This document shows positions 1 through 49,345 of a stretch of DNA of 49,345 nt, piece after piece. Source of the DNA: Thermoproteota archaeon (lineage in GTDB: Archaea > Korarchaeota > Korarchaeia > Korarchaeales > Korarchaeaceae); NCBI GenBank assembly GCA_027491735.1, contig JAOZGP010000026.1, forward strand, positions 1-49,345, in the 5' to 3' direction. The stretch's first letter is position 1; every line of letters begins with the position of its first letter. A model generated the notes under the pieces. The model saw nothing but the letters and a program-made list of their open reading frames with translations. It made no database searches and was not told where the DNA came from. The position numbers and the translations under genes are program-made.

Positions 1-72
1 GGCGCAGCATCCACTCGACCAGCTGCCCCTCTGGAACCATTCCCACCTGATGTTGAAGCTGGCGCTCTTCAA
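1..72 (-). CDS. Possible 5' part of a gene running off the left edge (MKSASFNIRWEWFQRGSWSSGCCA...), product unknown
   Basis: Minus-strand TTG at 72 preceded by GAGGAG with 5-nt spacing; TATA-like TTTTAATTA at 139-147; frame open to the window edge. Family not recognised. Confidence 0.3.
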   Translation of the reverse strand, partial: MKSASFNIRWEWFQRGSWSSGCCA

Positions 73-314
73 GCCGGCTCCTCACAGAACCCCCTAGAGG
101 GGGCTCTTCTCAGCGATGAATATGGTAGGATAGGAGAATAATTAAAACGTTGTGGAATCCATGTCTGAGTTGAGAAGATCGTTCAAGCCACCTTAAGGGG
201 AGAACAGTCTCTCATTTTATGGCACTCATCGCCATACCTCCAAATGAGCGGATGGGAAATGATTAAAAATCCCTAAGCGATGGCTTATCGAGAGTGACTA
301 TAAGGGGTGTTGGC

Positions 315-767
315 TTGAGCTCAAGGATGGGAGCTATAGTCAGATTACTCAACACGACCTTGGATGGAACCAAGAGCTCGGTGGCCGCGTTAGCTGACAT
401 TAGAGGCATAGGTGTTCCTCTGGCTAGAACTATCCTAAGAAAGGCAGGAATTCACCCTGATAAACGCTTAATGGACCTCACAGAAGAGGAGATTAGAAAG
501 ATAGAGGAGATAGCGAGAGATCCCCTGAAACATGGAATTCCCTCGTGGATGTTAAATAGACCCAGAGATCCACACGATGGAGGATCGTACCTGCTGCTCG
601 GGGATGAGGTCACTCTTGCTGAGAAGAGGGATATAGCTTTGATGAAAAGAATAAAGTGCTGGAAGGGGATAAGACACGCTCTTGGTCTTAAGGTGAGAGG
701 ACAACGCACCAGAACCACTGGAAGGCGTGGTAGGACTGTGGGATACAAGAAGAGGAAAGGAGGGTGA
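315..767 (+). CDS. rps13: 30S ribosomal protein uS13
   Basis: IRGIG and GIRHALGLKVRGQRTRTTGR motifs; probable TTG start at 315 after GGGGTG SD (ORF track starts at 294). Confidence 0.97.
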   Translation: MSSRMGAIVRLLNTTLDGTKSSVAALADIRGIGVPLARTILRKAGIHPDKRLMDLTEEEIRKIEEIARDPLKHGIPSWMLNRPRDPHDGGSYLLLGDEVTLAEKRDIALMKRIKCWKGIRHALGLKVRGQRTRTTGRRGRTVGYKKRKGG

Positions 768-773
768 TCTAGC

Positions 774-1286
774 GTGGGAGATCCAAAGAAACCCAGGAAG
801 AAGTATGAGAGGCCATATAAACCTTTTTCTAGGGTTGTTATTGAGGAATCTAATAGATTATCCGGAGAATACGGTCTAAGAAACAAGAGAGATCTCTGGA
901 GGGCAGCTTATCTTGCTAGAAAGTACAGAAGGATAGCTAGAAAGCTGCTTTCTGCTCCTCCTGAGGAAGCGATGAGGGTTGTTGGGCCTGTGATAAGGAA
1001 GCTTCAGAGGTATGGAATCGTCGGGAAGGACGCCACCCTCGACAGCCTTCTAGACGTCAAAGTGGAAGATTTTTTGGAGAGGAGGCTTCAGACTATAGTC
1101 TGGAGAAAGGGTCTGGCTAAAACCCCTTACATGGCTAGACAACTCATAGTACACGGTCACATTCTGGTCAATGGTACCAGGATAAGACAACCCGGATATT
1201 TAGTTCCCAAGGATGAAGAAGATAGGATAGAATGCACTCTGAAGATCCCTACTCAGGAGGTTGAGCAAGAGGGGAATGGAGGGTGA
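774..1286 (+). CDS. rps4: 30S ribosomal protein uS4
   Basis: MGDPKKPRKKY, YGLRNKR, LERRLQTIV, ARQLIVHGHI; alpha-operon position. Confidence 0.97.
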   Translation: MGDPKKPRKKYERPYKPFSRVVIEESNRLSGEYGLRNKRDLWRAAYLARKYRRIARKLLSAPPEEAMRVVGPVIRKLQRYGIVGKDATLDSLLDVKVEDFLERRLQTIVWRKGLAKTPYMARQLIVHGHILVNGTRIRQPGYLVPKDEEDRIECTLKIPTQEVEQEGNGG

Positions 1287-1291
1287 AGTAA

Positions 1292-1690
1292 ATGTCGAAA
1301 CCGGAGAAGGGGAAGATAGGTGTAGCTCACATATATTCCTCCTTCAATGATACGATTGTTCACATAACAGACATCACAGGGGCTGAGACGATAGCCAGAT
1401 ACTCTGGAGGTATGTTTGTAGATGCTGATAGACTGGAGGGGTCCCCCTATGCTGCTCTTAAAGCGGCCATGGCTGCCGCTAAGGAAGCTAGAAGGAAGGG
1501 GATCACTCATCTCATAGTGAAGATCAGAGCTCCTGGTGGGATAAAAAGCAGAATACCTGGACCTGGGGCCACTGCGGCGATAAGGGGACTGTCAAGATCG
1601 GGGCTTATGCTCATAAGGGTTGAGGACGTCACACCCATACCTCACGACGGAACAAGGAGGCCTCATGGAAGGAGGGGCCGTCGTGTTTGA
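1292..1690 (+). CDS. rps11: 30S ribosomal protein uS11
   Basis: [28 protein letters not shown]...GRRGRRV. Confidence 0.98.
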
Positions 1691-1697
1691 TCGGGAT

Positions 1698-1707
1698 CTT
1701 TTTAAAT
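1698..1707 (+). promoter_or_regulatory. TATA box for the inserted ORF and rpoD
   Basis: TTTTTAAATA about 35 nt upstream of ATG 1742. Confidence 0.55.
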
Positions 1708-1741
1708 ATCTCACACCATATTGTTTCCTGGCTTAAGGGAA

Positions 1742-2830
1742 ATGAGCATTGATGTGATGGACATCAGTGATGAGGAGATCCGCAGGCTTCTGATGATGGA
1801 GTACGATAATGCAGAGATAAGATCTGGAAAATTTAACAGGAACCCACCCATCCTGAAGTCCTCTAATGGAATTGTGGGTACAGTGCTAACTTACTCTATA
1901 GAGTGTGGGACGGTCTTCAAGGATCTAGCTGTTCTTGTTCTGGAGGATAGGATTCCTGTTGGTGAACTGAAGAAGTGGGTTCTCGACAAGGTGTCCCGTC
2001 ACCTGGAAGAAGCGGTTGGTATTCGTCTCGTTGATGAAGTTAAGGTGTTGTACTACAACGATCAGGTTAGGTGTTTAGAGGACCCTCCTCCGCCTATCAT
2101 AAAGATCCTCGTTGAGGGCGTGTATAGCGAGGAGGAGAGGCGAGAACTTAGAAAGCAAACTGTATCCTTCAAGGAAAAGATTCTTACAAGTGAGTTTGGG
2201 GGACTTAAACCTCTGTCGGAGGTTACTTCAAGCGGTTTTAGCGAGAAGAGCGGAGATGATCAACTCAAACTAGAACAGGAATCTTCAAGCCCGGGGATTA
2301 TCAGGCGCGGAGGGAAATTCTCGATGGGTCATCCTACACCTCATCTCTACGAAGTGACTAATGGCAACAATGAATCAGGAGAACTTGGCTCTACGAAGAT
2401 CGCCGAGTTGTTAGGGATAGAAGAACTGAAGATAAAGATAGAAAAGCTGGAGTACTTGGTGGAAATGCTCATGAGGGCCCTTATAGGTAAATCTCCTGAC
2501 ACCGGCGTGATCAACATGGTTAGCAGCGCGTTACATCATTCACATAGGCCTCTCAGCGAGCAATCTCACATCACAAATCATGTTGAGGCAGAACCTCCAG
2601 GCGATTTCCGCAGAAGCGAACCCTCATCTCATGTTCTGTTCGGTGAGAAGCTATCGAGGATGGGTGAAAAAGAGGCAAACAATGACGCTGAGACCATCAG
2701 GCAGGCTAAGTTAAATTCAGAAGTGAGCGAACTTAGCAGTAAATCCGATGAATTTATAGAGGAGTTTCTGGTAGAAAACCCCTGGGCCGAGATACTCTCT
2801 AACAAGAAGAAAAGGGTGGGCGATAGGTGA
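1742..2830 (+). CDS. Uncharacterised protein with globular N-terminus, coiled-coil/disordered middle and C-terminal ENPWxxIL helix (arcadin-2-like tail)
   Basis: Long ORF with host-like codons; stop overlaps rpoD start (GTGA); ATG 1742 preferred over TTG 1721. Function is inference. Confidence 0.8.
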   Translation: MSIDVMDISDEEIRRLLMMEYDNAEIRSGKFNRNPPILKSSNGIVGTVLTYSIECGTVFKDLAVLVLEDRIPVGELKKWVLDKVSRHLEEAVGIRLVDEVKVLYYNDQVRCLEDPPPPIIKILVEGVYSEEERRELRKQTVSFKEKILTSEFGGLKPLSEVTSSGFSEKSGDDQLKLEQESSSPGIIRRGGKFSMGHPTPHLYEVTNGNNESGELGSTKIAELLGIEELKIKIEKLEYLVEMLMRALIGKSPDTGVINMVSSALHHSHRPLSEQSHITNHVEAEPPGDFRRSEPSSHVLFGEKLSRMGEKEANNDAETIRQAKLNSEVSELSSKSDEFIEEFLVENPWAEILSNKKKRVGDR

Positions 2831-3609
2831 AAATAAGGATACTCAGGCTCACTGAGGGTAAAGCTGAATTTCTTCTCGAGGAAACGACTCCTGCTATGGC
2901 GAATGCCCTTAGGAGAGCCATTCTCTCAGAGGTTCCGGTAATGGCCGTGCATGAGGTCATTTTTTTCACAAATACCACTGACTATCCCGATGAGTATATA
3001 GCCCACAGGTTGGCAATGATCCCAATAAGGACCGATCTAAAGAACTACTCAATGGATGAGGGCTCAGTTGTCACATTGAGGCTGGATAAGGAAGCTCAGG
3101 AGGAAGGAGTAGTTTATTCAGGAGATCTAGAGAGTTCGGATCCGCTCATAATTCCGTTAAACTCCAGGATACCAATAGTTACCATGAAAAGAGGCCAGAA
3201 GCTTAAGTTTGAGGCAATTGTTAAGTTAGGAAAGGGTAAGTGGCACGCTAAATGGCAGCCTGTGAGCGGATTAAGATATAGCTACACTCCAATCTACGAG
3301 GTCCTTCCTGAGGCCCTGCCTGAGTCATGTAAAGACTGTGAAAGCTTGGAAAAGAACAAAAACGGGATTCTGATAATAAGAGATCCGTACTCATGCCCCA
3401 AATGTGCTGCCGAGCTGGAGAGGATGTTAAACTCAGGAGACTCCAGGGTTCAGATCAAATGGGATGCCACCAGGATATTCATGGGATTTGAGTCGAATGG
3501 TCAAATTCCTCCATTCAGGATAATTCTCACAGCAGCAGATGAACTCATAAAGAAGTTTGATGAGTTTGAAAACAAGCTAAAGGAAGCCCTCTCCCTGAAT
3601 AAAGGATGA
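2827..3609 (+). CDS. rpoD: DNA-directed RNA polymerase subunit D (Rpo3)
   Basis: ANALRRAILSEVP, AHRLAMIP, GKWHAKWQP; Cys-containing insert. Confidence 0.96.
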   Translation: MKIRILRLTEGKAEFLLEETTPAMANALRRAILSEVPVMAVHEVIFFTNTTDYPDEYIAHRLAMIPIRTDLKNYSMDEGSVVTLRLDKEAQEEGVVYSGDLESSDPLIIPLNSRIPIVTMKRGQKLKFEAIVKLGKGKWHAKWQPVSGLRYSYTPIYEVLPEALPESCKDCESLEKNKNGILIIRDPYSCPKCAAELERMLNSGDSRVQIKWDATRIFMGFESNGQIPPFRIILTAADELIKKFDEFENKLKEALSLNKG

Positions 3610-3614
3610 AGACT

Positions 3615-4415
3615 TCACTTCAGGGATCTAATCACTTCCATAAGAGATCTGACCCTATCCTCTGAAACTGGGGAGGAGATTCCCCCTTCCTTGAAATATG
3701 ATCCAACTATGGCCCCGTCAGCGTATCTCAGAAGACTCACATTTCTGGGATTTATGCCACTACCAAGGAAAAGAGGAACATCCTTCAACTCTCTTCTAAG
3801 CTTCATCAAGGAGTTCTTGGTAGGAGGGATCCCAGTTCTGGTTCCCGTGATCACAATAACATCTGCCCCTCCTCTTTCGTATGCATCTAATGCCTCCTCG
3901 ACGATAGGTCTTGTGGAGAGGGGAGAGGCATGCTTGACGCGCACGTCAGCCAGTATCTTAACCTTTCCGCAGATGCTCTCAAGTCTAGATCTGGCCCTCA
4001 GAAGCTCGTAGGCTCTTCCCTCTATTATTCCCTGATCAGTGACGTAAGCATCTGTAAGCACGTTTACTCTTATGAACGATGCTCCCGTCGCCTGAGCTAT
4101 GGCCAGAGATGCCAGGGAATCATTTCTCAAGATGTTTACTCCGACAGGAACGCTAACAGATCTCATAACCTCTAGGACGGCCACTGTGACAGAGGTTATT
4201 GTTTCTGGAGGAACTCTGTCTGGATAGTACGGAAAGTCGAAGAAGTTCTCGATGAGAACGGCATCAACTCCACCTCTTTCCAGAGCTATAGCGTCTTCAA
4301 CGGCTCTCCTAACAACCAAATCGATCTTCTCAGGGTGAGGCGCTCCCAACGTTGGTCTCAGGTGCACCATCCCTATTATAGTAGGACCATCGGACAGTAC
4401 AAGCTCGCGGCTCAT
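3615..4415 (-). CDS. btpA: BtpA/SgcQ family TIM-barrel protein
   Basis: IIGMVHL, ENFFDFPY, GVNILRND, ADVRVKH, GADVIVITG, DGAIVGSYFK; probable ATG at 4415. Confidence 0.9.
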   Translation of the reverse strand: MSRELVLSDGPTIIGMVHLRPTLGAPHPEKIDLVVRRAVEDAIALERGGVDAVLIENFFDFPYYPDRVPPETITSVTVAVLEVMRSVSVPVGVNILRNDSLASLAIAQATGASFIRVNVLTDAYVTDQGIIEGRAYELLRARSRLESICGKVKILADVRVKHASPLSTRPIVEEALDAYERGGADVIVITGTRTGIPPTKNSLMKLRRELKDVPLFLGSGINPRNVSLLRYADGAIVGSYFKEGGISSPVSEDRVRSLMEVIRSLK

Positions 4416-4457
4416 ACAACATGTTTTAAGTTGCTGAACCCAATATTTATTTCTGGT

Positions 4458-6797
4458 ATGAAGGTCTCCTTCTGGCTTCTGGATATAGATTCTCATAAAC
4501 CTGGTCCTAGACCGCAGGTAAGGCTTTGGGGAATAGACGAAGGGGGGAGAAGGGTTCTTCTAATTGATAAGAACTTCCTTCCCAGGTTCTACGTTGTTCC
4601 AAAAAATAACAACTTCCTTAGCGCGCTGATGGACAAATGCTCTAGAATTGAGGGAGTAGCTGAAGTAAAACCTGTGAGAAGGAGGTTCCTTGGAAGGGAG
4701 CTCATGTGTGTCGAGGTCCTAGTCAAAGATCCATCGAATATGGACAGGCTGGCCAAGAAGATTTCGAATCTTGAAATCGTGATGGGCTGCTATGGATACG
4801 ACGTAAGGTACACCATGCAGTACCTGATCCTCAAGAACCTGCCTCCCTGTAAGTTCATCGAGGTGGAGGCGTCACCAACCTCTAGACCTGAGGGTGCGCA
4901 GATAGACTTGGCCTACGAGATCGTAGGTGAATTCAAACCCTCTGTGATCGAAGAGCCACCAGAGCTGAGAACTCTCTCTTTTTATTGCGTGATTCCAGGA
5001 GAGAAAGGATCTCCTGATCCTAAGAGCTCTCCGGTGGTTATGATATCAGTGATAACGCCTGATGATGAAATCATCTGTCTTGAGGCCGGAGACGGGGATT
5101 CAGATCTGCTCAAAGACTTCTGTGATGTTATAAGGTCAAGCAATCCAGATGTAATATTTGGTTATGGAACAAACAAGAGGGACTGGATATACCTAGTCGA
5201 AAGAGCTAAGATTAATGGAATAAAACTTCCTGTCGGTAGAACAGGACTGTTTCCGCACACAAGCGCGTATGGCCACGTGTCTGTCACTGGAAGAGCAAAC
5301 CTCGACCTCCTAGATTTCGTGGAGGACATACAGGAGATAAAACTGAAGACTCTACAGAACGCGGCGGACTATCTGGGTGTGATGTCAGAGAATGAGGGAC
5401 CGGAGATACTCGAGTATGATCTCTATGACTACTGGTCCAGAAAAAGGGAGATCCTCCGCGATTACGCTCAGCATAACGTAATGAGGGTTAAAGGCCTTGG
5501 GGAGGAGTTCTTAGATTTTGGAATTCAGCTATCCCAGGTGGTTGGTCTTCCGCTGGATCATGTGGCTGCTGCGGCCGTGGGTTTTCGCGTGGAGTGGTTC
5601 CTGATAAAGGAGGCTGTGAGAAGGGGGGAGCTCGTTCCTCCTAGAAAGGAGGCCTTCGCTGGTAGCTATGTAGGTGGAATAGTCCTCAAGCCGGAGCCGG
5701 GAGTTCATGAAGACATAGCAGTTCTCGACTTCGCTAGCATGTATCCAAACATAATGATGCTGAACAACATTTCTCCAGACACATACATCCCTCCTGACGA
5801 ACCGGATCCCCCTCAAGGTTGTTATGTAGCTCCGGGGGTGGGTCATAGGTTCAGAAAAGAGCCGCCGGGATTGTACAGGGAGATACTGTCTGAACTCATA
5901 AGAGCAAGGAGGGAGGTCAAAGAGAAGCTGAAGTCTCTTCAGGAGGATAGTCCGTACTATAGAGTACTTCAGGCTAGACAGAGAGCTTTAAAGGTCATAG
6001 CTAATGCTACCTATGGCTACACAGGCTGGGCTGGAGCGCGCTGGTACCTCAAGCCTGTAGCTGAGGCTACAGCCGCTTGGGGTAGACATTACCTCAGAAG
6101 CATAATAACGATGGCTGAGGAGGCAGGGTTCAGGGTCATATACGGGGACACGGACAGCATCTTCATTAGATATAGGGAAGGAGTCGATGATCTTCTGAAC
6201 AGGATAGAAAAGAAACTCTCTCTTGACATAAAGCTTGAGAAGATCTACCAAAGGATAATTTTCACTGAGGCCAAAAAGAAGTATGCCGGAGTGCTTGAAG
6301 ATGGCACCATTGACCTAGTAGGTCTCGAATGCGTTCGTGGGGATTGGCCTGATGTGGCCAGAAAGGCACAGAGGGAAATCGTTAGAATAGTTCTGACAAC
6401 GAGAGAAATAAGAGAAGCTAGACAGAGGGCAAAGGCTTTCATTAGGAAGTATGTGGAAGACGTCAGGAACCTGAAGGTCCCTCTCAAAGATTTTACTATA
6501 TGGAAGGAGATAACAAAGAAGGAGTACAAGGCCAGAACACCTCATCTCAAAGTTACCGAAGATCTGAGGAGGATGGGTTGGAAGATAAAGCCGGGAGATA
6601 AGGTAGGATATGTGGTAGTCAAGGGAAGCGGAAAGCTGTACGAGAGATCGGTACCGTTCTTCAAGGCTTGCCCTGAGGACATTGATATCGACTACTACAT
6701 AGATAAGATGATATTTCCAGCCGTCATGAGGATACTAAAGCTCATCGGAGTCGAGGAGTCAGAGCTAAAAGGAGGGGGATTAGAGGAATTTCTTTAG
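4458..6797 (+). CDS. polB3: Family B DNA polymerase, PolB3-type, with degenerate 3'-5' exonuclease motifs
   Basis: DFASMYP, KVIANATYGYTGW, YGDTDS, KKKYAG intact; N-terminus FWLLDI typical of PolB3; probable ATG at 4458. Confidence 0.92.
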   Translation: MKVSFWLLDIDSHKPGPRPQVRLWGIDEGGRRVLLIDKNFLPRFYVVPKNNNFLSALMDKCSRIEGVAEVKPVRRRFLGRELMCVEVLVKDPSNMDRLAKKISNLEIVMGCYGYDVRYTMQYLILKNLPPCKFIEVEASPTSRPEGAQIDLAYEIVGEFKPSVIEEPPELRTLSFYCVIPGEKGSPDPKSSPVVMISVITPDDEIICLEAGDGDSDLLKDFCDVIRSSNPDVIFGYGTNKRDWIYLVERAKINGIKLPVGRTGLFPHTSAYGHVSVTGRANLDLLDFVEDIQEIKLKTLQNAADYLGVMSENEGPEILEYDLYDYWSRKREILRDYAQHNVMRVKGLGEEFLDFGIQLSQVVGLPLDHVAAAAVGFRVEWFLIKEAVRRGELVPPRKEAFAGSYVGGIVLKPEPGVHEDIAVLDFASMYPNIMMLNNISPDTYIPPDEPDPPQGCYVAPGVGHRFRKEPPGLYREILSELIRARREVKEKLKSLQEDSPYYRVLQARQRALKVIANATYGYTGWAGARWYLKPVAEATAAWGRHYLRSIITMAEEAGFRVIYGDTDSIFIRYREGVDDLLNRIEKKLSLDIKLEKIYQRIIFTEAKKKYAGVLEDGTIDLVGLECVRGDWPDVARKAQREIVRIVLTTREIREARQRAKAFIRKYVEDVRNLKVPLKDFTIWKEITKKEYKARTPHLKVTEDLRRMGWKIKPGDKVGYVVVKGSGKLYERSVPFFKACPEDIDIDYYIDKMIFPAVMRILKLIGVEESELKGGGLEEFL

Positions 6798-7138
6798 ATC
6801 TTGAGGAACTTCAAGGGAACTTTCGACGATGTTCTTCTTCCTGTGAGTGGTCTCTGCAACGGAGATCGGACCTTCCTCTCCTCTTCTTTTCTTGGACTGA
6901 CTATACCATAGAAAATAGCGCAGCTTATGCAATAATACCTAGTCTCTAATCTCTTTGAGACGTAGGCCCCTTTCTTCTCCAGGTCCTTCGCTACTGATCC
7001 CTGGATCGGAGAGGTCCAGACGGTCACTTTTATGGCTTTATCAGCAGGTACTAGTCTGTGGCACTTGTAGCACTGAACAGTCTTCTCATGTCCCGAGTTC
7101 TTTAGGTTTCTACCCCTGTTCCTTCTCTTCTTGGGCAT
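6794..7138 (-). CDS. rps26e: 30S ribosomal protein eS26
   Basis: MPKKRRNRGR, CxxC...VPADKAIK, YCISCAI. Confidence 0.95.
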   Translation of the reverse strand: MPKKRRNRGRNLKNSGHEKTVQCYKCHRLVPADKAIKVTVWTSPIQGSVAKDLEKKGAYVSKRLETRYYCISCAIFYGIVSPRKEEERKVRSPLQRPLTGRRTSSKVPLKFLKI

Positions 7139-7228
7139 AACAGTTTCCCCCAAGATTGATTCGACGCACGAGATAAATAAAGATTTGGTGAGGATGTTGA
7201 TAAAACCGGTCAGCTGGAATGAGGACTT

Positions 7229-8671
7229 TTAGTAGCTCCTGCCCATCCAAGCGAGATGAGGAGCTTCTTTTCCGCAGACTATGCATCCCTTGCTTTTACC
7301 GCTGAGGGAATCCTCCTCATATCCTATCATTGAATATCCGGTCAATTCCTCGACCTTGAGCGCGCATCCCTTTTCACCACACCAGGGGAATGAGACCAGT
7401 TTATTTTGCATGGAGGATTTTAGACTCTCAACGTCCTCAACATAGACAATCATGCTCTCAAAGTATCTCCTCGCTTTTTCCCTCATCTTTTCTTCCATAT
7501 CTTCAAAAAGATCCTCGAGATATGGCAGAAGCTCCTCCTCGCTCACTCTAGTTCTCTCCATGATGTCTCTTCGAAATACCGTGACAGATCCCTCCTCGAC
7601 CTCACTCTTCCCTACCTCCAGTCTCACAGGAACACCTTTCATTTCCCATTTGTAGAACTTGTATCCCGGTTTCTCATCCTCTATGAGGTCAAGCTCGCAA
7701 GTATAGCTGGAGGACACTAGCGAATATACTTTAGAGGCATAGTTGTTTATCTCCTTCTCGAAACCTTTGAAGGGTATAGGGACTATGACCACTTTTATGG
7801 GGCTTATCTTTGGAGGCAACACCAACCCCCTGTTATCTCCATGTATCGCTATAACCGAAGCCAAGGATCTTTCAGATACCCCAAACGATGTGGTGTGAAC
7901 ATATTTCTTCTTGCCGTCTCTGTCAGTGTACTGTAGATCATAGGCTTTGGCGAAGAGATCTCCAAAGTTTATGACACTTCCAAGCTCCAACGCCTTTCCA
8001 TCCGGAAGTATCGTCACTAGATCGTAGTTATAACGGGCTCCAGGAAATGTGTCCCAGGGAGGTGTTTTGACCACTATGTAGGGCACCAAGAGCTCGTCGT
8101 AGAACTTCTTGTATATATCGACGCCAAGCTTAACTTGTTCGACGGCCTCCTCAAACGTGACATGGAAGGTATGAGCCTCCTTGAAGAATGTGATCTCTCT
8201 AACCCTCAACATGGGCCTTGTCGCTTTGGTCTCGTATCTGTAAGCAGGAACTATCTGATATATACGCAGAGGTAGGTCTGAATAGCTCTTGATCCATCTG
8301 GAAAGAACCTCATACATTATCGCCTCACTTGTAGGTCTTAACGCAAGTCTCTCGTCGAGCTTCCTTAATCCCACCTGGGTTATCCAATAGATCGTGTTTT
8401 CGAATCCTTTTATGAATCTGAATTCTCTACTCAACGTCGACTCGGGAACTATGGAGGGGAAATATACTCTCTTGTGTCCAGTCTCCCTCAGCAGCCTCTC
8501 CATCACAGACATAATGTTCTCCATTATGGCATAGCCATACGGCAGCCACACGTAGAGTCCTTTAACGGGATATCTCTCGTCCAAAATACTAGCTTTGAAC
8601 AGAACTTCATCAAACCACCTGGAGAAGTCCTCCTCCTTCTTGGTCAGCTCAAAGGCTTTTTTCTCAGACAA
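7229..8671 (-). CDS. proS: Proline--tRNA ligase (archaeal/eukaryotic type)
   Basis: YPVKG, LRPTSE, RYETKATRPMLRVREI, FKEAHT, C-terminal Zn module and GRSY end; TTG start after GGAGGGAG. Confidence 0.97.
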   Translation of the reverse strand: MSEKKAFELTKKEEDFSRWFDEVLFKASILDERYPVKGLYVWLPYGYAIMENIMSVMERLLRETGHKRVYFPSIVPESTLSREFRFIKGFENTIYWITQVGLRKLDERLALRPTSEAIMYEVLSRWIKSYSDLPLRIYQIVPAYRYETKATRPMLRVREITFFKEAHTFHVTFEEAVEQVKLGVDIYKKFYDELLVPYIVVKTPPWDTFPGARYNYDLVTILPDGKALELGSVINFGDLFAKAYDLQYTDRDGKKKYVHTTSFGVSERSLASVIAIHGDNRGLVLPPKISPIKVVIVPIPFKGFEKEINNYASKVYSLVSSSYTCELDLIEDEKPGYKFYKWEMKGVPVRLEVGKSEVEEGSVTVFRRDIMERTRVSEEELLPYLEDLFEDMEEKMREKARRYFESMIVYVEDVESLKSSMQNKLVSFPWCGEKGCALKVEELTGYSMIGYEEDSLSGKSKGCIVCGKEAPHLAWMGRSY

Positions 8672-8701
8672 TTTAACTCCCTCCTTTGGAAGGGTATCGG
8701 C

Positions 8702-9340
8702 TCATGAAAGATTGAGGGAGTTCTTTAAAAGAACATGGTATGAGTGGTACATGTTATAGAGGGCTCCTGGAGTGTCTTTCTCTAATCTCCGCACGAACTT
8801 CATCATAGGCGTGAGTTTTTCATCGATTCCAGCGAGGTAAACCAGCTCTTTCGACATAACCTCAGCGAAGGGTGAGACTATCGGAGGATTCGTTCTGTGA
8901 CACATGACATAACCGATGCCATCGATGAATATAAGCTCCGGGGACCCTGTGTAGATGTATCGTACAAATAACACGACCACATCCTCCAAGAAAGCTGGGA
9001 TAACTATTCTATCGTATCCAGAGGAGAAAGCATAATCGATTACATCTCGGAGGTGAATCGAGACTTTCTCCATTCCAACGTCGGGTAGGCCAATTACGTC
9101 TACGCTAACCTCCGGAAACCTCCGCTCCATATCTAGAAATATATCAAGAGCGAGGTCATCGTAAGGTCGATGGAGCTTCAGGTATGCTAATGAGCACGAT
9201 CTCTCCAGAAGATCATGCCTGCCCACGGTCCTTCTGACCTTGTTTAAGATGCTGTTCTTCAAGCATGCTCTACAGAGAATTTCTCCAGAGTACTTTCTGA
9301 GGTATAGCTCATCGTCTCGACCACATCTGGGACATTTCAT
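8702..9340 (-). CDS. TtuA/NcsA/Ncs6-like protein with N-terminal Zn finger but no PP-loop (probable non-catalytic paralogue)
   Basis: CPRC...YSGEILCRAC...KVRRTV N-terminus and LEKDTPGALYNMYHS C-terminus resemble tRNA 2-thiolation enzymes; SGGxDS absent. Confidence 0.7.
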   Translation of the reverse strand: MKCPRCGRDDELYLRKYSGEILCRACLKNSILNKVRRTVGRHDLLERSCSLAYLKLHRPYDDLALDIFLDMERRFPEVSVDVIGLPDVGMEKVSIHLRDVIDYAFSSGYDRIVIPAFLEDVVVLFVRYIYTGSPELIFIDGIGYVMCHRTNPPIVSPFAEVMSKELVYLAGIDEKLTPMMKFVRRLEKDTPGALYNMYHSYHVLLKNSLNLS

Positions 9341-9375
9341 AACTTTATTACCTTTCATCCCAACTTAATAAAAAG

Positions 9376-10080
9376 ATGATCCCCTTCGAGCCAGAGGAAG
9401 TCCTCATATATGATGATGAGCACTGGATCATCCTCAGAAAGAAGAGAGAAATGGCTAGAATATACATGGAGCCACTGAAGGATCTGGGCTTATCTCCCAA
9501 ACTATACGGTAGTGTTGCAAGGGGGGACGTCCATATCAAAAGCGATGTAGATATAGTCGTAGAGAAGCCGCCTTGTCCCTTCTCGCTAGTAGATCATATC
9601 CTTCTCGATAGGTTCTCTGATCCGATCTCGCGAGAGATAATACAATCAACTCCAAAAAGTACACCAAAGGTATACATAAAGTATTCAGGGGACGTCACTA
9701 TTTCCTATCCGCTCTCTCAACTTGCCGAGAATGAGAGCTTCTTCTACAGGTTCGGTGGAGTGCTCTCACTGCAGGAGCTCGATGAGGTCAGAGTTCCCGG
9801 GGTTAACAAGAAGCTGAAGCTGATATATCCCACGAACGAAGGACATGCAGCAACTAGTATAATAGGCAAGGAATCCCTGGTTGCCGGTATTTTAAGGATC
9901 CCCTTGAAGGTAGTGATGGAGAGGGCTATGATACTCGCTAGGAGGAAAGTTGAGGGCACAACTGGGATCTATCTGACGTACAGGCTCGATCCAGGCGAGT
10001 CCGTTGAGGAAGCAGTTCAGAAGCTCATGAGGCTTAAAAAGGGGTTCAGAAACAGAATGACCCCCGAAGTCGTGAAATGA
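9376..10080 (+). CDS. Pol-beta superfamily nucleotidyltransferase (COG2413-like)
   Basis: YGSVARGDVHIKSDVDI motif; FGG and RVPGVNKKL segments. Confidence 0.85.
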   Translation: MIPFEPEEVLIYDDEHWIILRKKREMARIYMEPLKDLGLSPKLYGSVARGDVHIKSDVDIVVEKPPCPFSLVDHILLDRFSDPISREIIQSTPKSTPKVYIKYSGDVTISYPLSQLAENESFFYRFGGVLSLQELDEVRVPGVNKKLKLIYPTNEGHAATSIIGKESLVAGILRIPLKVVMERAMILARRKVEGTTGIYLTYRLDPGESVEEAVQKLMRLKKGFRNRMTPEVVK

Positions 10081-10085
10081 TCCCT

Positions 10086-11156
10086 TCAAATATTGTATCT
10101 AAGGATGGCCACAGCTCCTCCGAAGGATTTTACTGCGTCTCCAGCCTCAGTATTACCCTTAACAAAATGGAGTTCCGTTTTGTAGCTTCGCGCTTTTTCC
10201 ACGATCTCCAAGACCTTTTCCCTAAATTCTCTATTGAAAAGAAGATCACTTAATATGAGAACGGACTCAGCAGCACCACAGATCACAGCCCTGTATACCT
10301 CATCAATTCCATAAGAAGTTAAGTTGGATTCCCTAGAAATGAGTTCTAGGAACTTCTCCAGAATCTTAGAGGATCTGGCTATCTCTAGCTCACCCAACAC
10401 TCTATCTAGGACGCCCCTCTTTATGGCTTCTCTGACTCCGCTAATTGTAGCGCTACTGGTATCACAGACGTGGATCCCGCTTAAAAGAGCAGAGGATTTG
10501 TTCTCCAAATACTTCAGAAATAATCTCTTAAAGAAACCAGGTCCACAGACTATTATAACTTTAATTTCCTTCTCCTCAACGATTCTATTCAATATCTCCT
10601 CTAGTTCTTTGAAAGATTTGGATAGAGCCGACTCGTAGCTGGAACTTGTATCCTTAAACGGTTCCCCACTGACGGATGTGACCTCCCTAATCTCAAAGTT
10701 ATCTACTAAAGCTATAGTTGCGTTCCTCTCATCCAAGGCTACTATGATCGCTGTTGGGCGCCTGCTCGCCTTTACAGCCTTCTCGATTATCGAGATGTGT
10801 GCATTGCTCCACTCTTTCCTCTCCACCTCCACGACTCCTCCGACTCCTATGTTTAGGGTGTGGTACTTGCCCTGTATTCCATATCTCTCCGGGCCTCTGA
10901 TCACAACCCCAGTCATCCTCAATCTCTGTCCGTACTCATCGATTTTCGCTTTCTCGAGCTTTATTGTGATGGTCATGGGCACCCTTTCTCCGCTGTTTGG
11001 CCTACCACCCTCCGGCTTCACTCGTCTCACAGTCCTCATGGTGATAAGGTCCCCTTCCTCCAGCAGGAAGTACAACCAAACGAGGTCATTTACATTATCT
11101 ATCTTCAGTTTTATGGATCCTCTCTTTGGATCTTGCTTTAAGATTCTCATCCCCAC
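10086..11156 (-). CDS. pelA: mRNA surveillance protein pelota (Dom34)
   Basis: DLVWLYFLLEEGD, GKYHTL, CGPGFFK, YGIDEV, FGGAVAILRY; start GTG 11156 or ATG 11150. Confidence 0.95.
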   Translation of the reverse strand: MGMRILKQDPKRGSIKLKIDNVNDLVWLYFLLEEGDLITMRTVRRVKPEGGRPNSGERVPMTITIKLEKAKIDEYGQRLRMTGVVIRGPERYGIQGKYHTLNIGVGGVVEVERKEWSNAHISIIEKAVKASRRPTAIIVALDERNATIALVDNFEIREVTSVSGEPFKDTSSSYESALSKSFKELEEILNRIVEEKEIKVIIVCGPGFFKRLFLKYLENKSSALLSGIHVCDTSSATISGVREAIKRGVLDRVLGELEIARSSKILEKFLELISRESNLTSYGIDEVYRAVICGAAESVLILSDLLFNREFREKVLEIVEKARSYKTELHFVKGNTEAGDAVKSFGGAVAILRYNI

Positions 11157-11165
11157 GACCTTTCA

Positions 11166-12440
11166 TTAGTCTATCGTTATGATTCTGAGGAGGGCTGGGA
11201 CCTTAACCACCTCGTGAACCTTAGCTCCGACTATGGTCCTTACACCGTTCTGATAGGCTTTATCGACGATTCTCTGTGTTATTATCCCGTCATAAACTAT
11301 GTACTTGGCACCCCTCACTCTCTCCAACTCATTGTAGAGATCTTGGATGGAGACCTCAGTCATCGCATGGAAGTTCTCATCCAAGAAGAGCACCTTATTG
11401 GAACCGAGAATCCTCTCCACATGTTCCCTGAGTGGCTCAGGTATATGCTTCAGGTCAGCCTTCTTACTCCTTAAGTGGATCTCCTCGTGTTTTGGTGGAT
11501 GAACAGGTAGTGAGGCTGTGGATGAAGCAGTGTTGATCATAGCGACTTCCTCCTTCCTTTCATGGATCTTCTTCTTTGATCTCCTCTCTATGTGGAGTTC
11601 ACTTCTCGCTTCATCTGCCGGTATTGCTGAAGCTAGAGCGATTCTTATCTCCTTGGCGGTTAACTCCTCAACTCCTTTACCATGAGGAGCCCTAGCGACA
11701 AAATCTATATCAGTCTGCTCTAAAAGGGATCTGAGAACAAGTTCTCCTCCCCTATCTCCATCCACAAATGCCGTCGCATACTTTCTACTTATCAGATCAA
11801 TTAAGGATTCAGGTATTTTCTCCACAGCTCCACCAACAGCAATTACATTGTTGTACCCGTACCTTATCATATTGAGAACATCAGCTCTGCCTTCGACTAC
11901 AATAATCTCATCGGATTCCTCTATCCCCTTAGCAGCGGGAAGACCCTCCCTTCCATAGAATATGAGGCTGGACTTTGCGGCCTCAAGCTTTATGAGGTCA
12001 AGGATCTTTTTGTACTCGTCTCTGGAACTTGCAGTCCACGACTTGAGAATCTCCGCAGCTCTCTTAGCGACTTCTCTCCTTCTCTCCTCTCTCTCATCGG
12101 TTATGGATCTTAAAGTGACCCTGGCTTGATAAGGACCGACCTTCTCTATTGTCTCCATTGCAGCTACCAACAGAGCCGTGTTGACTTTATCTAGTCCGGA
12201 TGGAAACATTATAACGCCTTCTGTTTTCTCATTGACTTTCCTAAGTTTAACGTAAATCCTGCCTACCTTTCCAGTTCTCTGAAGCTCCTTAAGCTCTAGT
12301 TCAGGACCGAGAAGGCCTTCAAGCTGTCCAAATATGGCACCTATAACATCACTAGGGTCCACAACTCCGTTGACTGTTATGGACAGCCTGGCGATATACT
12401 TGTGGGGATGGACCCTAGATCTCTGAGCGTCATGCTCCAT
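11166..12440 (-). CDS. dnaG: Archaeal DnaG (TOPRIM, exosome-associated)
   Basis: DVIGAIFGQLEGLLG, VVEGRADV, FVDGDRGG, DGIITQR. Confidence 0.96.
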   Translation of the reverse strand: MEHDAQRSRVHPHKYIARLSITVNGVVDPSDVIGAIFGQLEGLLGPELELKELQRTGKVGRIYVKLRKVNEKTEGVIMFPSGLDKVNTALLVAAMETIEKVGPYQARVTLRSITDEREERRREVAKRAAEILKSWTASSRDEYKKILDLIKLEAAKSSLIFYGREGLPAAKGIEESDEIIVVEGRADVLNMIRYGYNNVIAVGGAVEKIPESLIDLISRKYATAFVDGDRGGELVLRSLLEQTDIDFVARAPHGKGVEELTAKEIRIALASAIPADEARSELHIERRSKKKIHERKEEVAMINTASSTASLPVHPPKHEEIHLRSKKADLKHIPEPLREHVERILGSNKVLFLDENFHAMTEVSIQDLYNELERVRGAKYIVYDGIITQRIVDKAYQNGVRTIVGAKVHEVVKVPALLRIITID

Positions 12441-12485
12441 AAATTATCACCAACAACAATCCTCCAGGATGACTGCCAAGTCTGG

Positions 12486-12572
12486 ACTGTGCGCCCACCA
12501 GCAATCCCCACGGGTCAACGGTCTGCCTACGCTGTCCTCCCTTCCCGGGGGTCAATCATTCTGGTGGGCGCT
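12486..12572 (-). ncRNA. Candidate single-hairpin box H/ACA guide RNA (or structured dnaG leader)
   Basis: Perfect 11-bp stem (12491-12501 with 12561-12571) followed directly by ACA (12490-12488) on minus; internal loop; upper stem with GA/GA K-turn-like element; TATA TTTAAATA at 12596-12603. Confidence 0.5.
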
Positions 12573-12621
12573 GATTAAAAACATCCAAAACTCTTTATTT
12601 AAATTTCCCTCAACCCTCTGT

Positions 12622-13695
12622 TCAGTGGGATCTTTTGACGGCAAGTCGAACAACATCTTTGAGAATATCGGAGTATTCCTCAGAGAAGCCGATATCATCT
12701 ATGAGATCTATACATCTCTCTGAGTATTTTTCAGCCAAGAGCTCTGAATATGATAGAGACCCAGTTCTCTTTACAACCTCTCTAACGAACTCAAGCTCAT
12801 TTTCCGTCAGGTCAACCTTGCCCAGAACGGAAACAAGCCTCTTCCTGTCATTCTCGGGCAATATCTCATAAGCCTTGACTACAAGCAGGGTTCTCTTCCC
12901 TTCCTTCACATCACTATCCACAGGCTTGCCAGTCACGTGAGGATCGCCAAATAAACCTAGAATGTCGTCTCTCACCTGAAAACCGACACCTAGAAGTTTT
13001 CCTAATTCATCCAAATCATCTAATAAACCCTCCTTTCCGGCTAAAATAGCTCCTATCTTGAAGGAAGCCGAGAAGAGGGCTCCAGTTTTGAGCTCCAGCA
13101 TATGGATTATCTCCTCCGCAGATGGCATAGTTAAGCCGCTAAGGTACATGTCGAGGGTTTGGCCTTCTATCAACTTCCTGTAGGCTGTTGTATACTCCGA
13201 CACCGCCTTGACGATTTTATCCGAGCTGAATCCACTGGTGAGAAGAGCCTCTATACCGAGTTCAAGTAAGCTATCCCCACCTAAAATGCCCAAAGAGATG
13301 TCAGAAGTTCTCGGGGGAGAGAACTTATACTTCTTCTCTCTGGGTAGATCCTCGTAAAACCACTTCCTGAAGTCCACATGAAGAGCAGGCCTACCTCTCC
13401 TGCTCTCACTTTCGTCCATTATGTCGTCATGAACAAGGGACGAATTGTGCATGAACTCCACGGAGATTGCTGCTCTGATTATCTCACTGACCTTCTCCCC
13501 GCCAAGCCCCCAGAAAGTGGCTAGCACTATCAGGGGTCTGAGCCTTTTACCTCCGGCAAGAATGTAGTCGAAGATCTTTCTGTAATAAGCGCCGACAATA
13601 TCGTGATCTCTTCGCAGAGAGGAGAGCATCGCGCTGATCTCCTGGTTTATTGCTGGAACGTATCTCTCAGCGAACTTCTTAAACAGACCACCCAT
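12622..13695 (-). CDS. idsA: Trans-prenyl diphosphate synthase (IdsA/GGPPS family)
   Basis: GGKRLRP, HDDIMD...RRG, GQTLD, KTGALF, FQVRDDILG, SDVKEGK. Confidence 0.93.
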   Translation of the reverse strand: MGGLFKKFAERYVPAINQEISAMLSSLRRDHDIVGAYYRKIFDYILAGGKRLRPLIVLATFWGLGGEKVSEIIRAAISVEFMHNSSLVHDDIMDESESRRGRPALHVDFRKWFYEDLPREKKYKFSPPRTSDISLGILGGDSLLELGIEALLTSGFSSDKIVKAVSEYTTAYRKLIEGQTLDMYLSGLTMPSAEEIIHMLELKTGALFSASFKIGAILAGKEGLLDDLDELGKLLGVGFQVRDDILGLFGDPHVTGKPVDSDVKEGKRTLLVVKAYEILPENDRKRLVSVLGKVDLTENELEFVREVVKRTGSLSYSELLAEKYSERCIDLIDDIGFSEEYSDILKDVVRLAVKRSH

Positions 13696-13798
13696 AAGGA
13701 GATAGCTCCCTCCCTCAACTATTTATGCATGACTATAAACACTTCCTCAGAGTGAAAGAGTTTAAATTTCAAGCTCTCCTTCCCACCTTGGTGGTGAA

Positions 13799-14002
13799 AT
13801 GGGGACCGTAAAGGAGAAGAACATAAAGAGGGTCGCTTACAAACTCGTCAAGGAGTACTCACAGCTGTGGTCCATTGATTTCGAGCACAACAAGAAGGTT
13901 CTCAATGAGATAGCGGACATAAAGTCCAAGAACTACAGAAACAGGATAGCTGGATATATAACTAGACTCAAGATAAGAGAACAGCAGGGAACTTTGGTGT
14001 GA
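13799..14002 (+). CDS. rps17e: 30S ribosomal protein eS17
   Basis: DFEHNKK, SKNYRNRIAGYITR. Confidence 0.96.
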   Translation: MGTVKEKNIKRVAYKLVKEYSQLWSIDFEHNKKVLNEIADIKSKNYRNRIAGYITRLKIREQQGTLV

Positions 14003-14134
14003 AGCGACCTACGATGGCCACAACTCTTGTTTTCAGATTGCTAGTCTCGTTTTAGTGAATGCTTTTTGTTGTTTTCATCGATTTCCATAGGAGACTTTTT
14101 AGCCCTTTCGAGCCTTGAGCAGATAGTGGCGAAG

Positions 14135-15481
14135 ATGAGGGTTGGAATAATAGGACAGGGATATATAGGACTACCGCTGGCCCTCCTGATAGCTTCTACA
14201 GGCATTGAAGTTCATGGTTATGATATAAACAAAAAACTTATAGTAAATCTCCTTGAGGGGAAACCCCCATTCGAGGAAGAGGGGATAGGAAATCTCCTGA
14301 AATCGCTCCTGGGAAAGACCTACTTCCCGACATCTGACTTAGATAGCCTGGACAGATTGGACGTCGTTATTATAGCAGTTCCAACTCCTCTATCTGAATC
14401 GAGTCCGAACCTGATGTTCCTGAGGTCAGCCCTTGAGTCTGCAGCAAAGGTCGTGAGGAGGGGAGGGACCATAATAGTTGAAAGCACCCTCCCTCCAGGA
14501 TCAAAGAACAAAATAGTTGGCTGGCTTCGTGAGTTAGGGATGGAAGAGGGTCGAGACTACTATATAGCTTACTGTCCTGAGAGGGCGATGCCTGGCAGAC
14601 TTCTGGAGGAACTCATATGGAACACCCGCATAATAGGAGCTGATGACGAGGAGGCGGCCAGGGCATCAGAGGAGATCTACAAACGTTTTGTGAAGGGAGA
14701 AATCATAAGAACATCTTTCTCCGTAGCTGAGGTTGTAAAACTCGTCGAGAATACCTACAGAGATGTAAACATAGCGCTGGCAAACGAGGTAGCCAGAGCT
14801 TGTGAGGTCCTCGGAGTTGACTACTGGGAGGTCATGAGGCTAGCTAACAAGCATCCTAGGGTGAACTTGCTAAGGGCGGGCGTGGGAGTAGGAGGCTCTT
14901 GCCTTACGAAGGACCCTCTCTTCCTTTACCTGGCCTCAAAGGACAGAGGATACGAGCCTGATTTGATCCTCTATGCCAGGAGGGTGAACATGGATGGACC
15001 GGTCAGATATGCCAGACAGGTACATCGACTTCTCTTCCAAACTAAAAATGGATACGGTAGCAGGAAGATAGCTGTTCTTGGTGTAACTTATAAGGGAAAT
15101 GTTAACGACACTCGTGAAAGCCCAGCAAGAGACTTCATAAAGTTCTTCCTCCGTCATGGCTACATGGTGTCGGTCTTCGATCCGCACACCGGCGAGACCT
15201 TCGGAGGCATGAGAGCCGAAGATCCTTACGAGGCCGCTTCTGGAGCAGACTGCGTCGCCGTCTTAGCAGATCACTGGGAATTCAAGGAACTGATCCTTGA
15301 TAAACTCGCCGCCTTGATGACCGATCCTCCGGTGCTGTTCGATGGTAGAGGAATGTTTTCAAGAGAAGACGTTGAGAACAGCGGGATTATATATGTGGGA
15401 GTTGGACTTCCACATCTCATAAAAGAAACTGTAGTGGATGCTCCCCTAAGCTTTTATCCTCTCAACAAGAAAGCTATATAG
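14135..15481 (+). CDS. wecC: UDP-N-acetylhexosamine (UDP-ManNAc-type) dehydrogenase
   Basis: GQGYIGLP, AVPTP, EST, PERAMPG, KLVENTYRDVNIA, GGSCLTKDP, DTRESP; probable ATG at 14135. Confidence 0.85.
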   Translation: MRVGIIGQGYIGLPLALLIASTGIEVHGYDINKKLIVNLLEGKPPFEEEGIGNLLKSLLGKTYFPTSDLDSLDRLDVVIIAVPTPLSESSPNLMFLRSALESAAKVVRRGGTIIVESTLPPGSKNKIVGWLRELGMEEGRDYYIAYCPERAMPGRLLEELIWNTRIIGADDEEAARASEEIYKRFVKGEIIRTSFSVAEVVKLVENTYRDVNIALANEVARACEVLGVDYWEVMRLANKHPRVNLLRAGVGVGGSCLTKDPLFLYLASKDRGYEPDLILYARRVNMDGPVRYARQVHRLLFQTKNGYGSRKIAVLGVTYKGNVNDTRESPARDFIKFFLRHGYMVSVFDPHTGETFGGMRAEDPYEAASGADCVAVLADHWEFKELILDKLAALMTDPPVLFDGRGMFSREDVENSGIIYVGVGLPHLIKETVVDAPLSFYPLNKKAI

Positions 15482-16537
15482 GTCAACAATCTCCGTCTTC
15501 ACTTTTCTCTTATTTCTCTTTCGGGATTCACTCAGGAGCCAGTATGAGAACGGATCTGCAACCACGAGGAGGTCAACCTTCTCGTCCTTCAAGGCTGTGA
15601 AAATACCGTCCACCATTCGCTCCAGAGTCTTCAAGGAAGATATTTCACTTAAAGAAAATCCGCACGACATACAGAACCATGAGGGCATCTCTGCAAATTT
15701 CTCCTTCATGAACTCCTCTAGTAGAGAGGCATGCTCACGTTTTAGGGAACAGGTTGGAAGAAAGGCTACTTTACGGCTTTTATGCTTGTGGCGCCTTTTT
15801 CTTAATCTCTTTATAAGCTTCTTCTCACATAGTTCCTCGAGAAGTGTTGAGACCTCAAGCCCCAAGTCCCTCATTGTGGCTTTACATAACTCACAGATAA
15901 CAAGAACCCTAGCTATCTCCCTATCACGTATGTGCTCCCTGAGCTTCACTAGATAATCTTTGTAGGTCTCCTCATAACCAGCTATCCTGAGAAACTGGCC
16001 GCAACAGGGCTCGTTTTCTCCAAGGCTGTATACCTTCTCTCCTAAAATAGTTTCTGCTATGAAGAAGGCTGAGGAAGCCATTTCAGGAGCCCTATTAGCC
16101 CAGCATCCGGAGAAAAATAGGATATTTGCTTCCTTATCTGGGGAGTAGTTAGGAGGAAGCCATTTTCCCTTGCGATGTTCTCGAGACCAAGGTTGCATTA
16201 TATCTAACAGAGAATTCCTCATCTTAGCTATCTCATATGGTGGGACATAGCCCAGTTTGATGAGTTCTGCCCTTATCCCAAGCATGAGTTTGGACACCTC
16301 GATATCCAGGGGGCAGCTTCTATCGCACAATGAGCAGAGGCCACATTCATACAAGTACTCTATGGCATCCACTGATATTCTCATGATCCCCATGTCTATG
16401 GCTCTGAAGACGCTTATCCTGGCTCTAGGTCCAAGAGTCTCATTTCCATCTATGAATCTGACGAGTGGGCAGGAGTCGTTACACGCTCCACATGATATGC
16501 ATTTAGAGAGGAGAGACGCGAGCTCTTTTGAGAACAT
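15446..16537 (-). CDS. Fe-S oxidoreductase, GlcF/GlpC/HdrD-like (two 4Fe-4S motifs plus CCG domains)
   Basis: CISCGACNDSCP, CGLCSLCDRSCP, FSGC, EPCCG; adjacent to the FAD subunit. Confidence 0.85.
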   Translation of the reverse strand: MFSKELASLLSKCISCGACNDSCPLVRFIDGNETLGPRARISVFRAIDMGIMRISVDAIEYLYECGLCSLCDRSCPLDIEVSKLMLGIRAELIKLGYVPPYEIAKMRNSLLDIMQPWSREHRKGKWLPPNYSPDKEANILFFSGCWANRAPEMASSAFFIAETILGEKVYSLGENEPCCGQFLRIAGYEETYKDYLVKLREHIRDREIARVLVICELCKATMRDLGLEVSTLLEELCEKKLIKRLRKRRHKHKSRKVAFLPTCSLKREHASLLEEFMKEKFAEMPSWFCMSCGFSLSEISSLKTLERMVDGIFTALKDEKVDLLVVADPFSYWLLSESRKRNKRKVKTEIVDLYSFLVERIKA

Positions 16538-16538
16538 C

Positions 16539-17873
16539 TCAATCACCCAGAACAACCTTACCAGGATTCATTATCCCACTCGGATCCAAGACCTTCTTGA
16601 TCTTCTTGTACAGGGCTTCATTGTCGAGCTCTTTAAATTTGAGACCAGCCATGTTGAACCCAACGCCTGTCCCGTAACCGAACGAAGCACCTAGCTCCTC
16701 TAAACTCTGTGCCAACATCTCCACAGCCTTGTGAGCTCTCTCTCTGCTTTTATTGTCTAGAGAATCATAGGAAAATCCTGTTAAAATCCAGTTCAATCCG
16801 GGATTTATGATTGTTACCGTGTTAAGTTTCATTCTTGCTCCCACATGATCTATCCTACTAACTGCTTCATGCAACAGATCAGAGTTCGTCGTGAAACTGA
16901 CGAAGTTCACAGTCTTTCCAGTAGTCTTCAGATTCTCCATGAGATATGTGTTTCCCTTCCAGTAGGGAAGGATTCTCGGATCTAACTCCAAGACATCGAC
17001 TTGAAGTATCTCCAACTCTTCAGAAAGTTCCTTTATGAACTCTACAAGGCTGTGAGGCTCATGAGGGATTATCGTGTAGGCCCTAGCCCCCAACCTCTCA
17101 TCTGGTAGGTGCACCTCGAAGATATCCCTGTAGTAGATTGTGTACCCGAGCATAAGCTCTCCTCTATAGGATAACCTGCTGTACAGATCTAGGGCATCTC
17201 CCACATGAGAGAAATCAACAGTTAGACCGAAGAGCCTAAGAGGCCTTCTCCTGAGCCTGACCTTAACTTTTGTGATCACACCCAGGGTCCCTTCAGTTCC
17301 TATAAAGAGTTTCTCCATTTTCCCCTCGCAGGGAATTGTTGCTCCCAGCTCCCAGATAGAACCATCAGCTGTCACGACCTCTAGACCCATGATACTCTCT
17401 CCCACAGTTCCATAGAACAAGGAAAGAGGAGACGCTGAGTTCTCGGCGACCATCCCCCCGAAGGTAGAGAGACACAAACCATCCGGATCTACGGGGAAGA
17501 AGAGATCCTCAGGCAACTCCTTCAATAACTCCCTCAGGCAGACTCCTGCTTCCACCGTGGCGGTCATATCGTCTGGATTTACTTCCAGGACAGAGTTCAT
17601 TCGTCTCATACTCATTATCGCTCCGGAGCTTGATATAGGCCCGCCTACAAGGGATGTCCCATTCCCACGCGGGACAATCGGAATTCCATTTTTTGAGCAC
17701 TCCACTAGGATATCTGCAACTTCCTCAGGATATGCCGGTCTTATCACAAAGTCAGGCTTGCTCCAGATATTGTACGCTGAAAAGGAGTAGGCAACTCTGT
17801 CTATTTCAGCACTAAGTATGTTGTCCTTGCCAACTATCTTCTCGAGGGATGAGAGGAAGCTTTCTTTGCTCAT
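16539..17873 (-). CDS. FAD-binding oxidoreductase, GlcD/D-lactate dehydrogenase family
   Basis: PRGNGTSLVGG, VEAGV, TFGGMVAEN, GTEGTLGVIT, LDPSGIMNPGK. Confidence 0.87.
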   Translation of the reverse strand: MSKESFLSSLEKIVGKDNILSAEIDRVAYSFSAYNIWSKPDFVIRPAYPEEVADILVECSKNGIPIVPRGNGTSLVGGPISSSGAIMSMRRMNSVLEVNPDDMTATVEAGVCLRELLKELPEDLFFPVDPDGLCLSTFGGMVAENSASPLSLFYGTVGESIMGLEVVTADGSIWELGATIPCEGKMEKLFIGTEGTLGVITKVKVRLRRRPLRLFGLTVDFSHVGDALDLYSRLSYRGELMLGYTIYYRDIFEVHLPDERLGARAYTIIPHEPHSLVEFIKELSEELEILQVDVLELDPRILPYWKGNTYLMENLKTTGKTVNFVSFTTNSDLLHEAVSRIDHVGARMKLNTVTIINPGLNWILTGFSYDSLDNKSRERAHKAVEMLAQSLEELGASFGYGTGVGFNMAGLKFKELDNEALYKKIKKVLDPSGIMNPGKVVLGD

Positions 17874-17946
17874 GGTCCTATTCAGTCCGGCATTCTCCAG
17901 GAAATGTTAAAAAGATCTTCCTTACCCGGAAGATGTCGGATGGCTC

Positions 17947-19044
17947 ATGCTAAGGACCCCTCTGTTCGATCTTCATTCAGAGTTGGGTGCTCATTTTACT
18001 GAGTTCGCCGGGTGGGAAATGCCTCTGAGATATAGAAGTTCTATAAAGGAGACCTTAGCTGTTCGGAATTGTTGTGGGTTATTCGATGTATCTCATATGG
18101 GCCGGTTGACGATAGGAGGTCCCGACTCCCTGAAGTTTCTCCAGCTAGTAGCGACAAACGACGTAGACATTGAGCCGGGAAGAAGTAGGTATACCTTAAT
18201 CCTAAATGAGGATGGTGGAATAAAGGACGATGATGTAGTCTTCAGGATTAAGGAGAGAGAGTTTCTCATGGTCATAAATGCTGGAAGCAGGGAGAAGATA
18301 ATTAATTGGCTGACAAAGGTCAAGGAGGATAGGCATTTCGATGTGGATCTCGAGGATGTAACCTTCAAAACAGTCATGATAGCTGTTCAAGGGCCTAGAT
18401 CCACTGAATTCCTATCTAGTTTATTGAATCTACCTAAGATTAGGAGATATAGGCATAAGGAGGTTAACTACAGGGATGATCGTGTTCTGGTGAGCAGAAC
18501 CGGCTATACTGGAGAGGACGGGTATGAGTTAATATTCCATAACGCCGATTATGCAGAAGAGGTCTTCAGGAAGCTGGCTAACTTAGGAGTAGAACCATCC
18601 GGTCTTGGCGCCAGGGACATACTCAGACTGGAAGCTGGAATGTGTCTCTACGGTCAAGACATGAATGAAAACACAACCCCCATTGAGGCTCAGCTGGAGT
18701 TCGTTGTGCGCTACGATAAGGATTTCATAGGAAAGGAGGCTCTTCTTCGAAAAAAAGAAGAACCTCCACTCTACTTAAGGGCTGGGATAAGAAGCAGAAC
18801 TAGGCGAAGCCCTCGATGTGGATCGAAGCTTTTTTACGAAGACGAGGAAGTGGGTTGGGTCACAAGCGGAACCTTCAGCCCAACGGTCGGAGTTGGAATA
18901 GGTATGGGATATCTAAAAAGAGGACTTTCCAAACCGGGAACTAAAATTAAAGCTCTGGTCTCAGATCGCCAAATAGAGGTGATCGTATCTGAGATGCCCT
19001 TCTACGACACCACTATCTATGGATACAGAAGAAGGGTACAGTGA
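17947..19044 (+). CDS. gcvT: Glycine cleavage system aminomethyltransferase T
   Basis: FAGWEMPLRY, FDVSHMG, SRTGYTGEDGYE, GLGARDILRLEAG, VTSGTFSP. Confidence 0.95.
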   Translation: MLRTPLFDLHSELGAHFTEFAGWEMPLRYRSSIKETLAVRNCCGLFDVSHMGRLTIGGPDSLKFLQLVATNDVDIEPGRSRYTLILNEDGGIKDDDVVFRIKEREFLMVINAGSREKIINWLTKVKEDRHFDVDLEDVTFKTVMIAVQGPRSTEFLSSLLNLPKIRRYRHKEVNYRDDRVLVSRTGYTGEDGYELIFHNADYAEEVFRKLANLGVEPSGLGARDILRLEAGMCLYGQDMNENTTPIEAQLEFVVRYDKDFIGKEALLRKKEEPPLYLRAGIRSRTRRSPRCGSKLFYEDEEVGWVTSGTFSPTVGVGIGMGYLKRGLSKPGTKIKALVSDRQIEVIVSEMPFYDTTIYGYRRRVQ

Positions 19045-19275
19045 GCTATCATTCCGGTCGGTTGCAACTCTGCGAAGCTGTAGATATCATCGCGGTCTTC
19101 TATCCTCAGCTCATCATCTGATCTTCAGGGATCGTTACTCAAATTCTCATTCCTCTTAACTATCCTCACTCTAGCTTAGGATCCCACAAATTGGGGACAC
19201 CACATCGTCAAAAGCAACTCAAATTAAATGTTTCGGGAAAGGTCGGTGGATGTCACACTTTTTGCAATCCGTGGA

Positions 19276-19638
19276 TCAGTCTCCTTTTCTCACCTTTCCT
19301 AACACTACATGGCTTACAGTTTTGGCCATTCTCCTGGCTTCAGCTATTCTCACGAGATCTCCCTCTTGGACCTTTATACACGGCGGTAGATGAGCATGAA
19401 TCTTGGACCTTCTTCTCTCATATCTATCGTACTTCCTCGAGAAGTGCAGGTACTCTATCAGCACGGTCACGGTTCTTGTCATTTTAGCAGAAATGACTTT
19501 GCCCTCCAAGATTCCCCTTCTTCTGATCCTTATGGTTCCATGCCATGGACACTTCTCGTCGTCGCAGATCTCCTTGGGAGGTACGAGATCCTCAACAAAT
19601 TGCCGAGGTATCCTGCTGATCTCATAACTCGAGCTCAT
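19276..19638 (-). CDS. rps17p: 30S ribosomal protein uS17
   Basis: CDDEKCPWHG, KYDRYERRRSKIHAHLPPC. Confidence 0.96.
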   Translation of the reverse strand: MSSSYEISRIPRQFVEDLVPPKEICDDEKCPWHGTIRIRRRGILEGKVISAKMTRTVTVLIEYLHFSRKYDRYERRRSKIHAHLPPCIKVQEGDLVRIAEARRMAKTVSHVVLGKVRKGD

Positions 19639-19898
19639 ACTCTCTTCACCCTCTCCTCAGGTCTTCCTACAATACTTGAACCACATACATATGCCCTCTT
19701 TCCACAAGGTAGAACAAATTTGAACACTCTATACCTCTTCTCGATCCTCCTAAGGGAGGAATTTGACCTCACTATTAAAAGGTTCCTGGTTTCATCCACT
19801 ACCTTTCCCCTAATACCTAGCTCGCAAATGTTTGGGGAGTAGACTACCTCGATCTTTAAACCTATCAGCTCATGGAAGATGAGATCTCTAGCGGACAT
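19635..19898 (-). CDS. rnp1: Ribonuclease P protein subunit Rpp29
   Basis: HELIGL, GKVVDETRN, GRPEERVK; S10-operon position. Confidence 0.92.
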   Translation of the reverse strand: MSARDLIFHELIGLKIEVVYSPNICELGIRGKVVDETRNLLIVRSNSSLRRIEKRYRVFKFVLPCGKRAYVCGSSIVGRPEERVKRV

Positions 19899-19912
19899 CC
19901 TACAGCGGAGGT

Positions 19913-20122
19913 CTATATCGCACCCCTTTCCCTCAGTACCGTGAGGATCCTGGCAATCTCTCTTCTTAACTCTCTTCTCACGTGAGTTTTCTCCCCTCCT
20001 CTAGCGCTGACGGTCCCACCTCGAGATCTTACTATAAAAAGCTCCTTTTTTAGTTCTCTTAGTCTTTCTAAGAGCTCCTCATTGCTCATATCTCTGATCT
20101 CAGCCATCTTCTTCATGGTCAA
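19913..20122 (-). CDS. rpl29: 50S ribosomal protein uL29
   Basis: EIRDMSNEEL...LKKEL...RREIARILTVLRE. Confidence 0.92.
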   Translation of the reverse strand: MTMKKMAEIRDMSNEELLERLRELKKELFIVRSRGGTVSARGGEKTHVRRELRREIARILTVLRERGAI

Positions 20123-20832
20123 CCATCATCCACCTCCTCTTGCTGCTTTTTCTCCTCATCCAAAATCTCTTCTTCACTCTTTTCCTGAATTTTCTCAAGG
20201 AACTCATGGATCTTATCTTCTTTTATCACTACCTGATCTGGTGTCTTGGCCTCTGGCTTCACTACCCTGACTCTCACACCCATCATTCCCTGAGGGAGAA
20301 GGATATGCTCCACAGCGTACTCAACATTTCTCATGAGGTCCTCTCCACATCGATATATGACTCCAGCCCTAAATCTTTCCTCTCTAGCCCTCTGACTTCC
20401 AAACTTCCCAGCAATTTTTATTTCGATTCCTCGTGCTCCTGCAGAGAGAGCTCTCCTCATCGCTATGAAGACCACTCTTCTGTGCCTCTCTCCCCTGGCG
20501 ATCCTGGCCGCTATGAAATGGGCGATCAGTCTGGCAGACAAGAAGGGCTCCTCAACTTTCTCGGCCCTTAAATATGGATTCTCAAAACCGAATTTCTGTT
20601 TTAACAACTCAGTTAATCTTTTGCTCAACCTGCCCGATTTTCCTATAGCGAGACCCGGCCTTTCAACGTATACAGTGATCATCTCCCTCAACGGGGTGAT
20701 GACAAGATCGGCATCGTGGAAACCTGCACGGCTGAGATATTTCTTAAGGAACTCCTTGAGAACAGCTCTCCTCCAGCCCTCATGTACTATCTTCTTGTAG
20801 GTGGGAACCTTTATCACTGCTGTCATGCTCAT
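20119..20832 (-). CDS. rps3: 30S ribosomal protein uS3
   Basis: RPGLAIGKSG KH motif, GARGIEIKIAGK, GMMGVRV. Confidence 0.95.
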   Translation of the reverse strand: MSMTAVIKVPTYKKIVHEGWRRAVLKEFLKKYLSRAGFHDADLVITPLREMITVYVERPGLAIGKSGRLSKRLTELLKQKFGFENPYLRAEKVEEPFLSARLIAHFIAARIARGERHRRVVFIAMRRALSAGARGIEIKIAGKFGSQRAREERFRAGVIYRCGEDLMRNVEYAVEHILLPQGMMGVRVRVVKPEAKTPDQVVIKEDKIHEFLEKIQEKSEEEILDEEKKQQEEVDDG

Positions 20833-21290
20833 GATCTCTCCTCCACGACAACCTCAACATGAACTAGCTGCTCAACCTTCGGTGTAGATCTCCCCATCGC
20901 CCTGTAAAAGACTCTCCTGAGTTTATAGCTCTGCTGAGCGGCTATATGCTTTATGTAGAGAAGATCCGGATCTAATCCCTTCTCGGAAGCATTGTACTCA
21001 GCATTGTTCAGTATCTTGAGTAAGAGCTTCGCCGCTTTCACGGGATATCTTCCTATCTTCCATCCTTTCAGCTGACTTCTATGCCCCACGCCCTTCTTAT
21101 ACCTTCTAAAGGGTACTGGTCGTCTCAGAGCGATTACGTCCTCCAAGAGATCTCTGGCTTCATCAAGTTTCATCCCTCTAATAGCTCTTACAAGCTCTAC
21201 CATCTCCTTAAATGAGACTCTCAGATCTCTGCCAGAGCTTCTAGCCTCATTGTCTCCTAGCTTTTTGTATGAGTATCCATATCGTGGCAA
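20829..21290 (-). CDS. rpl22: 50S ribosomal protein uL22
   Basis: VSFK, PVPFRRY, GRYPVKAA, RAMGRSTP; TTG start. Confidence 0.96.
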   Translation of the reverse strand: MPRYGYSYKKLGDNEARSSGRDLRVSFKEMVELVRAIRGMKLDEARDLLEDVIALRRPVPFRRYKKGVGHRSQLKGWKIGRYPVKAAKLLLKILNNAEYNASEKGLDPDLLYIKHIAAQQSYKLRRVFYRAMGRSTPKVEQLVHVEVVVEERS

Positions 21291-21443
21291 GCGTCACCGT
21301 CCTCCCTAGGACACCACACAGAGTGTCCTGGGGTGTGTCTATTTAAAGATTTTTAGCATGTCCTTCTATCTTCAGTCAGGATAGAGAATCCTGTGAGCGA
21401 AATAAGTTTTTCAGATCTCCTGTTGAGATCGGGGGAGGCGTCT

Positions 21444-22457
21444 TTAACTCTTCCTGCTCTTTTTACAGATCTTATCTCTTTTCGACAGTATCAATAACAA
21501 TATCAGCGCTGGAGGTATCAGAGCCAGGATCCACACAGCTATCAGATTGGGCATGGGCTTGACCTCAGAGAAGTAAACCTCTATATCCTTCTTTTCTGCT
21601 AAATTGGATATATACTGCCACCTTCCTTCGCTCCATAGAATTTCCTTAGGAGTTGGCTGTCCTCCAGTTATCCTACAATTGGGAGGGAGCTCCACGTCCA
21701 CGATCCCGACAACATCTTTAGGGAGAGTAATCAGTATGGGAGCTAGGGACAAAGACTTCCCTCCTTCTCTACCGAGCACGAGCTTTTCCATCGAGGTCGT
21801 TCTCTCCTCCAGCGTGTAGGCTATGCTCACAAGCTTTAGCTCTTTAATGGTATCAGTCCTAAAGGTGAGGTTGTACAGGGATATGTAGGGATTGGAGGAC
21901 CTTACATCAGCGCTTATCACTAGGGCCGGCATACTGCTGTTACCCTTTTTAACCTTCGTCAGTCCGAACCTTATGTTGGTTATGACATAGCCCTCGTTGA
22001 GGAAGAACGTCATCAGGCTATGTACGGATATGGCGTTATATACACTCTTATTTAGAAGGTATTTCAGGGCATCTTCAGCTTTCTTAGGGGGCATGTTAGG
22101 TATTATAGTCATCCTGTACGTTCCAGTGAGGCCGAAGCTGCTCTTCTTCATGATCACCTCCCCATAATGGATGAATTCAGGAATCAGTGGAGCACCTAGA
22201 ACGCCCTGAACATAGGAAAGATCCTTGCTATGAACTATTCTGACTATCAATCCTTGAACACTCGCGCTGAGATTGTCGCTGAAGGAGATCTTTATTTTAG
22301 ACAACTTTACACTGGATGACAGGACACCTCCATCAACGGATGGTGGCTCCGTTGAGATCTTACTGGAAAAGATCTTCTCGCCACACACGGGGATGAGCAG
22401 GATGCTTATCAACATAAGCACCAGGAAACCAGCAGTTATGGTAAAATTATCTCTCAT
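21444..22457 (-). CDS. Secreted/surface protein with N-terminal signal peptide and C-terminal membrane anchor
   Basis: Hydrophobic N-terminal segment; C-terminal hydrophobic helix followed by a basic tail; family not recognised. Confidence 0.75.
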   Translation of the reverse strand: MRDNFTITAGFLVLMLISILLIPVCGEKIFSSKISTEPPSVDGGVLSSSVKLSKIKISFSDNLSASVQGLIVRIVHSKDLSYVQGVLGAPLIPEFIHYGEVIMKKSSFGLTGTYRMTIIPNMPPKKAEDALKYLLNKSVYNAISVHSLMTFFLNEGYVITNIRFGLTKVKKGNSSMPALVISADVRSSNPYISLYNLTFRTDTIKELKLVSIAYTLEERTTSMEKLVLGREGGKSLSLAPILITLPKDVVGIVDVELPPNCRITGGQPTPKEILWSEGRWQYISNLAEKKDIEVYFSEVKPMPNLIAVWILALIPPALILLLILSKRDKICKKSRKS

Positions 22458-22555
22458 ACCTTCAATCACCTATCCATGAAAGTCGGGGAGAGAAGAACTC
22501 CTTCATCGTTAATAAGTTTATTTTGGGATTTGCCTCTGAAGTTATCAGAAGATTC

Positions 22556-25057
22556 ATGAAAGCTTATCTGTTCTCTGTCATATACGACGGCAAAAAAAAG
22601 AAAGCAGTGATGAGGTTTTATGATCCTGTCTCAGGTAAAATAGTCTATGTTGGAGATTCCACAGACCATAAGCCTTATCTTCTGACGGATGCCTCTCCCG
22701 AGGACGTTCGTACGCTTGCGAAGGAGTTGACCAGCAGAATAGTCAGGATACACAGGGTTAAAAGATACGATATAGTGAGAGATCAGCATGTCGAGGTCAC
22801 CAAGGTGGAGACCTCCGATCCGCTGGCGGTAGGTGGGGGTAAAAAAGATCTGAGGACGATATTAGCTAAGGCGGGCTTCAGAGTCTGGGAAGCTAAGATA
22901 AAGTACTACGAGAGCTACATATACGATAGAGGACTCGTACCCGGAATGCTCTATCAAATAGACGGGGAGAACATAGCCTTGGAGAGAGTTGATCTTCCTG
23001 AGGAAGAGAGAAAGATCGTTGAGGAAGCTTTTTCCGAAGAGAGCGATGAAGTGCGCAACCTAGCTCTAGAGTTGGTGAGAATCCTAAGGGAACCTATTCC
23101 CAAGATGAGTTACGCCTCTTTGGACATAGAGGTGGCCTCATCACCACTGCAGATGCCCTCTCCCTCGGATCCGCGCAAGCCTGTCATAGCCGTGGCTATG
23201 ATGGGCAGCGATAACACGAAGAAGGTCTTCCTCCTCAGAAGAAGAAACTCAGAAGTGCCTTCTCAGATGGAGGACATCAAACTCATGGTTTTCGATGAGG
23301 AAACCGACCTTCTTCGAGCTGTCTCAGAGGAGATGAGAAGGTACACTGTCATATACACGTTCAATGGGGACAACTTCGATCTCCCCTACTTGGCCAAGAG
23401 AGCCAAGGTTTTGGGTGTTGGAGACCTTGGGATAATAACCGAGAGGGATAGAACCCTCCTCAGGGATGGCATACACATAGATCTCTATAAGCTCTTCAGC
23501 AATAGATCCATTCAGGTCTACGTCTTTAAGAACGCCTATCTTGGCTACACCCTTGATGAGATATCTGAGGGGATACTAAACGAAAAGAAGATTGATATAG
23601 GCCCAGAAAGAGATATAGCCAGTCTTTCTCCTGAAAAATTAGCTCAATACTGCTTTCAAGATGCTAAACTTACCTTTCTTCTCGGATCGTCTCTGAATAA
23701 CAACCTCCTTAGGATAATATTCGTCTTCTCCAGACTGGCCAAGATGCCTGTTGAGGACGTGGCTAGAACAGGGATATCCCAATGGATAAGGGGAATGATC
23801 TACGCGAGCTACAGGGAAAGAAAATGGTTGATACCGAACAAAGAGGATATATTACAAGTCAGAGGGTCAAAAATCTATAGTAAAGCGCTGATAAAGGGAA
23901 AGAAATACATGGGGGCTATAGTGCTCAACCCGGTGCCTGGGGTTCACTTCAACGTGGCTGTTATGGACTTCGCAAGCATGTATCCAAGTATAATAAAAAA
24001 ATGGAATATAAGTTTTGAGACGATGAACTGCCCTCACACCGACTGTAAGGATAACAGGCCACTGGAAGACCTTCCGCACTGGATCTGTAGGAGAAGGCTA
24101 GGTATAGTTCCAAAGATGATAGGGGTGCTTAGAGACCTGAGGGTTCGCATATACAAGAAACTGGCGAAGTCCAAGAACATCTCTAAGGAGAGAAGGGAGT
24201 GGTACGACGTGATCCAGAACAGCCTCAAAGTTCTACTGAATGCCTCTTACGGTGTCTTTGGCTTCGAGGAATTTCCACTGTATTCCCCTCCAGTGGCGGA
24301 GATGATAACAGCCCTCGGAAGGGCAGCAATAACGTCTGCCGTGGAGGAGGCTAGAAAGCTTGGATTGAAGGTGATATATGGAGACACAGATTCTCTTTTC
24401 ATAGAAAACGCCTCTAAGGATCTCTTAAATACATTAGAGAAGAAAGTGGAGAGCAAACTCGGTATAGATCTGGAACTGGACAAGATGTATCGCTACGTGG
24501 TCCTTCCAAGCATAAAGAAGAATTACCTCGGTGTGACCCCGAATGGCCACGTGGATATAAAGGGGCTCCTCGGCAAGAAGAGAAACATACCCGATATAGT
24601 GAAAGAGGCGTTCTTTGAAGTTCTAAAGGTCCTGAGCGAGGCGAGAACTCCTGAGGAAGTTAGAGAATGTAGGAAGAGGATAGGTGAAATAGTGAGAGGG
24701 TACGTGGAGAGGCTTAGGAAAAGAGAGTTCAACCTGGATGAGATCTGCTTCAGGGCAACTCTAAACAAGAAACTTAGTAACTATGTGAAGACAACTCCTC
24801 AGCACGTAAAGGCAGCAAGACTCTTAGAAGAAAGGCTGAAGATGAAAGTTCAACCCGGGGAGGTAATATCCTACGTGAAAGTCACTGGCGTTGATGGAGT
24901 CAAGCCAGTCGAGCTCGCCAGTGTGAGGGAAGTTGATGTGGACAAATACGTGGAAATCATGCGCAGCACCTTCCAGCAGATATTCGACGCCTTGGATCTG
25001 GACTTCGATGAACTCATATCAGGAAAAAAGATGAAGACGTTGGAGGACTTCCTCTAG
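22556..25057 (+). CDS. polB1: Family B DNA polymerase PolB1
   Basis: ExoI DIEV, ExoII FNGDNFD, ExoIII YCFQDA, DFASMYPS, NASYGVFG, YGDTDS, GLLGKKRN; C-terminal PIP-like TLEDFL. Confidence 0.95.
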   Translation: MKAYLFSVIYDGKKKKAVMRFYDPVSGKIVYVGDSTDHKPYLLTDASPEDVRTLAKELTSRIVRIHRVKRYDIVRDQHVEVTKVETSDPLAVGGGKKDLRTILAKAGFRVWEAKIKYYESYIYDRGLVPGMLYQIDGENIALERVDLPEEERKIVEEAFSEESDEVRNLALELVRILREPIPKMSYASLDIEVASSPLQMPSPSDPRKPVIAVAMMGSDNTKKVFLLRRRNSEVPSQMEDIKLMVFDEETDLLRAVSEEMRRYTVIYTFNGDNFDLPYLAKRAKVLGVGDLGIITERDRTLLRDGIHIDLYKLFSNRSIQVYVFKNAYLGYTLDEISEGILNEKKIDIGPERDIASLSPEKLAQYCFQDAKLTFLLGSSLNNNLLRIIFVFSRLAKMPVEDVARTGISQWIRGMIYASYRERKWLIPNKEDILQVRGSKIYSKALIKGKKYMGAIVLNPVPGVHFNVAVMDFASMYPSIIKKWNISFETMNCPHTDCKDNRPLEDLPHWICRRRLGIVPKMIGVLRDLRVRIYKKLAKSKNISKERREWYDVIQNSLKVLLNASYGVFGFEEFPLYSPPVAEMITALGRAAITSAVEEARKLGLKVIYGDTDSLFIENASKDLLNTLEKKVESKLGIDLELDKMYRYVVLPSIKKNYLGVTPNGHVDIKGLLGKKRNIPDIVKEAFFEVLKVLSEARTPEEVRECRKRIGEIVRGYVERLRKREFNLDEICFRATLNKKLSNYVKTTPQHVKAARLLEERLKMKVQPGEVISYVKVTGVDGVKPVELASVREVDVDKYVEIMRSTFQQIFDALDLDFDELISGKKMKTLEDFL

Positions 25058-26934
25058 GCTTCAGACTCAATTTTTTCAACCACAAGATCTCTAACTCTTC
25101 TTCCATCGACCTTTCCACGGGCTCTGCGCATCACCTCTCCAATGATCTTCTTCAACGCCCGATCCTTATCCTCTTTAAGGAGATCTCTATGCTTCTTTAT
25201 CGCTTCCTCCACAATCCTTCTGAGGAGACTCTCATCCATACTGTATTTAGAACGCACCAACTCCTCTACGTCGGCCTTGGGGTTGAGTGAGAGATCAGCT
25301 AACAGAGATTCCACTGCCTCCTTGGCTAAGACTCCCTTATCCACGAGTGACAGAATCTTCTCCAACATCTTCTCAGATATGAGGTTGACGGGATGACCTT
25401 CTCTCCTGAGATATCTCATTTTTGAGGTGAGCACGTCGGCTATAAACCTCTTAGAAAGATGTCTGCAGCTAGAAGCAATTCTCTCGAAGATATCCACCTT
25501 CTCCTCATCGAAGAGCATGTCTGCCTGTTCCAGCGGCAATCCATAACTTCTCATTAATCTCTCAACCACTTCCTCCGGACTCTCATACCGCCACGATGCC
25601 AACCTCATGAGGATGAGCTCTGGGTTCACGGGTGGTATATCGGTCTCCGGATACATGCGAGCGGATCCAGGCATGGGTCTCATGAACTCAGTGTTCCCAT
25701 CTGGGAGAGCCCGCCTTGTCTCCTCTGGAACACCTTTAAGGGCCATACGCACTCTTCTGAGTACCGCCCCTAAAGCGATTTCCGCAGATCCTTTCTCAGC
25801 AACAACAATAGCGAAGGCATCCTCCTCACTGAGGCCGAGCTTTGATGCTATCGAGGAGATTGCATTCGCATCTATACCATATCCGGGTAACTCATCTGAA
25901 TGTATTATACCCTTGACTCCACTGAACACCTTGGCATAACCTGCGAGCTCTGTTCCGAACCTCCTCCCCGGCTGGATTTCCCTCCCAAGAAGACCTCTCA
26001 TTTTCGGAAGTTTAACTGCGAGAACCACGTTTCCAGAGGACAAGGCTTTGCGGAACATTCTTGAATTTGACCCAGAGATCTCCGGAGTTACATTAGCGAA
26101 AGAATCCTCGAGCTCATCTTCAGACAAACCTCTTCTTTCCATTTCCCTCTTTATATCAAGAAGAGATCTCTGTCTCCGAACTTCTCTTCTTATGACCTCC
26201 GGTATCAGCTCAAGCTCCTGTACACCTTTTATCTCCTGCCTGGCTCCTCCTTCTATGCTTATGTTTATGTCCTGCCTTATGGTTCCCAGTCCTCTCATAA
26301 CCTCCTTCGTGGCCCGGAGCATTCTTCCTATTTTCAGGGCAGTCTCCTCAGCCTGATCTGGGTCATGAATGTCCGGGGCTGTGGCTATCTCTACTAGAGG
26401 TATGCCAAGCCTGTCGAGCTTGTACTTAGCGTACTCCCGTCTTGACTCGACTATGTAGGCCGACTCCTCCTCGAGACACAGCGTTCTTAAGTGTACTCTT
26501 CCCTTGGATGTCTCTACATAGCTTTCATCGTCCCCCATGGCTACAAGAGCAGTTCTCTGAAAGCCTGTCGTATTGCTTCCATCAACTACGATCTTTCTCA
26601 TAACATGGATCTCATCTAGAGGAATCATGTTGAAGATCTTTGCTATTTTAAGAGCTATCTCGAGGGCTTTCTCGTTCATGGGAAGAGGAGGAGACTCATC
26701 AGCCTCCACCTCACATGTCTCATCGTAGTAAATCCCATAGAAGAACTCTCGATCCCTGAGAACCTCAAATCTAGCAGCAGGATCTATGGAGCCAAGCTCA
26801 CTGTATGAAACACCCATTTTTCTGATTAGCCACTCATCAGGTTCTCTCTCTATGATTTTGGAGGGACAATTACAGAACAGCTTGTTGGTGTTAAGCCTCT
26901 GGTGAATTTCAAGTCCCACCTTAAGTTCAACCAT
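25054..26934 (-). CDS. gatE: Glu-tRNA(Gln) amidotransferase subunit E
   Basis: GLEIHQ, MRKIVVDGSNTTGFQRT, DRLGIPLVEI, RMYPETD. Confidence 0.97.
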   Translation of the reverse strand: MVELKVGLEIHQRLNTNKLFCNCPSKIIEREPDEWLIRKMGVSYSELGSIDPAARFEVLRDREFFYGIYYDETCEVEADESPPLPMNEKALEIALKIAKIFNMIPLDEIHVMRKIVVDGSNTTGFQRTALVAMGDDESYVETSKGRVHLRTLCLEEESAYIVESRREYAKYKLDRLGIPLVEIATAPDIHDPDQAEETALKIGRMLRATKEVMRGLGTIRQDINISIEGGARQEIKGVQELELIPEVIRREVRRQRSLLDIKREMERRGLSEDELEDSFANVTPEISGSNSRMFRKALSSGNVVLAVKLPKMRGLLGREIQPGRRFGTELAGYAKVFSGVKGIIHSDELPGYGIDANAISSIASKLGLSEEDAFAIVVAEKGSAEIALGAVLRRVRMALKGVPEETRRALPDGNTEFMRPMPGSARMYPETDIPPVNPELILMRLASWRYESPEEVVERLMRSYGLPLEQADMLFDEEKVDIFERIASSCRHLSKRFIADVLTSKMRYLRREGHPVNLISEKMLEKILSLVDKGVLAKEAVESLLADLSLNPKADVEELVRSKYSMDESLLRRIVEEAIKKHRDLLKEDKDRALKKIIGEVMRRARGKVDGRRVRDLVVEKIESEA

Positions 26935-26935
26935 T

Positions 26936-28264
26936 TTAACTCACCCAACATGGCGGAAAGAACCTCATGCTTATGGACCTCGATATCTCTCCCACCATGT
27001 TCGTCATCATGAGCCTCCTGACCTCCTCCATATTCCTTGTGTGTCCCAGTACATACATTAGCTTGACGAGCGCAACCTCCGGTAGCATATCCTCCCCAGG
27101 TATCACTCCAGCCTTAAGAAGAAGTCTACCAGTCTCATAAACCCTTAGATTAACTCTGCCGAAAAGGGTTTGCGAGGTCATGACGACGGGGATTCCGTCT
27201 TTGACGAGCCTCTCCAGCTCCTTTATCACTTCGTACGGAGTATGACCAAGCCCGGTGCCCGCGACCACGAGACCATGATAATCTAAATCCTTAATAATCT
27301 GCACGATCTTAGGGTCCATCCCCGGCCATACGTACAACAGAAAGACTCGATCATCCATCTTGGTATCTATCTCGACCTTGAGCGAGTCGTCCCTTCTTCT
27401 AAACCCGCTCAAGTACTCTATCCCTTCACGAGTTACTTTGGCTATGGGCATCGAGTTGACCGGAAGAAAAGCGTCTCTTCTTGAGGTGTGCATCTTTCTG
27501 GCCTTGACTCCCCGTATAACCCAGGCAAATTCGTCACTGCTACTTCCATGCATGACTATGACGACTTCTCCTATTTCCGAGACTGCTACCCGAACGGATG
27601 CTATCAAGTTGAGAACAGCATCAGTAGAAGGTCTGTCTATCGATCTCTGCGCTCCCACAAAAACCACAGGCTTTCCCAAGTTCTTCATGAGGAACGACAC
27701 AGCTGCTGCTGAGTAGTGCATGGTATCAGTCCCATGGGCTACTAGGACCCCCGAGGCTCCGGAGTTGAGCTCCTTAGCAACGGCCTCGGCGATTTTCACC
27801 CAGTGCCCTGCTGTCAGGTTTTCACTAAACTCAGCGAACAGGGGCCTGTAATCGATGTTGGCTATGTCAGCTATTTCAGGAACTATGTCCAACAACTCCT
27901 CTGGTCTTTCGTATGCCCTGACTCCTCCGGTTCTGTAGTCTACCCTCGATGAAATCGTTCCTCCTGTTACCACCATCGGAACATAGGGTAACCCCTTTCT
28001 CGGTTCCATCCTCGGTATCTCAGGTTCTCTATGCTTCCATCCCTTTTCAAGGATCTTCAGGTTTTTGATTTTGTCCACGGAGATCCCGACGTTGTATCCA
28101 TTGTTGAGCTTTATGACGAGATGCGTGTCATCGAAGAGTTCTGGCCTGGGTATGACTCTTCCCTTGAGGCTCAACCTATCAGTCTCAACGAGGACAAGAT
28201 CGTAATCTTTAACCCCCCGATCACTCAAAAATTTGCCAGCTCTTCCCCGGTAGGTCAGCGCCAT
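26936..28264 (-). CDS. gatD: Glu-tRNA(Gln) amidotransferase subunit D
   Basis: TGGTISSRVDY, HGTDTM, GAQRSIDRPS, KMHTSRRDAF; probable ATG at 28264. Confidence 0.97.
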   Translation of the reverse strand: MALTYRGRAGKFLSDRGVKDYDLVLVETDRLSLKGRVIPRPELFDDTHLVIKLNNGYNVGISVDKIKNLKILEKGWKHREPEIPRMEPRKGLPYVPMVVTGGTISSRVDYRTGGVRAYERPEELLDIVPEIADIANIDYRPLFAEFSENLTAGHWVKIAEAVAKELNSGASGVLVAHGTDTMHYSAAAVSFLMKNLGKPVVFVGAQRSIDRPSTDAVLNLIASVRVAVSEIGEVVIVMHGSSSDEFAWVIRGVKARKMHTSRRDAFLPVNSMPIAKVTREGIEYLSGFRRRDDSLKVEIDTKMDDRVFLLYVWPGMDPKIVQIIKDLDYHGLVVAGTGLGHTPYEVIKELERLVKDGIPVVMTSQTLFGRVNLRVYETGRLLLKAGVIPGEDMLPEVALVKLMYVLGHTRNMEEVRRLMMTNMVGEISRSISMRFFPPCWVS

Positions 28265-28310
28265 CCAGATCAAAAAAGAGGGTAGCAACGTGATTTAAAA
28301 ACTCTCCAGA

Positions 28311-28724
28311 TCACTTTTTGAGCACCGGTCGGAACTTGTAGCCATAAGCTATGAGCCACGACTCACCACAAGTCCTGTGGATTCTGATCACCATCTCTAC
28401 CTCCATGCCCTCTCTGACTTCATCAGGTTCAACGTCTGTGAGTTGAGATAAGAGCCTTGTCCCATCTTTAAGCTCGATCAGAGCTATCACGTAGGGGGTA
28501 TAGTATTCAAACCCTCTCGGCGCGTTGTGAACTACGGTGAAGCTGACGACCCTCCCCCTTCTAGGCAGGTTGACCTTGTTCACATCGGTGGATCCACAGT
28601 GAGGGCATACCTTTCTATACGGAAAGAACCTTCTGTTACAGCTCTTGCACTCGCCCCCTAGGAGCCTGTACTTTATCCCCCTATCTCTCCAGTATAAAGG
28701 AATGCTCGTCCTTTCGAGAACCAT
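28311..28724 (-). CDS. DUF35 Zn-ribbon/OB-fold scaffold protein
   Basis: CKSC...FPYRKVCPHC, YGYKFRP; third gene of the HMGCS-thiolase cluster; ATG 28724 after GAGGTGA. Confidence 0.92.
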   Translation of the reverse strand: MVLERTSIPLYWRDRGIKYRLLGGECKSCNRRFFPYRKVCPHCGSTDVNKVNLPRRGRVVSFTVVHNAPRGFEYYTPYVIALIELKDGTRLLSQLTDVEPDEVREGMEVEMVIRIHRTCGESWLIAYGYKFRPVLKK

Positions 28725-28728
28725 ATCA

Positions 28729-29862
28729 TCACCTCGTGAGAACAATCGAAGTAGCTCCGGATCCAACACCACTAATGCTCAGCAGGAGGCAGCTCTTTGC
28801 TCCATCTATCTGTGATTCTCCTACTCTCCCCGTCAGCTGAAGATATGCCTCTGCCGCTTGATAAACAGCGGAAGCACCAACAGGATATCCTCTGGCCTTG
28901 AGCCCTCCCTCAGGATTGACCGGCATCTCACCATCCCTAGAAAACCTTCCCTCGGCGGTCAGCTGAGGAGCTTTCCCTTCCTCCGCCAATCCGATAGACT
29001 CCAGCTGGAGATAGGCCAGAACGCTGCTGCTATCATGGATCTTTGTAAAGCTTATCGAGCTGAGGTCCATCTCTGCCATGTCCAGTGCCCTCTTAACAGA
29101 GGACCTGACGACGTCCAATCTAAGCAGATCCTCCCTCAGGCTCAGCATGACCTTACCGCTTGATATAGAAAATCCAGATATCTTGACCTCTCCTCTCTCA
29201 CTGACGACCACGGCAGCAGCACCATCTCCTTCGGCAGGGACATCAAATAGCTTCAGAGGTTCAGCTAAATAGGGAGATCTCATGTAGTTCTCGAGCTTGA
29301 GTTTGTATCTGAACTGAGCATGTGGAACGACACAGGCGTTCTCGTGCATGAGAACGGGAAAGTGACCGAAATCTTCCTCTCCAATATTATATCTCCTCAT
29401 ATAGGTCTGCATAATCAGTGCATGTTGAGAATGGATTGTAGCTCCAATTTCTCGCTCGAATCGTCTATCCAATGATGTGGAGGAGATAAGCGTGAGATCT
29501 TCTAAGGCAGTTACGTCGCTCATCTTCTCCACTCCTATCACGAGCACCCTCCTAGCAATACCTGAATTAACTAGAGCCGTTGCTGTGATTATAGCCGCTG
29601 CTCCAGAAGCTCCCTCGAGACTAACCTTGAAGGAGGGAGCATCCCTGATACCCAACTGGTCAACTATTATAGAGGAGAGATCCTCCTGACCGTTTGCTGT
29701 CCCAGAGAACGAGTTGGCCACTACAACAGCATCGATTTCCTCATGTCCTGAGTCCTCCAGAGCTCTGATTCCAGCTTCGACAGCTAGGTCTTCTAGAGAT
29801 AGATCCCAGTGGTTCGTAACCCTTGTGAAACCCGCTCCGCTTATATAGGCCACAACGATCAC
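28729..29862 (-). CDS. Thiolase-fold protein (acetoacetyl-CoA thiolase position) with substituted catalytic residues
   Basis: GVEKMSD, DGAAAVVV, VNPEGGLKARG; real start may be GTG 29853. Confidence 0.88.
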   Translation of the reverse strand: MIVVAYISGAGFTRVTNHWDLSLEDLAVEAGIRALEDSGHEEIDAVVVANSFSGTANGQEDLSSIIVDQLGIRDAPSFKVSLEGASGAAAIITATALVNSGIARRVLVIGVEKMSDVTALEDLTLISSTSLDRRFEREIGATIHSQHALIMQTYMRRYNIGEEDFGHFPVLMHENACVVPHAQFRYKLKLENYMRSPYLAEPLKLFDVPAEGDGAAAVVVSERGEVKISGFSISSGKVMLSLREDLLRLDVVRSSVKRALDMAEMDLSSISFTKIHDSSSVLAYLQLESIGLAEEGKAPQLTAEGRFSRDGEMPVNPEGGLKARGYPVGASAVYQAAEAYLQLTGRVGESQIDGAKSCLLLSISGVGSGATSIVLTR

Positions 29863-29865
29863 CCC

Positions 29866-30945
29866 CTAATACCCGCTGAAGTCCTTCATCATGTGAATCA
29901 TTCTTCTATTCCTTGCGTAAACAGTGTAATCCACATATCTCTTTCTCTGGATATAGTCCATGACTTTCGGTGCGAGCTCTCTCACATTTTCTATTTTATC
30001 AGTCACTTCGATGTGGAATGCATCACTCCCAGCCCCTGACCCGAACGAGACCACCAGAATTTTACTTTCCGGAGGAGCGATGTCGAGTACAGCTGATAAT
30101 CCGATGAGAGCAGATCCACTGTACGTGTTCCCTATGTATGATGTTATTAGGCCTGGTTTAATCTTCTCAGGAGAAAATCCGAGCTTCTGGCCGACTCTAA
30201 GGGGAAATTTTCCGTTTGGCTGATGGAAGACGGCGTAATCATAATCTTCAGGAGATGTGTTTATCTGGTCCATCAGAGCCCTAGCAGCACTCATTATGTG
30301 ATGAAAATAAGCGGGTTCACCTGTGAAAGCTCTTGTATGAGCAGGATACCTCTCATGCTGTCTTCTCCAAAAGTCGGGCGTGTCCGAAACGTAGGAGAGA
30401 GAGGCTTTTATAAGGGCAACAGAATCCTTTCCCGGACCTATGACAAGTGCTGCTCCACCAGAGGCGGCAGTGTACTCTAGCGCATCTCCTGGAGCTCCTT
30501 GAGCTGTGTCAGCTCCGACGACAAGGCCGTAATCTATCATTCCAGAGCCCACTAACCCTATCGCAGCCTGTAGAGCCTCAGTGCCAGCTTTACAGGCAAA
30601 CTCGAAGTCAGCTCCAGTGGTCCTTCTCTCTCCTATGTCCAGGGCCTCTACGAGTAGGGTAGCAGTAGGCTTAACAGCATACGGTTTGGACTCTGTTCCC
30701 ACATAGGTTGCTCCTATTCTTCTGGGATCAATCCTGGCCCTTAACAGTGCATTATAGGCAGCCTCGTAGGCGATGGTGAACGTGTCCTCATCTATCCCAG
30801 GGAGGCTCTTTTCCTCGACCATGATGCCAGCAGCATATCTTTTCCAACTTCTTCCCCAAGCTCTAGCTAATTCCTCAGATCTTATCCTATATCTAGGAAC
30901 GTACGCACCCCAACCAACTATTCCCACATCTCTATCCGGCTTCAT
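29866..30945 (-). CDS. Hydroxymethylglutaryl-CoA synthase
   Basis: [18 protein letters not shown] (catalytic Cys), [21 protein letters not shown]. Confidence 0.96.
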
Positions 30946-31110
30946 GATCCCTACCTTCTTCTCAGCTCAGCATGGATTCCAGTGGATTGACGCAATAGAT
31001 GAGATAGATGCCGTCCTTCAACTAATACACAGTTCCAAGACTGTGCCGGACGTTGTGTTCAGCAAAATATATAACGTTAGTTATGCGGTCATTAGTCCTT
31101 AGCTCATTGA

Positions 31111-31896
31111 CTAATGTTCCAAGAACCTCTCCCTGAGGGCGTCGACAAGCTCAGCTATACTCTCCTTCTTGGAGACCGCCAAAGGAACTTTCATTATATT
31201 AGCAAGCTTTATGGCCAGCTTATCTGTGTCCTCGGGTTTCAGACCGTGTAGCACCACCAAACTGGGTCTCATGTCAAAGACCCTGAGGGCGACCATGGGG
31301 CTTCTTCCTGTGGAAACCTTCGTGAAGATCAGAGCTCTCTCAGTCGAGGATCCAAATATCTTCATGAAATCCATTCCAGAGAGGCACTCTATGGCCCTTA
31401 TACTGTCTATTATCGTATATCCATGTACAAGGATACTATCTTGAGGCTTTATCAGAAGAACAGCATCTATAGCCTCTAAAAATTCCTCTGCAGGTACCGG
31501 CACCGCGAGCTCGAGCATGTCCACTATGCTCGCCAAGATCGGCGCTACTCCCATCGACCTAGATAGTAATTTGAGCTTCTCCCCACCTCTCTCCTCGTCC
31601 CTAGTTATAAGAGCATTGATAAATCTCCTCAAGACGAGAGATCCTGGACTCTTCCTCCTTCCGGATTCATAGTCGGAGATCACAGAGGCAGATATACCGA
31701 GCAGCCTTGATAGCTCACTTTGCTTTATGCCGAAGTACTCCCTCCACCTTCTCATCGCTCTACCCACGTTTGAGGAGAATAAGATGTCGCCTGCTATCTT
31801 CTTGGCAATCATCTCTTTGAGCATTCTTCTGTGATATGACATTGGTTCTAAATCTATGGAACTCTTCTCATCAAAGGCTTCCTCCAAGTCCGACAA
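31111..31896 (-). CDS. XRE-type HTH transcriptional regulator (COG1709-like)
   Basis: SVISDYESGRRKSPG HTH; ERALIFTKVSTGRSPMVA; typical neighbour of archaeal HMG-CoA synthase. Confidence 0.9.
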   Translation of the reverse strand: MSDLEEAFDEKSSIDLEPMSYHRRMLKEMIAKKIAGDILFSSNVGRAMRRWREYFGIKQSELSRLLGISASVISDYESGRRKSPGSLVLRRFINALITRDEERGGEKLKLLSRSMGVAPILASIVDMLELAVPVPAEEFLEAIDAVLLIKPQDSILVHGYTIIDSIRAIECLSGMDFMKIFGSSTERALIFTKVSTGRSPMVALRVFDMRPSLVVLHGLKPEDTDKLAIKLANIMKVPLAVSKKESIAELVDALRERFLEH

Positions 31897-31942
31897 TCAC
31901 CTAACTCTTATGCCTAAGCCGGTTATAAAAATCTTCCCGAGA

Positions 31943-31956
31943 TTAGGTTAAACTAA
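31943..31956. promoter_or_regulatory. DtxR/MntR-like palindromic operator candidate
   Basis: TTAGGTTAAACTAA, one mismatch from TTAGG-N4-CCTAA, just upstream of the regulator TATA (31923-31930). Confidence 0.35.
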
Positions 31957-32122
31957 TTAATCAAAGAGGCTGGAAACGAGAGCTACGGTCTTTAAAGCAA
32001 CTCTTTTAGCTGAAGGCTGATCAAAACCGAATTTTTCTTGACAGAGCACTTCCATTAGCTGCTGTGAAACCTAAGGATCAGAATCGTGGGAGGTAATTCA
32101 GAAAAGCGGTGTGGAGCTTCAT

Positions 32123-32470
32123 CTACCTAAAATGAACCGAGATTACCTTTTTAACAACCGATTCTATATCACAATCACTCAAAACCTTAGTTTTAACCTT
32201 TTTTAAGTCTTCTGCAATTTCTACGGCTGCTAGATGGTAGCAGAAGGCCCTCTCACCTCTAAGCAGAACATTGATCGTAAAATCAGGGCACATGCAGTAT
32301 TTTCCGCGAATGACCAAGTAATCACCCCTCTCTCCCTTCACCACATAGAAAGAGAGACCTGAGGGTTGGAAAACGTACTTTGTGATGAGACTTGAGTTGA
32401 CAACTCTCTCAAGCTTTCTCACGCTTTCTTTAGGCAGCTTTTCAATCAACTTATAGTACCTCTCCCTCAT
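32123..32470 (-). CDS. SWIM zinc-finger protein
   Basis: YCMCPDF...CYHLAAV (CxC...CxH). Confidence 0.85.
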   Translation of the reverse strand: MRERYYKLIEKLPKESVRKLERVVNSSLITKYVFQPSGLSFYVVKGERGDYLVIRGKYCMCPDFTINVLLRGERAFCYHLAAVEIAEDLKKVKTKVLSDCDIESVVKKVISVHFR

Positions 32471-32529
32471 CGGCCCTTCAAACTCATCGAATGAAAGGTT
32501 AAGTTAAAAGATCATCAGCGGAAAAGTTC

Positions 32530-33249
32530 TTGGTGACAGAGCTAGAAATCCTTTGGGGAAACCCTGCCGTCATGATAAGGTATGACATTAATTACTTGGT
32601 GGTCGCCGACACACATATAGGTTTTGAAAGAAAACTCGCCAAGGACGGGGTGTTCATACCTGATATATCAGATCGCATGGCCTCTCAGATAATACACCTC
32701 ATCGATAAACACTCTGCAGACACTCTTGTGATACTCGGGGATCTCAAGGAGAGCATAGGAGTCTCCTCATCCATCAGGGCTCATCTAACCAAATTCGTCG
32801 GTAAAATCACGGAGAGGGGAGTTAACATGATCCTGCTCAAAGGAAATCACGATGGATCGATAGAGACCCTTCTACCTAAGAAGGTTAAGATCATGCGCGA
32901 GCTAACCCTAGGGGACTTAGTCATGCTACACGGCCACGCTCACCCTCGAGGAGACGTACCTGAGGGAGCCTCTATTCTGACAGCTCATGTTCATCCTCGC
33001 TTCAGGAACCCCGACTTCAACAGAAGCGAAGGTGTCTTCGTTGTGGGCAAAGCTAGAACCGGCGGGAATTTTGTGCTCATGCCTGCCTTCAATCCCCTCC
33101 TTGGAGGAGTTCCTCTGAACAGCTACACTCCAGATGACGCGAGGCTGGGGGTGATCTTCTCTGAGAGATACGCTGACATCAACAGCTCAACAGTTCTCTC
33201 CATTGATGGATCGTGCCTTGGTACTCTCATCTATGGTCGAAGAGCGTGA
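32530..33249 (+). CDS. Calcineurin-like metallophosphoesterase (COG1407-like)
   Basis: DTHIG, GDLKE, GNHD, HGH, HVHP, MPAFNPL. Confidence 0.9.
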   Translation: MVTELEILWGNPAVMIRYDINYLVVADTHIGFERKLAKDGVFIPDISDRMASQIIHLIDKHSADTLVILGDLKESIGVSSSIRAHLTKFVGKITERGVNMILLKGNHDGSIETLLPKKVKIMRELTLGDLVMLHGHAHPRGDVPEGASILTAHVHPRFRNPDFNRSEGVFVVGKARTGGNFVLMPAFNPLLGGVPLNSYTPDDARLGVIFSERYADINSSTVLSIDGSCLGTLIYGRRA

Positions 33250-33525
33250 GCTCGTGCTCTTACGTTCCTTCTCTCGCGCAAGACCTCCGACATGAAGGTC
33301 TGCGAGGTCGGGCCTTATCTGAGGTTTTACATCTTGAATTCATGGCTCTTTGGGCGTATGTTACATCTCTCGTTAGGGCATGGGCTGCGGAGGATTGTTT
33401 ACTCTCAAAGGTGCTTGGACCTAGTCACTCCGCGCCCCCTTGGGAGGAGAGAAAGAGTTTGCAGGCAGTGGGAAGATAATTTTTTAATTCTCCAAGGAAC
33501 CTGAACGTCAACCCTGGGACTTCTG

Positions 33526-34920
33526 TTGCGCGAGAGCTGGGATGTCATCATCGTTGGAGCAGGTCCAACTGGGCTCTTTACCGCTCTAGAGGTGAAAAAG
33601 CTAGCTCCAAATGCTCAGGTTCTGATAGTAGAGATGGGGCACGATCTGGAGCAGCGAAGATGTCCCAGGAGAGTCAGAGGCAGATGCATACAGTGTCAGC
33701 CCTGTAATGTGTTATCTGGTTTTGGGGGGGCGGGGGCATTCAGTGATGGAAAGCTCAATCTTACTAAGGACGTGGGTGGTGATCTAGCAGAAATAGTCGG
33801 AGATAAAGTGGTTAATCAGCTTATAGAATACGTGGACTCAATTTACATTTCGCTTGGGGCTCCTTCAAAAATCTTTGGTGCCGATCACGAGGTTGTGGAG
33901 CAACTCCGCAAGAAAGCATATAGAGCAGGGATGATGCTGGTTCCCTTCAAAATAAGACACATGGGAACCGACGGCGGCTATAAGGTCCTAAAAAACTTTA
34001 GAAAGATGCTGATAGAGGACGGAGTGGAGTTCTACTTCAGTTCTGAGGTAAAAAACATTGTTATAGAGGACGGGCGAGCTGTCGGTGTTAAACTACAGGA
34101 TGGAAGGGAAATTCGAGCTAAATATGTAGTTGTGTCCCCAGGTAGAGTTGGGACACGATGGCTTGTGGAGGAGGCAAAAAGAATAGGCGTCAAAGTTGAG
34201 GGTGGAACTGTGGATATAGGAGTCAGGGTTGAGGTGCTCGCTGATGTCATGGAGGAGTTCACCAGCGTGCTCTACGAGCCCAAGCTCGTATATTACAGCA
34301 AAACATTTGACGATAAGCTTCGGATCTTCTGCGTTAACCCTGGCGGGGAGGTGACCACCGAATCCTACTGGGGAATAGTTACAGTGAACGGAATGTCTCG
34401 TGAGGATAAACACACGGAGAACACGAACTTCGCCATTCTGGTCACGACGAAATTCACCTATCCCTATAAAGACACTATTTCATATGCTCTTGATATAGCA
34501 AGGCTTGCTAATAACATAGCCGGTAATCAACCGATAATACAAAGGCTCGGTGATCTTCTCAAGGGGAGAAGATCTACTCCGGAGAGGATCTCCAGAAGCA
34601 TAATAAAGCCCACCCTCGAGGAGGCAGTCCCAGGAGATCTAAGCTTTGTCTTCCCATATAGGTATCTCGTGGACATAATAGAGATGTTAGAGGCCATGAA
34701 CAATATAATGCCTGGAGTTTTCAGTAGCCACACTCTTCTGTACGGCGTGGAGCTCAAACTTCATACAGCTAAGCTAAACCTGAAGCCTAATCTAGAAACC
34801 AAGGAAGTGGCCAACTTATATGCCGGTGGAGATGCAGCAGGTGTGTCTAGAGGATTGATACAAGCCTCTTGCTCTGGAGTTATGATTGGAAGAGATATAG
34901 GCAAGCGTTTAATTTCCTAG
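33526..34920 (+). CDS. NAD(P)/FAD-dependent oxidoreductase (COG2509-like)
   Basis: GAGPTG, CPR...CIQCQPC, GGAGAFSDGKL, VDIGVRVE, GDAAGVSRG. Confidence 0.88.
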   Translation: MRESWDVIIVGAGPTGLFTALEVKKLAPNAQVLIVEMGHDLEQRRCPRRVRGRCIQCQPCNVLSGFGGAGAFSDGKLNLTKDVGGDLAEIVGDKVVNQLIEYVDSIYISLGAPSKIFGADHEVVEQLRKKAYRAGMMLVPFKIRHMGTDGGYKVLKNFRKMLIEDGVEFYFSSEVKNIVIEDGRAVGVKLQDGREIRAKYVVVSPGRVGTRWLVEEAKRIGVKVEGGTVDIGVRVEVLADVMEEFTSVLYEPKLVYYSKTFDDKLRIFCVNPGGEVTTESYWGIVTVNGMSREDKHTENTNFAILVTTKFTYPYKDTISYALDIARLANNIAGNQPIIQRLGDLLKGRRSTPERISRSIIKPTLEEAVPGDLSFVFPYRYLVDIIEMLEAMNNIMPGVFSSHTLLYGVELKLHTAKLNLKPNLETKEVANLYAGGDAAGVSRGLIQASCSGVMIGRDIGKRLIS

Positions 34921-35030
34921 ATGATCGTGGGGGTCTTTTCCTCCAACTCCAGGTTGATCGACCTCCCTCTGAAATTTTTTATAGGCAGCTCAGGTTGAGG
35001 CAGTAGGGTTTAACACAAGAGGAGATCGGG

Positions 35031-35459
35031 ATGGCCAGAAGGTCAATACGAAGGAGAAAGATCAAGGGAGTAAAACCGAAGGTATCTAGGGGTCTCCCTG
35101 TGATGGCCAAGGTAAAATGTGCAGACAACACTGGAGCTAAGGTTCTGCAGATAATAGGTGTCATCGGCTACAAAGGTAGGAAAGGAAGAATACCAGCGGC
35201 TAGTGTGGGGGATATGGTGTCTGTGGTCGTGAAACAGGGCAAATATGAACTGATGCACACTCCCCACAAGGCAGTCATAATAAGGCAGAGGAAGCCCTAC
35301 AGAAGGAAGTCCGGTCAGTGGGTTTGCTTCGAGGACAATGCCGCTATTCTAGTAAACGACGATGCTACTCCGAAAGGATCTGAGGTCAAGGGACCGATAG
35401 CTAGGGAAGCCATAGAAAAGTGGCCCGTCCTGAGCTCCATTTCCGCTATAGTGATTTAA
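35031..35459 (+). CDS. rpl14p: 50S ribosomal protein uL14
   Basis: [22 protein letters not shown]. Confidence 0.97.
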
Positions 35460-35476
35460 AAGGAGGGTGATGAGGT

Positions 35477-35998
35477 ATGGTTATAACTTCAGCGAAGCCT
35501 TCAAAGCAGAGGAGGTATCTTTACAATGCACCCTATCATCACAGAGGAAAGATAATGTCCGCTCACCTCTCAAGGAGGCTCAGAGAGAAATATGGCGTAA
35601 GGTCCCTTCCTCTGGCGAAGGGTGATAAAGTTAGGATTCTAAGAGGTGATCCTAAGATAAAACTTAAGGAGGGAAAAGTAGCTAGGGTAGACAGGAAAAA
35701 ATACAGGATCTTTGTGGAAGGGGTCACCAGAAAAAAGACCGATGGCACCGAGATATTTATCCCCATTCATCCCTCAAATGTCGAGATAATAGATTTAAAC
35801 CTGAAAGACAAGATGAGACTTAAGATCCTCGAGAGGAAGACCAAGGGACCTGGTGAAGAAATAAAAGAGGCTCTTGAGGAGGTTAAAAGTGAATCGAAAG
35901 CATTAGAAGAGAGGAAAGAGTTGGAAACTTCTGGGGAGACCCAGGAAGGATCCGGTAAGCGATCTTCAGAAGATAATAGAGTTGTGGAGGGATCTTGA
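35477..35998 (+). CDS. rpl24p: 50S ribosomal protein uL24 with charged C-terminal extension
   Basis: [22 protein letters not shown]. Confidence 0.95.
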
Positions 35999-36714
35999 TG
36001 GCTAATAAAGGTGGTGCCAGGAAGCTCAAAAGACTTGCTGCCCCCAGATTCTGGTCCGTGGAGAGGAAGACCTTTAAGTGGGTGGTTAAGCCGAGGCCAG
36101 GTCCTCATCCACTAAGGCTCGCGATACCTCTTCTCCTGGTCGTGAGGGATATCCTCAGACTGGCGAATACCGCTTCCGAAGCTAAGAAGGTAATTCACAG
36201 GAGGAAGATCCTCGTCGATGGGCGTCCTAGGTGGGATCCAAAATTCCCTGTAGGGATCATGGACGTCATATCAATACCTGAGATGGGGAAACACTATAGG
36301 ATAACCTCAGATCCTTACAAGGTACTGAAACTGGTCGAGATACCTGAAGGGGATGCAGATCACAAGATATCAAAGGTCATAAGGAAAACAACATACATCA
36401 GAGGAAGAATTCAGATAACAACACACGATGGAAAGAACTTCTTGCTGGATCAAGGCTCAGGGATTGAGCGTTGCAGGGTAGGAGATTCCATACACATAGC
36501 TCTTCCATCCTTCGAAGTAAGGGATGTATTTCCCCTCAGGGGGGGAGCTCCGGTTCTGGTAGTCGGTGGTAAGAGAGCTGGCTATGTGGGGTTTGTTGAA
36601 AAAATAGCAGACCTCATCGAGATAAGAGACCTAAAAGATCCTGGTCTGATGTATAGAGCTCTGGCCAAGAACGTCATAGTTCTTGGAGTAAAAGAACCTG
36701 TGGTAAGGACCTAA
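35998..36714 (+). CDS. rps4e: 30S ribosomal protein eS4
   Basis: LKRLAAP, PGPH, FPVGIMDVI, HDGKN. Confidence 0.96.
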   Translation: MANKGGARKLKRLAAPRFWSVERKTFKWVVKPRPGPHPLRLAIPLLLVVRDILRLANTASEAKKVIHRRKILVDGRPRWDPKFPVGIMDVISIPEMGKHYRITSDPYKVLKLVEIPEGDADHKISKVIRKTTYIRGRIQITTHDGKNFLLDQGSGIERCRVGDSIHIALPSFEVRDVFPLRGGAPVLVVGGKRAGYVGFVEKIADLIEIRDLKDPGLMYRALAKNVIVLGVKEPVVRT

Positions 36715-36730
36715 TTTCCGGGGGATTGAG

Positions 36731-37288
36731 ATGAGCGTGACAGGTTTGGAGAAGTTCGAAAGTTTCGATAAACTCTGGTCCAGGAACCCGATGCTTCGTC
36801 CTAGAATCGGTCATGTGGTGCTCAATATATGTGTTGGTTCTGGAGGAGAAGAGCTACAGAGGGCTGCTAAAGTTCTGGAAGAGTTATCGGGGCAGAAACC
36901 CTCATTTAGAAACGCTAAGAGAACTATAAAGGAATTCGGTATAAGGAAAGGACTTCCTATAGCAGTTATGGTCACGCTTAGGGGCAGAAAGGCTTACGAT
37001 GTACTGAACAGAGTTGCTGAAGCCATTGAAAGGACGATAAAGGCAAGCTCCTTTGATGAGCTCGGTAATTTTGCCTTTGGGATAAAGGAGCACATCGACA
37101 TACCGGGCATGAAATATAGATCCGATGTAGGCGTCTTTGGAATGGACATAATAGTCTCCTTGGAAAGACCGGGCATGAGGATTACGCGTAGGAGAATAAA
37201 GAAGAGCAAGGTGCCTAAGAGGCATAGGTTGACGAGGGAGGAAGGCATAGCATTTGCCGTGAGGCATCTGAACCTTAAGGTTATATAG
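36731..37288 (+). CDS. rpl5: 50S ribosomal protein uL5
   Basis: NPM, FGIRKG, VTLRG, FGIKEHID, GVFGMD. Confidence 0.96.
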   Translation: MSVTGLEKFESFDKLWSRNPMLRPRIGHVVLNICVGSGGEELQRAAKVLEELSGQKPSFRNAKRTIKEFGIRKGLPIAVMVTLRGRKAYDVLNRVAEAIERTIKASSFDELGNFAFGIKEHIDIPGMKYRSDVGVFGMDIIVSLERPGMRITRRRIKKSKVPKRHRLTREEGIAFAVRHLNLKVI

Positions 37289-37318
37289 GGTTTGAGCTCT
37301 ATGGGGGTTGATGGATAT

Positions 37319-37477
37319 ATGAGTCAGGAGAAAGCCAGGAAGAGGGGAAAGGGCACTTACGTCTGTAGAAGGTGCGGAAGAGTAGGTTACGGAATAATAA
37401 GGAAGTATGACCTCTACCTGTGCAGATCGTGTTTCATAGAGGTAGCATCCTCCATGGGGTGGAGGAAGTACGAGTAA
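37319..37477 (+). CDS. rps14: 30S ribosomal protein uS14 (Zn-binding)
   Basis: CRRCG...[13 protein letters not shown]...GWRKY. Confidence 0.94.
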
Positions 37478-37490
37478 GAGGTGATCCCAA

Positions 37491-37880
37491 ATGACTCTCC
37501 TGGATCCACTGGCAGATGCCCTTACCGCCATATCCAACGCCTCGGCTGTCGGTAAGCGAGAGATCACCGTGAGGATAGCCTCCAAGCTTTTGGGGAATGT
37601 GTTAAAGATATTACAGGATGAGGGATACATAGGAGAGTTTGAGTACGTAGAAGGCAGGGGCGGGGCCTTTAAGGCGGAACTGCTTGGAAGGATCAACAAG
37701 ATAGGTGCGATAAAGCCGAGGTTCAGTGTTAAAAAGGATGAATTTGAGTACTGGGAGAGAAGGTACCTACCGGCATCGAACGTGGGAGTTCTGATAGTCT
37801 CAACGCCTCAGGGAGTGATGACTCATAGGGAGGCGAAGAGGAGGGGTATAGGAGGAGTTCTCATAGCTTACTGCTACTGA
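37491..37880 (+). CDS. rps8: 30S ribosomal protein uS8
   Basis: [28 protein letters not shown]. Confidence 0.97.
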
Positions 37881-37893
37881 GGAGGGAATTCTC

Positions 37894-38454
37894 ATGCGCT
37901 ATCCTAGAGTTGCTCTTGTATCTTTCTCTAAGGAGGTTTCGATACCTGAAGGGGTCAAAGTCTCGGTTGAAGGAGATAAAGTGACTGTTGAGGGCCCAAA
38001 AGGCAAGCTTGAGAGGAGGTATATGCCCGAATTCATTGATATATCTGTAGAGAAAGATGTGGTTCGTTTGACCACTTATGGCAGGAGAAAGTTCAATAGA
38101 GCCTACTTAGGTACTTGCACTGCTCACATAAGGAACATGATAAGAGGTGTCACCGAGGGATTCAAGAGAGAAATGATAGTTGCCTTCGCCCACTTTCCGG
38201 TGAGGGTAGAAGTTGATGAATCCAAGAAACTGGTTCTAATAAAGAATTTCTTGGGGGGGCGGTCCGTCAGGACCGCCAAGATAGTCGGGGAGGTTAAGGT
38301 TACTGTGAAGGACGACAGGTTGATAATAGAGGGCATCTCCAAAGAGGACGTGTGTCAGACGGCCGCCAACATAAGGCAAGCTACGAGGATAAAGAGGAAG
38401 GACCCAAGGGTCTTCCAGGATGGTATATACGTTGTTCCGGAGGGTATGTCATGA
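37894..38454 (+). CDS. rpl6: 50S ribosomal protein uL6
   Basis: GPKG, GVTEGF, HFP, NFLG, DPRVFQDGIY. Confidence 0.97.
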   Translation: MRYPRVALVSFSKEVSIPEGVKVSVEGDKVTVEGPKGKLERRYMPEFIDISVEKDVVRLTTYGRRKFNRAYLGTCTAHIRNMIRGVTEGFKREMIVAFAHFPVRVEVDESKKLVLIKNFLGGRSVRTAKIVGEVKVTVKDDRLIIEGISKEDVCQTAANIRQATRIKRKDPRVFQDGIYVVPEGMS

Positions 38455-38858
38455 TAAGGGATCACAAGGAAGGTAGGAGGCTGATAAGGTCTCTGAAGAA
38501 GAGAAAACCCAGGTTCATAAACTTGGCCAGATATCAGCACAAGGCTTGTGTAAAGTCCTGGAGGAGACCCAGGGGAATAGATAACAAACAAAGGCTTAAG
38601 CTGAAGAGCAGACCAAAGCTTCCTAGTAAGGGATACAAGAACCCAGAGAAGATTCGAGGGCTCCATCCTTCTGGCAGGATCCCTGTCAGGATCGAGAACC
38701 TCTCTCAACTCGAGGAGGCGGTGAAAAAATATGGATCCGACAGGATAATAATTTACATATCAGGGACGGTGGGCAGAAGAAAGAGGCAGCAGATAGTGGA
38801 GCTTGGAAGGTCCTTAGACGTGAGATTTGCAAATGTAAGCATAGCGGAGGTGTCATGA
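38451..38858 (+). CDS. rpl32e: 50S ribosomal protein eL32
   Basis: WRRPRGIDNKQR, RGLHPSG; probable ATG at 38451. Confidence 0.95.
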   Translation: MIRDHKEGRRLIRSLKKRKPRFINLARYQHKACVKSWRRPRGIDNKQRLKLKSRPKLPSKGYKNPEKIRGLHPSGRIPVRIENLSQLEEAVKKYGSDRIIIYISGTVGRRKRQQIVELGRSLDVRFANVSIAEVS

Positions 38859-38859
38859 A

Positions 38860-39297
38860 TTGAAACTTGACTATCAGAAGAGACTTGTTGCTTCTCTCTA
38901 TGGAGTCGGTGTGAGCCGAATCAGGTTTGATCCCGAGAGGCTGGAGGAAGTGGGTGAAGCAGTCACTCGTAGGGATATAGAGAGGCTGGTCAGGTCTGGA
39001 GCGATAACGATTCTTCCAAAGAAAGGGGTGAGTAGGGCAAGGGCCAGAACGAGAAAGAAAAAAAGGAAGAGTCCTGGAAGGAGAAAGGGAGGGAAGTACT
39101 CGAGGTTACCTCGGAAAACTAGGTGGATAAGGAGGATAAGGGCCTTAAGAAGGACCCTGAGGGAGCTCAGAAGCTCAGGGAAGATAGACTCAAAGACTTA
39201 CAGGTACTACTACAGGAGGCTAGCCTCCTTCAACAGCATTGCACATCTGAAGAGCTCACTAATTCGTGCCATGGAGGAGGTGAGAAAAATTGGCTAA
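38860..39297 (+). CDS. rpl19e: 50S ribosomal protein eL19
   Basis: QKRL, TRRDI, GRRKG, WIRRIRALRRTL. Confidence 0.95.
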   Translation: MKLDYQKRLVASLYGVGVSRIRFDPERLEEVGEAVTRRDIERLVRSGAITILPKKGVSRARARTRKKKRKSPGRRKGGKYSRLPRKTRWIRRIRALRRTLRELRSSGKIDSKTYRYYYRRLASFNSIAHLKSSLIRAMEEVRKIG

Positions 39298-39880
39298 ATC
39301 CGGGAGATATAGGGTTTCAATGAGGAGAAGGCGTGAGGGTAAAACTGACTACCGAAGAAGGCTATCCCTTCTCAAAAGCGGTAGGACGAGACTGGTTGTC
39401 AGAAAAACCAATAGATATATAATAGCTCAATTTATTGAGTATAGTCCTAATGGCGATAAGGTCCTCTGCTACGCATGTTCAAAGGAGCTCGAAAGATATG
39501 GATGGAAGCATTCAAAGAAGAACGTGCCTGCTGCCTACCTAACCGGTTACTTAGCGGGTCTCAGGGCTGTAAGCAGGGGAATAACTTCTGCCATCTTGGA
39601 CATAGGGAGGCACCCATCAACCAAGGAATCCAGGATCTACGCTGCGCTGAAGGGATCTCTCGATGCGGGAGTCGACATTCCTCATAACGAGAGGATCTTA
39701 CCCAATATTGAGAGAATAAAGGGGAAGCACATAGCGAGTTATGCTACCTCCCTATCAGATGAAGATTTAAAAACGAAGTTCTCGGAACTTCTAAGGGCAG
39801 GTGCTGATCCCAGAATGATTCCAGAGGACTTCAGCTCGGTCCTCGAGAGGATAAAGGTTGAAGGGGGTAGTCATGAATGA
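39290..39880 (+). CDS. rpl18: 50S ribosomal protein uL18
   Basis: RRRREGKTDY, RLVVRKTN, AAYLTG, DAGVDIPH. Confidence 0.96.
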   Translation: MAKSGRYRVSMRRRREGKTDYRRRLSLLKSGRTRLVVRKTNRYIIAQFIEYSPNGDKVLCYACSKELERYGWKHSKKNVPAAYLTGYLAGLRAVSRGITSAILDIGRHPSTKESRIYAALKGSLDAGVDIPHNERILPNIERIKGKHIASYATSLSDEDLKTKFSELLRAGADPRMIPEDFSSVLERIKVEGGSHE

Positions 39881-40512
39881 GTTCAAGTTCAGCTCAGAAC
39901 CTTGAATGGATCCCGAGAACTAAACTAGGGATGTTGGTCGCTGAGGGTAAGATAAAGATGATAGATGAGATACTGAGGAGAGGAATACCGATAAAAGAAC
40001 CTGAGATAGTTGATGTACTCCTCCCAAACCTCAGAAAGGAGATAATAGAGATAAGGAGAGTTCAGAAACAAACTGATGCCGGTGAAATATCTAGGATAAG
40101 AACTGTTGTGGTGATTGGGGATGGAGAAAACTACATAGGGATAGGCAAAGGCAAGGGACGGGAGTTCAGAGCAGCATTTGGAGATGCCATAAAGGCGGCC
40201 AAACTTAACATAATAAAAGTTCGGAAAGGGTGTGGTTCTTGGGAGTGTGAGTGTGGAAGGCCTCACTCCATCCCGGCGGAGGTCCTCGGAAAGTCCGGAT
40301 CCGTTCGGGTTACTCTATTGCCTGCTCCTCGGGGCCTTGGGCTCGCCTGCAATGACACCGCTAAGATAATCCTCTCCTTAGCAGGAGTGAAGGACATAAG
40401 AATATTCTCTAAGGGCATGACCAAGAACAGGATGAACTACGCTCTTGCTGTCTATGACGCTCTGAAGAATCTCATGGCGATGAACCTACCTGGTGACTGG
40501 AGAACCCTCTGA
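39877..40512 (+). CDS. rps5: 30S ribosomal protein uS5
   Basis: WIPRTKLG, KQTDAG, GCGSWEC, PAPRGLGL. Confidence 0.96.
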   Translation: MSSSSAQNLEWIPRTKLGMLVAEGKIKMIDEILRRGIPIKEPEIVDVLLPNLRKEIIEIRRVQKQTDAGEISRIRTVVVIGDGENYIGIGKGKGREFRAAFGDAIKAAKLNIIKVRKGCGSWECECGRPHSIPAEVLGKSGSVRVTLLPAPRGLGLACNDTAKIILSLAGVKDIRIFSKGMTKNRMNYALAVYDALKNLMAMNLPGDWRTL

Positions 40513-40537
40513 ACATGGTGGAGCAGGAGGTGTCTAT

Positions 40538-41023
40538 ATGTCCAGAAGTGGACCAAAGCCTGTAGCAGTCGTCAGGATAAGAGGAAGAGTTGGCGTCAGA
40601 TACGATATGGAGGATACACTCCGATTCCTTAATTTAAAGAGAAAGTTCTGGGCCACAGTAGTTCCGTCCACTCCCGCCTACATGGGCATGCTCTTTAAGG
40701 TGAAGGATCTCATAATCTACGGTGAGGTTGATCTTGGTACAATAAAGCTTCTCTTGGAGAGAAGAGGGTGCACAAAGTTTGGTGATAGAGTGACTGATGA
40801 GTGGCTCACCAAGAACACCGAGTTCAAAAGCGTGGAGGACCTCGCCTCGAAGATATACTCCTGTGAGGTGAAGCTTAGTCGCTTGGACTGGATTAAGCCT
40901 TATTTTAGGCTTTCTCCTCCGAAGGGAGGTTTTAAAAGATCCACCAAGAGATCCTTTTCAAGTGGAGGGGAGCTCGGTTTTAGGGGTTCCGAGATAAATA
41001 CTCTCCTAAGGAGGATGATCTAG
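40538..41023 (+). CDS. rpl30p: 50S ribosomal protein uL30
   Basis: AVVRIRG, FRLSPPKGGF, GGELG...INTLLRRMI; probable ATG at 40538. Confidence 0.95.
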   Translation: MSRSGPKPVAVVRIRGRVGVRYDMEDTLRFLNLKRKFWATVVPSTPAYMGMLFKVKDLIIYGEVDLGTIKLLLERRGCTKFGDRVTDEWLTKNTEFKSVEDLASKIYSCEVKLSRLDWIKPYFRLSPPKGGFKRSTKRSFSSGGELGFRGSEINTLLRRMI

Positions 41024-41024
41024 A

Positions 41025-41483
41025 ATGCCAAGATTTATACCTCGTAGAAGAAAAAAGTCCAGAAAAATGCGGGGTAGCAGACTTCATGGATATGGACTTC
41101 AGAGGCAGCATAGGAGGAGCGGAAGGGGAGGAGGCTTCGGAAACGCCGGACCTCACAAACATAGATGGACGTGGTACACCGCTCACTGGCCGGATTACTT
41201 TGGAAAGGGTAGGAGGGGCTTCAAGAGACCAAGAGTTGTTGTCAGAGAGATGAAATCAATAAACTTGTCGGATATAGAGTTGAACCTGGACATGTTCTTG
41301 GAGAAAGGATCCGCCGTGCGCAAGGAAGATGGGATCATAGAACTTGACCTCTCCAAGGAGGGATATGACAAGGTATTAGGAAAAGGTGGAATAAGTATGC
41401 CCATTGTGATAAAGGCTAAGTTCTTCTCGGAGAAGGCTATTGAGAAGATAAAAGCTGCCGGTGGGAAGGCCATGCAGGTATAA
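41025..41483 (+). CDS. rpl15: 50S ribosomal protein uL15
   Basis: RGSRLHGYG, GGGFGNAG, KVLGKG, KIKAAGG. Confidence 0.96.
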   Translation: MPRFIPRRRKKSRKMRGSRLHGYGLQRQHRRSGRGGGFGNAGPHKHRWTWYTAHWPDYFGKGRRGFKRPRVVVREMKSINLSDIELNLDMFLEKGSAVRKEDGIIELDLSKEGYDKVLGKGGISMPIVIKAKFFSEKAIEKIKAAGGKAMQV

Positions 41484-41494
41484 AGGGGAGTCCT

Positions 41495-42889
41495 ATGGAG
41501 GCCGTTCGTGGGCTGTTCAGTAGGATAAACCGTTTAATTCCTGAGATTGAGAAGCCCGCCAAGCGACCCACCCTAAAGGAGAAGCTCGCTTGGACGGCGA
41601 TAGTTCTGATACTTTACTATCTGCTCACTCAAGTTCCGATATACGGCATTCCCAAGGAGACCATAGACTACCTGGCCGGTCTGAGGGTGATCTTCGCTGG
41701 AGCTTCCGGCAGCATAGTTGAGTTGGGGATAGGTCCGGTGGTCACCGCTGGCATAGTCATGGAGCTTCTAATAGGAAGCAACATTCTGAAACTGGATTTG
41801 ACCGACCCTGAGGATAGAAAATTTTTTCAGGAGGCACAGAGGGTAGCGGCGGTATTCTTCATAGTGCTCGAAAATGGCATGTACGCCCTCGGCAGGTATC
41901 CTGTCGGAGGAACTCTTCAATTATTTATAATAGCTCAGTTATGTATAGGAAGTTTTCTCCTCATGATGCTCGATGATCTGACCAGCAAGTGGGGTATAGG
42001 GAGCGGTATAAGCCTGTTTATACTGGCTGGGGTTGCTCAAAGAGTCCTTTGGGAGATGTTCACCCCTCTAACTACGTCAGGAGGTAGGGTGATAGGGGTT
42101 ATACCAGCCCTGATAAAGGAAGGTATCGTGGCCGTGTACAGACCGGGTATGCCCAACCTCCTAGGTCTTGTAGCGACCTTCGTGGTCTTCCTCATAGTTG
42201 TTTGGGCCTATAGCATAAGAGTGGAGATACCGATAGCCCACACGATGGTTGGTGGCCAGAAGATGAAGTACCCGATAAGGTTGCTCTATGTGAGCAACGT
42301 ACCGATAATATTCGCTGCGGCTCTGATAGGAGATATAGAGATGATATCCAGAGTTCTCTGGATGAGAATGGGTAGCACAGCAACAGGAGTCCTTAAATGG
42401 ATAATAGACTTTCTAGGGACGTGGAGAATAGAGAGCAATGGTATGATACCGGTGTCCGGACTAGCCTACTACTTGCAGAGGCCCTTTTCTCCGGAGTATC
42501 TGTTCCTGAAGCCAGATGCCTCCTTAGTGTATCTGGTGGTCATGGTCCTCGGTTGCATCCTTTTCGCTAAAGTATGGGTCATGACTGCGGGCATGGACGC
42601 CGCGCATGTAGCGGACCAGTTGGTGAAGCAGGGCATAGTTATACCGGGAAGAAGAGCGAGCACTAAGATAATGAGACGTACTGTTGAGAACTACATAAAC
42701 ACAGTCACAATACTGGGAGGGTTATTGGTAGGCCTTCTGGCCGCATTAGCTGACTTCTCCGGAGCTTTAGGGACTGGAAGTGGCATATTATTGGCTGTGA
42801 CGATAGTAGCTTCGTTCTATGAGGCTTTAGCTAAGGAAAGGGCTATGGAGATATATCCAAGGCTCAAGAAGTTCTTCGTTGGTAGATGA
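41495..42889 (+). CDS. secY: Preprotein translocase subunit SecY
   Basis: ELGIGPVVTAG, GIGSGISLFI, YPIRLLYVSNVP, GTGSGILL; multiple TM helices. Confidence 0.97.
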   Translation: MEAVRGLFSRINRLIPEIEKPAKRPTLKEKLAWTAIVLILYYLLTQVPIYGIPKETIDYLAGLRVIFAGASGSIVELGIGPVVTAGIVMELLIGSNILKLDLTDPEDRKFFQEAQRVAAVFFIVLENGMYALGRYPVGGTLQLFIIAQLCIGSFLLMMLDDLTSKWGIGSGISLFILAGVAQRVLWEMFTPLTTSGGRVIGVIPALIKEGIVAVYRPGMPNLLGLVATFVVFLIVVWAYSIRVEIPIAHTMVGGQKMKYPIRLLYVSNVPIIFAAALIGDIEMISRVLWMRMGSTATGVLKWIIDFLGTWRIESNGMIPVSGLAYYLQRPFSPEYLFLKPDASLVYLVVMVLGCILFAKVWVMTAGMDAAHVADQLVKQGIVIPGRRASTKIMRRTVENYINTVTILGGLLVGLLAALADFSGALGTGSGILLAVTIVASFYEALAKERAMEIYPRLKKFFVGR

Positions 42890-42945
42890 GCCTTAAGAAA
42901 AGCCCCTTCCGTTATCCTTTTTAGGAAGACCTGAATTCAGTATGT

Positions 42946-43521
42946 ATGCCGGTATGCTTGGTCATAGGAGTTCCTGGAGTAGGTAAATCAACTATCATGG
43001 ATGTCTTAAAGGCTAAATATCCAGATAAGATCAAGATAGTCATCTACGGCGACTATATGGTTGACATAGCCAGGGAAGAGGGTCTTGTAAGGCACAGAGA
43101 TGAAATGAGGAAGCTTCCCACAGACGTGCAGAAAGACCTTCAGGAGAGGGCCGCCGACAGAATATACAGAGAAAGCCTCTCTTTCGGGGGAGTTGTTCTG
43201 GTGGACACTCACGGGTTCATAAAGACTCCGAACGGGTTTTTTCCCGGTCTCCCGGAGAGGATACTCAAACTACTCAACCCTAGCTTTACAGTTCTCATAG
43301 AAGCTGATCCCGAGGAGATTGCCTCCAGAAGAGCGAAGGATGAAACTAGAGAGAGGGATGTGGAGCTAGAAGATCTTATAAGGCTTCATCAGGAGTTAAA
43401 CAGGATGGCTGCGGTCACATACGCTACATTGACTGGCTGCAATGTAGTGATCATCAGAAATGAGGAGGGAAAGATTGAAAAATCCGCAAAGGAACTTGCC
43501 AAGAACATAGGTGTTGCATGA
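42946..43521 (+). CDS. adkA: Archaeal adenylate kinase
   Basis: GVPGVGKST, RDEMRKL, DTH, PGLP. Confidence 0.95.
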   Translation: MPVCLVIGVPGVGKSTIMDVLKAKYPDKIKIVIYGDYMVDIAREEGLVRHRDEMRKLPTDVQKDLQERAADRIYRESLSFGGVVLVDTHGFIKTPNGFFPGLPERILKLLNPSFTVLIEADPEEIASRRAKDETRERDVELEDLIRLHQELNRMAAVTYATLTGCNVVIIRNEEGKIEKSAKELAKNIGVA

Positions 43522-44018
43522 TGATAGACTGGCTCGTCCTCCCTCCAAATTCAATAATCTTTATAATAGCTCTTTCAGCAGCGATCTCTTTGGCAGTAAG
43601 CCTCATCAACAAGAGAATTGTGGACTATGATAAGATGGCTCTCTACCAGAAGACGGTCAAGGAGTATATGGAGATCAAGAAACAGCATATGAAAACCGGA
43701 GATAAGAAACTAGAAAAAAAGTTGAAGCGCATGGAACCTCGTTACAGTGAAGCTCAAGCCGAACTGAGCAAGATGAGCCTTAAGCCTATGATGTACACTA
43801 CTCTGCCGATACTACTTATGTTCTTTGTGCTCGCTGGCATGTTTGTGGAGATACCCCTGGCAAAGCTCCCCTTTTCACTTCCCTTTATGAGTTATTTTCA
43901 CGGTAAGAGCGTTTTTCAGGACAATGTGATAGGGTATATAGGACTATACATGATAGCCTCCGTCTTCTTCTCTAATGTATTCATGAAGCTGCTTGGACTA
44001 TCCCCAACGCCTTCTTAA
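43518..44018 (+). CDS. DUF106 (EMC3/TMCO1/Oxa1-superfamily) membrane protein
   Basis: TM, coiled coil, KPMMYT, further TMs; conserved position after adk. Confidence 0.88.
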   Translation: MMIDWLVLPPNSIIFIIALSAAISLAVSLINKRIVDYDKMALYQKTVKEYMEIKKQHMKTGDKKLEKKLKRMEPRYSEAQAELSKMSLKPMMYTTLPILLMFFVLAGMFVEIPLAKLPFSLPFMSYFHGKSVFQDNVIGYIGLYMIASVFFSNVFMKLLGLSPTPS

Positions 44019-44069
44019 TCCCAAGCTTTATTAATCACGTTGTTGTTAAGGTCAGCGGGAGGTGTCTCT

Positions 44070-44372
44070 CTGCCAGCCTCGATGGTTGCCAGAGGTCATA
44101 AAAAACTCAACAAGAGAAGGGTTGCGATCAGGATCCCGGGAGGCAGGGCGATCTATCACCCAAGGAGGAAAATTTACAGAAAGCCGCGCTGTGCTTCATG
44201 TGGAAGACCCTTGACAGGCGCTCGTAATGGACCTAGGAGTTACATGTCCAAGCTCGCTAAGAGTGAGAAGAGACCAAACAGACCATACGGAGGAAACCTC
44301 TGCAGTAAGTGCTTTAGAGCACTCTTCACAGAGAAAGTGATAGCTGAGGGCCTTGTCCTTCTGGGAAGATGA
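44070..44372 (+). CDS. rpl34e: 50S ribosomal protein eL34
   Basis: IPGGR, CASCGRPL, RPNRPYGGNLCSKC; probable CTG start at 44070 (or ATG 44082). Confidence 0.93.
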   Translation: MPASMVARGHKKLNKRRVAIRIPGGRAIYHPRRKIYRKPRCASCGRPLTGARNGPRSYMSKLAKSEKRPNRPYGGNLCSKCFRALFTEKVIAEGLVLLGR

Positions 44373-44450
44373 AGTCTAATTCATCAAATGAAGGCAAATT
44401 TTTAAATCTTCAACTGAGGTCTCTCTCGACGCTCTCACACACGAGAGTTC

Positions 44451-44468
44451 TCACCTCGCGAGAGGTGA
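44451..44468 (+). promoter_or_regulatory. GNRA-capped hairpin sequestering the rpl14e Shine-Dalgarno
   Basis: TCACCTC-GCGA-GAGGTGA, 7 perfect pairs; ATG at 44475. Confidence 0.5.
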
Positions 44469-44474
44469 TCTTCT

Positions 44475-44774
44475 ATGTCAATAGAGGTAGGCAGGGTCTG
44501 CGTGAAGACCGCTGGAAGAGAAGCAGGTAGAAAGTGTGTTGTCGTCAAGGTGATCGACAGAAATTTTGTCCTGGTGACGGGTCCTAAAGAGCTCACTGGA
44601 GTCCGTAGAAGGAAATCTAATGTGAAACATCTGATTCCCCTCCCGATCAAGCTCGATGTGAGGGAGGATGCCGACGACAGAGAGGTAATCGAGGCTCTTA
44701 AGCAGACGAAGCTGTATGACGAGCTTCTAGGAGAGAAAGAAAAGCAGAAGAGCAAACCCGAGAAGGAGTCCTGA
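44475..44774 (+). CDS. rpl14e: 50S ribosomal protein eL14
   Basis: IEVGRVCVKTAGREAGRKCVVV, GPKELTGVRRR. Confidence 0.96.
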   Translation: MSIEVGRVCVKTAGREAGRKCVVVKVIDRNFVLVTGPKELTGVRRRKSNVKHLIPLPIKLDVREDADDREVIEALKQTKLYDELLGEKEKQKSKPEKES

Positions 44775-45757
44775 TGAACTCCCTCCTAGTTAAGTCGAAA
44801 AGCTCCCCCAGCGATCACGGTTTTCGTCCGGAGGAGCGTCCCTTTCCCATATTTTTGAGGTATAGCATCGTTATTTTGGACAAACCACCTGGTCCATCCT
44901 CTCATACTGTGACCAAGCGAGTGAAGGACACTCTGAACATGGGGCTAAGAATAGGTCACTGTGGAACCTTGGATCCCAAGGTCACGGGGGTTCTTCCGAT
45001 TGTCATAGGGGAGGCAACGAAGGCGGCACCCCTGATAACAACGATGGACAAGGAATATGTAGGGACCATGTACCTTCATGGGGACGTGGCTGATGAGGAG
45101 CTGATCAAGGTGCTGAGGATGTTCGAGACTGTGATATACCAGAGGCCACCTGTCAGGTCGGCGGTGAGCAGAACTCTCAGAACTAGGAGAGTATACAAGA
45201 TAGAAATCCTATCGAGGCGGGGTAGATACGTTGAGCTGAGGACGGTCGTCGAGTCAGGGACATACATAAGAAAGCTTTACCACGACATAGGAGAGGTCCT
45301 AGGAGTTGGCGCCAGTATGATAAAGCTGAGAAGGGTCAGGATAGGGCATATAACGGAGGATATGTGCGTGGATCTGAGGACCCTCCTCGAAGCGATTGAA
45401 CTCTACAGGAACACAGGAGATGAGCAATATCTCAGGGAGAAGCTAATTCCGGTGGAGGAGGCGGTCAAACACGTCAAGAGGATGGTGGTGAAAGACTCCG
45501 CTGTATCTGCCATAACTCACGGGGCACCTGTCCTAGCACCAGGTGTAAGCCTCCTATCCGAAGGGATCTCAAAAGGAGATCTAGTGGGCATATTCACACT
45601 TAAAGGAGAGCTCGTTGCCATAGCAAGGGCTTTAATGAGCTCTGAGGAGATATTAAGAGCCAAGAAGGGAGTTGTCGCCGAACTCCTGAGAGTCATCATG
45701 GAGAGGGATTTATACCCTCGCATGTGGAGACGCCATCCCCCTACGTCCCGACAGTGA
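44774..45757 (+). CDS. cbf5: H/ACA RNA-guided pseudouridine synthase Cbf5 (TruB family, PUA domain)
   Basis: DKPPGPSSH, GHCGTLDPKVTG, QRPPVRSAV, GTYIRKL, YPRMW. Confidence 0.96.
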   Translation: MNSLLVKSKSSPSDHGFRPEERPFPIFLRYSIVILDKPPGPSSHTVTKRVKDTLNMGLRIGHCGTLDPKVTGVLPIVIGEATKAAPLITTMDKEYVGTMYLHGDVADEELIKVLRMFETVIYQRPPVRSAVSRTLRTRRVYKIEILSRRGRYVELRTVVESGTYIRKLYHDIGEVLGVGASMIKLRRVRIGHITEDMCVDLRTLLEAIELYRNTGDEQYLREKLIPVEEAVKHVKRMVVKDSAVSAITHGAPVLAPGVSLLSEGISKGDLVGIFTLKGELVAIARALMSSEEILRAKKGVVAELLRVIMERDLYPRMWRRHPPTSRQ

Positions 45758-45764
45758 ATTAACA

Positions 45765-45784
45765 TTTTATTTAGGTTGTCCTAA
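45765..45784 (+). promoter_or_regulatory. TATA box overlapped by perfect TTAGG-N4-CCTAA palindrome (DtxR/MntR-like operator)
   Basis: TTTTATTTA (45765-45773) and TTAGGTTGTCCTAA (45771-45784); ATG at 45800. Confidence 0.6.
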
Positions 45785-45799
45785 CACTCCGCGATAGGC

Positions 45800-46687
45800 A
45801 TGAGGAAGAAGGAGATAACAATAATAAGTGGCAAAGGAGGAGTTGGGAAGACAACGATCTCCTCCAGTCTGCTCTATCTCATGAACAGGGATGATCTAGG
45901 AGTTGTAGCTGTGGATGCAGATGTGGACACACCTTCTCTCCATCTGGCCATGGGTTTCCAACCCCTTGAGGAGAAGGACTTAACTCTCTCGTCGAAGGCT
46001 GAAATAGGAGGTAAGTGTATCCTATGCGGCAGATGCATCGAGAAATGCCCATTCGGGGCTATTGTCGTAGAAGAAGAATTGAAGGTTATACCGTATATGT
46101 GTGATGGATGTTCGATATGTCTTAAGGCCTGTCCTGTCGGTGCTATATCCATTAAATCCGCTGTAGCGGGAAGACTCATTGTTGGGAGATCAAGATATGG
46201 CTTCCCTATGGTAACAGCCCAGCTCAATGTCGGAGAGCATAACTCGGGACTCTTGGTCAACGAGGTGAGGAAGAAGGCCCTTGAAATATGTAACAGCACG
46301 GGGAGAGAATTCGTGGTGACTGATGGAGCTCCAGGAATAGGATGCCCTGTGATAGCCTCTCTATCTGCAACCGATTATGCTCTAGTGGTCACAGAACCTA
46401 CCCCAGAAGCTCTACAGGGAGCTCGAAGGATATTAGAGATAACAACACACTTTGGAGTGCCGGCAGGGATCGTCCTGAATAAACATGATATGAGCGACTT
46501 TGGTGAGGAAATGCTCAGGGTGTTTAAATCCAGCAATATTGAGGTCTTAGGGAAGATTCCCCTTGACTTCTCGGTTGTTGAATCCCTTTCAAATGGAAAA
46601 CCTGTGGTCGCCCACAAGCCGGATTCGTCTGCAGCACGATCACTGTTTGATCTCTACGAGAGACTTAAGGAGGTGGTTCTTTCATGA
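45800..46687 (+). CDS. MinD-superfamily P-loop ATPase with inserted ferredoxin domain (COG1149), copy 1
   Basis: SGKGGVGKT, DADVD, CILCGRCIEKCP, CDGCSICLKACP, DGAPGIGCP, VTEPT. Confidence 0.92.
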   Translation: MRKKEITIISGKGGVGKTTISSSLLYLMNRDDLGVVAVDADVDTPSLHLAMGFQPLEEKDLTLSSKAEIGGKCILCGRCIEKCPFGAIVVEEELKVIPYMCDGCSICLKACPVGAISIKSAVAGRLIVGRSRYGFPMVTAQLNVGEHNSGLLVNEVRKKALEICNSTGREFVVTDGAPGIGCPVIASLSATDYALVVTEPTPEALQGARRILEITTHFGVPAGIVLNKHDMSDFGEEMLRVFKSSNIEVLGKIPLDFSVVESLSNGKPVVAHKPDSSAARSLFDLYERLKEVVLS

Positions 46688-47571
46688 AGTTGAAAGTACT
46701 GGCGGTTACTGGAGGCAAAGGAGGAGTTGGTAAATCAACAATAGCCACAAACATAGCCATTCTTCTCTTGGATGCTGGAAAAAAGGTTTTACTCGTTGAT
46801 GCTGATGTTGATAACCCCAACGACCACATTTATCTGGGCATCCAGCGCAACAAGGTGGCCGACATAGAGCTCTTCACCCCCGAGGTGGACGGGACCATGT
46901 GTAACGGTTGTCTTGCATGTGTGGATATCTGTCCAACTCACGCTTTACTGGGGAGAAGAGGGCTTCCTCCTCTACTATTTAAAGATTCCTGTCTTGGATG
47001 CGAGCTGTGTAAGGAGGTTTGTCCGAGAGATGCCATAAGGGATGGAAAAAAGATCGTAGGAACTCTATATGAGGGTTCTTCTGGGGGACTGAAAATGATA
47101 TCGGCAGCGATAAAACCAGGAGAGGAGAGATCCCCTCTCGTGGCCCATCGTCTGGTCAGGTTTTACAGGAAGATCACTTCATCTGAGGGCTTCGACTACG
47201 TAGTGGTTGATACTGCTCCTGGGGTTGCAAACCCCGTGATCCAAGCACTTCGTCTAGCTGATCACGCTCTGCTCATAACAGAGCCCACTCCTTTCGGTCT
47301 AAACACAATGAGACTATCTTTCAAGGTTTTGAGGAAGGTGGGCCTCGGTTTTGATGTGGTGATAAACCGATCGGACATCCCAAGTTCGTTGGCCGAGAAG
47401 GTGGAGAAAGAGGCCAGATCTCAGGGAGCGAGAGTCTTTAAGATCCCTTACCAAGATGAGGTCATACGGTCATCGGTCCTCGGTCGACCTACCGTGAGGG
47501 AGAACAGGAGAGGGATCTTCTCTCTTACAGTCAGAAAGATGGTCCGGGAGGTGCTTCAAATTGAGTGCTAA
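46684..47571 (+). CDS. MinD-superfamily P-loop ATPase with inserted ferredoxin domain (COG1149), copy 2
   Basis: GGKGGVGKST, DADVDNPN, CNGCLACVDICP, CLGCELCKEVCP, TEPTPFG. Confidence 0.92.
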   Translation: MKLKVLAVTGGKGGVGKSTIATNIAILLLDAGKKVLLVDADVDNPNDHIYLGIQRNKVADIELFTPEVDGTMCNGCLACVDICPTHALLGRRGLPPLLFKDSCLGCELCKEVCPRDAIRDGKKIVGTLYEGSSGGLKMISAAIKPGEERSPLVAHRLVRFYRKITSSEGFDYVVVDTAPGVANPVIQALRLADHALLITEPTPFGLNTMRLSFKVLRKVGLGFDVVINRSDIPSSLAEKVEKEARSQGARVFKIPYQDEVIRSSVLGRPTVRENRRGIFSLTVRKMVREVLQIEC

Positions 47572-47887
47572 GGAGGTAGAGAGAAAAATTCAAGAGAAGC
47601 TAAGAGAAGCGAAGGATCCTGAGATCGGGCTCTCAGTTGTGGATCTTGGTCTTATAGATGAGTTACGATACGAGAAGGGGGTTGCGAAGATAACATTCCA
47701 TCCAACCACACCCTTCTGCCCCTCCACTCTTTCGGTGCAGATGGGGGTTGACATCTACCTGAGGGCCTCTGAGGTCAATGAGGTCAGGAGAGTAGTTGTT
47801 CGGATAAAGGACCACGCTTACGAAAAGCAGGTCAATGAACTGATAAACAAGTACATCGAGAGGATAGAGGGCTCCCGTACAAAGTAA
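47561..47887 (+). CDS. DUF59/MIP18/SufT-like Fe-S cluster assembly protein
   Basis: DPEIGLSVVDLGLI and TTPFCP motifs. Confidence 0.9.
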   Translation: MSAKEVERKIQEKLREAKDPEIGLSVVDLGLIDELRYEKGVAKITFHPTTPFCPSTLSVQMGVDIYLRASEVNEVRRVVVRIKDHAYEKQVNELINKYIERIEGSRTK

Positions 47888-47890
47888 AGT

Positions 47891-47922
47891 TTTTATTTAC
47901 AAAAAAAGTTAGGACAGGCTAG
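47891..47922 (+). promoter_or_regulatory. Second TATA plus degenerate TTAGG-N4-CCTAA box
   Basis: Identical TTTTATTTA (47891-47899) and TTAGGACAGGCTAG (47909-47922), resembling the reverse complement of the 45771 box. Confidence 0.45.
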
Positions 47923-47932
47923 GTGATATTCG

Positions 47933-48514
47933 TTGAAGATCGCTATTCCGGCAAGCGGCCCCGATCCTGAGTCTCCGGTGCATCCTCAATTTGCAAGGTG
48001 CGCTTATTTCATAATATACGATACAGATAATGATAGATACGATGTTATCCAGAATCCATTCATGAGCACTCCAAGCGGGGCGGGGATACAAGTAGCTCAA
48101 ATGCTTTTAGATAAGGGAGTGAACGCCGTTGTGGCTGGAAACATAGGGCCCAATGCATATCAGGTTCTCATCTCCACTGGAATCCAGATCTTGCCTGGAG
48201 TTACAGGAACAGTCAAAGAGGCCATAGAGCGCTTTAAGAGGGAAGCTACCTCTCCACCAGTCAGACAGCCTTCTTCTCCTCCACCCTTTCCTCCTAGTGG
48301 TCCAGGCTTTGGATTTGGGAGAGGGTTTGGAAGAGGATGGGGTTGGGGAGGATGGGGTTGGGGAGGCGCTCCTCCAGCCCCCATGCCCCAGGCCACTCCT
48401 CCAAGTCTGAGTAAGGATCAAGAGATCGCCTTTTTAGAGGCGGAGATTAGAAGACTTGAGTACGCTCTAGAGGCGGCCAAAAGGAGGCTGAAGGAGCTGA
48501 AAGGAGAACAATAA
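47933..48514 (+). CDS. NifB/NifX-family metal-cluster-binding protein with Gly/aromatic-rich DUF5320-like tail and coiled coil
   Basis: MKIAIP, FARCAYF, GAGIQVAQ, GNIGPNA; GFGFGRGFGRGWGWGG repeats; LEAEIRRLEYALEAAKRRLKEL. Confidence 0.87.
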   Translation: MKIAIPASGPDPESPVHPQFARCAYFIIYDTDNDRYDVIQNPFMSTPSGAGIQVAQMLLDKGVNAVVAGNIGPNAYQVLISTGIQILPGVTGTVKEAIERFKREATSPPVRQPSSPPPFPPSGPGFGFGRGFGRGWGWGGWGWGGAPPAPMPQATPPSLSKDQEIAFLEAEIRRLEYALEAAKRRLKELKGEQ

Positions 48515-48555
48515 GTCCACTCCCAAAAGAGCCTTTTTCCAACTCCATTGCTTTT

Positions 48556-49220
48556 TTGCACCCTCCCCGCACTAAAGTGCGAGGATTCCCGGCGGGGAGG
48601 TTTGAGCTACCAAGGGATGAACCCTCGGTAGCTCGGGGCTTGCCAGAGCCCCGTTAAGCCCACCTGTCATTGCGGAGAGGTGGGCTATATTTAACACACC
48701 TACGACATCTCTATGTGCTTCTAATCCGCAGTTTAAACATTTTAATAATCTCCCATGCTTATATGCATTAGTTGAACCACATCTTGGACAAACTGACGAT
48801 GTATAACTCTCCTTAACCAATTTGACTTTAATTCCGAAGTTTTCTGCTGTAGTGATTAGTCTATGGATGATATATCTAAAGCTCCAGAAGTTGTGAATCA
48901 TCGCATTTGCTTTGGCATTCTTGTCGTTGTTCTATCTTATACCTTTGACGTCTCCAATGATAATCTCAGTTACCTCCTTCTCGTAGCAGAGCTTAACGAA
49001 TCTGTAGATAATGGTATTTATCGCATGCCTAAACCTCAGCTTTCGCTTACGATAGAGCTTTCTGATTCTTTTCGTAGTATCTACTCCGTTAGCTCTTTTA
49101 GCATTCGACTGGTAATAAGCAATCTTTTTAGTCCAATACCACCAGTCTGCAAGCAGAGATTTTCCTGAAAAAAGCGGTAGGTTGTCTTTTCCCTTTAATC
49201 CAAGCTGTTGCGATGTTTAT
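48556..49220 (-). mobile_element. Decayed IS200/IS605-family (tnpB) element, right part
   Basis: Right-end hairpin GAATCCTCGCACTTTAGTGCGGGGAGGGTGCAA (minus, 48588-48556); tnpB remnant; more AT-rich than flanking genes. Confidence 0.85.
48572..49220 (-). pseudogene. tnpB: tnpB pseudogene (RNA-guided RuvC nuclease), 5'-truncated, frameshifted, with premature stop
   Basis: INIATAW...PTAF, +1 shift in the T run at 49168-49173, SGKSLLADWWYWTKKIA...IIIGDVKGIR, in-frame TAG at 48934-48932, then WSF...ESYTSSVCPRCG...CLNCG...HRDVVGVLNIA. Confidence 0.88.
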
Positions 49221-49345
49221 AAAATCTACCGCAAGAAGACCACCGGTCCTAACCGGTGGATGAATCACAGATGGTTAGGCTAAATGCTCCCGGCTTGCCA
49301 CCTTGATGCGGGTGACAGGCTCCTCAGCTATATGCCGGGGAGCGG
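49221..49345 (+). mobile_element. Probable left end of a second IS200/IS605-type element extending beyond the window
   Basis: TTTAT (49216-49220), then GCAAGAAGA-CCACCGGT-CCTA-ACCGGTGG-ATGAATC subterminal hairpin (49240-49259). Confidence 0.55.

What the first reader, a model, noticed from the sequence alone, without database searches (positions are those of the whole stretch)
1742..2830. Orphan gene inside the alpha ribosomal operon with an arcadin-2-like (putative crenactin-binding) C-terminal helix
Seen: an ORF of about 360 aa separates rps11 from rpoD, has its own TATA (1698-1707), overlaps the rpoD start (GTGA), contains a coiled-coil segment (IEELKIKIEKLEYLVEMLM) and a disordered linker, and ends FLVENPWAEILSNKKKR. 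Established: S11-RpoD adjacency is widely conserved in archaea; Pyrobaculum arcadin-2 binds and depolymerises crenactin through a C-terminal helix (recalled as GENEWVKILRSKR); Korarchaeota encode crenactin. Inference: an actin-regulatory protein moved out of the arcade cluster and co-expressed with RNA polymerase, possibly tying cytoskeleton or division to growth rate.
Basis: partly seen in the sequence, partly recalled or inferred. Interest (0 to 1): 0.72.

Follow-up and report, generated by a model that had tools for sequence, protein, structure and literature searches.

The report
Korarchaeal arcadin-2 hidden before rpoD
The unannotated gene between ribosomal protein S11 and RNA polymerase subunit D is conserved at that spot across korarchaeal genomes and ends in the same short helix that arcadin-2 uses to grip the archaeal actin crenactin, so it is likely the missing korarchaeal actin regulator, predicted to bind crenactin in the same groove.

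Summary
The ORF (1742-2830, 362 aa) is real but not an orphan. A gene ending in the same NPW helix lies between rps11 and rpoD in 36 of 36 class-level loci examined; a 37th copy is frameshifted. A tail profile built only from these proteins retrieves the gene beside crenactin in other TACK archaea, and the reverse profile finds only this ORF in its genome. The genome encodes crenactin elsewhere. In 221 Thermoproteota genomes all 68 tail carriers have crenactin; 0 of 138 crenactin-less genomes carry it. Tail plus crenactin model: 0.87 against control 0.02, possibly by likeness to 5LY3. Against: the Rkd2 model misses it, and the window's own N-terminal domain matches arcadin-2 only through intermediates. 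Verdict: a diverged, relocated arcadin-2, scored absent from Korarchaeota in an arCOG table. Binding and growth-rate coupling are untested. The helix also ends RHH, HTH and membrane proteins. The scan reported both points before on other genomes.

The parts
1292..1690 (+). rps11 (upstream neighbour)
   Evidence: Pfam Ribosomal_S11 E 3.9e-40
1699..1708 (+). TATA-like box TTTTTAAATA; likely internal promoter, could also act as rps11 T-run terminator
   Evidence: sequence; a similar box within 60 nt of the rps11 stop in 33 of 36 loci, 6.7 expected from a lenient, mostly coding background
1742..2830 (+). diverged arcadin-2-like protein, 362 aa
1763..2119 (+). N-terminal alpha/beta domain (about residues 8-126); in the family a predicted PD-(D/E)XK-like fold without the catalytic motif; poorly modelled in this copy
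2417..2473 (+). coiled-coil segment, residues 226-244; likely oligomerisation
   Evidence: conserved leucines L229, L236, L243 in alignment A1; helix 215-247
2759..2809 (+). arcadin-2-type C-terminal helix, residues 340-356; W348 (2783-2785) and L352 predicted to insert into crenactin's hydrophobic groove
   Evidence: N346 P347 W348 L352 invariant in 27 orthologues
2827..3609 (+). rpoD/Rpo3, start overlaps the ORF's stop (GTGA)
   Evidence: Pfam RNA_pol_A_bac and RNA_pol_L; PDB Rpo3 E 1.4e-40

Best explanation
The gene is conserved between rps11 and rpoD across the class and is likely the korarchaeal arcadin-2: its C-terminal NPW helix is predicted to plug the hydrophobic groove of the crenactin encoded elsewhere in the genome, where it would compete with the D-loop of the next subunit and so sequester monomers or break filaments. 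Shown here: the ORF, its position, the tail's homology to arcadin-2 tails, and crenactin in the genome. Predicted: the complex, and a nuclease-like fold without catalytic motif for the family's N-terminal domain. Inferred: the coiled coil oligomerises the protein, the long linker lets the tail reach crenactin from wherever the N-terminal domain docks, and the effect on filaments follows Pyrobaculum arcadin-2 (PMC5173319). The arcade cluster broke up early in the phylum and the gene has since stayed within ribosomal gene clusters.
For: Synteny in 36 of 36 loci. The A1-only tail profile ranks 45 crenactin-adjacent ORFs first among 2980 (E up to 0.19, next hit 0.89); 20 of 34 of these match Rkd2 NF053561 at E 0.001 or better. 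The reverse profile finds this ORF first among 15,564 frames (E 1.7e-4, next 0.42). Same three-part layout as arcadin-2. The two same-order proteins (L033, L034), at the same junction, match the arcadin-2 N-terminal profile (score 37.0, probability 90%, 86 columns; best of 122 decoys 20.1) and the family core (33.2, 77%). Crenactin in 31 of 32 phylum genomes. Tail found only with crenactin: 68 of 68, 0 of 138. Complex score 0.87, best control 0.02; the mark was reached by 116 of 157 solved complexes and 2 of 215 mismatched pairs; runs agree in at least 87% of contacts, partner pLDDT at least 71.
Against: Rkd2 NF053561 does not hit the window protein or any of 27 orthologues and gives only 7 weak hits in 43 genomes, the one in G000 on another gene. 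The pooled N-terminal match to arcadin-2 is unstable: probability 97%, score 23.7 and 12% (above 122 decoys, best 18.5), then 15.3, inside the decoy range, with larger alignments. The window's own N-terminal domain does not match arcadin-2 directly (14.1) and matches its family only weakly (25.4 over 36 columns, best decoy 20.7). The tail is portable, so it does not prove orthology. The complex resembles solved 5LY3 and arcadin-2 tails were in the alignment, so the pass may show likeness only; 12 of 29 interface positions are identical to the L208 crenactin. One relative, G050, has a frameshift just before the tail. Co-occurring genomes are kin, not independent.
Confidence: 0.7

Rival explanations
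1. The tail binds crenactin, but the gene is not an arcadin-2 orthologue: the portable helix was grafted onto an unrelated nuclease-fold coiled-coil protein, and the true arcadin-2 was lost in this class.
For: The helix sits on RHH, HTH, wHTH, C2H2, KaiC and membrane proteins. Rkd2 model misses the family. Pooled N-terminal match is unstable. The fold is common.
Against: L033/L034 bridge arcadin-2 and the family at the same junction and match arcadin-2 better (37.0) than a small set of mostly stand-alone nuclease-like relatives (13.3, four sequences, weak control). One such gene per genome, and a plainly arcadin-2-like gene in the ribosomal cluster of the deeper class.
Confidence: 0.15
2. It is an RNA polymerase or ribosome accessory: the N-terminal domain acts like the Rpb5 jaw domain, and the tail binds some other partner.
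Confidence: 0.07
3. The tail is a relic that no longer binds crenactin in this lineage.
For: Crenactin has lost its arcade neighbours here; only 12 of 29 predicted interface positions are identical to the L208 crenactin; one frameshifted relative.
Against: The tail is the most constrained part (dN 0.04 against 0.42-0.49 in linkers) and NPW..L is invariant.
Confidence: 0.05

Closest known systems
Arcadin-2 (Rkd2; arCOG05584; NCBIfam NF053561) of Thermoproteales; peptide complex with crenactin PDB 5LY3 (Izore et al. 2016, PMC5173319; passages and section 7 part 1 read)
   Same: N-terminal alpha/beta domain, coiled coil, variable linker, C-terminal helix with invariant N-x-W-x-x-x-L; crenactin in the same genome; predicted binding centred on the tryptophan.
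   Different: 362 aa against about 200; not in an arcade cluster but between rps11 and rpoD; below detection by NF053561; N-terminal domain much diverged; effect on filaments not measured.
ParR of plasmid R1 and WH2/thymosin beta-4 motifs (as compared in PMC5173319)
   Same: Short helix that occupies the actin hydrophobic groove; for ParR, a nucleic-acid-binding-type domain joined to such a helix.
   Different: No sequence relationship tested or claimed; no centromere-like repeat was sought at this locus; DNA binding by this protein is not shown.
PD-(D/E)XK restriction-endonuclease-like fold (XisH 2OKF, BglII 1D2I, NucS-type 2VLD, Rpb5-type chains; family membership of these entries recalled)

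Membership tests
Arcadin-2 (Rkd2) | Passes NCBIfam NF053561 (cut-off 290 bits) | tested here: not met
   No hit for the window protein or 27 orthologues; 0 of 43 phylum genomes over the cut-off. The model is narrow: crenactin-adjacent L217 scores 38 bits and only L208 passed of 10 proteins scanned. Hence filed as a variant, not a member of the equivalog.
Arcadin-2 (Rkd2) | Conserved C-terminal helix with the key tryptophan, after a variable linker | tested here: met
Arcadin-2 (Rkd2) | Homologous N-terminal core domain | tested here: inconclusive
   Met for L033/L034 (90%), unstable for the pooled family, no direct match for the window copy; same fold class predicted on both sides
Arcadin-2 (Rkd2) | Crenactin encoded in the genome | tested here: met
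   G000:C16:15237-16514; PDB 4CJ7/5LY3 E 2.9e-97; NF053560 569.7 bits, under its 630 cut-off
Arcadin-2 (Rkd2) | Encoded next to crenactin in an arcade cluster | tested here: not met
   Different contigs; crenactin's neighbours are unrelated genes in G000 and relatives
Arcadin-2 (Rkd2) | Tail binds crenactin's hydrophobic groove | tested here: inconclusive
   Predicted, score 0.87 against best control 0.02 (mark reached by 116 of 157 solved and 2 of 215 mismatched pairs), but a like complex is solved. Groove assignment of the contact residues rests on recalled actin numbering.
Arcadin-2 (Rkd2) | Depolymerises crenactin filaments | not testable with these tools
   needs a polymerisation assay
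Active PD-(D/E)XK nuclease | Catalytic D…(D/E)xK motif | tested here: not met
   no such conserved motif in 37 N-terminal domains
Active PD-(D/E)XK nuclease | Restriction-endonuclease-like fold | tested here: inconclusive

The most novel reading that the evidence does not exclude
The NPW helix is an archaeal counterpart of the WH2 motif, a portable crenactin-docking tag, and arcadin-2 proteins are adaptors, not just sequesterers: a dead nuclease-fold domain holds nucleic acid while the tail grips crenactin. RHH, HTH and zinc-finger proteins, some beside integrase, primase or conjugation genes, use the same tag as ParR uses ParM, so crenactin would position or segregate chromosomes and mobile elements.
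Probability: 0.3. Interest if true: 0.8.

Novelty: new variant of a known kind. Interest (0 to 1): 0.52.

Why it matters
An arCOG presence table (PMC10936438, supplementary file 8; columns counted by eye) gives both Korarchaeota columns crenactin but no arcadin-2, and the Korarchaeum cryptofilum family member is annotated as hypothetical. This gene fills that gap and suggests that crenactin and its groove-binding regulator are kept together wherever crenactin occurs in these groups. It gives a 17-residue peptide and a defined partner for a direct assay. The likely nuclease-like fold of the arcadin-2 core, and the same tail on DNA-binding proteins, make the open question of what crenactin does in the cell (shape, division or DNA segregation) testable.

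Tried and rejected
Single-sequence searches gave nothing beyond the genus: Pfam, NCBIfam, PDB, 1.84 billion representatives (only itself), 4 of 41 relatives. The A1 profile against 5.8 billion proteins returned 4 of 8000 scored candidates, all apparently family members. Pfam and NCBIfam scans of A1 gave scattered coiled-coil hits only; the A3 profile against PDB gave coiled coils only. The full-length model was poor (pLDDT 50.8) and its fold searches were uninformative. The Atlas did not hold the window protein; feature hits for a homologue were under 0.9, leads only. The metagenome scan with rpoD gave 4 korarchaeal loci of 14 and no close intermediates. No RNA holder was listed. Arcadin-1 (PF18653) was not found in G000 but no control rang, so that says nothing; Rkd4 hits in G000 are under the cut-off and not told apart from Rad50. 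The sigma-70 promoter scan does not apply to archaea. Literature: searches showed no paper assigning arcadin-2 to Korarchaeota or describing the tail as portable, judged mostly from listings; one term (a locus tag) was a guess. Ettema et al. 2011 did not appear in the listings and was not read; the arcadin-2 alignment figure of PMC5173319, and files 7 and 9 of PMC10936438, were not seen and could bear on novelty. Rows left out: three membrane forms and truncated L071 from the arcadin-2 N-terminal profiles; L012 from A1; G186 and G276 not fetched.

Full report
Observation. The window holds rps13, rps4, rps11, a 362-aa ORF at 1742-2830 and rpoD, the last two overlapping by GTGA. Compared with its 61%-identical G001 orthologue, the N-terminal 130 residues (87% identical), the coiled coil (73%) and the tail (90%) are under purifying selection while the linkers (35-39%) drift (one pair).

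Not an orphan. Standard searches find nothing beyond the genus. Fetching rpoD loci from relatives shows a 255-369 aa ORF ending in NPW..(I/V)L directly upstream of rpoD in 28 of 30 loci; the two exceptions belong to another class of the phylum. Eight more loci were added, and the order rps11, NPW gene, rpoD holds in 36 of 36, out of 40 genomes of the class. Of the other four, G050 has the gene with a frameshift just before the tail, G016 and G042 gave no hit for rps11 or rpoD, and G045 has rps11 near a contig end and no rpoD hit. One family member is a Korarchaeum cryptofilum protein annotated as hypothetical, which places the window among Korarchaeota. A TATA-like box follows the rps11 stop in 33 of 36 loci, 6.7 expected; the background is mostly coding and so lenient.

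Crenactin. G000 encodes a 426-aa actin at C16:15237-16514 (PDB crenactin E 2.9e-97; NF053560 569.7 bits, cut-off 630). It was found in 31 of 32 phylum genomes, the miss being 75% complete. Its neighbours in this class are unrelated genes; in the deeper class it abuts a gene whose best NCBIfam match is arcadin-4, under the cut-off.

The tail is the arcadin-2 helix. From 80 crenactin loci of other archaea, a profile built only from the korarchaeal tails ranked 45 ORFs first among 2980, each beside crenactin and ending in N(P/E/T)W. Of 34 aligned, 20 match arcadin-2 NF053561. Their tail profile, without korarchaeal sequences, finds the window ORF first among 15,564 frames of G000 (E 1.7e-4, next 0.42). 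A 203-aa protein that passes the Rkd2 cut-off (L208, 300.3 bits) has residues 187-203 bounded by arginines as in the peptide of PMC5173319, and 6 of 17 positions, including N, W and L, equal window residues 340-356. In 221 Thermoproteota genomes, 68 have the tail and 83 crenactin; all 68 have crenactin and none of the 138 without it has the tail. Thirteen of the 15 discordant genomes were fetched and all 13 carry the NEW-type arcadin-2 beside crenactin. These genomes are kin, so this is a pattern, not an independent test.

Predicted complex. G000 crenactin with residues 324-362 scored 0.87, best control 0.02; the mark was reached by 116 of 157 solved complexes and 2 of 215 mismatched pairs; runs agree in at least 87% of contacts and partner pLDDT is at least 71. 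W348 and L352 contact crenactin 168-174 and 403-408, which by recalled actin numbering form the hydrophobic groove. Because 5LY3 is solved and arcadin-2 tails were in the alignment, this shows likeness, not binding. Twelve of 29 contact positions are identical in the L208 crenactin, against 180 of 411 overall, so the interface as a whole is not more conserved than the protein.

Mechanism. Most likely (0.7) a diverged arcadin-2: docking domain, oligomerising coiled coil, long linker, and a helix that competes with crenactin's D-loop for the groove, as shown for Pyrobaculum (Kd 31 nM; PMC5173319 section 7). Rivals are independent grafting of a portable tail (0.15), a polymerase accessory (0.07) and a relic tail (0.05). 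Growth-rate coupling is untested; no RNA holder was listed.

Wider pattern. The same helix ends RHH, HTH, wHTH, C2H2 and KaiC proteins and apparent membrane proteins beside crenactin. L193 is an RHH protein followed by an integrase fragment, with a tail nearly the same as its host genus's rps11-rpoD gene. G000 itself has one copy only.

Novelty. An arCOG table lists crenactin but not arcadin-2 for both Korarchaeota columns (PMC10936438 file 8, rows seen, columns counted by eye). Passages of PMC9723716, PMC5840170, PMC7613921 and PMC12222021 and one supplement row of PMC9723716 do not assign it; seven searches showed no such paper. Earlier AI notes of this scan reached the same reading on other korarchaeal genomes and on the portable tail, one marked as partly fallen on later check; I saw them after my tests. 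Class: new variant of a known kind; interest 0.52.

Noticed in passing
L193:1285-1737 (G004); L241:3100-3528, L198:1175-1612, L195:1498-1938 (G012); L196:1520-2167, L153:1285-1767 (G005): Small RHH or wHTH proteins with coiled coil and NPW tail in mobile-looking regions (integrase, primase large subunit, radical SAM neighbours); ParR-like adaptor candidates. L195 and L196 had no Pfam hit.
   Followed up: partly
L224, L227, L229, L230, L233, L234, L236, L237, L239, L240: A conserved HTH plus coiled coil plus NPW-tail gene in chromosomal-looking settings of crenactin-bearing Thermoproteota.
   Followed up: partly
L223, L225, L226, L228, L231, L232, L234:18141-18506, L235: 120-135 aa C2H2 or wHTH-like NPW-tail genes in a recurring cluster with a Rad51/RadA-like ATPase; L223 also has HerA/VirB4-like and T2SSE ATPases.
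   Followed up: partly
L073, L080, L081, L083, L107, L133; L139:4685-6565, L145:4828-6681: Beside crenactin, the tail ends apparent membrane proteins or a 620-aa KaiC-family ATPase, often with a VWA-like gene nearby (VWA recognised by eye).
   Followed up: partly
L167:6881-8046; L168:6218-7779; L169:1-765: In the deeper class of the phylum the arcadin-2-like gene lies directly before rps25: a second position within ribosomal gene clusters.
   Followed up: yes
L246 (G050:C33:16200-17120): Frameshift just before the NPW tail near a G run; assembly error or real loss of the tail, not resolved.
   Followed up: partly
window 3609-4496: rpoD is followed by a convergent BtpA-like gene (recognised by eye) in G000 and G001, whereas many relatives continue with rpl18e-rpl13-rps9.
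   Followed up: no
G000:C12:714-3302: 910-codon SMC/Rad50-like frame, best G000 hit to arcadin-4 (78 bits, cut-off 860); probably Rad50, not resolved.
   Followed up: no
G000:C27:85346-86335: Weak top hit of the arcadin-2 N-terminal profile in the genome (E 0.008-0.085), no NPW tail.
   Followed up: no
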